Source: Lama guanicoe (taxonomy: Eukaryota). From it: a DNA stretch of 62,000 bases. A program made the translations under genes and the position numbers. Location of the stretch: the NCBI GenBank assembly GCA_013239625.1, contig MU053933.1, forward strand, positions 1,821,026-1,883,025, written 5' to 3'. Below are positions 1 through 62,000 of this stretch, piece by piece (the stretch's first letter is position 1; each line of letters begins with the position of its first letter). The notes beneath the pieces were generated by a model. That model had not been told where the DNA came from. It worked only from the letters and a program-made list of their open reading frames with translations, and did no database searches.

Positions 1-944
1 TTCCGCGCTCGGAGCGTCCCGGCCCCAGCGCAGGCTGGGGGTCTGACACTCCAACCCTGCAGGCCGTGGTTCGGGGGACCCCAGTGGATTTGGATCGCAG
101 CTCCCAGGCCGACAGGGAGGGGCTGTCGCTCTGCCTCTCAGGTTCCAGAGTGGCCCCTGGTTTGAGTCCAGCCTCCCCGTGCAGGACTGCTGTGACCATC
201 ACTGGCCAGAGCACCTGCTGTCCCCTCAGGGCCCCAGCGAGCCGTGCTCTGCACCCAAGCCCACGGGTGGCACTGTGTCTGAGTCCTTAGTCATCACAGA
301 GCAGAGCCCACACTCTGGGGTCTGTGACTCACGGCACTGGCTGCAAGTGACAGGGACATGCTAAAGGTGACCTAAACCGGGAGTAGTTTGCCCACAGTGA
401 GAACAGAGCCAGGTCCGTGCTGACCTGCTCTGCAGCCGGCCAAGGCCAAGGCCAGAGACTGCACCTCCCTGGCCAGCGTGTCATCTGCCTCGGCCACCCG
501 GGCTGGAAGGGGGCTGGCGATGTGCACGCTTGGCTTTCTAGCGTCCATGGTGGAGGCGGGGACAGGGCAGCTAGGGTGTCAGCCAGCTACCCCCCCCCCA
601 GCCTGCAGAAAGCCCTGCACTTGCATTGGCTGCCCGGGGAGGCAGCTTTAGGAGCCCAGAGCGCCGGGGCTGAGCCTCCAGCCGTGCAAGTGGGTCCCAA
701 GCGCACTGGCTGGTGAGGTATTTGGGAAGTGAGGGGCCTGTGGGCCCAGGACGCTCTGGTAAGTGACTGCAGTGACAGCTGCCCGAGAAAGACGGGCCTG
801 CAGCAGGTGCCCTGGTCAACACACGTCATCCTCCAGGGACACAGGGGCCCAGCCTCTGAGAAAAGGGCCTGCCTGCTCTTAGAGAAAGTCTCTAAGGCAT
901 TTCTATTTTCTTTTTCTTTTTTCAATTATTGTTACCTACTTAAA

Positions 945-1263
945 AAAATTTTTTTATCGCAGTGTAGTCAGTTTACTATGTTGTGTCAATTTCTGGTGTA
1001 CAGCACAGTGTTTCAGTCATACATGTACACACATATATTTGTTTTCAGATTCTTTTTCACTACAGGTTACTACAACATACTGAATACAGTTCCCTGTGCC
1101 GTACAGAAGAAACGTGTTGTTTTTCTATTTTATATATAGTAGTTAGTACCTGCAAATCCCAAACTCCTAATTTATCCCTTCCCTCCCCCTTTCCCTGCCT
1201 GGTAACCATAGTTTATTTTCTATGTCTGTGAGTCTGCTTCTGTTTAGTAAATAAGTTCGTTTG
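945..1263 (-). mobile_element. L1 3'-UTR fragment (artiodactyl-type), 5'-truncated
   Basis: Homologous (reverse complement) to the L1 3' ends at 12330-12540 and 35060-35220. Confidence 0.8.
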
Positions 1264-1719
1264 AAGACATCTCCTAATTATAAAGAACCTCGAACTCATC
1301 TGGTTTTATTGGTAGGATGTCTGACTGTGTATAAAGTTCAGGTGAGAAAAATCATTCCCAGGGGGGTTCTTAAGTGATAGGAAAGATTAATTTCCATCTA
1401 TTTAGTTTCTCTGAGTAGTTAATGCACCCACCGTATAACCCAGTGCACGTGGAGAGGTCCCAGTCTCCTGGGACCTGCCCACGGGTCTCCCTCCCCGACT
1501 CCCTGTGTGCGGGAAGGCCCGGCGGCCACGTGTCTCCTCTGCACAGTGCTGTAAAGACGCTGTCATTTCGAGGGACACTGCCAGTTCGTCCCCGGCCCCA
1601 GATGCTGCTGCCTCTAAGCCTTCCGCCAGCAGCGAGCATGAGACCCACTTCCTGCTGTGTCCCCCATTCAGTGTGTTGTCAGATCTGGATTTCTGCCGAT
1701 TTGATGGGTGTGTGATCAC

Positions 1720-2290
1720 AGAAGATTTTCACTGGCCTCTGGGTTCCTTGTACAGAGCTCCTGCGACCCTTGTAAATTCCTCAGTGACAAGAGAACTAGG
1801 AGCATCTTTTGTCCTAAAGAGGTGACTTGGGGGATGAGGGGGTGGGGAGGGATGGGCGAGGGGCTCCTGGATGGGGGCCGGTCTCAGCAGAAAGAGCAAG
1901 GCTGGATTAGAAGCTTGGAACTTTCAGCCCCGCCTCCCATTCTCTTGAAAAGAGGGGCTGGAAGTGGAGTTAATAACCCACCATGCCTCTGTGAGGAAGC
2001 TTCCATGCAATCCCACTGGCAGCGGTTCAGAGAGCTTCCAGGCTGGTCAACACATCCCCGTCCCAGGAGGGGACACACCCCAGCTCCACAGGGCCCGAAG
2101 CCTCTGCACGTGGGACCTCCCAGCCGTGGCCCTGCGCATCTCCTCCTCTGTCCTCTGCGTCCCCCATCGTGTCCTTTACTAAACTGGTAAAGGCGTTCCC
2201 CCAGCAAACCAACTGGACCCAGGAGGGGCCACGCAAGCCTCCGATCTGCAGCCGAGTTGGACAGGAGTCGTGGGTCACCTGGGGAATGGG
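1720..2290 (+). mobile_element. MER21-like ERV LTR remnant
   Basis: Motifs cagagctcct, cttggaactttcagcccc and agagcttccaggctggt resemble the MER21 consensus as recalled. Confidence 0.6.
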
Positions 2291-3220
2291 TGTGGTTCCT
2301 GTCTTACCTCTTTTTATTGGGTTATTCTTATTCTTCTTGATTTTTAGGAGCTCTTTATGTATCATATATTAGGAAGATTAATCCTTTGTGATACGTTACC
2401 ATTTTTTTTCAACTTGTCTTTTGGTATTTTTTTTCCAGGCACATGTTTTAATTTTTACGCAAATTCATCCACCTTTTATTTTTTGGTCTCTGGATTTTGA
2501 CACATATTAGAAAGGCCTTCTGCACTCCAGGATCATTAAGAAATTTGTTGTGTTTTTGTCTAAAAATTTCACGGTTTCACTTTCTACATGTAAATCTTTG
2601 ATCTCCCTGAGGCGAGGATTTAATCCGATCACTTTCTAGTTGGTTACTTAGCTGTCCCAACACAATTTATTAATGTCTTTTTTTTAATAGACTTTATTCT
2701 TTTAGAGCAGTTTCAGATTCACAACAGAGTTGAGCAGAAAATACAGAGTTCACCCATAGCCCTCCCCACCCACACATATATACTCCCCTGCCCTCAGCAT
2801 CCCTCATCACTGTGGCATATTTGGTACAATCGATGAACCAGCATGGGCACATTATTATCAACCAAAGTCCATGGTTTACATTAGGGTTTACTCTTGATGT
2901 ACATTCTATGAGTTTTGACAAATGCATAATGACATGTAGCCACCACTATAGTATCATACAGAATAATTTCATTGCCCTAAAAATCCCCTGTGCTCTGTCT
3001 GTTCATTCCTCCCTCCCTCCCTCCCTCTCTCCAAACCCCTGGAAACCATGATCTTTTTATTGTTTCTGTAGCTGTGCCTTTTCCAGAATGTCATTTGGTT
3101 GCAATTGTACAGTTTGTAGCCTTTTCAGACTGGCTTCTTTCATTTAGTAATATGTCTTCTAAATTTCTTCTATGTCTTTCATGTCTTGCTAGATCATTTT
3201 TTTTAACTGCACATACATTT
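2290..3220 (-). mobile_element. Old L1M/L1MC fragments
   Basis: tttaatagactttatt...ttagagcagtttcagattcaca...gtacattctatgagttttgacaaatgcataatgaca, typical of an L1MC 3' end. Confidence 0.7.
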
Positions 3221-3319
3221 TTTAATTTACATATATGTACTGTTCATGGTTTCTGAGAATGTTTAGAGCTTTAGCTTTTTAAACTTACGTAGTTATCAAA
3301 GGAATAAAACCAACCACAA

Positions 3320-5150
3320 AATAAGAATTAACTCAAAAAGATACATACACCCTGCTATTAACAGCAACATTATTTATAATTGCCAAGATATATAAGCATC
3401 CTAAGTGCACATCAATAGTTAAATAGATAATGGAGATGCAGTGTATATATATATAGATACATACCCATAAGAAAGAAGAATATTTTGCCATTTCCAGCCC
3501 TTTGTTCATTTTTTTTTCACTTCAAAACCAGAATTTTATAACTGGCAGAGACATTTCTATTACATCAAAACAACAAAATACCTAGAAATAAACTTAACCA
3601 AGGAGGTTACCTGTACTCTGAAAACCGAAATGACACGCAGAAATGGAAAGCTTTCTTGTGCTCTTGGATTGGAAGAATCAACACTATCAAAATGGCCACA
3701 CTGCCCAAAGCAATCCAGACCCAACGCAGCCCCCACCAAAATACTCACGACACTCCTCACAGAACTAGAACCAAGAATTCCAGAATTTATAAGGAACCAC
3801 AAAAGACCCCCCACAGCCAAAGCAATCTTATGTTGATCTCTTTTTTTTCTCTTTCTTCTTTCTGTTGTCTTTTCTTGTGGTTTGATGACTTAGAGAAGGT
3901 CCTTCAACATTTGTTGTAAAGCTGGCTTGGTGGTGCTGAAATCTTGTAGCTTTTGTTTATCTGTGAAGCTCTTGATTTCTCCCTCAAGTCTGAAGGAGAG
4001 CCTTGCTGGACAGAGTGTTCTTGGCTGTAGGTTTCCCCCTTGCATCACTTTAAATAGACCGTGCCGCTCCCTTCTGGCCTGCAGAGTTTCTGCTGAAAAG
4101 TCAGCTGATAACCTTGTGGGAGCTCCCTTGTATGTTATTTGTTGCTTCTCTCTTGCTGGTTTTCATATTTTTTCAGGTTCTTTCTCTCTCTCTTCTCTTT
4201 CTGGGACCCCTATAATGCGAACATTAATGTGCTTCATGTTATCCCAGAGTTCTCTTAGATTACCCTCATTTCTTTTCACTCTTTTTTTCGTGTTTGTGGG
4301 CTCCTTCCACAGGCTCTGGGCTTGTTTTCTTAGCTCTGGTACCTGCCCTGGTGGGTGAGGCTGGACAGAGGCTTATGCAGGCTTCCTGGCAGGAGCAGCC
4401 AGCGCCTGCCCACTGCCGGGTGAAGCTCGGTCCTGGACCTCTGGTGGGTAGGGCCGTGTCTAGAGGCCTCTGTGGCTCAGGAAGTCTGCTGATGGGTGTG
4501 GCTGTGTTCCCACTCTATATTGTTTGGCCTGAGGCTTCCCTACAGGCTGTTGGGTGGGACTCGGTCTTGGTGCTGATGATCCAGTCAAGGTGTCAGCCTC
4601 CAGCAAAGCTCATGTGGATGAACACTCCCCAAATGTCCACCACCAGCTTTTATGTCCCCTGAGTGAGCCGCAGCCGTCCCCCACGTCCTCAGGAGACCCT
4701 CCAAATCCAGCAGGCAGGTCTGGCCCAGGTTCCTGTGAAATAACTGCCTCTGCCCTTGGACCCGGTGCACGTGGGTTCCATGTACACTTCTCAAGAGAAT
4801 GGAGTCTCCATTTCCCCTTGTCCCATGAGGCTCCCAGAGCCAAGCCCCCCTGGCCTTCAAAACCAGATGTCCTGGGGTCTCCTTCTCTCCCCAGTGCCGG
4901 GACCCGAGCTGGGGAGCCCAACGTGGGGCTCAGAGCTCTCACGCCTGCGGAAGGGCCTCTGCGACTGAACTGTCCTTAGGCTTGTGGGTCGCCCCCCCCC
5001 CCGGGGCTTGGGGCCCAATTGTATAACGAGCACGCCCCTCCCACTGTCCTGCTGTGGTTCCCTCTTTGTTTCCAGTTGCAGAAGGTCTTTTTTGCTAGGT
5101 TCCAGTCTTTTCTCGATGGTCGTTCAGCATTCAGTTGTGGTCTCATTGTT
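3320..5150. mobile_element. Composite L1: ORF2 pieces on + (to about 3830) joined to ORF1/5' region on -
   Basis: ORF 3656 reads CSWIGRINTIKMATLPKAI (L1 ORF2). 3900-4280 matches antisense ORF1 (gtttctgctgaaaagtcagctgataacctt). Confidence 0.75.
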
Positions 5151-6159
5151 GCGAGGCGAGGTGAGTGCCTGTCCTACCGCTCTGCCTGCTAACGCCTTTA
5201 CAGCGGCTCTTTTTCAAGTCTCTGATGAGCTCCCCCAAAGCCCCGTCACACTGGCAGTGACTCTGAGAAAGAGATCCCAGATGGACAACGGCGATGAGCA
5301 CTCTCCTTTCAGTGATTGGATTCAGTGGGGAAAGTACGCGTGAGACCCTCAGCGGGGTTAAGTGCGGACACACGGCACCGCAGGAGTCAGCGCGCCAGGT
5401 CAGGAGCATGGCCACACGGCCACACGTCGCCTGGGCGGGTGTGGGCAGGGGGCGGCGGGCACAGAGCGAACAGGGAAGTCTCTCTGTCTTGTTGCAGGAA
5501 TTTGGCCCTGCTCCTGAAAATAGTTATAAAAAGAACAGAAATACAGTTTTCGCTTCTTTATTCAGTGCCTCTCAGTCCCTCCTGGTACTTCCAAATGCTC
5601 TTCATTGAGGTCCATTTTTACACCCTTTGATTTGAAATTCCAACTTTATCACATACTAAGTTCCCATGTGTTTGGGGGTCTATTTCTGATTCTCAGGCTT
5701 TGTCCCACTGGTCTGTTGGTGGCTGTCCCTCCCACTCACGGGAGACAGTCACCAAGGCCTCGTGGAGCACTTTCCAAGCCAGTAGGAAACTTACTCTTCC
5801 TTTTCAGGGTTTATTCTTTCATATCATTTTTGAAATCAGCTTTTCTAGAAACAGAAATGTAAGCCTGTTGGTACCTGTGACTGTAAGGCTTGCGTTAAAC
5901 TTACAAATCAACCCAGGCAGAGCCGGCGCGCCCGTGATGTTGCGTGGCCCCAGCCAGCAGCATGGCTTGTATTTTCATTTGTGCAAGTCCGCTTTGGGGT
6001 CTTGGACGGTTTTCCTCAGGCATGTTTTACACGTTACTTGTTACACGTATTCATGGATTCTTCATCTTTTTTGCTGTTACTACTGTGGGATCCTCTCTCC
6101 TGTATCTTCTATGTGGTCAGACATACGCACTATCTACTGATCACTATGTGGAATCAATA

Positions 6160-6305
6160 TAATTAATATTGTGTATCAATTTATATAGATTACAATTCAC
6201 GTTATATTACAATGTGTTATATAATAATATATGATTATTTAATAATATATAATTTATTTATAAATATTACTAATTTTAATATTATTTACATCTTAATAAT
6301 ATAAG
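6160..6305. repeat. AT-rich low-complexity tract
   Basis: Mostly A/T, degenerate TA/TAA repeats. Confidence 0.8.
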
Positions 6306-6309
6306 TAAC

Positions 6310-7900
6310 CTGCTAGGTTCTCTTACTTTCTGTGCTCATTTAAAGTAGATTCTTTATTGAACCTGATTTCCAAAGTAATGACCGTTTTTATGCCTCCAAT
6401 TTCTCTGTCTTGTCTAATTGCACTGACCAGTATCTAGTTCAATATTAAATAGGGGTAATGGTGTCGGAAATCCTGTCCTGCCTCTGACTTTCATGGGAAT
6501 AACTCCAGCGTCCCCTCGCTACGTGTGATGCCAACTTTGGGGGTGGTGCTCGCACAAGGGTAATTTTATATCTGTTGCTATGGTAAAGAAGACTCCATCA
6601 ATTCCTGTTTTATTGAGCATTTTTTAAAATTCCAGAATGACTGTTGAGTTTGGGAAGAACCTTCTCTGGATTAATAGAGATAATCACAAGGATTTTATCC
6701 TTAAACCTATGAATCTGGCAGGTTACAAGAATAGGTTTCTAACGTTAACTTGCCGTTTTGCTTTTGCTTCCAACTCTGCTTGGTAACAGATTATTCTCTA
6801 ACAGCTGACAGATCCCATTTGCTAATATTTTATTCACGATTTTAGCATTCATACTTGTGATTTATACTGATTTCCAGGTTTCTTTCCGTGGGCAGTCTTT
6901 ATCAGGCTTTGACATCAATAGAATGTGTCTTAAAATAAAAAAAGTGGTAAGTTTTTCTTCTATTTCTATGCTCTGGAGCTGCCCAAGGATAGCAGACTGT
7001 CCCTGGGATTGGATGGGATTTTGGGTCGGGGTAGGGGAGGCACAACTTTTAACAACTTTTTCTATTTCTTGTTTGGAAATTGTCTGTTTAGTCTTCTTAT
7101 GTTTTCCAGAGTCAATTTTTTTTCCTAGAAAATTAAATTTCATCCCAGTTTAAAATTTATTGCAAACAAATAGTTGCTTAAATTAAATTAGTACAGATTA
7201 ATCACTTAAGTTAAAAAGCATTTTTTCTCGTCTCTGTGGTTATTTCTCACCTTGCCGTTTTTATACTGTGTATGTGTACTTTCTCCCTCTCTTCCCCTCA
7301 CTCAGCTGGTCCCTTACTTATTTTTTCCAAAGTGTCAGCTTATTTCTTTCAATAGCTTTCTCCTTTCTCATCGCTTTTTTCCTCTCTCTCTCTCTCTCTC
7401 ATTAAGGTAGAGTTGCTCTACAGTGTTTCAGGTCATTGCTTTTGTCTTAACCTCTTCCTTCTACTTTCTTACCTTTTTTTTTTTGGCATTTTCTAATCTT
7501 CTAATGCAGTGCTGAATTCATCTGTTTTCATTCTTCCCTTTTAAAAAATGGGTATATTTGAATGGAAGGTGATGTGTTTTCCGTAGACCACCGCTCACAG
7601 GTCCTAATAGGCAGTGTTTTTGGTTTTTAGAAATCGTACGGGTGGGCTCGTATTTGCCCTTTGACCCAGGTTGTTCAGGAAAAAAATTTGTAGATTTCCA
7701 AATAGAATGCCTTTTTTTGGTTTCCTCACTTTGTTATCAATTTCTGGCATTGCTACATTTTGGTCAGAGAATCTTGCTGTCTTTTCCTGCAGTTTGGGAA
7801 GTTACTGAGGTTTTCTCAGAGGCTCAGTGCATGGCCAGCACCTGCGGATGTTTCAGGGCTATGTGGAGAGGGTGCCCCTCCCTGTGGCTGTGCTGGGAAT
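6310..7900 (-). mobile_element. Degenerate ancient L1M ORF2 region
   Basis: ORF 6862..7143 (-) reads ISKQEIEKVVKS...LILMSKPDKDCPRKETWKSV, a decayed L1 RT-domain start. Confidence 0.7.
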
Positions 7901-10900
7901 GCCTCCCTCACGTTCACCATGGTGACCGTCTTGTTGGACCCGAATGTAGTTACTTCTCATACTGGTTCTGCCTCGGACTGAGAGGTACGGGCTCCTCTGT
8001 CCTCCCATGAGCAGCCTCGGAGGGAGGAGACGCTGTCGGGGTTTGCCGGGAGGACAGCCTATTTTCCTGCCCCCTTGCCATCTCCCCAGCTGCCAGTGTC
8101 TGTAGAAATCTCTGTGCAGGAAGGGAGGCGAGGAGGAGCCCGGGGTCAGAGGTGGCTGCTGGGCCTGGGGGAGCAGCCCTGGGGGCCCCTCACTCACAAA
8201 ACCCCGGGGCCTCCGCACCAGATGCAGTCGGAGCGGGACAGACAGTGACAAGCTAGCCACCGACACTGCAGGTCGCCTTCTGTCACCTCAGGTCTGGAGC
8301 CCCTGGGCTGGACGGCCAGGGACAGTGGGCCGGCCACTTAGATGGCGGCCTTCAGCTGCCCCTAGAACTGGCCGAGGCATGCGGGCCACCGGCCCTCCCT
8401 CAGGACTGTGGTCCACGAACACCACTTCCACATTCATTACATGATTCAGGGCGAAATGGGTTTTCTATTAATAACAGTTAAGTGCTCTTGTGCAAAACGA
8501 AGCAGTTATTACACGTGGTTTTCTGAGCCAGTTAAGTTCCTGTTCAGGGAATTAAATGGGTAACATTTAGGTAATCGAGGCACCTCTGAGTGTCAGTGAC
8601 TGGGCCATGCATGTGTCTGTTTTTGTCTGTTTTAGACTTTTGGGCAGTGTCCCTCCACCATGAGACGGATCAGCCCAGGCCTTAGGTAGGGGTATGAGTG
8701 AGCAAGACCTGGGTGCAGGTCTTCCTTGCCGATGGCCCAGGGGGAGGAGGAGGGGCGTGGGGAGGACCAGGAGCCGTGACAGTGCCCGTCACTGAGCTGT
8801 TACCTCTGTGGGCTGGACTCCGCCGGGGCCCTCGGAGCCGTGCACCTTGCACTAAGTTCTGCAAGGTGATCCACCCGCTGGTTGAGGGAGGGCCTGGTGG
8901 TGTCACTTCCCCACCACTTCCTGCTCAGCCAACTCTGGGCCCCCTCAGGTCCTGGAGGCGGGCCCTACTGGTGCCGGGCTGCCCAGCTGTAGCTGAGTCG
9001 GAGTGAGTGCAGGAGAGGGGCCCAGGGCACCCAACGTGTCTGCTGGAGTCTGTGTGCGCCGTGCGGGCCACCGTGACCGGGCAATTTCACATTGTGCGGG
9101 TGACAGGGAAGAGATGCGGAAATCCAGGTTAGCTGACGCCTCCCTTCCCCCCTGCACCAATGAAGCTTTGGTGCCTTTGGAGGTTGGCATTCTGAGTGGC
9201 TCAGCTCACAACCTGCCCGTCCCTCCCACAGCTCCCTTCTGCCCCTGTGACCCAATATTAAACATGCCAGGGGCTGGCACAAAAGCCACTAGCCCTGCTC
9301 CCATGGCTAAGTCAGGTCACAGCTGGCTGCTGCCACCAGGGAAGGGGGTGGCTCCCTGGGCTGGATAAGAGCCCGAAAAGGTGGATGGAGGATACACGGG
9401 GGCCTCCAGCAAGGGGGTCGCGCCTGCCCCCACCTCCCGCCCCCATCTGGCAGGAACACAGGTGAGGGACAGCAGACTCGGGCATGGAAAATCCTCTCGG
9501 GGAATAACTGCAGCCTGAAAGGCGAGAATCCAGGCTGTCAGAAAGCCAAGGAAAAGGCAGCGGAGCTCAAAATGAGAGCGCTGATGAGAATGTCGGGAAG
9601 TGCCGTCCCTGGCGCCAGGCTTGCTTGCCCTACCGCGGGGGATTGAAGCCGCGTGCTGCAGAGTAAGACCTGGGAGGAGAACATGGTTTCTGTGCCAACA
9701 GATGTGCCGAGTGAGTTCTTTGTGGAAATAACACACGAAAACAGTCACAACGAACAGGGAACTAAGCCCACTGTTGAGAACAAGAGGAGGGCAGGCGGGC
9801 TGGGGCTGGGCCGCACCTCAGCTCTGCCCTTCCACCCGCGGTGCCCCTCCTGTGTGGACCGGGAGGGGACGTAAAGTCACCGCCCCTGCGCTGCGGCTGC
9901 TCTATCTGTGCCTCCACCAACCGTCTGTGAAGTGGAGCTTGGAATACCTCCTCCTGGGGATTCTGAGGGGCTCAAAAGAGGAGCATACGTGCTTGGGGGG
10001 GGGGAATTGTATCATGATCCCTGCTTTCAGATGCGAAGACTGAGGCTCAGGAGAAGGGTAATTTTTGGAACCCAGCCAGTGGTGTGGCTCTATTCCTTTT
10101 TGTACACAGTCGGGCTCTTTCAGATAAGTGGGGAAGGCAGATAGATGGGAAAGGGGGAAGAAATCACCTCCAGTCCAAGACAGTCACTGCTGGCATTTCT
10201 ATGCATTTTATTCCAATCTCTTAAAATGGTTTTGTTTTGTTTTGTGTTTTTTCCTTTTATTTAGTTGTGATCATATCACACCATGTTTATTTTAAGATCT
10301 TTTTTTTTTAAAGCTTTCTAAAAGCCAACATTCATTCCTTTTAAAATGCTCCAGAGACTTTAGAAAGGTCCAAAGGCTTCAAGTTACTCAGGTTTCAGAT
10401 AAGATTATAGGCAGGTGCTGACTGTTGGTTTCTCTGTCGCCAGAGCGTCCATTTCAATGTGTTCGATTCTGTATCTCCACAGCTCTGCTAGCTGGGGACT
10501 GGCAAAGTCCTCAGACCTTTGGCACGCTCCGTCAAGGGTACCACTCCAATATTGTCGAGAAAAACAATGGTGGTAGCAGTCACTAGCATGGCGAGGGAAA
10601 GAGTTCTAAGATCCAGGAATCTACTTTCATCAGTTAGCACTGATGTACATAACATTGCAACATTAACATTCCCAGACTATCATAAACCCTTTCTAAACAG
10701 AGTTTCGATGGTTACATAATAGTTCAGCCAATAAACACAGCACACTTTGTATAACACTGTCATTGGTATTTATTTCGGTTATTTTCCATTTTTGACAACA
10801 GCAGCCGACGCTGCAACAGGTGTTTTTATCCACAAAGGTTTGGGAGAGACGGTTTCCTTAAAGAGACCTCGAAGTGGAGTTGCTGGGTCAAAGGATGAAA

Positions 10901-11636
10901 GGGTGTTACTGCTTTTTAAAACAGTGGCATCTCAGAGAATCTCCTGAAGCAGAAAAAATACCGTCCAGGCATGCTAGACTGCTGGCTTTGCCCCACCCTC
11001 ACCTCCCTCAGCTCTCCTCTCCCCAACAGCCCAGGTTTTTGTTAATTTAGTGGGAAAAAAAAGTTTATGTGCATTCCTCCGTTGCTCACGAGAAAGAGTC
11101 TCTCTCCTGTCACTGTTGCTACTTCTGTTTGCCTTGCGTGGACTGGTTGCTCACTTGGGGCTGTTATTTGTGGACGGCTCGCCTGGGGGTTCTCCTGCAC
11201 ATCGCGAGAGGGAAGGAAGTGCAGTAAACAGAGGAGCCAGCGCGCTGTGGACCACTGAGAGCAACACACGCTTCACCTGGTGGATTCTTCGGAAACTCAT
11301 GTGCTACAGCTTTACAGTCAGTTGAGTTTTTATTAAATTTTTATTTTGTGATCACGTGGGTTCACATGCAGTTGTAAGAGAGGTTCCATGCACCCTTTAC
11401 CCAGTCCCCCGGGGCAGTGTCCTGCAGAGCTCTAGCCCAGCATCACGGCAGGGTGCTGGGTCTGCTGCCGGCCAGACTCAGGACACACCATGCTCACCAG
11501 GTCCCCCCCACCCCCGCTGCCCTTTTAGAGCCACATCCATTCCCCTCCTGACCCCACACCCCTGCCTTAACCCTTGGCAACCACTCACCTGTTCTCCATG
11601 TCTCTAATTTTGTTGTTTCAAGAATATTACATACAT

Positions 11637-12558
11637 ACAGACGACCCAATCAAAAAGTGGGCAGAAGAGCCAAACAGGCATTTCTCCAATGAAGACATAA
11701 CAGATGGCCAAGAGGCACATGAAAAAATGCTCAATATCGCTAATTATCAGAGAAACACAAATCAAAACTACAGTGAGGCATCACCTCACGTTGGTCAGAA
11801 TGGCCGTCATTAAAAAGCCCATAAACAGTAAATGCTGGAGAAGGTGTGGAGGACAGGGAGCCCTTCTGCACTGCTGCTGGGGATGCCGTCTGGGGCAGCC
11901 ACTGTGGAAAACAGCATGGAGAGTCCTTGAAAAACTAGAAGTAGACTTACCGTATGATCCAGCAATCCCACTCCTGGGTATGTATCTGGAGGGAACTCTA
12001 ATTTGAAAAAATATGTGTACCCCAATGTTCATAGCAGCAGTATTTACAATAACTGAGACATGAAAGCAACCTAAATGCCCGCTGATAGATGACTGGATAA
12101 AGAGGTTGTGGTATATATATATAAATAATGGAATACTACTCAGCCATAAAAAGGAATGAAACAATGCCATTTGCAGTAACATGGATGGACCTAAAGATTA
12201 TCATACTAAGTGAAGTAAGTCAGACAAAGACAAATGTCATCTGTCACTTATATGTGGAATCTAAAAAGATGCAAATTAACTTACTTACAAACCAGAAACA
12301 GACTCACAGACATAGGAAACAAACTTGTGGTTACCAAAGAGGAAAGGGGGTGGGGGAGGGATAAATTGGGACTTTGGGATTAGCAGATACAAACTACTGT
12401 ATATAAAATAGATAAACAAGGTCCTACTGTAGAGCACAGGGAACTATATTCAATATCCTGTAAAAATCTATAAAGAAAAAGAATATATATGTATAACCGA
12501 ATCACTGTGGTGTACACTAGAAACTAACACAGTTCATCAATCAACTCTAATCAAAAAA
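11637..12558 (+). mobile_element. Relatively young 5'-truncated L1 (ORF2 C-terminus, 3'UTR, short A tail) inserted in an L1MB remnant
   Basis: ORF 11704 [34 protein letters not shown]...[14 protein letters not shown] 12128 MEYYSAIKRNE...TWMDL. Confidence 0.92.
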
Positions 12559-13883
12559 TGATCGTGCCCAATACAATTATCCGTCACGGTGCGCTCAGCC
12601 ATTCTGCCCGGGAAACCCCCCGGGGCAAAGAAGAGTGTGACACAGATGGAATCACACGGCAGGCCTCTGACTTTGGGCTGGAGTCTCCTCGCTCAGCGTA
12701 GTTCTGTCAAGCCCCATCCTGGTGGTGGTGTGTAGCAGCAGTTCAGCCCTTTTTCTTGCTGCTGTGTCTTCCGTGGTGTGGACGGACCACACGGTTTTAA
12801 CTGGTCACCCGTCCAAGGGTACCTGGGTGGGGTTTCCAGTTTTCGGGCACTGGGGGTAGAGCCGCCTAAACCCCTGCGGGCTCACCATTCCTTCTGGCGC
12901 AGCCCGCCTTGGGGAGGCCCTGCCTGGGGCAGAGCAAACCCCGCGGGGATCCCTTCAGACAAAGCCTACAGCTATCCCGATACATAATTGAACAGGCTCT
13001 TTGCGATCCGGAGACAACGTAATGGGCTACCAGGAAAGAGCGTTTGGGCTCCCGTTCCAGCAACCTTGAAAAAACCAAATGCTGTCTTAGGAGAAAAGAA
13101 TCTGAGAAAAAAGAATGGACATTGACTAATAAGCATAGCATCATTTTCGCAAATTGAAAATGATTGAAAGGAGTGTCTGAACCAGTATTTGTGCTGAATT
13201 CAAGCACTGTCTAAATGAGCACGTGAAAAAACGGTCTCTGATAGGCCTGCTCGGTGGGGAGAGCGCAGGCGGCCCCGTGCGGCCCGCGAGCCGGGGGCCA
13301 CCGGGGCCGGAGCGGCGGCTTGGCCCTGCCCCGCCCTCCGCCCGCCCCGCCGCCGGAAGGGGCGGTCCTCCCGGCCAGCGCCGGCCGCGGCCGGCCCCAG
13401 CGCTGCCGCCGAGGGGGCGTCGCTGGTGTCTGCTTCCTCGGAGCCTCCGGGCTCGGCTCTGCGAGAGCAGGCTGAGGACGTGTAGACCCGCGCTGCGGCT
13501 GCACGTGGTGCTGTCAGTTTTATTTTATTTTAGTTTTTGCTACGTGGGTGGATGTGAAGCGATAGGTCGCCGTGCCTGTAACGTGCGCTTCCCTGCTGCC
13601 TAGAGGCGGCGGCGCGCCCTCCCCCGCGACCACGGCCCTTGGGGTTGGTCCCCCCTCGTTTCGTTCCCCCGTTGCTTCTGCCCTGCTTCTTTTTGGATTA
13701 ATCAGGTATTTCACGTGTCCCAGTTTACTTCCTCTACTGGACTCTTAGCCGAACCTTTTATTCTTTTTTCCTGGTAGTCTTGCCCTGGGGCTGCACACAC
13801 CCAGGCTCAGGCCGAGCTCTGTGGAGTCGACGCCGCATCACTTCAGCCTTCGCCCTTCACGCGCAGCCCGACTCGCCGCCCCC

Positions 13884-14594
13884 NNNNNNNNNNNNNNNNN
13901 NNNNNNNNNNNNNNNNNNNNNNNNNNNNNNNNNNNNNNNNNNNNNNNNNNNNNNNNNNNNNNNNNNNNNNNNNNNNNNNNNNNNNNNNNNNNNNNNNNNN
14001 NNNNNNNNNNNNNNNNNNNNNNNNNNNNNNNNNNNNNNNNNNNNNNNNNNNNNNNNNNNNNNNNNNNNNNNNNNNNNNNNNNNNNNNNNNNNNNNNNNNN
14101 NNNNNNNNNNNNNNNNNNNNNNNNNNNNNNNNNNNNNNNNNNNNNNNNNNNNNNNNNNNNNNNNNNNNNNNNNNNNNNNNNNNNNNNNNNNNNNNNNNNN
14201 NNNNNNNNNNNNNNNNNNNNNNNNNNNNNNNNNNNNNNNNNNNNNNNNNNNNNNNNNNNNNNNNNNNNNNNNNNNNNNNNNNNNNNNNNNNNNNNNNNNN
14301 NNNNNNNNNNNNNNNNNNNNNNNNNNNNNNNNNNNNNNNNNNNNNNNNNNNNNNNNNNNNNNNNNNNNNNNNNNNNNNNNNNNNNNNNNNNNNNNNNNNN
14401 NNNNNNNNNNNNNNNNNNNNNNNNNNNNNNNNNNNNNNNNNNNNNNNNNNNNNNNNNNNNNNNNNNNNNNNNNNNNNNNNNNNNNNNNNNNNNNNNNNNN
14501 NNNNNNNNNNNNNNNNNNNNNNNNNNNNNNNNNNNNNNNNNNNNNNNNNNNNNNNNNNNNNNNNNNNNNNNNNNNNNNNNNNNNNNNNNNNNNN
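13884..14594. other. Assembly gap (711 N)
   Basis: Run of N flanked by GC-rich sequence. Confidence 0.99.
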
Positions 14595-14849
14595 CCCGCG
14601 CCGTCGTTGTCAGAGCTTTTCCTTCCACGTGCATTTGAAAACCGCCACACAGAGTTATTAAGCATGTTTGAAGCACAGTTGTCTATTAAAGAGCTACGGG
14701 AGGGAGAAAAAGGCAGCAGCCATTTATGCCCCCGCCTGCGGACTTTTTGAGGGGCCAGCCTTTCCCTCCTGTACGTGCAAGTCACCGTCTCTGGGTCTCT
14801 CCCTTCCTCCTGCAGCACGTCCCACAGCATTTCCTGCAGTGCCTGCCTC

Positions 14850-15800
14850 ACCCAGCCTCACCTGGAAATAGCTTAGTCTGCTCTCCTGTTTAGAGTAGTT
14901 TGGCTGGATGTATGGTGCATGGTTGAGTTTTTAAAGGTTTATCCATTGGTTTTTTGGCTTACGTTGTGTCTGATGGAAAGACAGTGGAAATCCTTACCAC
15001 TGTTCCCCAGAAAGTGTGTGCCTTTGCTGGCAGCGTTCAAGATTTCTTTCTTTCTTTTTAAAGATGTATTTCTTTATGGCTTTCGTCAGTTTGACTATAA
15101 CGTGCCTAAGTGTGATTTTCTGTGTAAGTATCCTACTGAGGTTTTCCTGAGTTTCTTGAGCTGTAAATCAATGTTTTTCATCAAATCTGTGGATTTGGGG
15201 CGATGATTTTGCTTAGATAAAGTTTCTGCCCTATGCTCACTCTCTTCTTCTGAGACTCACACATTACATGTGTTAGGCTGTTTTATATTGTCCTGTAGGT
15301 CCCTAAAGCTCTGTTCCTTTTTCTTCCATCGTTTTTCTCTTCTTCAGACTGAATAATTGTACTGGTCTGTCTTCACTGACTCCTCTGCTGTCTCCAATCT
15401 GCTCTTAAGCCAATGCAGGGACACTTTCAATTGTTGTGCTTTCCAGTCCTAGAATTTCCGTTTGATTCTTTTTATACTTCCTATTACTCTGCCAGGAGTC
15501 CCCACCCCTTTGCTCATTGAGACCATACTTTCACTGAATTCTTTGAACACAGTGGTTTTAGATGCTTTCCAGTCTTCATCTGTAAATGCGCATCTGGGCC
15601 ACTTAGGGGTTGGTTTTTATTGGCTGCCTTTTCTCCCCTTGACTCTGGTTTACACATTCTGGTTTTTGAATGTCTAGTCATTTTTTTAGTGTATATTGGG
15701 CATTGGTAAATCATAAATTGTATTGACCCTGGATCATCCTCCACAGAAGAGTCTTGACTTTTGGTCTAACTGGCAGTTCACCTTGACTTTCCATGGGCTT
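14850..15800 (-). mobile_element. Ancient L1M ORF1/5' region remnant
   Basis: Parallels the L1 ORF1 antisense region at 42450-43400 (cagtttgactataacgtgcctaagtgtgattttc). Confidence 0.65.
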
Positions 15801-16193
15801 AGTCTTATGCTTTGCTAGACTGGATCTGAGGAATGTCCAAGGTGTCCCCAAGCCCCTCCAACTTGGCAGGAGTCAACGTCCAAACTCTGTCTCTCTTGTG
15901 GAGTATGCCAAAGCTTTGCTTTACGCTTTGTGACGGTAGGTCAATTGTGGGCCAGTTTTGGGGCAAGGGTCAGTTACCTCACATGTCACGTTTGGGCTGT
16001 GCTCTGTTTTTGTGTGACCCTTCAGCTAAAAATGTTTTTTTTATATTTAAACATAATTGTTAAAAAAAAAAAAAGAATGTGAAACAGCTTTGCATGTGGC
16101 CTGCAAAGCTAAAATACTTATTTGGCTTTTACAGATAAAGCTGGCTGACCCATGGGGCCTCAGTCTGGTGTCTCGGCTGAATGCCTTGGGCAT

Positions 16194-16679
16194 TATTGAC
16201 TGAAATAAAACACACAACGTAAAAGTTGAGTTACGTTTTATTCGGCGGACATTTCTGAGGACTTGAACCCATTCAAGCCTGGGATGACCGCCTCTCAGAT
16301 CACTCTGAGGGATGGCTCAGAAGAGGTAGGGGAGGAGCCAGGATATGTAGGAGTTTTACAACAAAGACCAGGTAGTCAGAACATCAAAAGATTACTGTTA
16401 ACTAAAGAAAACCAGACATCTCAGGTTAAAGAATTTAGCACTTTTCTATGTGTGGGAAGGCGCAAACATCTGGGCTCACTGAAATCATTCTTTGACAAGC
16501 ACCTAGCTACCTAGGGCCAGGGCCCTGCCCTTTCCCGTCCCTCACAGTGCACCGCTTGGGGTGGATGCAGAGACCAGGCTGCCTGCTTGTCTGCATCCTG
16601 AGTCGGTAGTAGCGGCTGATGACTTGCGGGCCACGGCATTCCTTGTTTACTGATATGGCTGCAATATTTCTCATTCACA
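16194..16679 (-). mobile_element. ERV1 solo LTR (MER41-like)
   Basis: T(A)TTGACTGAAA...ATTCACA termini, internal gaaaaccagacatctcaggttaaagaatttagcacttttctatg; 4-bp flanks GCAT/GTGT compatible with a CpG-decayed GCGT TSD. Confidence 0.8.
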
Positions 16680-17599
16680 GTGTTAGTGAGGAATCAACAA
16701 GGTCTCTCCTACAGCCCTGTTTGGCCTCCAATCTTTGCACCCATGTTTGACTCTGTAACAGCCACTTCCTGGTAAACCCTATGGAATCTGACCCAATGAG
16801 TATTGGGCGCAGCTGAGGCCAACGACTACAGGGAACCCCCACACAGACTTCCGGTTCTCCATCCTTAGCTCCTTCTTCTCGTCCGGTGCTCTGCCTTGCA
16901 GGCTCCAGGTGTCTTAAACTCTTGACCTTTGCCTCCTTAGCCGGCCACAGTGCACCATGCTACACTATGCACACACATTTAGCAGCTGTGTTCACACTCA
17001 AACTATTTCACATATGTTTACTTTATTTCACTTAGAAAAGTTGCCCCAAATCTACTTTTCTTCCATAAGAAACTTAGATGCAGTTAAAGCAAGGTTTCAT
17101 TTTGTGGCGTTTGCAAAATGTGCCTATTCCATGGAAGGCTCTGTGTGGTCGGGTATTGGGGTGGGGAGGGGTTGGGGACACAAGTAAAAGGCAGTGCTTA
17201 ATTCAAGAATTTTAACATCATGGAGACAGGAAACTAGTGCTGTGGAAATCCAGAGAGAAGCGGTTCATTCCAAACACCGGGAGTAGCTGGTGTGAGCCCG
17301 CTTTTGTCGTTAGCCCCCGAGAAGGACTTGAGGTGCTTGGGGGCCTTGGGTTCTACTGTGAAGGCACCTGACCTTGTTTCACTGCAGGGCAGCAAGGCGA
17401 CCTCACAAAACCAGCAGGACAAGAAAAACAAGCCCAAGAGTTTTGCAAGGGGTAACTGCCAGTCAGCCCAGCCGTGGGGACTAACCCGTTTGTTAACTGA
17501 TCCCCCCAGGCATCCGGCCTCTGGTAAAATTAACAAAGCTTGGTTCTAGGCAACCGTCCCGCGCTGGAGAGAAACTGACATGCGTGTCCACCTGCTGTT

Positions 17600-18750
17600 G
17601 CTGGTGACTCCTGGGAGCTTCCCGTGTCCATGTGTCGGTGCTAGTGACCCCCCGTGTCCGCACGCGCCTGTCAGTGACCCCTGGAGCCGTCCTCCGCATC
17701 GGGCACCGCGGTGGGGGGGGTGTGATGCTCGTGGGCGCCCCGCGGCGAGTCCCAGCTGCTCGCCCCAGGCCAGCCCTGTCCCCCGAGGGCGCCGGCCCGG
17801 GGGCGGCTCCCAGCCGTGCAGCCCCTCCAGTGCAGGACCCACCGCCGCCCACGGCCGGTCCGCGCGGGCTTCGGCCCCGACGCTCGGAGTGAACCTCCGT
17901 GGAGACTCCGCGGCCGGGGCGCCTTTCGGTCGGAGGACAGCGCTCGCCCGGCGTAAGGGCCTCCCCTTTAAGCCGCGCGCCCCGGAAGCGGTCCCGCGGC
18001 GCGCCGGCACCGGAAGTGGATGCGGCCGGCGGGCGGCGGCGGCGGCGAGCGGCCGGCTCTGGAGCTGCCTCGCGCGGCCGGGCGGGCGTCGCTGTCGCGA
18101 CCGCGGCTCCGCTCAGGCTCGGGCTGGCCCTGCGCGGCTTCGGGCTGCCCATGGGGCGCGGGGGGCCGGACCGGTGACGCCGGACGCCCATGGACGCCCC
18201 TGAGGAGCCGCTGCCGCCGGTGATCTACACCATGGAGAACAAGCCCATCGTCACCTGTGAGTGCCCGGCGGCGCGGGAGGGGGCGGCGGCCGTGGCGGGC
18301 AGCCGGGCCCAGGTCGCCGGCCCCTCGATCCCGGCGGCCCAGGGCCTGCACTCCCGGCCCTGCCGCTTCCTGGAACGGAGGTGTGGCCAGGGCGGTGGCT
18401 GCGGCGGGGCTCCTGTCCCCGCGGGCGACCTCCGACCTCCCCGGGGCCGTCCGCCAGCCTCCCCTGCGGGGGACCTCTGACCTCACGCGGGCGACCTCCG
18501 ACTCCGCCGGGGGACGCCTTCCCGGGTTGTTTGGGCTGCAGTTTGACAGGCCCGGGACGCGGTGCACCCCAGAATCTAGGGCGCGCCACGGAGTGGGGGC
18601 CCCGCCGTGTGCCCCGTCCAGCCGCAGGCTCGGCAGCTCGTCCCGCGACCCGGGGACCGGTCCTTCCCAGCGGAGACCGTTCTCCCTCTGATCCCGCGGG
18701 GGCATTCTCTTGGCTGTCGGTTGCGAGCGTGGACGAAGTTTGTGTGCGGT
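17600..18750 (+). promoter_or_regulatory. CpG-island promoter of TRAPPC10 with tandem ETS/GABPA-type CCGGAAG motifs (17982-17989, 18010-18018)
   Basis: Very high GC and CpG density spanning exon 1; two CCGGAAG(C/TG) sites about 180-210 bp upstream of the ATG; no clear TATA box. Confidence 0.88.
18190..18256 (+). CDS. TRAPPC10: TRAPPC10 coding exon 1 (MDAPEEPLPPVIYTMENKPIVT-C)
   Basis: Translation matches the TRAPPC10/TMEM1 N-terminus as I recall it. 67 nt, donor T|GTGAGT, inside a CpG island. Confidence 0.97.
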
Positions 18751-21700
18751 TATTGTGTTAGGAGACGTGGGTTTGTACTTGTGTTAAACAGTGACAGACG
18801 CAGGTGCTCCGTCAGAGCCGTGCACAGCTGCACTTGCATGGGCATGAAAGCCCTGCCGGAGCTGGGACTGCGAGCCAGGACTGGTTTCACGCGCGTTACC
18901 TCCTTGAATCTCCCCCTTAGTCCCCTCGGGCACCTCCCAGACGCTGGCACGGAACAGAAACCCATTTCACGGATGAGGCTTTAAAGGTTGGGTGAGCTCA
19001 TCCACACTGGACTGCTAGACTGGTGCCTCCTTCTTTGGGGTGTCGGTTTGTGTGTGTGTACATTTAAGCGTACACAAAGGAATTGTTTCTCTGTTACAGA
19101 AAAAATTTTCCTGTTAAGTTTTATAGTTGTGATTTTAGAATTAAATACTTCCAAAAACTTTGAGCTCATAGGGGGTTTGAAATGTTGGCTGACATTTTGA
19201 TGCTTGCAGAGAGAAATTTCAAACTATTATGAGTTTCGAGCTTTGACAATATTCTTACTTCCAGCTAACTTTTTCCAAAAGTCTTCCACACTCTGAAAGG
19301 AAACACTCTTTCTGTAGCAAAGTCCCAGCACTTAGGCCATAATGGTTCTGTAGGTCTTGAGCACCATCCTGTTTCTCCTTGTCATTTTTTTCTAATAAAT
19401 GGATACCCTCCCTGTATGCTTCCTTTCATCAGATCCCTGAGAACTCGTATGTTTAAAGTTTGTTGCTTTATCTTTAGCTGGTAAAACTTTCTTAGGAAAA
19501 TGGAATGTGTCACCTCTAAATTTGGACACTTGCATAGTTCAGCAATAGCTGTTTTCTTTTCTCGCCAGGATACCTGTCAACTGAAAGTCTTACTCAAGAC
19601 TGCACCTTCAGTGCAAGAGGACAGGTGTGCGTAGAGCTGATCTGGAGGTCCTGCAATTCCCAGGTGCTTTCTGTATCCTCGGGGAAGAGGACCGGGCTCG
19701 GGTGGTCTTCATGTTGAGTTTCAGTGCCTTCCAGATCCTGGAGACTTCTCCCCAAGTGCCCTGCACATCAGGGGTGCCGGATCAGTGTTGCTTGTAGGAC
19801 ATCCATGTGGCTAATTATTTCCCATACCCCTTAGCTTACAGGTTCGTAGCAATATACTTCAGTAGGCGTTATGAAGACACACATCTGAAGAGGTTCGTAA
19901 AGCCCTGTTGGAGTCAACCTTGACTAAATGGGTCAGTTGTTACCCTTGTAGTGCTCGAGGTGTGTGTTTAGTGCTTAAGTTTGCACACACATGCGCGACA
20001 GGCAGCTGAGGGACAGTTTCCTTTCCTGCATGTTGGTTGCAGTAGCTGTGTTGGTGGAGGTTTTTCCGGTGTTTGAAGCGTAAAGAAGAAGTGTTATCGG
20101 TACTGACGGCATCTCTGTTTTAAAAGGCGCAACCATTCATTCACTGGAGTCTCAGAAGAGGAAAAGGCTTTAGTAAGCTTTCAGAGAAAGTTAGCTTGAA
20201 AAATGAAAAAGATCCCTTTCAAAGTTAAAGATGTTTTAACTTTTAAGAAAGGCTGCCTTCATAGTTCACGTTTGAAATTGCGTTTTGGTGTATCAGGGAC
20301 TGGAGCTTCGTGAGCACTTAATCTGGTTTCACTTCATACTTCGTGTGGTTCCATTTTTCCGGGTGCACGTGTTTTGAGGGGAGCAGCTAGCCTAAGCAGT
20401 GTGGGCAAAGGCAGTAGGAAAATTGCTTGAAAAAAGTCCATCCAGAGGCTCAGCTATTCTGTCCATTCCCCTTGTTATGCAGCGTTTTAGTTTTCAAAAG
20501 TGCCTTTACATCTCCTTGAACACTTTTCCAGCCATTGCACCCTGAGGAGGTCTGTGTTTGTTCGTTGTAAAATAAAGCAGAGTTTATGCTTGCTCTCAAT
20601 TTTTTTCGTAGAATTTGGAACATTTTACTTAGAATGAAAATGAATTGTGTAGCATACTTTCTGAGAAGAATGTAGCATGTCACTGGTTCAGGTACTGTGT
20701 AGGAACTGCTTATTTGTGGCCACGAGAAGACTGGGAAGTCCCCAGAGGTTAGGGGGAAATAGAATACATTATTACTTGAAAGCCTTACCGAATTATTTTA
20801 ATAATATTCTGAAGCTGCCTGAAAGTTTTAATGGCCTTCAATCCGTAATTAAAAATTTCCGAACCTGCTGCCTAACTGCCTCTGGTGCAGAGTGACTGCC
20901 TCAGTGGAGGATCTGCTCAGACGTCCAAGACTTGTTAAGTGTCTGACTACTGGAGAATGTATCTGAAGTGCACAGGGATGTCCGCCGAACAGTTAGTGAT
21001 GACGTTGGGGGATGAATCACCTAATCGTAGCAGTTTGTATATGTATAGTATAATTTATTAATCATGAAAAATGCACAATGAAACTGAAACAAATCCAGCA
21101 GATCCATTTGATCTAAATTTAAATTATAGCTTAGATTATTTTTCAACCACCAGATCAGTTCACTCTTGAGAATAAAGACTTGGGTTTCTGATCTAAGGGT
21201 ATCCAGGAGGGTTATGTTCCTTCTCCAGCTGAGCAGACGGTTATTGTAATCCTACTGATTTGTGGCTTTTCTGTTTTGGCTGTTGGCATCATTCCCAAGA
21301 TAGCACCTCTTCAACATAGGATTGTGTGGTATCTGAAAAACAGCAGCACTCCACCCGAGGACCCGTTCTCACCCAGGCACGTTGGACGCTGCCATTTTCG
21401 TTTTTCTCAGTCTCTGTGTTTGGGGTTCCAGATCTGACATGATAAATTTTCAAAGGGAGAAAATGGCAACAAAAATGAGTAGATCTGTAATCTGTATCTG
21501 GTATCTGGTTGTAATGCTTTGTATCTGGTTGGAATTTGTATTTTCCCCTGTAGGTTAAAATTTTTAAATTTGCACATCACGGTTTTCCACCGGGCGTCAA
21601 AGTATGGTGCTTGTGATTTAACCACTCTTTGTTTCGTTGCCGAAGAGTAACTTAAAATGTCCTCTTTCTAAATTGATGCATGTAAATGGTGGTCTTGGCC

Positions 21701-21959
21701 CATATTGAATTCTTAAGCCAGTAGGGAATCAACTATTGAGAAGCAGGAGAAGCATTTCTCCTTGGGAAACGGTTCCACGGGATGGATTTGGAGGTGGGAC
21801 CCAAGGCACTACTGGCTTTGTTTACCTTGCTTTTTGGGGGGAAATTAATTAATTAATTAATTTTCTTTCTTCCCCTCCCTCCCCTCCTCTCCTCTCCTCT
21901 TTTTTTCCCTGTAAACTGAAGTGCAATTACCTTGCTTTTGAAATCGCTTCTCCCTGTGC

Positions 21960-22110
21960 GTGGTTCCAAACAGTCAGGACTTACATATGTGCCTTCCTCC
22001 CCCTCTGTGAAGTAGGGAGGAGGTAGTGCCAGTCTCTTGGGGTGGGTGTAGGGCTTGAAAGAATATGTGTAAAGCACTCAGAAGAGTGATGAATGTGCAA
22101 AAAGAATGCT
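21960..22110 (+). mobile_element. MIR SINE fragment
   Basis: cctctgtgaagtaggga...atatgtgtaaagcactcagaagagtg, like the MIR core/3' end. Confidence 0.55.
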
Positions 22111-22147
22111 AGCTTCTAAGGAGGGAGTCCTTCCTTCTCTCTGCTCA

Positions 22148-22660
22148 CGGTGGCTTTAGTGTCTTTAATACTTTTTTCATCACACCTCTGGGCTGAAAAG
22201 AACATTTAATAATTTCATTTATCAAGTAGTTAGGTTCAAATAATTTTATCAAGTGTCATGTCATAACAGTAGTTATTTGAAAAAATGCACATAAATGGGA
22301 AGAAAATTTTTATTTCATTCTTAGATAACCAGGGTAACAGACTAATGGGATGGTTGCATCTGTTGGGCACTGCACAACTTCTCTAACCTGGGAGTCAGGC
22401 TGGTCTCTGCTGCCTTCTTTGTTTCCTTTTAGTAGGGAGGTGGTACTAGTCTTTTATCACAGCAACTCCCTTGTTTTGTGATGATAATGATGCCATTGAG
22501 TGAATTGTAGCACGAGGTCGTATGGAAACAATACCTCAGCTGGGGTTTGGGATATCTTCAGTACTGCCGTTTCCCTCATAAATTTAAAATACCCTTTGGA
22601 CCCTCTGTGGGTTTGCTGCAGTACCCCGAGGCACCGGGGTACACAGTTTGGGAACCCATG
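22148..22660. mobile_element. hAT-Charlie-like DNA transposon remnant
   Basis: Right end acacagtttgggaacccatg resembles a Charlie/MER terminal repeat. Confidence 0.45.
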
Positions 22661-23399
22661 TTACTAGTATTTTAGCTCAACTCTAGGGTGGATTTGAACT
22701 GAGAATTTAGAAGTGAAAAGCTTCCTTTTCCATTTGAACTTCAGGTCATGCCAGACTTACAACATGTGTTTCTGAATGGTTTCTAGTAAAATTTGGTTTA
22801 TGCAAATGAAGCTCAAGGGTTTGATTTTTTTTTTTTTTAAAGCACTGATGAGTCTCTGAAATAACCAGGCTTGGCCAATGTAACACGCGGGCCAGTCTTT
22901 CCCTAGAAAGGAACTGACAGCATGGTGGTGCGGTCCATGTGGAGGGAGCTGGGAAGGGCCAAACCAAGGTGGTCACCTTTTATTGAAAATGCAAGGGACT
23001 TACTGAAGAATTTTTTGTCTGAAAAAAGTTTTTTGCCAGTTGACAGAGTGTCTTTTCATGTGTATTGCACGATTCAGTGTATGGTCTCACAGAGGCTCAG
23101 AGCTGATCTCCTCGCCCTCTGTTCTGCTGGGGGGGGGGCGGGCTTCCACCGGAAAGCCTCTAAATCCCCCATCACACCTTCCTGAGGCCCCTGGCGGCAG
23201 TCTGCCCAGAGGCCCTGGCGCTTTCTCCCCTCCCTTTACCTCGCCTTCCTTCTTCACCTCCCTCCTGTCCTCGCTGTCTGATCAACTTGTGCTTTGTTAA
23301 CTGCTCTTAAGGTGAATTTTAACTGTGTTCATAGTATTTTGCGCTTAGAGAATATTTGATTTTTAAATTTAAAATTGATGGCCTTAGAGTTGTTCCCAG

Positions 23400-24070
23400 C
23401 TCCTCTTTTTTGCTCCCAACAGACATTGAGTCTATCAGCAAATATTTTTGAAGTTTATCTAGAATTCAGCCACTTCTCAGCTTTACTGCTGCTCAAACCC
23501 CAGACCCCAGCCCTTTCATCTCTCCCTGGGTCTCCTGCAGCTTCCCAGCTGGCACCCTGTTAACAGCCTGGCCCCTGGAAGTTAAGGGCAGTCCCTCTGA
23601 GAGAGAAGTCACAGCGTGTAATTCCCCTGCTCAGACCCGCAGGGGCCAACCACCTTCTCAGCATAGTATTCCCAGACCTTCCCCAGGGCCGTGAGACCCT
23701 CCGTGGCCTGCTGCGCCGGGCCCCGCCGCCCTGGGCCGGACACTGGCCTCCTGGCTGTGCCCTGGCCCCCGAGTGCTGCCCTCTCGCGGCCGGCGGCTGC
23801 TCACACACTGCTTCCCACGCCCACCTACCTTTCGCCATCGCTTTGACTTCGTTCAGTCTTCTTGGTTCAGCACCCCCGACAGAAAAATTTGTTTTTTCTT
23901 GATCTGTTGTTTCTCTCCACTCCTAACCCAGAGTGCCCACAAACTAGCATGTGGGGTTCAGAGAGGTAGGAACTTCGCCTGTCTTGTTCACTGTGTGTGT
24001 CCAGCACCTGGACAGTGCTTGGCACATAGTTGGTATTCAGTAGATATTTGTGAATAAATTAAATAAACGA
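23400..24070 (+). mobile_element. L2 3' end
   Basis: ccagcacctggacagtgcttggcacatagttggtattcagtagatatttgtgaataaattaaataaa, the L2 terminus. Confidence 0.8.
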
Positions 24071-24949
24071 GTAAGCATTTCTCTAAGGGAGAAACTCCTG
24101 TATGTCAGTGAATGCTTCCATCAGGTGGGAGCTTTTGATGGTGTCATATTGTTTTCTTCAAATACGTGTTTTCATCAAGATAAGAGCTTTGCAGAAGATG
24201 CTTGGATAATTTGAATCCTGATCACTCAGACTTGTTTTAGGTAAACTGCTATGCACTTAGTTGTTGTTGTTTTTTTTTGATACTGGAACATTCTCTGGAG
24301 TTTTTGAATCAAGGAAATACGTGTTAATCCAGTAGAAGAAATAAAGCTCACTAGTGTGGTAGGGACTGTGGTCTTTCAAATGGTCCTCTTGAGCTCTTTC
24401 AGATATGCTTTCTCTACTCCAAGTCAGAAGAAATTTAACAACGACCAAGCCAAAGCGTTTTTGGGTCACTGATTCAGCTTCTCGAGGAACTGTCAAGCTG
24501 GCATCTGGATGAAGCCTTGGAAGAAGATATATCTGTACCTTTGCAAAATGTGCCTTTCACCCTTACACGTGTATAAAGCAGGAATACAGTTTTATTGTAA
24601 GAGATGGAATCCAAGTGTACTTGCTAGGTCGGAAGGTGAGCGTGGTTTAAATTTTGAGACCTGCTTCTGAATCACCCTGTGAAGAAGCTGTATTCTGAGT
24701 TATACTCTGCTACTCTGGGTAGGGTTCATCTTTTTAATTTTCACCAGTCTGATGGATGGGGGAAGACTACCATAGTTTTCTTTTTTCTAAACAGCTTTAT
24801 TGAGGTTTAATCTACATACGTAACATTACTATCCATTGTATGTGTACAGTTCTCTGACCACTAGTGTGTAGAGTTGTGCAGCCATCACCGTAAGTCAGTT
24901 TTAGAACATTTCTATCACCCCAAGATGTTCGCTTGTACTTGTTAGCAGT

Positions 24950-25310
24950 TAATCAAAGCGTCAGCCAAGGCTGTGCTCCCTCCCAAGGTTTGAGGGGAGG
25001 GTCCTTCTTGCCTCTTTTCCAGCTCCCAGGAATCCTTGGCGTTCCTTGGCTTATAGCCCCATCACTCCTGTCTCTGCTTTGTCTTCACATGGCCTCCTCT
25101 CTCCCTGTGTTTTTCCCTTATGTCTCTTACTTGACCTGACAAGTGACCTCTTGTCGTTGAATTTAGGGTCCATCTAAACACGATCTGGAATGATCTCATT
25201 TGAGATCCTGAACTTAACTGTATCTATAAAGACCCTTTTTCCAAGTAAGTTTCATTCACAGGTTCTGGGGGGTCAGGACATGGACACATCTTTCGGGGGC
25301 CCTGTTCAGC
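24950..25310 (-). mobile_element. MaLR LTR (MLT1-like) following an L1M 3' end (24780-24950)
   Basis: gatctcatttgagatcctgaacttaactgtatctataaagaccctttttccaagtaagtttcattcacaggttctggg. Confidence 0.75.
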
Positions 25311-28300
25311 TCCTTCGTCATTGTCTGCATCGGTTCCCAGGTGCCCCTCGGCTGGCTTCCGTCGCGTGTCTCCGGTTCTGTGTCACTTCGCCTGCCTCTG
25401 GGGGCTTGTCCGCTCTGCAGTCCAGGCCGAGGAGCCGCTCCTGGGATCTGGGATTTTGGGCTTGAGACGTTGGCACAAAGATGGATGGTCTCTTAGGAAG
25501 AGATGAACCTTTTCTGCAGTCTCTCTCTATTTTTTCCCCCAGGGAAATAAATGCCTTTATTTGGCTTCTTGCATGTGTTGTGTTACGTGATGCTTCATTC
25601 CTCAATATTTTAGGCCCTTGTTTGCAAAATTTTTTTAAGGAGTGAGCAGAGAATGAAGAAACTGACAACAGGTCGGACCTTGGTTTCACCAGGGAGTGTT
25701 GTATGTTTGGAAAGTTTTCTTATTTTTACCAGGTGGTGTTATTTTTCTTAACTGCCGACCCCAGGGCCAGGCTTGCTGGGCCAGACCAGGATCCCTCCGT
25801 GTTTGGTCAGGCCCCACCCCAGCGTTTCTGTTGGGATCACTCAAGCGAGGGTTGCTAGGGCTGTGGTAAACGCTTAATTTTGCTGGATGTTTTCAAATTC
25901 CCCTTGCTAATGGTGCACCTTTTGAAAACGGCAATTAGACCTCCCTGAGAAAGTAATCTTTGAACAGAGACTTTAAGAGGGTGAGGGAGGAACCTGGGGG
26001 CAGAGCGGTTTGGGGACCCTTCTCTCCAAGGCTGCAGGGCAGGGTGAGCCTGGACTGAGCAGAGTCTCTTATTGGACTTGCAGATACTGTGATCCAAACT
26101 GCCATCCTATATTTTCTTTATTTTAAAATATGTAAAACCATTAAAGGCTTAGTCTTAAGTGTTCTTGTATTTAGATGCATTTATCTTATCTTTTTGTGTT
26201 GGAACTCTTCAGTTTTAAGCTGTGTGGTCTCTGGGTGACCGTGTGCCCCTGGTTGGAGGTGTTTGCTCAGACCTCCTTGAACACTTGGCACGTGTGCTGG
26301 ATTGTCTTTCATGTTAAAAGGCAGAAAGACTTTGGGACTTTGTGCCTTGTGAGCGGACTCTGTGTGTTGATTGTAGTTCCCCTTCTGCAGACTCCCACAG
26401 CATGGAACTCCCTTAACACTCACCGTTGTACTTTTTCCCTTTGGTCACACCTAGAGGCAGTCACTGTCCTGTAGACTAGGTACTGGGTACGGAAGGGAAG
26501 CAGAGCAGGGAGGAGCACGTGAGTGTGTCCCAGTACACGGCTCAGGAGGAGAGCTGGAAGGATCAGGTCTGACGTGAGAGCCAGGGGTGCAGTGGCAGGG
26601 GTCCTGAGTTGTGACTTCAAATCAGCGTGCTTGGAAGGCCTGACGCAGAGGATCTGGGACAGCTGACAGCAGAGGAAGGTGATTCCCTTCCTGTCTACTG
26701 TAGGAGTTACTTTTCTTTAACCTTGGCCTCTGGGGTGCAAGGCAGTGGGAGCGCCCACTGCTTTTCTTAATATATACCTTCCAGTAAAGGCAGGGCAGTG
26801 TTTATGTGTAGAGATTGAGGGGGGGCATCAGTTGCCTGGTCATTTTAGGGCACAAGTGAAACCCTGATGTCTCCTTAGAGAGTCTGGATATCCTCTGGGT
26901 CTTTCTGTTTTTTGTCGTTAACCTTCACTCACTGCCCCCACCTCCAAATATGAAAGCCTTTTATGTACAGATACTCTGGGAGGACCGCTGGGGAGGGCTT
27001 CCATATTCCATGATTATGCATTTAATACTAGTTTTCCCCACAAAAGAGCTTGCAGTTTGAAGCATTAATTAAATTTCATTACTGCAATGACATTATACAT
27101 AAATTATGGCAAATACATTTTACACGTTATTGAGTAGGCGGAAGTGACTTCCCAGTTTATGACTTTGGACGTTTTTATCGTCCGTTTGAAAGTCTGTTCC
27201 ACCAAAAGCTGTTGAGGAGAACTTAATTAATGTGTGGTCTGAGGGGTTAAGGACAGCGCCTCCTTAACACTTCTTGGGAGTGTTAAATGGGAGTGAGCTG
27301 CCTCACAGTGAAGTGAAGCTTTGTTTAGTTGAATGCCGTTTCTACATTTTTCTGTAAAGCAAATGTGAGGTAAATTACGTGTTTCCTTGGCTTTTTTTGT
27401 TCAGAAGTAAAGTCATAGCCTCTCTTGCTCGGAAGGGCTTGAAACGGGTCCCGCAGTCCTGGTCTGGCCATGCAGCGAGGTCCTCCGACCAGAGGGCGGC
27501 TTCCCGGCGGGGCTGAAGCCCGCCCGGTCCCTGTCCCTGCGTTCCTGGTGCTCTGGGGTCTCTGGAGCCCTCTGAAGGGTAAACGTGACATTGCCCATCA
27601 GGTACGTGAAGACAGCCATCCTGTTTACAGGCTAAATAAGCTGAAGGGTCTTCAGTTCAAGGTCAAGTGAGAGATGCCTTTTATTAGAAAGGTTACTGTT
27701 TCCTTTCACTAAGATTATACTAAAGAATCTGAAGAAAACTTACACTGTATGAGAGTATTAGCAAATATTTAGAGGTGTTAAGATCTTTTCTCCAACATAA
27801 ATATCCAAATAAAGATACTGATCTCGAAACGGCTGGCATCAGGTATCTGGGAAAGCTGTGTGTCAGGGGCCGATGGGCTGAGCACTTTGTGTTTCTTTGC
27901 GCTCTCTCGTGGTTGTGGTTTCCTGATCCTTCTGTACTTTTGCAGAGACCTTCACAGCTCTGTGTGTTGAAGTAGGGGACAGTGGGATGCCAGGGGCAGA
28001 AGCGGTCACTGTGTCGCTGAAGGTCTTCTGGAACCTGTATTTTCAGCCAAGCAATGTCAGCACAGCCCCTGCGGATTCATTAGGAAACAGCATGAGGGGC
28101 AGCGGCAGCCTGGGTGTGACTCAGCCCCGCACAAGCTGCGTGGCTCTGGCGAGGCAGGGGTGTCCTCACATGTAGGGTGGCACTCGATCCTCCGGCTGCT
28201 GTGAGGGTTGGGGTGACTGCCAGGCCCACCATGCCGTCCGTGAGTGCACGGTCAGCTGTTCACTTCTTGTAGCTGGCTCTCTCCTGACCCCCCCCCCCCC

Positions 28301-28454
28301 CGCCATAGCTGAGCGGACCCTCCTGGGTCCTCTAGAACTGCAAAGTCACAAAGTTATGTTGTGCTGAGTACTACATAGATGATTTCTGAGGGGAGGGTGC
28401 AAATCAAATGCTTTTACTTGCCCCTTTTAAGTTTTTCATACACTTTCCATAGTT

Positions 28455-28915
28455 GTGTCAGTGTCTTGGGGCTGCTGTAACGATTACGTACACTGTGTGC
28501 CTTAGAACAACACAAAGTTATTCTCCTAGCGTTCTGGAGAGCAGAAGTCTGAAACGGGTCTCATTGGGCTAAAGTCAAGGTCCTTCTGGAGGCTCCAGGG
28601 GAGAACCTGTTCCTGCTTTTCCCGGCTTTTTGGGGTGCCTCCATCCTTGGCTCCTGGCCCCTCCATTTTCACAGCTGGTGACGACCAGACCAGCTCAGTC
28701 TTCCTCGTGGGGCTGTCCCTTTGGTTGTGACTTCCGCTTCCCTCTTCCCCATTCAGGTATCCTTGCGAGTACTTGGGGCCCATCCAGATAATCCAGGATA
28801 ATCTCTTTATTTTAAGATCAGCTGATCAGCAACCTTAATCTGCCTGCAACCTTAATTCTCCCTTGCCATGTAAAGTAACGTGTTCACAGGCCCCAGGGAG
28901 TGGGACTGTTACCTA
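28455..28915 (-). mobile_element. MaLR LTR (MLT1C-like)
   Basis: gggctgctgtaac...ttctggagagcagaagtctgaaa...ataatccaggataatctc...ccttgccatgtaaagtaac. Confidence 0.8.
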
Positions 28916-31314
28916 GACTTCTGAATGCCCTTAACACGTGTCTGGGGAAAAGCACAGGAAGTAATGATTCTCTAAGTATGAAAACCCTGTGGTGTCCTCC
29001 CCAGCTGAGAGGTGACTTTTGTCCACCTCCCTCCCCGAGGCATAATTTATAGTTGTAGAGCATGCAAGCCACATTTGGTAATTTACCCTATCTTTTCTGT
29101 AAACTCTTTAGTGCCAAAATCAATCTTAATGTCATGACAGAGTCCTAAAGTCTTCAAAAAAATTACTGCGAAAGCATTATAGGAACATTAGCAACAACAA
29201 ATATATAGCTTTTTGAACATAGATACATTTTTCCTTTTAGGGTAAGAGAATTTGTGCCTTTAGTTTAGTTTAGTTTGGATGCCCCATGTTCCTGAAAGCC
29301 TGAAATGCAGACTGAGCACCCTCTGGTCTCCTCCCCGGATGGAACCGCTTTGCGGGGCGTGGTTAGGATGTACGCTTTCAGCAGGTGCAGCGTCGCTTGT
29401 CTGCCCGCCTGCTGGAGGCACTGTCACACAAAGCAGGACGCCCTGGGGTCCTCTGCCCTTCAGGTATCAGCGTAATGCTGATTCTGTTCTGGTTGCAGTT
29501 GGCTGTTGAGAATTGAAAACCTGAATTTTAAAAATGCTTTGACACTAAATAACTCTGTGACTTTGCAGTTCTAGTGGACCCTAACATGAAAGTTTTGCAC
29601 ATTAAATGATTGAAAGTAAAAGTTTCCATTGCTCTTTGGGTTGGTGAAGGGTAAAACAGACGACATCTGACTGTGACGACAGCTTGTGACTGCCCTGACC
29701 CTGGCCCTGGCGGGTCCACAGCGTCCTCGTTGGGTTTGTCTGGGCCTGGTACCACGCTGTGCTTGGACCCTCGTGTTAGTGAGAGTGTCTAAGCTCTAAA
29801 AGACTATCTAGCCTACAGGTTTCTAGTTTTCGTTATAATCGACTTCTTTGAAAATTAGGGTTTTCAGAAATAAGCATTTTTCTTACTGTCTTATTGTTGG
29901 TGATCTAAAATCTAAGTGATACATCTTTATCTGTAGTTATTTATGTTTTCTTGGACATGTGTTAGTGTCTTTTTACTTACTGTTGGTAAAAGTTGACTAC
30001 TTAATAACTGAGTTCCCACGTCCTTCTGTTAAAAGTTTTAAGAAAGTGTTAAGCAGTTTGTTGAAATATGACCCATTTAAGCTTAAGTCACTGAAATCAT
30101 CCTTTTGAGTTCTTACCCCTCCCTGTGTTTAATTAGTTCTTATCTGCTTTTAACATAAAAAGTTTAAAATTGCATGATTAATACATGGATATATGCTTGT
30201 AAAAACCTCAGAGAATGCAGTCGTAAGTCAGGAAATAGGGACTTTCTGCATCAGTTACCTGGCTGTGAGAAACAGCAAGTCTAATCACAGCTGGCGTGAA
30301 CGGGAAAGCACTTAGGCTCATAGAGTCGGAGACCCAGGGTTCTGCCTGCCTCTCCTGGGGGCTCCTGAGCCAGGCTCTCCTCGGCCTCTGGGCTCAGGGG
30401 CAGCCTGGGGGCAGGTGCCCAGTGGGTCTGGGCAGCATTCGGACAGAGTACCATCCCTCTCTTCAGAGTGAGGCCCCTGTCCCCTGACGTTTCCCTTTGC
30501 ATTCGGGTGGCTCCTCTGCCTGTCCTGCCTCCTGCCCGGGTGCCCCACGTGCCAATGCCGCTGCGGGCGAGGGATGGCCGTGATGGTCTGCGCATGCCCC
30601 TGGCGCTGCCTGCGGGCGGGCCCGTGCTCCCTGGGCCTCCCAGCCTCATCGCCAAGTGTTCCCTAGCGAGTGAGGACACACACACAGGGAGAGAGAGACT
30701 ATGTTAATGGGACTGTGCTCTGAATTACTCTTGCCAAGTGTTTTGATAACTCTCCCCTCTCTCACAAAAAAAAAAAAAGAGAAAAGAAATCTTAGTTGTT
30801 GAAATAAATAGTCTGAGTTGACTGTAAACACTGCAGTTTTCTGAACAGGGTTCTTTGGACGCGGTGTCAACCCTGCGTCTCACTTTGCTTCCAGGAGCCG
30901 TTTCCTGGCGGCTGGATCCTTACCCGTTTCCTTGGGCCCCATGCCCATGGGACCAACATGGACATCAGCCTAGGGTTGGGCTCACAGCGCAGGCCTCAGA
31001 ACTCGAATGCTTTTCTACTTAGTGGCGGGACTATTTTGGGGGCTACAGAGTGTACATTGTTAATTTAATTGCCTGTCACAAGCCGAGATTGAATTCTGTG
31101 GGGTTCACACCCAGGCTCTTGGCGCTCTGGCTCTCTGTCGCCCGTTTTCAGAGACGTGTCTGCTTTTCATGGTGCTCAGTGCATGGCTTGGAGAGTGTTG
31201 TCATGAATAGCCATGTATTCTGAGAAAGTCATGGTGGCTTCTCTTCATTTCACGGCCAGTCAGTGTAGAATTTCAGTGGGTGAGAAGAATTCGACCTTAA
31301 AATGTAAACTGGGG

Positions 31315-31690
31315 GCACTGTTGCTCGAGCTGCCCTAACAAAGCAGCCCGGCCTGGGGGGCGCATGGCGGAGACGCGTCTCCTCCCAGCGCTGGGGGCTG
31401 GGAGTCCAGGGTCAGTGTCCACAGGATTGGGGTCCGAGGCCTCGCCCCTTGACTCGTAATGGCCAGTGTCCTCGTCGACACTGGACTTGCTGTGACCTCA
31501 CGTGGTCTCTTCCCACCCTGATGTCTGTGTATCCACGTTTTCTCTTAGCAGAGCACCAGTCAGATGGGATCAGGGTCCATTCTGCAGACCTCGTTCTAAC
31601 TTAATCAGCTCTTCCAAGACCTAATCTCCAAACACAGCCACATTCAGAGGTGCTGGGGGTTAGGATTTCAACACAGGAGTTTGTTACCCA
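31315..31690 (-). mobile_element. MaLR LTR (MLT1A-like)
   Basis: caccagtcagatgggatcagggtcc...atctccaaacacagccacattcagaggtgctgggggttaggatttcaaca. Confidence 0.75.
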
Positions 31691-33460
31691 GCTCGGAACA
31701 GGCACTGAGATCAGATGGTCACATGTTAAGTCCCCTGTTATTGCCCGATGACATCTTTGCCGTTGACAGATGTGCTAAGTGACCTATAATCTTTAAAAAG
31801 TAAATTTAGCATGCAAATTAAAGATTTATTTTACAGTTGAATGTAAGACTTCGTAGTCGCCATTTAGTCGAGTTTTATCATGTCACAGGATTTCTTGTGC
31901 GAGAGACGTGGGAGGGGCATGTAGGAGGCTCTTCATTGGTTTACACTGTGGGCATAAGGTGATGGTACCTTTGAGTGGGGCTTTACTGCAAGGACCATAA
32001 CAAATCCTATATATTTATTTAGTAAACCAAGTGAAAGGGGAGGAAGCTTCCTTGTAGTTGCTCTAATTTCTACTTAGCGAAGAGGAGTGATTTTTATGTT
32101 AATCTTGGAGCCTTTTAAAGAGGCCGCAGGAGTTGGCGCTTAAAGATAAGATATTTGAAGCTAACTAAAGATTTTCTTACTTTAATGATTTCTAAGACAA
32201 CTACCAAAGAAATGAACATGAAAAATGTAGAGTTAAAACATAGAAGATGTTTTTATGTCAACAGCAAATGTGTTAATAGGAAACCTTACTGAAGATCTGC
32301 TTCGCATCAGGCCTTGTTCGAGGTTATTTATGTTGACTCAGTCTCACCACAGCCCTACTGGGCAGCTCTTCTTGTTTTCCCATTTCACAGATGGTCCCCG
32401 AGGCACAGGAAGGGAAGTGGCCACCCCAGGCTTACGCAGCGGGTGGAGAGAGGCGCTCAGTGGGACCCAGTGGTCAGCCCTCAGGGTCCGTGGCTAGTCT
32501 CGATGCCCGCTGCCTCTCTGCCTCTCTGATACTCAACCCAGCTGCCCAGAAACGTCATTACTCAGAGCAGTGCCTTGACATTGTCACGTGGTTTTGGGGG
32601 GCTTTGTTTTGTTTTATTTTAGGCTCCCCATAACAAAATAAGCAAATGCATCAATGGCCCATATCAATTCCCAATGATTTCTTTAAGATCAATATAAAAG
32701 CAATTTGGAAAATGGTTTTGCTTGGAGTTAGAGGATCCTCTGAGTAGAAGAATTGGAGCCATCTATATTAAGAGGTTCTTTTGTAGCTTAAGTATAATAT
32801 GGTTGTACTCTCACTTCTGAGAGCTAAGTGGACTTTGCAGTTCTGTTAAAGCTGAGACGAAAGAGCTGCATTAACAACCCAGCGTGCAGAGCCAGACACG
32901 CCTGTCCTCCTCTCTGGTCCCCGCCCCAGCCGGCTCCGTGCTCTCCTCTCTGGGAGGCGGCCGTGCTTGTCCCAGTGTCCTGGGACTGTCGCGAGGACGC
33001 CTTAGGAGAACGCGTGTCCCTGTGTCTCTGCTCCTACTGGGTGCACCTCGAGCTTTTTACGGTGAGGAAACTCACATCCCCTTGTCTGGGTTTCCTTTTC
33101 TTACGGGGTTCCGGGGCGAGCTCTGCGAGCTGCAGTCAGCAGCGGCTCTGTAAGTGAGCCACGAGGGAGCCGGCGGCCGTCTCCTCGACTTTCCACCCCC
33201 CTTCCCTGCTCCTCCTCCCCTTCTCCTCCTCCTCGTGGGGAGACCCGTACCCCGCTCCGAGAGGCCGCGTGAGGCTTCCTTAGGTCCTGGGGGTCAAGTA
33301 CTGCGCTTTCTTGAGCCCACTTATTTAAAGACATGAAACAGTCTTGTTTTGTGATATCATTTTACTGAATTTTCAGATTGTCTAAAAATACCAACTTAAT
33401 AAATTTCAGAGCCCATTTTCCAATGTTCACCTAAAAATGCCATTTTTATTCTTGTTGAAG

Positions 33461-33542
33461 GTGCTGGAGATCAGAACTTATTTACCTCTATTTATCCAAC
33501 GCTTTCCCAGCAACTTCCGAGAGAGCCGATGGAATGGAGAAG
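33461..33542 (+). CDS. TRAPPC10: TRAPPC10 exon 2 (C-AGDQNLFTSIYPTLSQQLPREPMEWR-R)
   Basis: Acceptor cttgttgaag|, donor AG|gtacgg, 82 nt, phase fits exons 1 and 3. Too short for the ORF track. Confidence 0.96.
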
Positions 33543-34377
33543 GTACGGTCGCCCGGTTTGGGCTGCATCTTCCTCTTCGTTTTGTGGACATTTGTGTGAG
33601 CAAGTGAGGGACTCTAAGTTGCAGCCTGACTTCTAAGGACACTGAACGGCGCCACATAATCCGTGGGCCTTCTTTAAGGAATGTGTTGATTTTCTTAACA
33701 AGACACAGGATGACAGAAACAGGACACTTCTTCTGAGCTAAGGGCCCGCTTTTATAGGAGTGGCTTCTGATTCTCCACGGCTCATCAGGACATCTTAGCG
33801 GCGCAGGCATCCTGGGGCGGAGGCGCGCCCGGGCTCCCTCCATGGTGGAGCAGGCGCCCTCCTCTGCGGCCTGCGCTCCTGGGCTCTTCTCTTAAGGACG
33901 AGAAAGTCTACAGGAAGTTGTTATTTAAAAATGAGAGAAGCCAGGCCAACCCTCCCATTTATCCTGTTGTTGTAATTGTTCATCTAATGACTTGTTCTGA
34001 GGAAATAACTGACTTCGAATTATCTTACTGGAAAACTTATTTCTGGTAAGATTAGATATTACCTGTAGAAAATGTTTGGATTTTGACTTATTAATACAGG
34101 TAATCTGATTTTAACCAAGGTGTGTGAAAAATTTCCTGTTGTTATCCATGGTCATGCAGTTCTGAGTCTGGCTACGTCACTCCTTCCTGACCACCAGTTT
34201 GTACCCCAACTGACAGGAGGAATTAACATTCCGGATGGCTCACCCAGGCTCTCCATTGAATCTAGTCTAATTTTTGTGCCAATTACAGTGTTACAAGGAA
34301 TGTATTTAGTTACTAACACATAATATAGAGTATACAGATGTGGGAGAATTCTCTCCCAGAGAAGTTACTCAACATCA

Positions 34378-34510
34378 GGGGGAAGGGTATAGCTCAAGCG
34401 GTAGGGTGCATGCTTAGCGTGCACAAGGTCCTGGGTTCAATCCCCAGTACCGCCTCTAAAAATAAGTCAGTAAACCTAATTACCTACCCCCGAAACCAAA
34501 GGAAAAAAAA
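34378..34510 (+). mobile_element. tRNA-Ala-derived SINE (camelid Vic-1-like)
   Basis: GGGGAAGGGTATAGCTCAAGCGGTAG (A box) ... GGTTCAATCCCC (B box), A-rich tail, degenerate TSD aagttactcaacatc / aaattattccacatc. Confidence 0.88.
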
Positions 34511-35059
34511 TTATTCCACATCTGAGAAGGCCCAGTGCTGTGAATGAGGGAAAACAACTCACAAATGGAGGAGTTTAATACTTAAAAAAATAGGAGTAAT
34601 CTGGAAAGGATTTCAAATAAGTATACATCATTCAGAAAGATGGAAGAGACAAGAAAGGGAGTTATGAGGAAAAGATAAAATAGAGATGCAGCATAGATTC
34701 AATATGTATTCATCTCTTCACCTTTTTGGAAATAGGGGAGAACAGAATAGGGAGGCCTAAGTGTGCGAGGGCAGAGGAGGGTGGGGATGGCTGCACAGAG
34801 CAGGATAGACGCCTTCTTGGGAGGTGGAGGACGGACGAAGGGAGAGCTGAGCCTGCGTGTCTGCAGTGGTGGCTCCCTGAGAAGCAGGCGACAGGACCCA
34901 GGCCCAGGACTGCGGTAGGCCGGGGCAAGACCCAGTGGAAGGGGTGGCAGGAGAAGTTTCAGGAGATCCATGGGAGGGGGGACAGGCAATACTGGGAAGT
35001 GGGAGCGAGATGGCAGGAGCTGCTGAATGTCTAGCAGAATGAAAACAAAAGCAGGGTTT

Positions 35060-35220
35060 ATACTGTGCAGCACAGGGAAGCATATTCAGTATCTTGTAGT
35101 AGCTCACAGTGAAAAAGAATGTGAAAATGAATATATGTATATTATGTATGACTGAAGCATTGCGCTGTACAGCAGAAATTGATGCAACATTGTAAACTGA
35201 CTATAACTCAATTAAAAAAA
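35060..35220 (+). mobile_element. Short young L1 3' end with poly-A and TSD, followed by an (AAAC)n microsatellite
   Basis: L1 3'UTR motifs; TSD-like aaaagcagggtttata (35047) / aaaaacaggttatata (35216). Confidence 0.8.
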
Positions 35221-36842
35221 CAGGTTATATAACCAAACAAGCAAACAAACAAAAAAACAAGCAAACAAAAAGCCGTACCAAGAAAAACTGGAGAAAAGAA
35301 AACCCGAATTTGCAGTCTCTAACAACATTTCAAACACTGCATAGAGTAGAGTGTTTAAGAAGAGTCTTCTCAAGCTCCTGAGGGAAAGTGCCTCTGAACC
35401 TGGAGTTCTATGCTACTCACCCCTGCCGGAGGGAAGGCCGAGTCAGCCTCCCCAGGCCCTGGAGGAGACAGGGTGCCCGGAGGGTTTGTTTCTCTTAGGC
35501 CTGGGGGGGCCCTGATCTGTCACTTCTGGCTGTGCAGCCCCACGTGTTTGCCCCAGAATGCATTTAGGTCTCACACTCCTGCGTGCCACCCAGTGGAGCT
35601 GGCTGGGAAACATGCAGCCAACATAAACATTTTCAGATGTAGATGATCAGAAACTTTACCACCTTCTCTGAAATAATCAAAGGGTGTGTCTCAACAAGAA
35701 GAAAAATGAACCCACAGTTCAAGATGAAGGAAGCAGCTGCCAGCAATTAAGTCATTAAAATATTTTGCTCTAGTTATGGTATCGATCCTTTTACAAAGTA
35801 AAAAATTAAAATTTTGGATGAGTGGAAGACAGTAGAGAAGAAAGTGTTCTGTCTTTCTTGTTCAAGGAGAGGGAGGCATTTGCTTTAGTCTTAGAAAGGA
35901 GAATTTAAGTGCGTGCATACTAAACATTAAAATGTAATCAACAGCGGAAAAGAAATGGTTGCTTAAACTTTCAAACGAGCAGAGAAAAAGGATGGAAAAA
36001 GAAAACTTGATTAATCTCAAAAAGGACAGAAAAAAAATAAGAGTGTAAAATAGAAAATCCCCAAGTTTAAGCGTAATCATATGAAATATGGTTGGTTTCA
36101 ACTTACTAATCACAGAGACTCCTTAGATTGGATTAAAAAAATGCAAAATCCAGCTTACAGATATTTAAAAGAGACACAAGTACTGGAGGTGGAAAATAGG
36201 GGTATGGAGAAAAGATATCTGTAGCATAATTTATTTTTAGAACTATAATAAATAGCTTTCTTACCCTCTGATAGCAGTGGATTGGGTGTGTGTAGCTTGT
36301 GGGGTTTCTCTGTGTGTTTAGTTCTTGGGTTGAGAAATACTGGGGAAGGATGGTCACTACTGTTTATTTATGCTGTGCAAACAAAAACCTGTTCTTTTCC
36401 ACCAAGCAGTTTTCTTTTTGGACAATACATGTTGTCACAAAAGTATTAGAGCGGTTAAAAGCTTTGGTAACTTCCAACTGCACTTTTGGCATTTGGGGAA
36501 CTCTTTTCCTCTTATAGTGGCTGTTGATTAAGTAACATCCATTTTTCTCAAGTCTGTTGTTGCAAATTGTCTGGTTTGATAGAGTATTACTGTGCAGGTA
36601 TTGTTGAGTGAAATGAAAGATTTATGGAGAGGGAGCTTTGCATGTAAATGTGAATGGGGTTTAAAGTAATTTATAGAATCTTTTCAGATAGAATATGTAA
36701 TAGTTATAATTCATGGTTAATATCATGTACATAGTTCTGAGCTCATAGATATGATTAAATTATTGCTGTATTTTTCTCCTATCCTTTCTGCTGAACATTC
36801 TTTACTCATTTTTCTTAGTGACTTGTTGAGAATTTCTTACAG

Positions 36843-36978
36843 GTCCTATGGCCGGGCTCCGAAGATGATTCACCTCGAGTCTAACTTTGTTCAATTCAAA
36901 GAGGAGCTGCTGCCCAAAGAAGGAAACAAAGCCCTGCTCACTTTCCCCTTCCTTCATATTTACTGGACGGAGTGCTGT
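36843..36978 (+). CDS. TRAPPC10: TRAPPC10 exon 3 (SYGRAPKMIHLESNFVQFKEELLPKEGNKALLTFPFLHIYWTECC)
   Basis: ttcttacag| acceptor, |gtgagt donor, 136 nt; lies within ORF 36751..37191. Confidence 0.97.
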
Positions 36979-37699
36979 GTGAGTATTCCTTTGGGGGAAC
37001 GTTACAGAAGGCGTCCTGGAATAGAGTTAAGATGCACGGGTCTGGGTTTTGCTAAGACAGCTATACTTTTTCAGATTTACTTTTTAATTTTAATTTTTTG
37101 GTATTGGTCCCTCTTGTCCGTTCCTCAGCCAAGCGCATGGCGTTGTGGCTGCCTGTTTCTGCCTTGGCCCAGTGTGGTGCACTCGTGGTAATCACCACAT
37201 AGATTCTTACTTCCTGTGTTTCCAGTTCTTGTGAGCCATCTCACCGCGCCCTCGTGGGCACGAGGCGTTTTTAACATTTACTTTCAGCTTCATTCTCGTA
37301 GCGCCACGTGTTCACCGTCGTGGCAGTTACTGTCCTTGAGAACCCTTGTTGCTGAGGGCTGGGAGCTGTGTCTCCTTCTTCACTCCGCGCCCCCCGTCCT
37401 GGCGGGGCTGCCGTGCTGTGAGCGCCGCAGCCCCTACTTGTACTTGGCTGTTTTATACTCGTGAACCCATTCTTGACAGAATTCTTCTTTCATGAACGAA
37501 TAGAAAATTCTGTGGGTCATTTCTTCTTGTCCCTTTTGACTGTAGTAAGACTAGCATTTAACAATATACAAAAATACATAAATCATGACCTATCGTGACA
37601 TTTTAACCTGACTCTGAGGACGCAGAAGTTGTTTTTTGTAATTTAAGTGAGAAAGGACTCACAGCTTACGCCTCCTCTCCCCTTCACCCCACGGACCTT

Positions 37700-40600
37700 T
37701 TGCCTCTGCTGATTCTGCTTTGTGGTCTTTCCCAGTGGAGTCACGTGGGATGGGCTTACTCCCCAGAATGGGCGACAGCGCATGTGAGATGGTGTCTACC
37801 AGGGGAGTGCTGGTTTTTGTCAGGGCCAGCCACGTAGGCACCTCTGTCTGCACGTATCAAAGCCAGACTCCGGGCCAGAGTGGGTGTTTAGCATCAGCCA
37901 TGTTTGTACCGTTTACGCCCAGTGAGGCAGGCCTCTCACGCGGTGTTGGGAACCCCTGCAGAATCCTCGTCCCCACGCACCAGCGAGGGCCCACCTTGCA
38001 GGCAGGCTACGGATGGCTGCCCCAGGCCTGCTGTGCTTAACGACGCTTCTCCCTGCAGCCCCTTGGTGGTGGTGTTGGACTTGATCTCGTGGTCAGGGGG
38101 CTGTCCGCTCTCTCCATGCTGTACGTCTCTTTCCCCCTTACAACCAATAAGCCGTCTCTGGGGAGCCACCCTAGGACCACGTGCCTGTCCTCTGTGTCCA
38201 GCTTTCTTTCCCACTGAGCTTTAGCCCCAGTGATGAGTCTTCCTGAACCAGTCAGCACCAGGATTGCAGACACCACTCCCCTAGACGATCAGCCAGTGCT
38301 CTCCTCTAGGCGAGGGCCTGTGTGGGCTTCTGTGTGTCTAGCGCCTCGTGGTTGGCCGGCCTCACTCTGATGTTCAGGTTGAGCAGGAAGGGTCTCTTCG
38401 AGCTGGCTCCCGGGTCCTTTGGGGTGTTTTCTAGCTTTCTGGCACACCGGTATTCTAGGTTCTTGTTTTCTTGCTGCCCTTGTGCCAGACTCAGCCTTTT
38501 TTGCACAGAGACCGGGTTCCTTTGGCACTACAGAGCATCCCTGCTTCTCCACCTTTGCTCTGTAGAGCTGGGAAAGTGGATGTCTTAGAGATCATGAGTC
38601 AGTGTACCTCTGATTTTAGCCTCACGCCCCCGGCTCCTTCTTGCCTTCCCTGGTTCTGAAATGTTTACATCCGCTCTGGCCCCGACAGCACCAGCCCGCG
38701 CGTTCACTGCTGCGGTGTGCGAAGAGCAGCTCCAGAGGCCCTGTGCTCACGCTGCGGCCAGGACAGCCGCTGAGAAGCGGCCAGACCTCGTCTGCACGTG
38801 TGCTCGCCCAGGACTGACAGTCCACGTCCGTAGCTGGCCGGGCCAGTCCCTCAGGAGCCATTCTCCGCGGTGTCTGCCTGGTGGCTCCGCACGTCCTTTT
38901 TCCTTGTGCATTTTGGTGTCAGGTGGTGTTTCTGGGCTTTTGCTGCTGTTGTCAGTGGGGTTTTCTTTCCCGCTGTATCTTCTAGTCGGTGCTTTTCCGT
39001 GTCTGTAAAGGCTGTTGGTTTTGTAGTGTTCACCTTGCCGACTCTCTCGCTGTTTGTGTTGGTTTTGTCATCGATTCTCTGGGCCCCGAAGTCCGGGGTT
39101 TTCCGGGTACCCTGTCACGCCACCCACGGAAGAGGTGGTCTTCTTTCTCCCGGCTCAGTTCTTGTGCCTCAAGTCGCTTTTCCTGGCTAAGCCGTCGTCA
39201 GGGAGCAGTGGAGGCCGCGGGTGTCTTTGCCTTGTTCCTGCCTCCGACGGGAGTGCCCGTGGCGTCTCCTCGTGGAGTGGGATGCTGGCTGCGCGGCTGA
39301 GGCGGACGTATGCGAGCTCAGGGAGGACATTGCATCTGTTCCTGTATTCTCGAGGGTCTTTACTAGGAACACACTGCTGAGTTCTGGTAAAGGCTGTCTT
39401 ATACCCAGTGGAGATACTCATGATTCTTCCCGCTTAGGTCTGCAAACGCTGTATGACGTTAATGGGCTTTTTATTATCGAACCACACTTGCACTCCTGCT
39501 ATATTCCACTTGGTCAGGGTGTTCCTGTCCCAATGTGGTGGTGGTGTCTGTTCACGTTACTTACGATTTTTTTCACCTGTATTCACAAGTGATTGATCTA
39601 TGACTTGTTTGTGTGTGCCGTCTCTACCAGGTTTAGGTGTCAGTGTTATACTTGATTCATAAAAGTAACTTGGAAGCTTTTGTTTGTTTCCTGTACGTGA
39701 AGCAGTGTATGTAGCGCGGGCGCTGTCTGCTCTAGGGGTGTGGTGGGGCTCTTCTGAGAAACCATCTGGGCCCGGTCCTTTCTTGAGGGATAGCTCCTTG
39801 GTTACTCTCTTACCTCTTCCGTAGAAATTGGTCTGCTTCAGCCATTTGTCAGTTTTGATAAACTGTATTTTTCTTAGAAATGGTCCATTTCAGTGAAGTT
39901 TTAAAGTTTCTTTCCATTGAGGTGTATAAAGTGGCTATTTTTGTCTTTGGCTTTTAAAATGTGCTCTGTGTCAGTAGCTACTCCTCCACCCCGTTCCTTA
40001 TTTTGTATATTTGTGTTTTCTCCTTTGCTCCCTTGATTAAATTAGCTACTTTGATTCTTTTCCTCAGAACCAGGCTTTTTATTTATTAATCTGATATACT
40101 ATCAGTATATTTTCTACCTTACTAATTTCTGCTTTTATTTTTATTGTTTCCTTCTTTCGTTTTCTTGTAGTTCACTCTGTTCTTTTCCTTATTTTTTTAA
40201 GCTGGAAATGCATTTTCATTCTTAAATTTTTAATGATATAAGTCTTTAAAGATGTGAATTTAAATATATCCTCGTGTTCTCTTACTATTTTTCAAAAATA
40301 CTCTATATTCTATTTGTATTGCCCCTTTCACTCCGTAGTTTAACAGAGTTTTTTAATCTTCAGAAGGAAATTTAAAACTTTTTTCACTTTAAAATTCCTG
40401 ATTTTACTGCATTGTGATCAGAGTGGTGTTTATGGTATTTCTGTTTTATGAAACTTATTTTTTTCTTTGTGACCTAATAAAGGTTTTTGTAGCTGTTTTG
40501 TGTGTGTTTGAGAACGTGTTTTCTCTGTTTTCAGAGCTGCCTCGCTGAGTATGTTGTTTAGGTTATTCATGTTTTGTTTTGTCCGCTTGACCTATCTGTG

Positions 40601-41200
40601 ACTGACTGGTATGTTGAAGTCTCTTATTATTAGTATGTTTCTATTCCTCTTGCATCTTCCATAATTTCTGTTTTGTACAGATGGTTGATGTATTATTTCG
40701 TGCATAGATATTCGTAAGTATAATAATTCTTATGGAGTGAAATATGTCACTAAAAACATGGGTTCTGAGTAGTGTTCTGCTTCATGTTTAGGAAGGCCTT
40801 GTCTATCTGAAGATAATAGCTGATTTTCTCCTTTTTTTTTGATGATTTTATAATTTGTGTTTTACATTTGGATCTGTATGGTTTCAAGTTATCTTTGTGT
40901 ATGGTGGGAGCAGTGTGGGTTCAGGGTCTAATTTAAAGTATAAATGGTAGTAAATTGGCCTAACATTTCAGAATCATTTAGCTTTTCCCCATTTATTGAA
41001 AGTGTCATCTCTACTTTAAACCAATATCTTGTATGCTCAATATTCTGGACACATCGGTTCTATTGACCATTGTCTGTTCTGTGCCAGGACCAGACTTTTC
41101 ATTACATTTAATTACATTTTTATAACGCGTATTGGTGTCTGTTCTTTAAAATAAATCTCTTGGCTAGTATACATGTTCTCTTCCGCATACGTTTTAGAAT
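37700..41200 (-). mobile_element. Long degenerate L1M remnant (ORF2 and 3' region)
   Basis: Scattered antisense L1 ORF2 motifs, e.g. aaaccatctgggcccggtcctttc and attttactgcattgtgatcagag. Confidence 0.65.
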
Positions 41201-41229
41201 CGGGTTGCTAGGTGTACAAATTTTGTTTT

Positions 41230-41700
41230 CCAAAAATGTCTGTTGTACCAATGCATCCCGTCCCACGTGCTCTTCTTTGCATGGCAGTGACCTTCCTCTG
41301 TTGAGAGGTTAGGTCTTTGTTTTCTCCAGTTGAATCTGGGTGGGCGTCTGACTGGCAGAAGGGACACTGTGACTCCTGAGACTGTCATAAAAGGTAATGT
41401 ATCTTTTGCCGGGTCCTCCTGGGATGCTTGCTCTTAGATCCTAGCCCCCATTCTGTGATGAAGTCAGTGCCCCCAGGAAGGCCCTCTGGGGTGTGCACCC
41501 CTGGTCCCAGCAGACGCCGCCAGCAGGCCAGTGTCCACCACCACCGTGTCTGCCTTCTTGCTCCCCACAGCTGGTGCCGGGTGGAGTGGACGAGCTGTCC
41601 AGCAAATCTCCAGAATGTAGATTTGTGAGCGGAGTAAATGTTCTGGACCACTTGGTATTATAGTGGTTTGTTACAAAGCCATGGATAAAACTGGGACACT
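41230..41700 (+). mobile_element. MaLR LTR (MLT1F/H-like) inside L1
   Basis: ttgaatctgggtgggc...gtggtttgttacaaagccatggataaaactgggaca terminal motif. Confidence 0.6.
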
Positions 41701-42439
41701 GATTGAAAAGACTGGAGGTGTTTTGGTTGGGATTGCCTAGAAAAAGTTACAGGTTCATTTGAGAAGAATTTTAGTGGTCACGAGTTCTCTCATCTGGGAA
41801 CCTGGTTTGTTTCTCCATTCTTTATGCCTTTTTTTGTGCCCTTTAGTGATGTGTTGTAATGTTTTTCACAGAAGTCCTGCAGCTTTATTGCTAGATACAG
41901 TGTTTGTGGACAGTACGGATGTGGGTTTTCCCTTAAACTGAAGTTCTCAATAGGGAGCCTTTGGGGTTGTTGTTGTTTTAGGGTTTTGTTTTGTCTTACT
42001 TTTGATTATTATCTGTTAAGAAAGTTTCCGGGAGCAGGCTGACACGGTTGAGGATTTTCAGAGTTAGAAGTAAGGCCCTCTGTCGGGTTCTCTCAGTGGC
42101 CGCTTTGGGGTTTACAGTCTGCGCCGTGACTCCCGGCTCCTTCCGTCAGTGCTGTTGGGCTGCTTGGCACGCGCTTTCATTTCCCCGCCTTGTGTGTGTT
42201 GTGGACCCCACATACGTTGTGACTATTTTTGCTTTAAATAGTCAAGCTGTTTTAAAGAGAGCAAAGGTGAGGAAGGGTGTCTCTCTGCCTGCAGGGCGGC
42301 CGCTGCCAGCGCCTCCCGCCCCGGGCCCGTCGTGTGGGGGTCCCGCCCTTCAGCCGGTGCTGCGTCCTTCTCCCCGGAGGCCTTTCCCTTTCGCACAGCG
42401 CGGGCCCGCTGGCGAGCAGTTCCTTCAGCTGTCACGTAC

Positions 42440-43400
42440 TGAAGAAAGAATTTTGCCTTCATTTTTGGAAAATATTTCCCTGATAGAGAAGTCTAGTTTG
42501 AAGTTTAATTTTCCTTTCAGCACTTAAAGGATATTACTCCACTGTCTTTTGGTTTCTGTTGTTTCTGTTTGTTTGTTTCAGTATATTTTTATTAAAAATA
42601 CGGCACGCTTCACGAGTCTGCGTGCCGGCCCCGCGCAGGGGCCGCGCCCGTCCTCTCCGCGTCGTTCCAGGGCGAGTGCGTGTTTCTCTTGTCACCCCTG
42701 AGAAGCCTTTGATGTTTGTCTCGTCACTTTGTACATAAGTGTCTTTCCTTTAGTGGTTTAAGATTTTTTTTCTTTATCAGTGATTTTAAGCAGTTTGGTT
42801 ATGATATGCCTTGGTATAGTTTCCTTCATGTTTCTTGTGCTTGGAGTTTTTTGGTTTTTAGGGTTTGTAATTTTGATCAGATTTAGACTATTTTTGGTTA
42901 TGATTTCTTCATATAGTTTTCCTGTTGCTTTCCTTCTGTGCTCTCCTTCGGGGACTCCAGTTACTCGTGTGTGAGGCCACGTGAAGCCCCAGCTCCCTGA
43001 GGCGCTGCTGCGGTTCCATCCGTCTGTGTTGCACTTGGAGGATCTGTTTCTCCGCCTCCACATTACCAGATCCTTTCTTCTGCAGTGTCTGGTCTGCTCT
43101 TAATCCCACCCAGTGTGTTTGTTCACTTGAGACATTATGATTTTCGTCTCTAGGAGTTCCACGTGAGTCTCCTTCTTTTTAAAATGTCTTCCATGTCTGC
43201 TTACCATCAGGCTTTCTCTGCCTTTGTGAACACATGAAATATGGTTGCAGTAACTATTTTGATGGCTTTGTCTATTAATTCTATGATCTGTATCGTTACT
43301 GAGTCTATTTCTGTGGTCAGTTTAGGACTAATCATCCCTCACTTCCTGAGTTCTCTGCCCGATGCCCTGTGAATTGGGAGGTTTTCCCATCTGGACTGTG
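42440..43400 (-). mobile_element. L1M ORF1 remnant
   Basis: ORF 42758..43063 (-) reads RVTGVPEGE...YEEIITKN...TIPRHIITKLLKITDKEK, matching L1 ORF1p. Confidence 0.85.
42595..42683 (-). pseudogene. RNU6: 5'-truncated U6 snRNA retropseudogene inserted in an old L1
   Basis: Gapless 89-nt alignment to the reverse complement of canonical U6 (63/89 identical). T-rich tail on the left; candidate TSD GTTTCTGTTGT (42552-42562) / GTTTCTCTTGT (42682-42692). Confidence 0.9.
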
Positions 43401-45666
43401 GAAATAAGTACTGTTCCTGGCCCTGTGCTGGTGTGCAGTCCCGCCTGACGGCCTCTCCGAGGCTCTGTGCGGCTCCCACCCACGCGTGCCGATGAGGTCC
43501 CGGCCGGATTCCCCAGGGCTCTCTCTGTGCTGCTGGCTCCTCTCTGGTGCTCTGACCTGCGAGGCCGTCCGCCTTTGCCTCCCAGGACTCCTTGGCTCCT
43601 CCTCCTCCACGCAGGGAGTCCGCCAGGCTCGACCTGTCTCCCGCCCTCTGTTACGGTCTGTAAGCGCTCCGGGTGGTCAGCAGGGCCGCTCCAGGGCTCG
43701 CCTTGCTTGTTTTCCTTTCTCAGGGGTCACTGTCCCGTGTTGCCTGATGTCCAGGTCTCAGAAACCCTTGGTTCATGTTTGTTTTGCTTGTTTCAGGTCG
43801 TTGTGTCCGTCTGGTCCTTGTCACTTCGTCTTGTCGAAGTGGTGGTCAGCATGTGCTCACTGATTTCTAGTTTCCGGTGTGTAAGCCGTTACTGTCATTA
43901 TATATTTTAAAGCTCAGATTATCCCAGCTTTGGCTTCCATGTCCTTAGTCTCAGTGGCTCAGCTTGGGTTCCTCTTCTGCAGAGTCACCGAGTCTCTTTA
44001 GTAATGTTCCCCATTTGCTCACTATCGTGAGCGATGGGCTAGATTTTGTACTGATTTTCCCCAGAACTTTGTGGAGCCCTGTCCAGCCTGCTGCTCAGCG
44101 AGCCCTCTCCTGAGAGTCCCTGCATACCGCCAAGCTGGTGTCCCCTTGGGGTGCAGCAGGAGAGCTGAGGGTGCGGGGGGGACTGGAGTTGGAGTCCAGC
44201 GAAGGACGCCCGGAACCAGCCCCCGTGACAGCCTCGGAGCTTTTCCCAGCTCTTCACTGCACCTTGACTGGCTGCTCTTTGATTTTAAAGCTACCGGAGT
44301 CTGTGGCTGCTGGTCCCCTAGCCTTTTGGTTTCACTTTCCAGGTGGCATGCATCTGGGTCCATAGAGTTCTGCCAGAACACCGACATCGCAAAGTCTAGA
44401 CCTCAGGTCCAGAGAACCACCACTGTGTGGGAAACATGCAGTATCTGAGCATTACTGTTGGATAGTAATTCACAGAAAATCAATTTTGCAGGGTGGTTTT
44501 CTTCTTAATTTTAAACCAGAAGGTCTTTTTCAGATTGTAGTTGTTTTAAATTTAAATTGAGGACATAGCAGTTTTTAAAACTTCTAAGTACTGCCTTTTA
44601 GAACTTTTCACTTGTCAATTAAATCATAGGAGGGACTGGATACAGAATTTGAAATTTAGCTCATTCATGGATCAAAATCACATGAGTGTTATTTGAGAGA
44701 GACTAAAAATCCAGACAAAATACGGACAGGATAATGAGGAATCTTTCTATTAAAAGTGGGAGAAGTAGATATTTAAACAGTAGCTATGAATTATAGTTTC
44801 CAAAAGTTTGTAAGCGCCTTGTGCTGAAATGAGATAAGCATCTTGGTTTTAGGTTTTCACTCTTGAGTCTGCTAGGTGGGTTTGTGGAGTACATGACAGC
44901 TGTAAGCAGAGACAGACAGCAAGGACCCCTTCTGTTTCCCTGCTTCCCTGGAAGAGCGCTGAGGCTGGACTCAGCTTTAGTGCAAGCAGGGTGCTCTCGT
45001 TGGCAGGCAGAGCGTTTGGGACTTGGAGTCAGAAGCCACGTTCATTTCTGGGACCAGGCTGGCTCCCCTGTGGATCCATAAGAATGAGAACCACTTTGAG
45101 AGCCCTAGATGGTCCCCTTTCCTCGGGTTCGCCTCTGAAGCGGCCTTGCCTTGACACGGCCTGCGAGGGGCTTGGAGGTCGGCTTGGTTCTGGGGCCCCC
45201 AGAGAGCCGAGGGGCTGTGAGGGAAACCATGGTGAGACTGGCCTGGGCTTTCTGCGAGTGGCCGCAGCCCTGGGCGGGCAGCCAGCCTGCAGCGGGAGAG
45301 GCCGCTCGCCACTCCGTCGCGGCGGGGCCGGGGGCTGGGTGGGGCCCCGCAGCGCTTGGGGGCGGGGCCTCTGCCGTACACAGCTGGGTTTCCAGGTCCC
45401 AGCTCACTAAGCAGATCCTGTGGCTGTGGGCAGCTTGCTCGGCCCTCTGACTCCGCCTCTTCCCTGTGTGTTGGGGGAGCCTCCCTCAGAGCCACTGGTC
45501 CACGGGCTGGCGCGGAGCGGCCTGCAGCGCCCGCAGCGGCACCGCGCTGGTCCCGTCCCGAAGCGGTCAAGCGCGGTTGCTGCTCTACTCTTTGTTACTG
45601 GACACGTCTTGCCAGGAAACTAGGGTATTGATGAGCCTGCTTTCACGGAGACTTGTTTATTTTCAG

Positions 45667-45863
45667 GATACTGAAGTGTATAAAGCTGCAGTAAAAGACG
45701 ACCTTACCAAGTGGCAGAACGTTCTGAAAGCGCATAGCTCGCTGGACTGGTTAGTAGTGGTAGTTGAAAATGATGCCAAGAGGAAAAACAAAACCAACAT
45801 CCTTCCTCGAACTTCTATTGTGGACAAAATAAGGAGTGACTTTTGTAATAAACAGAGTGACAG
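45667..45863 (+). CDS. TRAPPC10: TRAPPC10 exon 4 (DTEVYKAAVKDDLTKWQ...DFCNKQSD-R)
   Basis: tattttcag| acceptor, AG|gtaagt donor, 197 nt. Confidence 0.97.
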
Positions 45864-48800
45864 GTAAGTGTATCTTTCATTTTTCCTCGTTGGGCTGGAA
45901 CCTGGATGTGCGTTTACTGGCTCCCGAGTAGGAACAGATACGAACGCTGTGTGCGCCTGTTGTGTGCCTGACCCCTGAGCGTGCGGTGTGTGCTCAGGGA
46001 AGGGCCACATCCCTCTCCCCACGGAGTTCCTGGGCTGCCGGCAAGAACGCGCAGGAGCTGCCTGGGACGAGAGGCCCTGCACTCGCAACCGTGGGGCGAA
46101 CACAGGGCCCGTCTGAAGACAGGGAACGGGTGTCGGCGCAGGAGGGTTTTGAGCAGTCTGTGGCCCCTGTGTGCAGTGGGGTCTCTCAACGATTCTTGGT
46201 TAGGGGACCCTGTGTTTTGCTTGTTTACCTAAACACCTAGTGAGATTCCTGAAGCAGAGGTTGTAAGATGCTGACCCAATCTCCTTCAGATCAAGGTTGA
46301 GATTGAAAGGGAATCTGAAAGGCTGCTCTAGAGCGTGCACTTACCTTCCCCTCTTGCTTTTTCCCTTCTGGGCCTTGTTCCCTCCTGTGGGCACTGCAGT
46401 ACCTTGCTGTTCAGTGACGCCGCTCCAGCTGTGCTGGCCAGCGTGTTTCTTAACACCGTGCCCATTTTAGTCTGTACCTCGTAGTTTCGCACTTCCGCTC
46501 CCCCAGGTCCGGGGGTGCGGTGGTGAGCCTCATCCCTGTGCTGGAGCGGCGGGGTCAAGTGGCGGAGACGGGTGTTGCTTCACATCCCCATCATCGCACT
46601 TGGGGTTGTCATGGTGGCAGATGCTCAGACGGAAGGTTCCAGAGTGTGGCAGGAGCCTGGAGCAGGGGTCTGGCCTGCTCTGAGGGCTGCTGGAGCTGCC
46701 CTGAGAAAGCAGTGCTGAGGCTAAGAAGTAAGGGTGCAGAAGGAGGTGAGGGAAGACGTCCGGGGTGCGTGTGGCCGGGAGCACCAAGCAGAGGCCGCCG
46801 CGCGGCTGACTCACCTGCGGGCTGCATCCGCGGTGGGGCCGCCCCGTGAGTCCACAGCTCTTCAGGGAAGCAGCCACATGTGGGCTTCCTCTTTCTGTCC
46901 CACACGATCCTGGCCACGTAGCAGTGTCCTGGCTTGGCTTTGTCTAAAGTTTGAGTCAAATATTAGTTTGTTGAGCTTACGGTTTATCTGAGGGAAATTT
47001 CATGCATTGGACTTGTGGGAAGTTTTTCCTAAAATCTGGTGTTCACAAACTAGTTATCTCAAAGGAAGCAGCTTAACATTCTAACAAGAAGCCCCACAGC
47101 TGAGTGTGCTTGCCGCCCTGTGCCCCCGCACGCTGACGTTTCTGTTCTGGGGGAAGCGAGAGCGGACGCCGTGGGCCAGAGCGGAGGGAAGGGAGCCGGC
47201 CACCCGGCCTCCCCGCGCTCGGGGCACTGCAGAGGAACCGCGTGTTTGGGGGCTTCACTCAGTAAATAGATAGGCACTAGCGCGGTGTATTCGTCTGAAC
47301 TTGTGAAAGGTTCAGATTCTGTAGTAAGTTTTTCAGAGTGCTTGTGGGTTACTTTTGTCTGTGTTACAATTTTTATCTCATTGCCGACAGTCTGTTTCTG
47401 CTGGCCCATTTAAAACTAACTTGTTTTTAGTGATGCTTCTTTATATTTTAACTTAGAAAAATTTTTAATATTTCATCTCAAGTATTTAAAAATACCGTCT
47501 AACATTTTGATCTTCATTAATCTCCTAAGCTACCTTTGACAAATCTGTGTTCTTTTTTTGTCAAATCTGTGTTCTTAAGGTATAGATTTCACTTAATAGA
47601 AAATTTTTTCTTTGAACAATAAATGTATTTCTACACCATTATTGTTAGTATATACTATTCTATAATATTAATGCACTGTAAGTTATTTAGGTAGTCCTCT
47701 GCTGGACTTAGAAGTTATTGCTTACTTACTATTATAAACAACATTATAAACCTCTTTCTAGCTCAGAACTTAATTTACATCTTTAATTATTTCCTTAGGC
47801 TAAGTCCCTAAAAGGAAAAGTACTTGGTAAGAGTTTTGTGCACTTTTGAGCTTTTGGGGTGCTGAGACGGGGGCCGTGTGCTGATGGTCCGCGCCCCAGG
47901 GGAGGCGGGTCCCAGCCCGCGGCTCCCCGCCACGCAGCGCTGTGCTCGTCTCCTCATGGGCCCCCGCCGCCCTGCTTTGAGCTGTTTCGGGTTCTCCCTT
48001 TACGAGTTAACTGTCTAGGCATGATGTGAGTTTCTGAAGCTGAGCTGTTTTTTTTATTAATAAAAGAGGAGGATCTAGAAACAGTATACGCTGAAGGGCA
48101 GAATAGGGGATAGAGAGTGTAATGAATATATTGTCTGATTGGTAAGTACTGGTCACTGAAAAAAATGCTGTTTTTGTGTTTAGTGTTTGTGTCAGTTCCC
48201 GTTTTCACCCTCCCCTGTAGGTTCAGGGTGCAGGGTCTGTGTCTGGTCCAGAATAAACGTTGACGAGTGCAGCCCTTGAGAATGCCTTAGGGGCAGACTG
48301 CTGAGCTGATGGTTCTGGCAGCTCCCGTCTGAATCATACGCGTTAGCCCTTTGGCGGGGAGCTTGGGAGCGAGCTTTCGGGGAAGAAGCAGTGTCTGGTG
48401 GGGTGGAGTGACTGGAATTAAAGCCAGCTACTGGTTTTTGCATTTTCCTCTTGGTACTGATTATTCATTCACCTGGTGGATTGTCCAGAGTATGGGCTGT
48501 CTCACCCTTTTTCTCCACTGATGTGTAATTTCATAGGTTTAGTCCTTCCTCCGGGAGGTATGACGGGGCTCAGAGAAAATGAAACTTAGAAATCTGTCGT
48601 TTTGCTACTTGCTGGTAGTTCATGTGAAATATTCACAGAGGAGAAGTGTTGAAACTCACAGCATCAACATTTGAAAAGCATTTCTGAGCTCAGATTTATC
48701 CGTCTTCTTTCTAGAAAGAAAGGCACCTTTTCCAGCCTGCCGGGTGAACGTGCTGTCTTTTGCAGCTCCGCTGGAAGCACTTGTGCTTTTATGTCTTTGT

Positions 48801-49604
48801 TGTCTTTACACCGTGATACGGAGTCTTTTCATGGTGAAGGTTTATTATACCTGCAACTTAAGCCACATTCTTCTGGGCCTTTGTTTTTAATGATTTATTA
48901 GCCCTGCTTTGAGGAGCTCACGGTCTGGTGGGAGGAGCAGACCAAGAAGGGGAGAAACCAAGCGCAGCGGGAGTGTGAGCCCAGCGGGGCCGCGCGGGCC
49001 GGCAGCTCGGGGAGCGGGGCTGCCCAGAGGGCCGGTGGCCTGTCGGCCAAGCAGGGTGTTGCAGGGTGAGGGGGGGCCGCTTTCTCTAGGTGGAAGGAGA
49101 TGGGAGCACCAGGTGCTCCGCAGGCTTGAGTCGGGGGCGGTCGGGATCACAGTGAGACAGCCAGACCGGTCCATGTGGTCGGGGTCCTCGTGCGCCGCAT
49201 TGAAAGATCTAAATTTCAGTCTGTCCATTACAAGGAACCAGAAGAGGTTTTTGAGGATGGCAGGGCGAATGGGGTTTGGGAACTGAGTGTGACATGATCA
49301 CCGTATGTTAACAGAAAGCCCTGGAAGCAGGGTCTGACACTCAAGACGCGTCAGAAGTCCCTCCCCCTTTCCAGTCCGTTCTTCAGCAGCTCTCAGGAGC
49401 AGCACCCACTGCTCATGTGGCATTAGACCAGTTCGTGATAAGCCTTTTCCTGGTCTGATTCCTCACCCCCTGCCTGATGTGTTTCACCAGTTGGAGGGAG
49501 GAAGGGGAAGAAGGAGGTCAGTTTGCACCCCAGGAAGGCGGCGGCAGCTGGGCAGTGGTGCTGAGCTCGGGCGTCTCCCACAGAGTCCGCTCATGTCTCT
49601 GCAG

Positions 49605-49800
49605 GTGTGTTGTGCTCTCCGACCCCTTGAAGGACTCCTCCCGAACTCAGGAATCCTGGAATGCCTTCCTGACCAAACTCAGGACATTGCTTCTTATGTC
49701 TTTTACCAAGAACCTAGGCAAGTTTGAGGATGACATGAGAACCTTGAGGGAGAAGAGGACTGAGCCTGGCTGGAGCTTCTGTGAATACTTCATGGTTCAG
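49605..49800 (+). CDS. TRAPPC10: TRAPPC10 exon 5 (CVVLSDPLKDSSRTQESW...FCEYFMVQ)
   Basis: tctctgcag| acceptor, CAG|gtatgt donor, 196 nt. Confidence 0.97.
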
Positions 49801-50739
49801 GTATGTGATGAGCCACCAGACTCTGCCGTTTTCTCCTCCTCTCCCTCCTTCTCTCATTCTTTAGGAGTAAGGAGCTCTCTTGTGGTAATTCAAACTGACG
49901 CAGTTTTAGAACCAACAGACAGTAAACTGGCTAACAGATGATGCTTCGTTCCCTCGGCTTAAAGCAGAGGGTCTGAGACCATCTCCTAAGTGATGATGTT
50001 GTCAGCTGCCCGGCCGCTTCAGAGCTTGGCGTCTAGCCTTCTGTGAAACGGCCTCGTCCTCAGAGGATTTCTGGTTCTGCTCGGGTCTTGGGCCTCTGGG
50101 CTGTCCACCCTGGACATGACTTGGGTGGAGGGGCCCTAGCAGTGGTGATGGCCCTGAAGGTAAAGACATCTGCCCCCGGCCCAGCACCATGGTTAGGTGA
50201 TGACTTCTCAGGAGCACTTCCTCTGTGGCTTCGTTTCGTAACCTCGGGTTCCAATAAAAGATTGCTGTAAGCTCGGTTCTTCACTCTAGTTTACAGAGAT
50301 GCTTAGGTTTTTAAAAATGGTGGTCAATGATCAGACTTTTTCTTTTTAAGAAGAAAACTCTTGAGTAGATGAAGGGATGTGTAATAGTGTAGTTTGGGGA
50401 GGAGACCCTGCTAACATGGCACAGGGTGGTGAGAACGTCACTCTTGGGGACCAGAGTATGTTCACCATGTTTTGACTGAAAAGCATAATTTTCCTATTTT
50501 AGTATCACTTGTATATTAATTACTGAAGAAATAATGTACTTTGAATAAATAAAAGACCAATTCTCATTAGAAATTTTGAATTTTATCTCTTATTCTGCTG
50601 CTTCTGTCTTGGTATTTGGATGATTTTGGTCACATAAGGGGATTTGAATGTGTTCATCATTCTCTGTGTGATTGACCTGTGACAGCTCTTTCAGATTGCC
50701 CTGTCTCTTTACCCTTCATGCTTATTAAACTCACTTTCT

Positions 50740-51290
50740 AAGAGTAACAAACAAGGAAAGAGGGAGTCTAAATGAACCCAGTGGTGTTGGATTGGAATCT
50801 GAGGTCTCAGTGTGGACCCATGGTTGGATGGATGATGGATGGATAGATTCAGAAATGCAGATGTTTGGGTAAATGAGGGTTAGTACATATTCATACGTTT
50901 CTTCTAGGACAAATGACAGCTCAGTAGCAGTAGGTTAGTGCCACGACCTTGGTTTCTACACTGCACTCTCCAGCACAAGGTGCCGGGGCTCCTCGTGGAG
51001 GGTTAGATTCCAGGGCTGGTGCAGGGGAAATACAGTGTGTTGTAGAACTAGAAAGTAAGAAAGCGTACAAGAAGAAACGGTTTGTCAAAAGAACGAACAC
51101 ACCGCCTAAAGGAGCCTCCTGATCAGGCCGAAGCTGGAACAGCTTGTGCGACAAAGTAAATAATGCTAGAATTGGGCTGTAACCCATGAGGTGAGGTTAA
51201 TATCCACAGGCTTACACAGATACAGGTAAACAGTTTAAATAAGTAAGTGGAGGTTAAGTCCAGCCCTTCTGTGTAGAAGAATTCCATTTA
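50740..51290 (+). mobile_element. L1MC4/5-like 3' region (a related antisense piece lies at about 43850-44450)
   Basis: gattccagggctggtgcaggggaaataca...gtaaataatgctagaattgggctgtaacccat motifs. Confidence 0.55.
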
Positions 51291-51595
51291 AGAAGCGTGT
51301 GTCTGGGGAGGCAGGGGGACCTGCAGGGACGAGAGGCTGACGGCCACGCCCCCTGCTGCTGACAGGCCAGGGCGGAGTGTCCAGGAATCACTGGGCCTCC
51401 TCCCTCTCTCTGGTCCCCTCTCCCCATGCGCACAAAGGTTGACAGGAGCGGTCACTAAGTTGACTTCGACTTCACGTAGCGCAAGTATCACTCATTGCTG
51501 CATGCTTTTCTCTGTTTTAATCTTTCATAGCTATGTGTTTCAGCACATTCATTTATGTTTTTGCTTTTTTTTTTGGACTTTTTTTGGGTAAACAG

Positions 51596-51707
51596 GAGGA
51601 ACTTGCCTTTGTTTTTGAGATGCTGCAGCAGTTTGAAGACGCCCTGGTGCAGTACGATGAGCTGGACGCCCTGTTTTCTCAGTATGTTGTCAACTTTGGT
51701 GCTGGGG
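51596..51707 (+). CDS. TRAPPC10: TRAPPC10 exon 6 (EELAFVFEMLQQFEDALVQYDELDALFSQYVVNFGAG-D)
   Basis: T-rich tract then aaacag| acceptor, G|gtgagt donor, 112 nt. Confidence 0.97.
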
Positions 51708-52849
51708 GTGAGTAGCAGAGCTCTAGAAACGGCCCCTCTCTCCGCACAGGCTCCCCGCTCCTCAGGGCCGGGGGCCGCCGCTTAGTCACCCAGCGATGGG
51801 CCGTCCTTTGTTGTTTTTGCATGGATTATACAGGCTATATTCCTATGGTTCCTATGGGAAATGAAATGAGAATTGAGAGCTAACGTTGTTTTTAGATAGA
51901 AAGTGTCATTTCTGCAGCTCACAGCTGGCTAGTGATGCTTCTGATTCTGTGCCTCCTTGGGAGCGTAGGAGTGGAATCTTCTGTTGAGAGGCTGTCTTTG
52001 TAATATTTGAGTGGTCATTGCAGCGAGTCTTACGTGACAATGTTGTGAAGGGCGCTCATCTTTCAAACTGTTAAACGATGTCTTAAGACTTCTGCGAATC
52101 CAGCATCAGCACAGTGGCAGAGGGTGAAGCTTCTCGTTGTGCTCGCTGCTTTCTGCTTGACGCTGCTTTTGAGAGAAGCGGCACCGCACCGCGACGCCCG
52201 CGGCCTGTAGCTGTCCTCGTCAGCCGTCCGCCAGCGGCTCCTCTTCAGGCTGACGGGTCAGGGTCGGAGCCGCTGCTGACGGCAGCCGCGTAGCGCTTCG
52301 CAGCGCGGGTTCGTTAGCTGTGTTCAGCCACCCCTGGTGTTGGACATTTGGGTTGTTTCCACTCTTGCTACCACAAGCAGTGCTGTGAGAGGTGTCTTAG
52401 TTGGGGGTCCTTTTTGAGAACCCTTATCACAGTGTCTGAAGAAAGGAGTGACGCTGGGAGACCGGTAGGGACGTGCAGTGCTGGGGCAGTCACGTGAGCC
52501 GTGGGCACCATCCTTGTCCTGGAGTGGTGAGGTGTCCCCAGCTGAGCCCCACTCCCTGACGGGTCCATGCAGTTCAGGTTGGGACCTCCTGCTCTGCTAA
52601 GACACACATATAGACGTGTGCCCGGAGCAAAGGGTTTACCGATCAGGTTTAAAACATTTAGAAGCGGTAAAATGACAAATCTTGCCTTTTACCAGCTCAC
52701 ATTATACATCCATGTCTCAGATAGCTTATATAGTTGTTACATTGTCTTTCACACAATTTCTTTGTTGTCTCAGTTTTAATATAAATCTGGGGCAATTTAA
52801 AATTCAAAAGTAAGCCTGGACCAACTTTTGCAGCTAAATGGTAAGATTG

Positions 52850-53260
52850 TTCATTTTTGTTCGTCACACAGCAGATACTTCCTGAGAGGCCACTGTGTGC
52901 CAGGTACTGCTCTAAATACAGTAGGAACAGAGCAGAATTCCTTCTTCTGTGGAGTTTACATGAAGGGGAGGCAGGCACAGAAAGTCAGTATGTGGCTTAA
53001 AGTCCAGTGGTGAGGATCTGAGTGCAGGCTGCAGGAGAGGACACGGTGCTGGGGAGAGACGGTTGGTCCGGGAGGTAATGTTGGCACCGAGGCCTGACCG
53101 AGGTGTAGGAGTGAGCCAGGAGGCTGCTGGGACGGGGGCCCCCCGACCAAGGGACCTGCTGGGGTAGGGGCTGACGGGTGGGGCAGACCCCTCTGGCAGG
53201 GCACTGCAACAGCTCTGAGTTCAGATGAGTGAAGGGTGCTGCTGCAGCCGGCACGTCAGA
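52850..53260 (-). mobile_element. L2 fragment (others at about 48880-49330 and 56430-56880)
   Basis: cactgtgtgccaggtactgctctaaataca, an antisense L2 3' end. Confidence 0.65.
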
Positions 53261-54060
53261 TGCTCCCTGACATCCCGTTGACCGCGCTGCGTGCGCCAGC
53301 ACTGAGTCACGTCCTGGCGTGAATGTAGAGTGAGATGGTTATGACTCCTCTCTGAGTGTAAGAAAAACAGATTAAACTGTTTTCATGAAGATTGAATGAC
53401 TTGTTATTGTAGCTTCTCTTGTTTAAGATCACATTTAAGCCTTAGGGCTATCAGTTAAAATCAGGGGGCCTTGCTGGAAATTTCTGACAGTTGAGAATTT
53501 TCCCCCTCTGCTTCCCGCTGCTATGTCTTCCTTGTGCCTCCTGTCCCTTCCTTGAGGGGCATGACTCAGGTAGTGGACATGGTTGGAGACAGACATTTAA
53601 GGAAGTAAGGAGAAGTGTGAGGTGAAGGAAGATAAGACAGACCAGCACGGTCACATGGCCAGGCCGCTCCCCAGCTCCCGCCTGGGCCTCATGCCTTCTC
53701 TTGGAGCTGACTGACCCCAGAGCCTGAGCTGTCCCTGACCCTTGGCCCGGCTGTCTCTGATTGCATCTTGCCCTGACCATGGCCTCCTGGGCCCAGTACA
53801 ACGTTGTGCCTTGTGGCCTCCGTCCCGTTCCCCTGTGCTCATCACCAAATGCCAGGTCCTGAGCGGGTGTCCTTGTGGTAACCACCCCGTCCCCACATCA
53901 CTGGTCCGGGTCCCCAAAAACTGGAGGGGCGGGCCGGCGCCCAGGGACCAACCAGCCGCTAAGCTGCCCCTCGGTCCCTGGGGGCCACAGTCCTGCGCAG
54001 GAATCTCAGTGAGGTGGACGGATCTGCAGTCAGCGCCTTTCATGCTGTGTGTTTGTTTAG

Positions 54061-54308
54061 ATGGTGCCAACTGGCTGACTTTTTTCTGCCAGCCGGTGAA
54101 GAGCTGGAATGGACTGATCCTCCGAAAGCCCATAGATATGGAGAAGCGCGAATTGATACAGAGGCAAGAAGCCACCCTGTTAGATCTGCGCAGTTACCTG
54201 TTCTCTCGCCAGTGCACCCTGCTCCTCTTCCTGCAGAGGCCATGGGAGGTGGCTCAGCGCGCCCTCGAGCTGCTGCACAGCTGTGTGCAGGAGCTGGAGC
54301 TCTTGGAC
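54061..54308 (+). CDS. TRAPPC10: TRAPPC10 exon 7 (GANWLTFFCQPVKSWNG...CVQELELLD)
   Basis: gtttgtttag| acceptor, |gtgagt donor, 248 nt. Confidence 0.97.
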
Positions 54309-56899
54309 GTGAGTCGTCTCTTTCCCAGTCTGCCCCTTCCTGACCGTGACCCGGAACTCTGAACCTTCGGTCCTGACGTTGAACTGTGTGTGCTTAGGAA
54401 AGAGTGTTCTTTCTGAATGTCCTTCACTTTTTGCTATATCATTTGCATAGCTACTCTGTACTGATTCATGAATTGCTTGAAAATGTAACTTCTGCTCTCA
54501 GCATGTGGAGTTCACGTTGGCCTGGAACGAGCCTCTTAGGTCGGTTTCTTAATGTAATTTTTTAAAGTAACTTTGGCTTATTCTCTGGGAGCTGGTCTTC
54601 ACTGACGAGGATTACTCACCCGATGGACACGTAGGATTAGGTTTTGTAGGTGGACACTGATTTGATTTTAGAACTGTCTTCTCAGATAAGTGGTTGAAGG
54701 TACCCATGTGAGTGGCACACAACACGCTGTGCACGGTGATGAGTAGCATCAAGTATACTGGAGACACGTTGTGAACACGTGTGTGCATGTGTGGGCGAGA
54801 GAAGCCAGTTAGTGAGGCCTAAAGCAGTTTATTTGTAGTGAAATACTTGCCTTTAAAGAGTGATACCTCCCGGGCTGCTGAACTCTTTTACTGCCCATAG
54901 GATCAGACACACTTAGTGAGGCCAGGGAGCTTCTGTGACTGTCCGGTCTGGGGGGCGCTCACCTTTTTTATTTTAGTGACCTCTTTACCCAGAAGAATAT
55001 ACAAAGTGTTACACACGGAACGTGCACACGGAGTGTCTTGTGCCATTTCGCAGGACTCACAGGCACCCCCGCCCTGTTCCCCGGCTGAGAACTGCGCGAA
55101 TGGTCTAATGCCACTGTGCAAACGGGGACAGTGGGTCTGGAAGTGGTTAAACGGCTTACCAGTAAGTAACACAGCTGTCCCTGAGCCAGGTCACCCTGCC
55201 GCCCTCCACTCCTGGCTGCCAGCGGCAGTTACGGGAGGCCCAGTGTGAGCAGCGGTAGGGAGGGTCTGCACAATTTAGAAACTCCTGCTGTGTGTTCCCT
55301 GGACAGCTAAGTAACAGGCTCGACCCTGAGGAGACGTAAACGCTTCTAAAAACCCAAGTGAAGAGAGATTATTTTAATGTCTAAAAATGAAGTGTCTTGC
55401 GTAGCTGAGTCAAAAAATTGAGAATTTGACTTTTTATCAAATTATTTTTCTTCCTCGGACATCTGATCAAGCACATGAGGAGAAACAACATTTTCCAGCC
55501 AGTGGATTTTGATCACCTGCTTTAGCTGCTCCGCTCTCTCCGTGCTGACTGGGGAGGGGGCAGGTCTCACTAATAGGGCAAGGCTGCCTGTGTTCGGGGG
55601 TGCCCAGAGATTTCACTGTTCACACTGGGCACTTTCAAATTGACCCCAGGGGGGCGTCTTAGGAAGGACGCAGCTTGGGGCAGGCGTGGGAAACTGTGGA
55701 GGGTGGTGTGGAGCCGGTCTCCTTAGTGCTGGGCCCAGCTCCTCACAAATTGGAGGATTTAAGAACCTTTTTCAGATTTTTTTTTCTTGCCTTAGAAAGT
55801 TGGCTAGTAGTGGGGCTGCCAGGCTGCAGAGAGGAGAGGAGAGGAGAGGATGCGGTTAGAGGCTGGGCTCTCTGGGTGAGGAGGGAGCCCCCCCCCCCCG
55901 GCATCCGAAAGCTGGGCGGGAGGAGCCGTGGCCTCGGGACACACTGCTCCCGGGCAGGCGGTGTGAAGCCAGGAGAGTGGACGTGGGAGGCCGGCTAGGG
56001 GCAACCTGTGTGGTGCGGGAGTGGTGACGCCTTTTCCTCCGGGGTCCCTGCACCAGCATCTTTGGCCGCCATTGCTCCTCTGTCTTTCCGCGTGTGGGCA
56101 CAGTGCGGTGGCCACAGGGAAGACGCGTGGTTTCCCGCTCGCCCGCTGCCCAGCGCAGCCCGTGTCCCGAGTTCTGTAGAAGTAGCTGGAACGGGTCAGC
56201 CTTTGGGCTAGAAAGAGAACCTCCAGGGAAGTGTTGGGCCCCGGGGCCTGGGATGCCTGGAGATGCCCATGGCTGGGGTGGGCAGCGGGCTGGGTCTAGG
56301 TGCTCGTCCTCTGGCGTGGCTGGTGACAAGCCGTGTGCTCTGTGCCCCTCGCGTCAGGGTGCTACTTCCCCGCGCCTCCCTTTGCTGAGTGACCTGGTCC
56401 TTGTCATCACTGTCTCCCCAAGTGTAGGCCTCCCCACTCGCCACACTGTGGAGCTTTCATTTTAGTGGAACAAGTAGACCAAGTCAGAATCCCCAGGTAG
56501 ACGTGGCTTCGGTGGCAGGTGCAGAGAGAATGCGTTTCAGGCAGAGAAAAGTAACTTGTATTTAAAGAGTTCTAAAGGAACTTAGTCCTGCTAGAACTTA
56601 GGTGGAAAGGGAGGACTTGGACAGAGGCTACTGGAAGCCAGATTCTGAAGGGAGATTGTGAAAGTGTCATCTTAAAAGTTGGATTTTGTTCTGTAGCTAG
56701 TAGGGAGCCATCGTTGGCTTTGCAGGTGGGGTGCCACGAAAGGCGTGAGGACCTGGGGGTTGGGGGGCAGAGGGAAGCAAAGACTTGGACGGAGGCCCAG
56801 GGAAGAGAGAGAGACTTCTGCCATAACCTAGCGAGAAGGGTGAGGTCCGAACTAAGGTGGTTGGGGTAGATTCTGAATAAACAGTAAAAAAAATTTACT

Positions 56900-57960
56900 C
56901 AAGGAATAAATGGTTCTGAGTCAACTGAGTATCTGTCTCACACCATACACAATGAACTCCAGGTGGAGTTTTAGTCTAAATATGAAAGGCAAAACAGGAA
57001 AGCTTCTGGAAGGTAATATGGGAGAGTATCTTCATGACCTTGGGGTTAGCAGGTGCGCCTTAGACAGGACTGAAAAGTGCTAACCGGGAAGGCACGGCAG
57101 GAGAGCCTGGGCGGCGGGGAAACCCAAGCGCCCCTTCGTCAGTAGATGCGGTGGAGTGGGTGGGAGGGCAGCCCGGGTGGGAGAGGGCCCGCAGGCTGTG
57201 GAGTCGAGAGGCCTCCATCCAGAATATGTAAACAAGTCCTGCAGACCAGCTTAAAAGACTGACGCATTGGTGGAAAACAGGCAGAAAAGGTATCCAGGTG
57301 GGCAGGAAGCGTGTGCAGGGCGCTCAGCCTCGTTGACCCTAGTGAGATGCAGGCTGAAACCACGGTGACATGCCAGCATCCCCGCCGGAGTGGCCAGCAG
57401 GGAAAGGCCTGACAAGGGTCAGTGAGATGGTGGAGGAACCGGAGCGCCTTTCTCGAGGCGAGTGGGGTTGAGCCAAATGTGTGCATGCCCTGTGAGCCGG
57501 CAGTTTCACCCCAAGTCACGGAAACACAGGTGTGCCTGGAGACAGCGCAGAGGCGCTCATGGCAGCATTGTTCATGATCGCTAGAAACTGGAAATAACCC
57601 AAATGTCCATCGCGTGCAAGGGGAGCAGTGGCCGCGGCTGTTCAGGCAGCAAAAGAGCACCCAGCACTGGCAGCAGCGCACTTGTGGTGGGCGAGTCTTC
57701 CAAATGTAAAGTTCAGCTAGAGAAGTCTGGCACAAAAGGACCCTGCATTTTGTTTCGTGTGTGCAGAGTTCAAGATTAAGCAGAAGTGGTCTGTTGGGAG
57801 GCGTCTGGCTGGTGGTGGCTCCATGCAGGGGACGGCAGCTGGGAGGGAGCTGGGGGGCGGCTGCACCTGTGACCAGCGAGGGGGGCCACTTTGGGGTTCA
57901 CTTAGGATGCAGGTTTCTTAGCATTTGTGTTACGTAAAAAAAGTAGGTTTCACAAAAGAG
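56900..57960 (+). mobile_element. L1M/L1ME ORF2 end and 3'UTR remnant
   Basis: ctcacaccatacacaatgaactccagg...gctcatggcagcattgttcatgatcgctagaaactggaaataacccaaatgtccatc. Confidence 0.8.
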
Positions 57961-59523
57961 AATGAAAAGAATGCCTTTAATTTTAGGCTTAGAAAACAGT
58001 AAAACAGCTTTGCTGTTACTGGTAATGCTGGTATCAGAAGAGGAGGAGGCTTTAAGAAGACTGAAGAATACCTACTAAGAAATTAGTTTTTAAAGTGTAT
58101 TGCTCACAGAAGAGGTGATCAGGCGACCCAGAAGTCTGGAAAGGTGCTCATTTGGCATCCTTCTTGTCAGGGCGTGTGAGTCGTCTAGAGACGCTGAGGG
58201 CACCGCTGGTGCCGAACAGGGCGGCGGAGCTGCAAGCTCTGCTGGTGCTTGGCCAGCGGTGGACAGTGGCTTCTCTCTGTCAGGTTTGGGTGGCTTTCAG
58301 AGGTACGTGCACCGCCACTGTCTACAGAAGGGTGGCTCCTGGGTGAGACCACGTGGGCCGCTTGGCACCCTCGTGTGTTTGTTGCGGTGTTTGCTCCCTC
58401 CACGGCTGCATGCCAGGCGGTGCCCGCCCTGGTGTGACTGGCGGAGGGACGTGCTCCGACCGGGGCCCCGGGCTGCAGCCTTCCCACCAGCTCCTGTGCC
58501 TCCCTTTGAGTGCGGCCCATTGTCTGGGCAAGAAAGTTGTACCACTTTCTGAAAGTAGCTTCTGCTCACATACGTTTTTTTTTATACTGAGTTTTCTTCT
58601 CAAAGGACCTAAGTAGTCTATCTCATTTTTCAAAGACTGGCCAGTTCAGCGTTTATAGGGACATTTCGTGGCATTCTCTGGTTCTTTACAGTTGGTTCCA
58701 GGTCCTTTTATCTGTGCTCAGGGTGTGCTGTTGAGGGAGTCCTTACATAAGTCCATCTCGTCGGCATCAGGTAGCTTCTCATTTGTCGCCAGTTGCAGCA
58801 TCGCCACTGTGTCCCCGTTTGGAATAGTACCAATGACCATAATCTCACCAAAACTGGGGTACAGTATGGGGTACCTCATGATATCAGTGCCACCAGGGAG
58901 ACGGGCAGCGCTGCCAGCTAGAAGCGGTCAGGTGCCACTGGCTGTGAGACACAGTCCTGTGTCGGAGATGCTGAGACGTGGGGGGGGGCCCGTCTTAGAT
59001 CCGGGCCTGTGGGGCTGGTGCTTTTGAGTTTCTGCCAATACGACACTTACTCTATCACGTCTCTGAGCAACAGGAGCTCTCTTTTATACACATAATTACA
59101 CCTAAGAATTAATGGTAATTCTTAAATATCATCTACTATCTACTTACTATTCAGATTTCTAGTGTTGAACATGCCCCTTCTGACATGTGACCCAGCGGTC
59201 ACCTGAGATCTTAGCTCCGCCTTCACCTTACGTGCCCTTAACCTGAGAGGTGGTCGGTTTTCGACCTTCGAGTGAGGGATGTTAGTCAGCCTTTCTGTAG
59301 GCTTCTTTTCTTAACAAGCATTTAAAATCTATCGTTGAAAGTGACACCAGTGCCGAGTCAACGTGGTCATCAGGAGCATGACCCAGACAGCACGTCTGGG
59401 CATGGGGCGCCCCACCCCGCCGGCGCTCTCCCAGGGCTGGGGCCGCTGCTGGAAGGGGCAGATGAGGGCGCGCGGGCTCGGGCCCTTTCCCGAGCGCTGT
59501 CCTCACGCCTGCGCTGCCCCCAG

Positions 59524-59670
59524 GTCTCCGTCCCGCCCGGCGCTCTGGACTGCTGGGTGTTTCTGAGCTGTCTGGAGGTGCTGCAGAGGATCGAAGGTTG
59601 CTGTGACCGGGCACAGATAGACTCCAACATTGCCCACACCGTGGGTTTGTGGAGCTACGCCACCGAGAAG
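59524..59670 (+). CDS. TRAPPC10: TRAPPC10 exon 8 (VSVPPGALDCWVFLSCLEVLQRIEGCCDRAQIDSNIAHTVGLWSYATEK)
   Basis: gcccccag| acceptor, AAG|gtaact donor, 147 nt. Confidence 0.97.
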
Positions 59671-60257
59671 GTAACTGCCAGCGTGCAGATGTGAGCTCTG
59701 TCCCTGGGCTGTGCCTCCGGGGCGGGGTGAGCTGTGGGGAGCGTACTGGTCACTTAGCCACGGGCGGGTCTAGTTGCTTTAGGGCGTGTCTGGCAGCAGC
59801 TGGATCAGGTGGTTCCCTGTGAGTGTCACTGGATTCAGCAGGGATCAGACACTTGCTGTGCTTGTGCCGAAGGCGGGACTCAGGAACGGGGTGGGGGCCA
59901 CCACAGGGGGAAGTGTGAAGCCTCATGTAGCGTGGAGTGGCCTCTGCTTAACCGTGTGCCGCAGGAAGGCCTGCTGGAGGGGGTCGTGTGGGGCAGGCAG
60001 CGTGGGAGACCCTGAAAGCCTGGGGGAGGCGTGGGCTGGGAGCGGCCACCTCAGGGTGACTCAGAGTTACCGTGCAGGAGGTTTGAGTGTGGAGCAGCCC
60101 CAGTGAGGTGCATTTTTGTATTCAAGTGAGAGTTACGTGGGTAGGAAAGCTACAGTCTTCCAGGATTTAGTTTGGATTTTATTTTTGCATTGCAATTTAT
60201 AAATCCTCTGCTGACTCTTAGGGCAAAGTCAGTGAACGTTTGTGTTTATCTCAACAG

Positions 60258-60372
60258 CTGAAGTCCTTGGGCTACCTGTGTGGGCTTGTGTCGGAGAAGG
60301 GCCCTAACTCAGAAGACCTCAACAGGACAGTGGACCTTCTGGCGGGCTTGGGAGCCGAGCGACCAGAAACAG
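60258..60372 (+). CDS. TRAPPC10: TRAPPC10 exon 9 (LKSLGYLCGLVSEKGPNSEDLNRTVDLLAGLGAERPET-A)
   Basis: tctcaacag| acceptor, CAG|gtacct donor, 115 nt. Confidence 0.97.
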
Positions 60373-61215
60373 GTACCTTCTGGGATGTGCCTGTGCACGC
60401 GGTGGGAAGTACTGAGAATGTCGGCTGTAACTGGCGTGTATGACTCGGGTTCTGGCAAAGTAGCTACTCACCGCTTGGGAAATTGTACTCATTGTTAGCT
60501 GGCCAGGTTAATGCATAGAGTATTTTACCTTTTAGTAACATAAAGAAATGTTAGAAATAGTTAAAGAAGTTGGGGGGACTCTTAAAAACGTGCCTGAGTT
60601 TCCCACAGGCTTAAGTGAGCTCCCTGTGACTTTTCACAGCCCACGTGAGGTTTAAATGCACCGGTCTCCCTCTGAACTACAGGTGATGTGTTTTTTTTAA
60701 CTATATGGCCAGACAGATCCTTTTATTCAGTAAATTACTCCTAGGTAATAAAGCACTTGAGCATGACTAATTTTTCTTGGTACGAACATAGAGATGAGTG
60801 TGGTTTAGCAAAGCTGCTGCTTAAGTACAGAAATCCTAGTGACCTGAAAGGACTCCTACTGAATTGAGTAGGTTTGTTAGGGAAAATGTGTTACATGTGT
60901 ATTAATTATACTGTTTCAGCTTGGGATCACTTCACATCACTTCGGAAGTAATTCAGTTCTTTGGAGGATTTGTAATACATACTTAAAAAAATTCTAGTCT
61001 CAAAGATAAAAGTATTACGTGAAGGGTTGAGACTGTTTTGTGAATAGATTACCTGGACACGGATGTGAGTGGTGACACAGCTCCGGCTGGCGTGGGTGTC
61101 TGTGATCTCCACAAGCGTCAGGTGGAGTCCTCTACCTGTGGCACTTGGGGCTGAATGTAAACACACATGATGGGCATGATGGTGCTGAAACAGGACTCAT
61201 TTCTTTCTCTTTAAG

Positions 61216-61292
61216 CCAACACAGCTCAGAGTCCTTATAAGAAACTCAAAGAAGCATTGTCATCAGTAGAAGCTTTTGAAAAACACTACTTA
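61216..61292 (+). CDS. TRAPPC10: TRAPPC10 exon 10 (NTAQSPYKKLKEALSSVEAFEKHYL); gene continues beyond the window
   Basis: ctctttaag| acceptor, |gtaagt donor, 77 nt; cumulative CDS 1377 nt stays in frame. Confidence 0.96.
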
Positions 61293-62000
61293 GTAAGTAT
61301 TACAGATGTTCCCTGCCCACCCGTGGCAGACAGCCCGTCTCCCTGAGACTTTTCTGGTACATGAGCTTTTGAATTGGGAATAAGCTGGTGTTTGGGAACC
61401 CCCTCTTGTTGGCCTTATAAGTTTCTTTGGTACCCTAGGGAGTTGTGGATGAAATCTGTAATTAGCAGTTTCATTAGATCAGACCAGAAAGGATCGTTGC
61501 TTCTTAGTATCCACGGTACCGTAATTAGGCATAAAGCGTCTTTGGATGTTCATAATCTTGTTCACAGTGGTACTGCTATTCAGTAGAACGGAAATCGTAA
61601 GAAAGGACAGTGAATGGTTTTCTGTGTGCAGAGGAATAATCTGAACCTGAGCAGAGCTGTTGTGCCTGGTTTCAAAGGACTTGGATTTGGGAGAGCTTAG
61701 AAAGCAGTGCAGCAGAGGCGCGGCGAACCATTTGCTTTCTCAAGTCGTGGAAAACTCAAGAGCATCTGACAGTAGTCTGTAATTTTATCTCTGTTATCCA
61801 CAGTGTGAGAAAAATATCAAGATGTTACCCACATACGGAAAATACTTCGAAAAAAGAGAATATTCTGTGCTGCTGAGTTCATATTTCTTTTATTATTATG
61901 CTTCATAATTTATATACAAGTTAATGACTTTATATAAATCACTATCACATAAAAACTCAATGCAAAAATAGATGCAGAGTAAATTATTAGTGACAAAGTC

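Follow-up and report, generated by a model that had tools for sequence, protein, structure and literature searches.

GC-biased gene conversion (gBGC) favours G/C alleles in heteroduplex repair, so that changes from A/T to G/C (W>S) go up, the reverse changes (S>W) go down and the other classes stay untouched. Biased clustered substitutions were reportedly described by Dreszer et al. in 2007. In humans, the mean strength B is given as 0.27-0.43, but hotspots can pass 10 and B is above 5 in 1-2% of the genome (PMC4510005), and in human non-crossovers the G/C allele was favoured in 68%, with mean tracts of at most 300 bases (PMC4404656). The gBGC tracts found with phastBias are concentrated near telomeres, the strong ones measuring a few hundred bases (Capra et al. 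2013, PMC3744432). In Bovidae and Muridae, synonymous W>S changes were found in clusters, with the suggestion that hotspots last longer outside primates (Galtier 2021, 10.1101/2021.05.05.442789). PRDM9-independent hotspots lie at hypomethylated loci (Joseph et al. 2024, PMC11161765); the main text of that paper names no camel, alpaca or Vicugna, though its supplements may list such species. In gerbils, runaway GC evolution raises all four classes of change over megabases (Pracana et al. 2020, PMC7403616), and for the insertion itself the closest relatives are the L1-mediated processed pseudogenes of U6 of the poly(A) class (Doucet et al. 2015, PMC4476161). A case report on 21q22.3 lists four human U6 pseudogenes, RNU6-1150P, -396P, -859P and -1149P, without positions (PMC12779367); these are leads towards a possible human ortholog of the copy described below.

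The locus described here is an intronic U6 copy in a window of 62,000 nucleotides (the whole stretch of DNA analysed) from Lama guanicoe. We read it as a peak of about 100 bases of strong, long-running gBGC on a mild subtelomeric background, and we give this reading a probability of roughly 0.8. It resembles the phastBias tracts (PMC3744432) in its clustered W>S changes, in GC-conservative changes that are not raised, in its place near a telomere and in a length of a few hundred bases or less, but its ancestor is a known, near-invariant RNA and not an inferred primate ancestor, and its shift (49% of W sites) was summed over a much longer, undated time. The within-gene hotspots of Galtier (2021), with clustering modelled at 40 and 500 bases, are similar, but they concern coding sites in four families that do not include camelids, whereas the U6 copy is non-coding and not polarised by branch. 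Like the hotspots at hypomethylated loci (PMC11161765), the copy is a CpG-dense GC peak, probably long-lived, in a genome with open PRDM9 SSXRD and SET exons; unlike them, it is not promoter-like, has a size of about 100 bases and lies deep in an intron. The extreme clustered W>S skew, found partly at chromosome ends, is shared with the gerbils (PMC7403616), but here W>W and S>S changes are not raised and the extreme part covers about 100 bases. With the poly(A)-class pseudogenes (PMC4476161) it shares the U6 sequence, the A-rich 3' end and the target duplication, but it is 5'-truncated and too diverged for the Rfam gathering score.

For positions 41000-44500 of the window, Rfam returned a single match, U6 (RF00026) on the minus strand, with 34.7 bits and E 3.3e-6, which agrees with the identification that the earlier note had made by hand. 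The score is below the 44-bit gathering score because of divergence. The reference was drawn from the same genome, where 48 top matches were scored and 30 fetched, and one identical 107-nt U6 common to six genomic loci was taken as canonical. The copy aligns to it without a gap over 90 nt, with 64/90 positions identical (71%); the earlier note had counted 89 nt, as it omitted one terminal T, but the gapless alignment stands. Coordinates of the copy and its surroundings are collected in Table 1.

Table 1 Features of the U6 insertion and its surroundings (positions in the window)
Feature	Positions	Strand	Basis
Upstream TRAPPC10 coding exon, Pfam PF23036 positions 37-84	36841..36978	+	
Old host L1-like repeat, left part	42150..42567	-	paralog comparison
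Target-site duplication copy beyond the tail, near L1 paralog majority; edges uncertain by 1-2 bases	42553..42567	.	paralog alignment
Decayed A-rich tail, about 26 bases after the terminal T run, T-rich on the + strand, not GC-shifted	42568..42593	-	sequence
U6 snRNA retrocopy, 5'-truncated, nt 18-107, 26 W>S	42594..42683	-	Rfam and alignment to genomic U6
Target-site duplication copy at the U6 5' end	42683..42697	.	direct reading and paralogs
Old host L1-like repeat, right part	42698..43850	-	paralog comparison
Downstream TRAPPC10 coding exon, PF23036 positions 82-153	45658..45876	+	

The U6 copy is a retrocopy truncated at the 5' end, with an A-rich tail and a target duplication on its flanks; it sits in an old L1 whose host part we take to be ORF1. 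By direct reading the two 15-base copies of the duplication are identical at 10/15 positions, and in 25-26 paralogs they map to one and the same stretch of the host repeat; the model columns of the host repeat run from 455 to 460 across the insert. As regards a candidate L1 endonuclease site (TTTT/A), the duplication is A-rich on the insert strand, but its edge is imperfect and uncertain. The duplication copy at the 5' end carries several C's where the paralogs mostly have A or T, so the shifted patch extends over about 42601-42700. The insert is antisense and lies between two coding exons of TRAPPC10, which bears out the intronic location given by the earlier note; its label "intron 3" rests on human exon sizes, by which the two flanking exons are probably exons 3 and 4. 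Elsewhere in the window, 17650-18640 is CpG-dense and probably holds the TRAPPC10 promoter and first exon, and further CpG-dense patches lie at about 13200-13600, 45270-45570, 46750, 47150, 52140 and 59450. There is also a run of 711 N at 13884-14594, and at 34378-34495 a SINE with a tRNA-Ala head, for which ARAGORN predicted a tRNA gene; it has thousands of candidates genome-wide and resembles camelid Vic-1.

All 26 differences from the genomic U6 are W>S (12 A>G, 8 T>C, 4 A>C and 2 T>G), and the counts of S>W, W>W and S>S are all 0, just as the earlier note had reported. Changes thus affect 26/53 W sites vs 0/37 S sites (Fisher P 3.9e-8), and GC rose from 0.41 in the source to 0.70. The ancestral CpGs said to be retained are indeed all there (5/5), and 10 new ones bring the total to 15 in 90 bases. 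The probability that 26/26 changes are W>S is 2.8e-11 without bias and 2.9e-7 under the spectrum of the contig's own repeats. With 20 transitions and 6 transversions the spectrum is mutation-like, and it is symmetric between strands, since 16/31 A and 10/17 T were changed (P 0.76). CpG-driven change was tried as an explanation and rejected, because W>S rates were equal at CpG-making sites (6/12) and other sites (20/41). The ACAGAGA box, the AGC triad and U74, which are functional motifs of U6, are all altered, so the copy is not a working U6; nt 1-17 are absent as well. Retained function or a special fold was therefore rejected, given the lost motifs and an RNA fold z of -0.91. Dating the copy by GC-conservative changes was uninformative, as none occurred in 90 sites.

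To see how far the shift reaches, ancestral states of the host repeat were taken as the majority of 29 fetched paralogs, in alignments that are noisy. Against this majority the host repeat showed W>S at 167/719 sites (23%) and S>W at 23/346, compared with W>S 1170/15362 (8%) and S>W 605/4672 when each paralog was used as the centre (P 4.6e-11), and none of 276 control 90-base windows exceeded 23% W>S. In an HMM alignment with CpG-prone sites excluded, the W>S:S>W ratio was 63:8 for the host vs 1639:721 for paralogs (P 3e-4); this alignment was noisier and its contrast smaller, with W>S at 21% vs 15% and S>W at 13% vs 29% of the non-CpG-prone sites, and its 50-base bins were overdispersed (P 8e-4). 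A second GC- and CpG-rich patch was found in the left host repeat at about 42290-42430, with W>S at 28/47 W sites in 42300-42399. This patch is as extreme as the U6 copy and about 200 bases away from it, but its ancestor is inferred. Between these peaks the left flank at 42500-42575 was unshifted, with W>S at 2/37, a figure biased low because the paralogs were picked by likeness to that stretch, and the first 90 bases or so of the right flank were also unshifted (2/49). Farther out, the right host repeat had W>S at 104/457 and S>W at 19/252. The GC content was 0.31-0.33 just right of the insert, so the earlier note's description of the adjacent L1 as AT-rich holds immediately to the right, but it fails at 150-300 bases off. 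Its words "very local" need the same division: the peak is sharp, with about 100 bases on each side unshifted, but it is one of several peaks in a shifted zone of 1.7 kb, on a contig with mild bias throughout. The 200-base bin at the copy has GC 0.52 and CpG o/e 1.18, and its rich part is about 100 bases and intronic. Over a 262-kb region, 31/2897 90-base bins had at least 12 CpG at GC of at least 0.65. Nucleosome-like spacing of GC patches was looked for in 63 contig stretches vs 23 controls, and no periodic peak appeared; extra autocorrelation was seen only under about 90 bases.

The mild bias was measured in repeats of the same contig. Among 36 SINE copies in 642 kb, counted at non-CpG-prone sites and after copies with fewer than 30 informative sites were dropped, W>S was 169/1183 (14.3%) and S>W 44/1007 (4.4%), vs 43/573 (7.5%) and 38/511 (7.4%) in 18 unselected control SINEs. 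The contig copies differed among themselves (P 3e-5), with one at 12/22. Two SINEs lie far above the contig mean of 14%, namely the copy with 12/22 W>S at the contig start and another with 13/38, 84 kb upstream of the window. W>S per copy showed a rho of 0.31 with flank GC (P 0.07). In 31 other repeat segments of the contig W>S was 8.5% and S>W 6.4%, with none above 18%, vs 4.8% and 8.8% in 70 control segments, and the GC-conservative changes were similar, with W>W at 1.3% on the contig and 1.5% in the controls and S>S at 1.3% in both. The shift is thus mild along the whole contig, stronger within the 1.7-kb zone, and peaks over stretches of about 100 bases. The contig spans 3,784,424 bases and has a TTAGGG-type array at its end, about 1.92 Mb from the U6 copy. 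Most sampled stretches of it had GC 0.50-0.64 and CpG o/e 0.33-0.59, dropping near the end, vs GC 0.33-0.54 and CpG o/e 0.10-0.44 in 20 stretches on other contigs. The last 10 kb hold a telomere-type array rich in variant units such as CTAGGG, and in the last 100-300 kb GC falls sharply to 0.36 and CpG o/e to 0.16, unlike the remainder.

Other U6 copies of the genome served for comparison. The 31 other fetched loci carried 47 changes, of which 38 were S>W (30 at CpG), 6 W>S and 3 others, but this control is biased to top-scoring and hence the youngest copies. We therefore scanned for the core, exact U6 nt 54-81 with A/T sites free to become G/C. This gave 44 copies with all 19 G/C intact, of which 42 were unchanged and 2 shifted, the window copy at 7/9 sites and a copy named L156 at 4 sites. 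When CpG decay was allowed, 175 copies were found; a hand count of W>S per core in the first 100 listed gave 69 with zero, 16 with one, 10 with two, 3 with three, 1 with four and 1 with seven, so within these 100 the window copy is the most shifted (7/9 sites; next 4). L156, a retrocopy of the entire U6, has undergone 13 W>S and 2 S>W changes and is independent of the window copy. It lies at 35.64 Mb of a 36.24-Mb contig (C55224), 0.6 Mb from the end, where GC rises towards the near end and a telomere array was not seen. At 5.73 Mb of contig C55228, two near-canonical U6 copies with the same sequence lie on opposite strands at a distance of 3.3 kb and are probably a true U6 gene pair.

Taken together, gBGC is supported by the strand-symmetric W>S excess, the lack of GC-conservative changes, the telomere 1.9 Mb away and the failure to find a GC-rich source, and every sequence-level prediction of gBGC that could be tested here agreed with the data. 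The distance to the telomere-type array is only a proxy for high recombination. In the mechanism that we propose, the L1 machinery would have copied a tailed U6 into a site in the intron, where the copy was presumably neutral after insertion. Meiotic breaks, placed either by PRDM9 or by open chromatin, may then have fallen repeatedly in the zone around the insert, and short non-crossover tracts would have driven new G/C alleles to fixation at several times the neutral rate, and the same conversion would have protected G/C alleles, CpGs among them, from loss. That half of the A/T sites changed while the G/C sites all stayed is likely due to gBGC that was strong and acted for long here. When W>S is scaled by B/(1-e^-B), with 0.67 changes per W site, the time-averaged B at the peak would be about 4-15, and the regional B about 1-2 above the genome background, the regional excess coming out at about 0.9-1.8. 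The average is 4.1-10.4 if the insert is as old as the host repeat and 8.6-15 if it is SINE-aged, figures that are rough, given the undated insert and control rates that rest on majority calls. Modelled S>W fixation is below 0.2% of neutral at a B of about 8 or more and 7% at B 4, so that under strong B the kept CpGs need no low methylation.

The earlier note had proposed gBGC at a persistent hotspot. The gBGC part is backed by the W>S symmetry, the repeats and the telomere, and the long duration would follow from a B of about 4-15, since an average this high points to a long-lived or repeatedly used hotspot and would be hard to reach with one short-lived hotspot. SSXRD and SET exons that we take to be PRDM9-like have open frames in this genome (C9322, 4.27 Mb). 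Such exons do not exclude PRDM9-independent hotspots (PMC11161765). On the other side, the unshifted flanks of about 100 bases are sharper than a simple hotspot predicts, and an average B of 4-15, if the estimate holds, exceeds human genome means and would count against the gBGC reading.

The alternative that survives best also invokes gBGC, but places the cause of the peak in the insert: five U6 CpGs in an AT-rich repeat, unmethylated in the germline, would have drawn PRDM9-independent breaks, and each round would have added CpG in a feed-forward manner. In its favour, the shifted patch has the same extent as the insert plus its 5' duplication, with unshifted flanks and tail, and hypomethylated loci act as hotspots in many mammals with intact PRDM9 (PMC11161765). 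W>S changes occur in only two of the 44 cores that retain both CpGs (7 and 4), but this is equally expected from gBGC alone, and 74 of the first 100 listed of the 175 cores had lost a CpG by hand count. The equal patch (28/47) in the host repeat 200 bases away also speaks against it, and so do the patch's size of about 100 bases and its distance of about 24 kb from the gene's 5' CpG-rich stretch. Context seeding in the SINEs was rejected separately: W>S in the GC-rich head was 17% on the contig vs 7-10% in controls and in the AT-rich tail 10% vs 3-4%, so the head was no more enriched over controls than the tail. We regard seeding by the insert as unlikely.

A local mutational process, for example error-prone repair synthesis turning A:T into G:C in the WA/TW context with no fixation bias, is much less probable still. 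In this context 17/25 sites were changed vs 9/23 elsewhere, a weak trend (P 0.08), and 20/26 changes are transitions, but such a process leaves unexplained the 0/37 S>W with five CpGs kept, the absence of W>W and the lower S>W rate over the contig. The trend leaves some room for a mutational part beside gBGC.

It is very improbable that a GC-rich U6-like donor was copied or overwrote the site, that the RNA was edited before insertion, or that the assembly is wrong. A donor could be missed, because genome searches score the best candidates only, but a search with the copy found only itself and one near-canonical U6, and the changed sites common to L156 and the window copy (8/12 vs 6.4 by chance, P 0.23) are no more than chance would give. 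From the core scans and the comparison with L156, a GC-rich source family is absent from view and the window copy is the extreme of its family; the GC-rich source gene that the earlier note had named as a danger to its reading was looked for by genome search and core scan and not found. A-to-I editing would produce A>G alone, on a single strand, whereas 14/26 changes are T>C, A>C or T>G. As for the assembly, 145 words from the 1.4-kb stretch around the copy were looked up in 24 listed sequencing runs, and 20/24 held 0.74-1.00 of them; the other four held none, but these are small runs and uninformative. After nine possible source runs were taken out, 11 runs from six studies remained, five of them at 0.94-0.96. 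Words spanning changed bases make up about 8% of the stretch, so with even sampling of words a run that lacks them would be expected at 0.92 or lower. Judged by shared words, the copy is not an assembly error. Selection for a GC-rich regulatory element of TRAPPC10 is just as improbable: the insert is intronic and CpG-dense (15 CpG/90 bases), but unrelated repeats over 3.8 Mb shift in the same direction, the U6 motifs are destroyed with an ordinary RNA fold, and 26 separate sites would not be expected all to be selected towards the same chemical class.

The literature that was searched, with subscription journals mostly outside its coverage, yielded no paper that treats this locus or uses U6 pseudogenes as markers of gBGC. 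The process of gBGC and its clustered subtelomeric footprint are already known, and no new mechanism is added here. A bolder reading, which we hold to be doubtful, is that near the chromosome ends of this lineage, probably that of the camelids, short inserts bearing CpGs might turn into fixed conversion foci of about 100 bases. Such foci would survive PRDM9 turnover over tens of millions of years, and the average B would come near 10 within the length of one non-crossover tract; U6 copies, with their invariant ancestor, would then be calibrated gauges across mammals, and the most affected of them would escape standard annotation. The U6 copy is an unusually clean teaching case of gBGC, because its ancestor is exactly known and the count of 26 to 0 is model-free. 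It indicates that in neutral DNA half of the A/T sites can be rewritten within a patch of about 100 bases, and that such rewriting suffices to take a U6 copy below the score required by Rfam and to create a small cluster of CpGs out of junk DNA. With hundreds of U6 copies per mammal, the same comparison could map long-term gBGC and test hotspot persistence in PRDM9 species.
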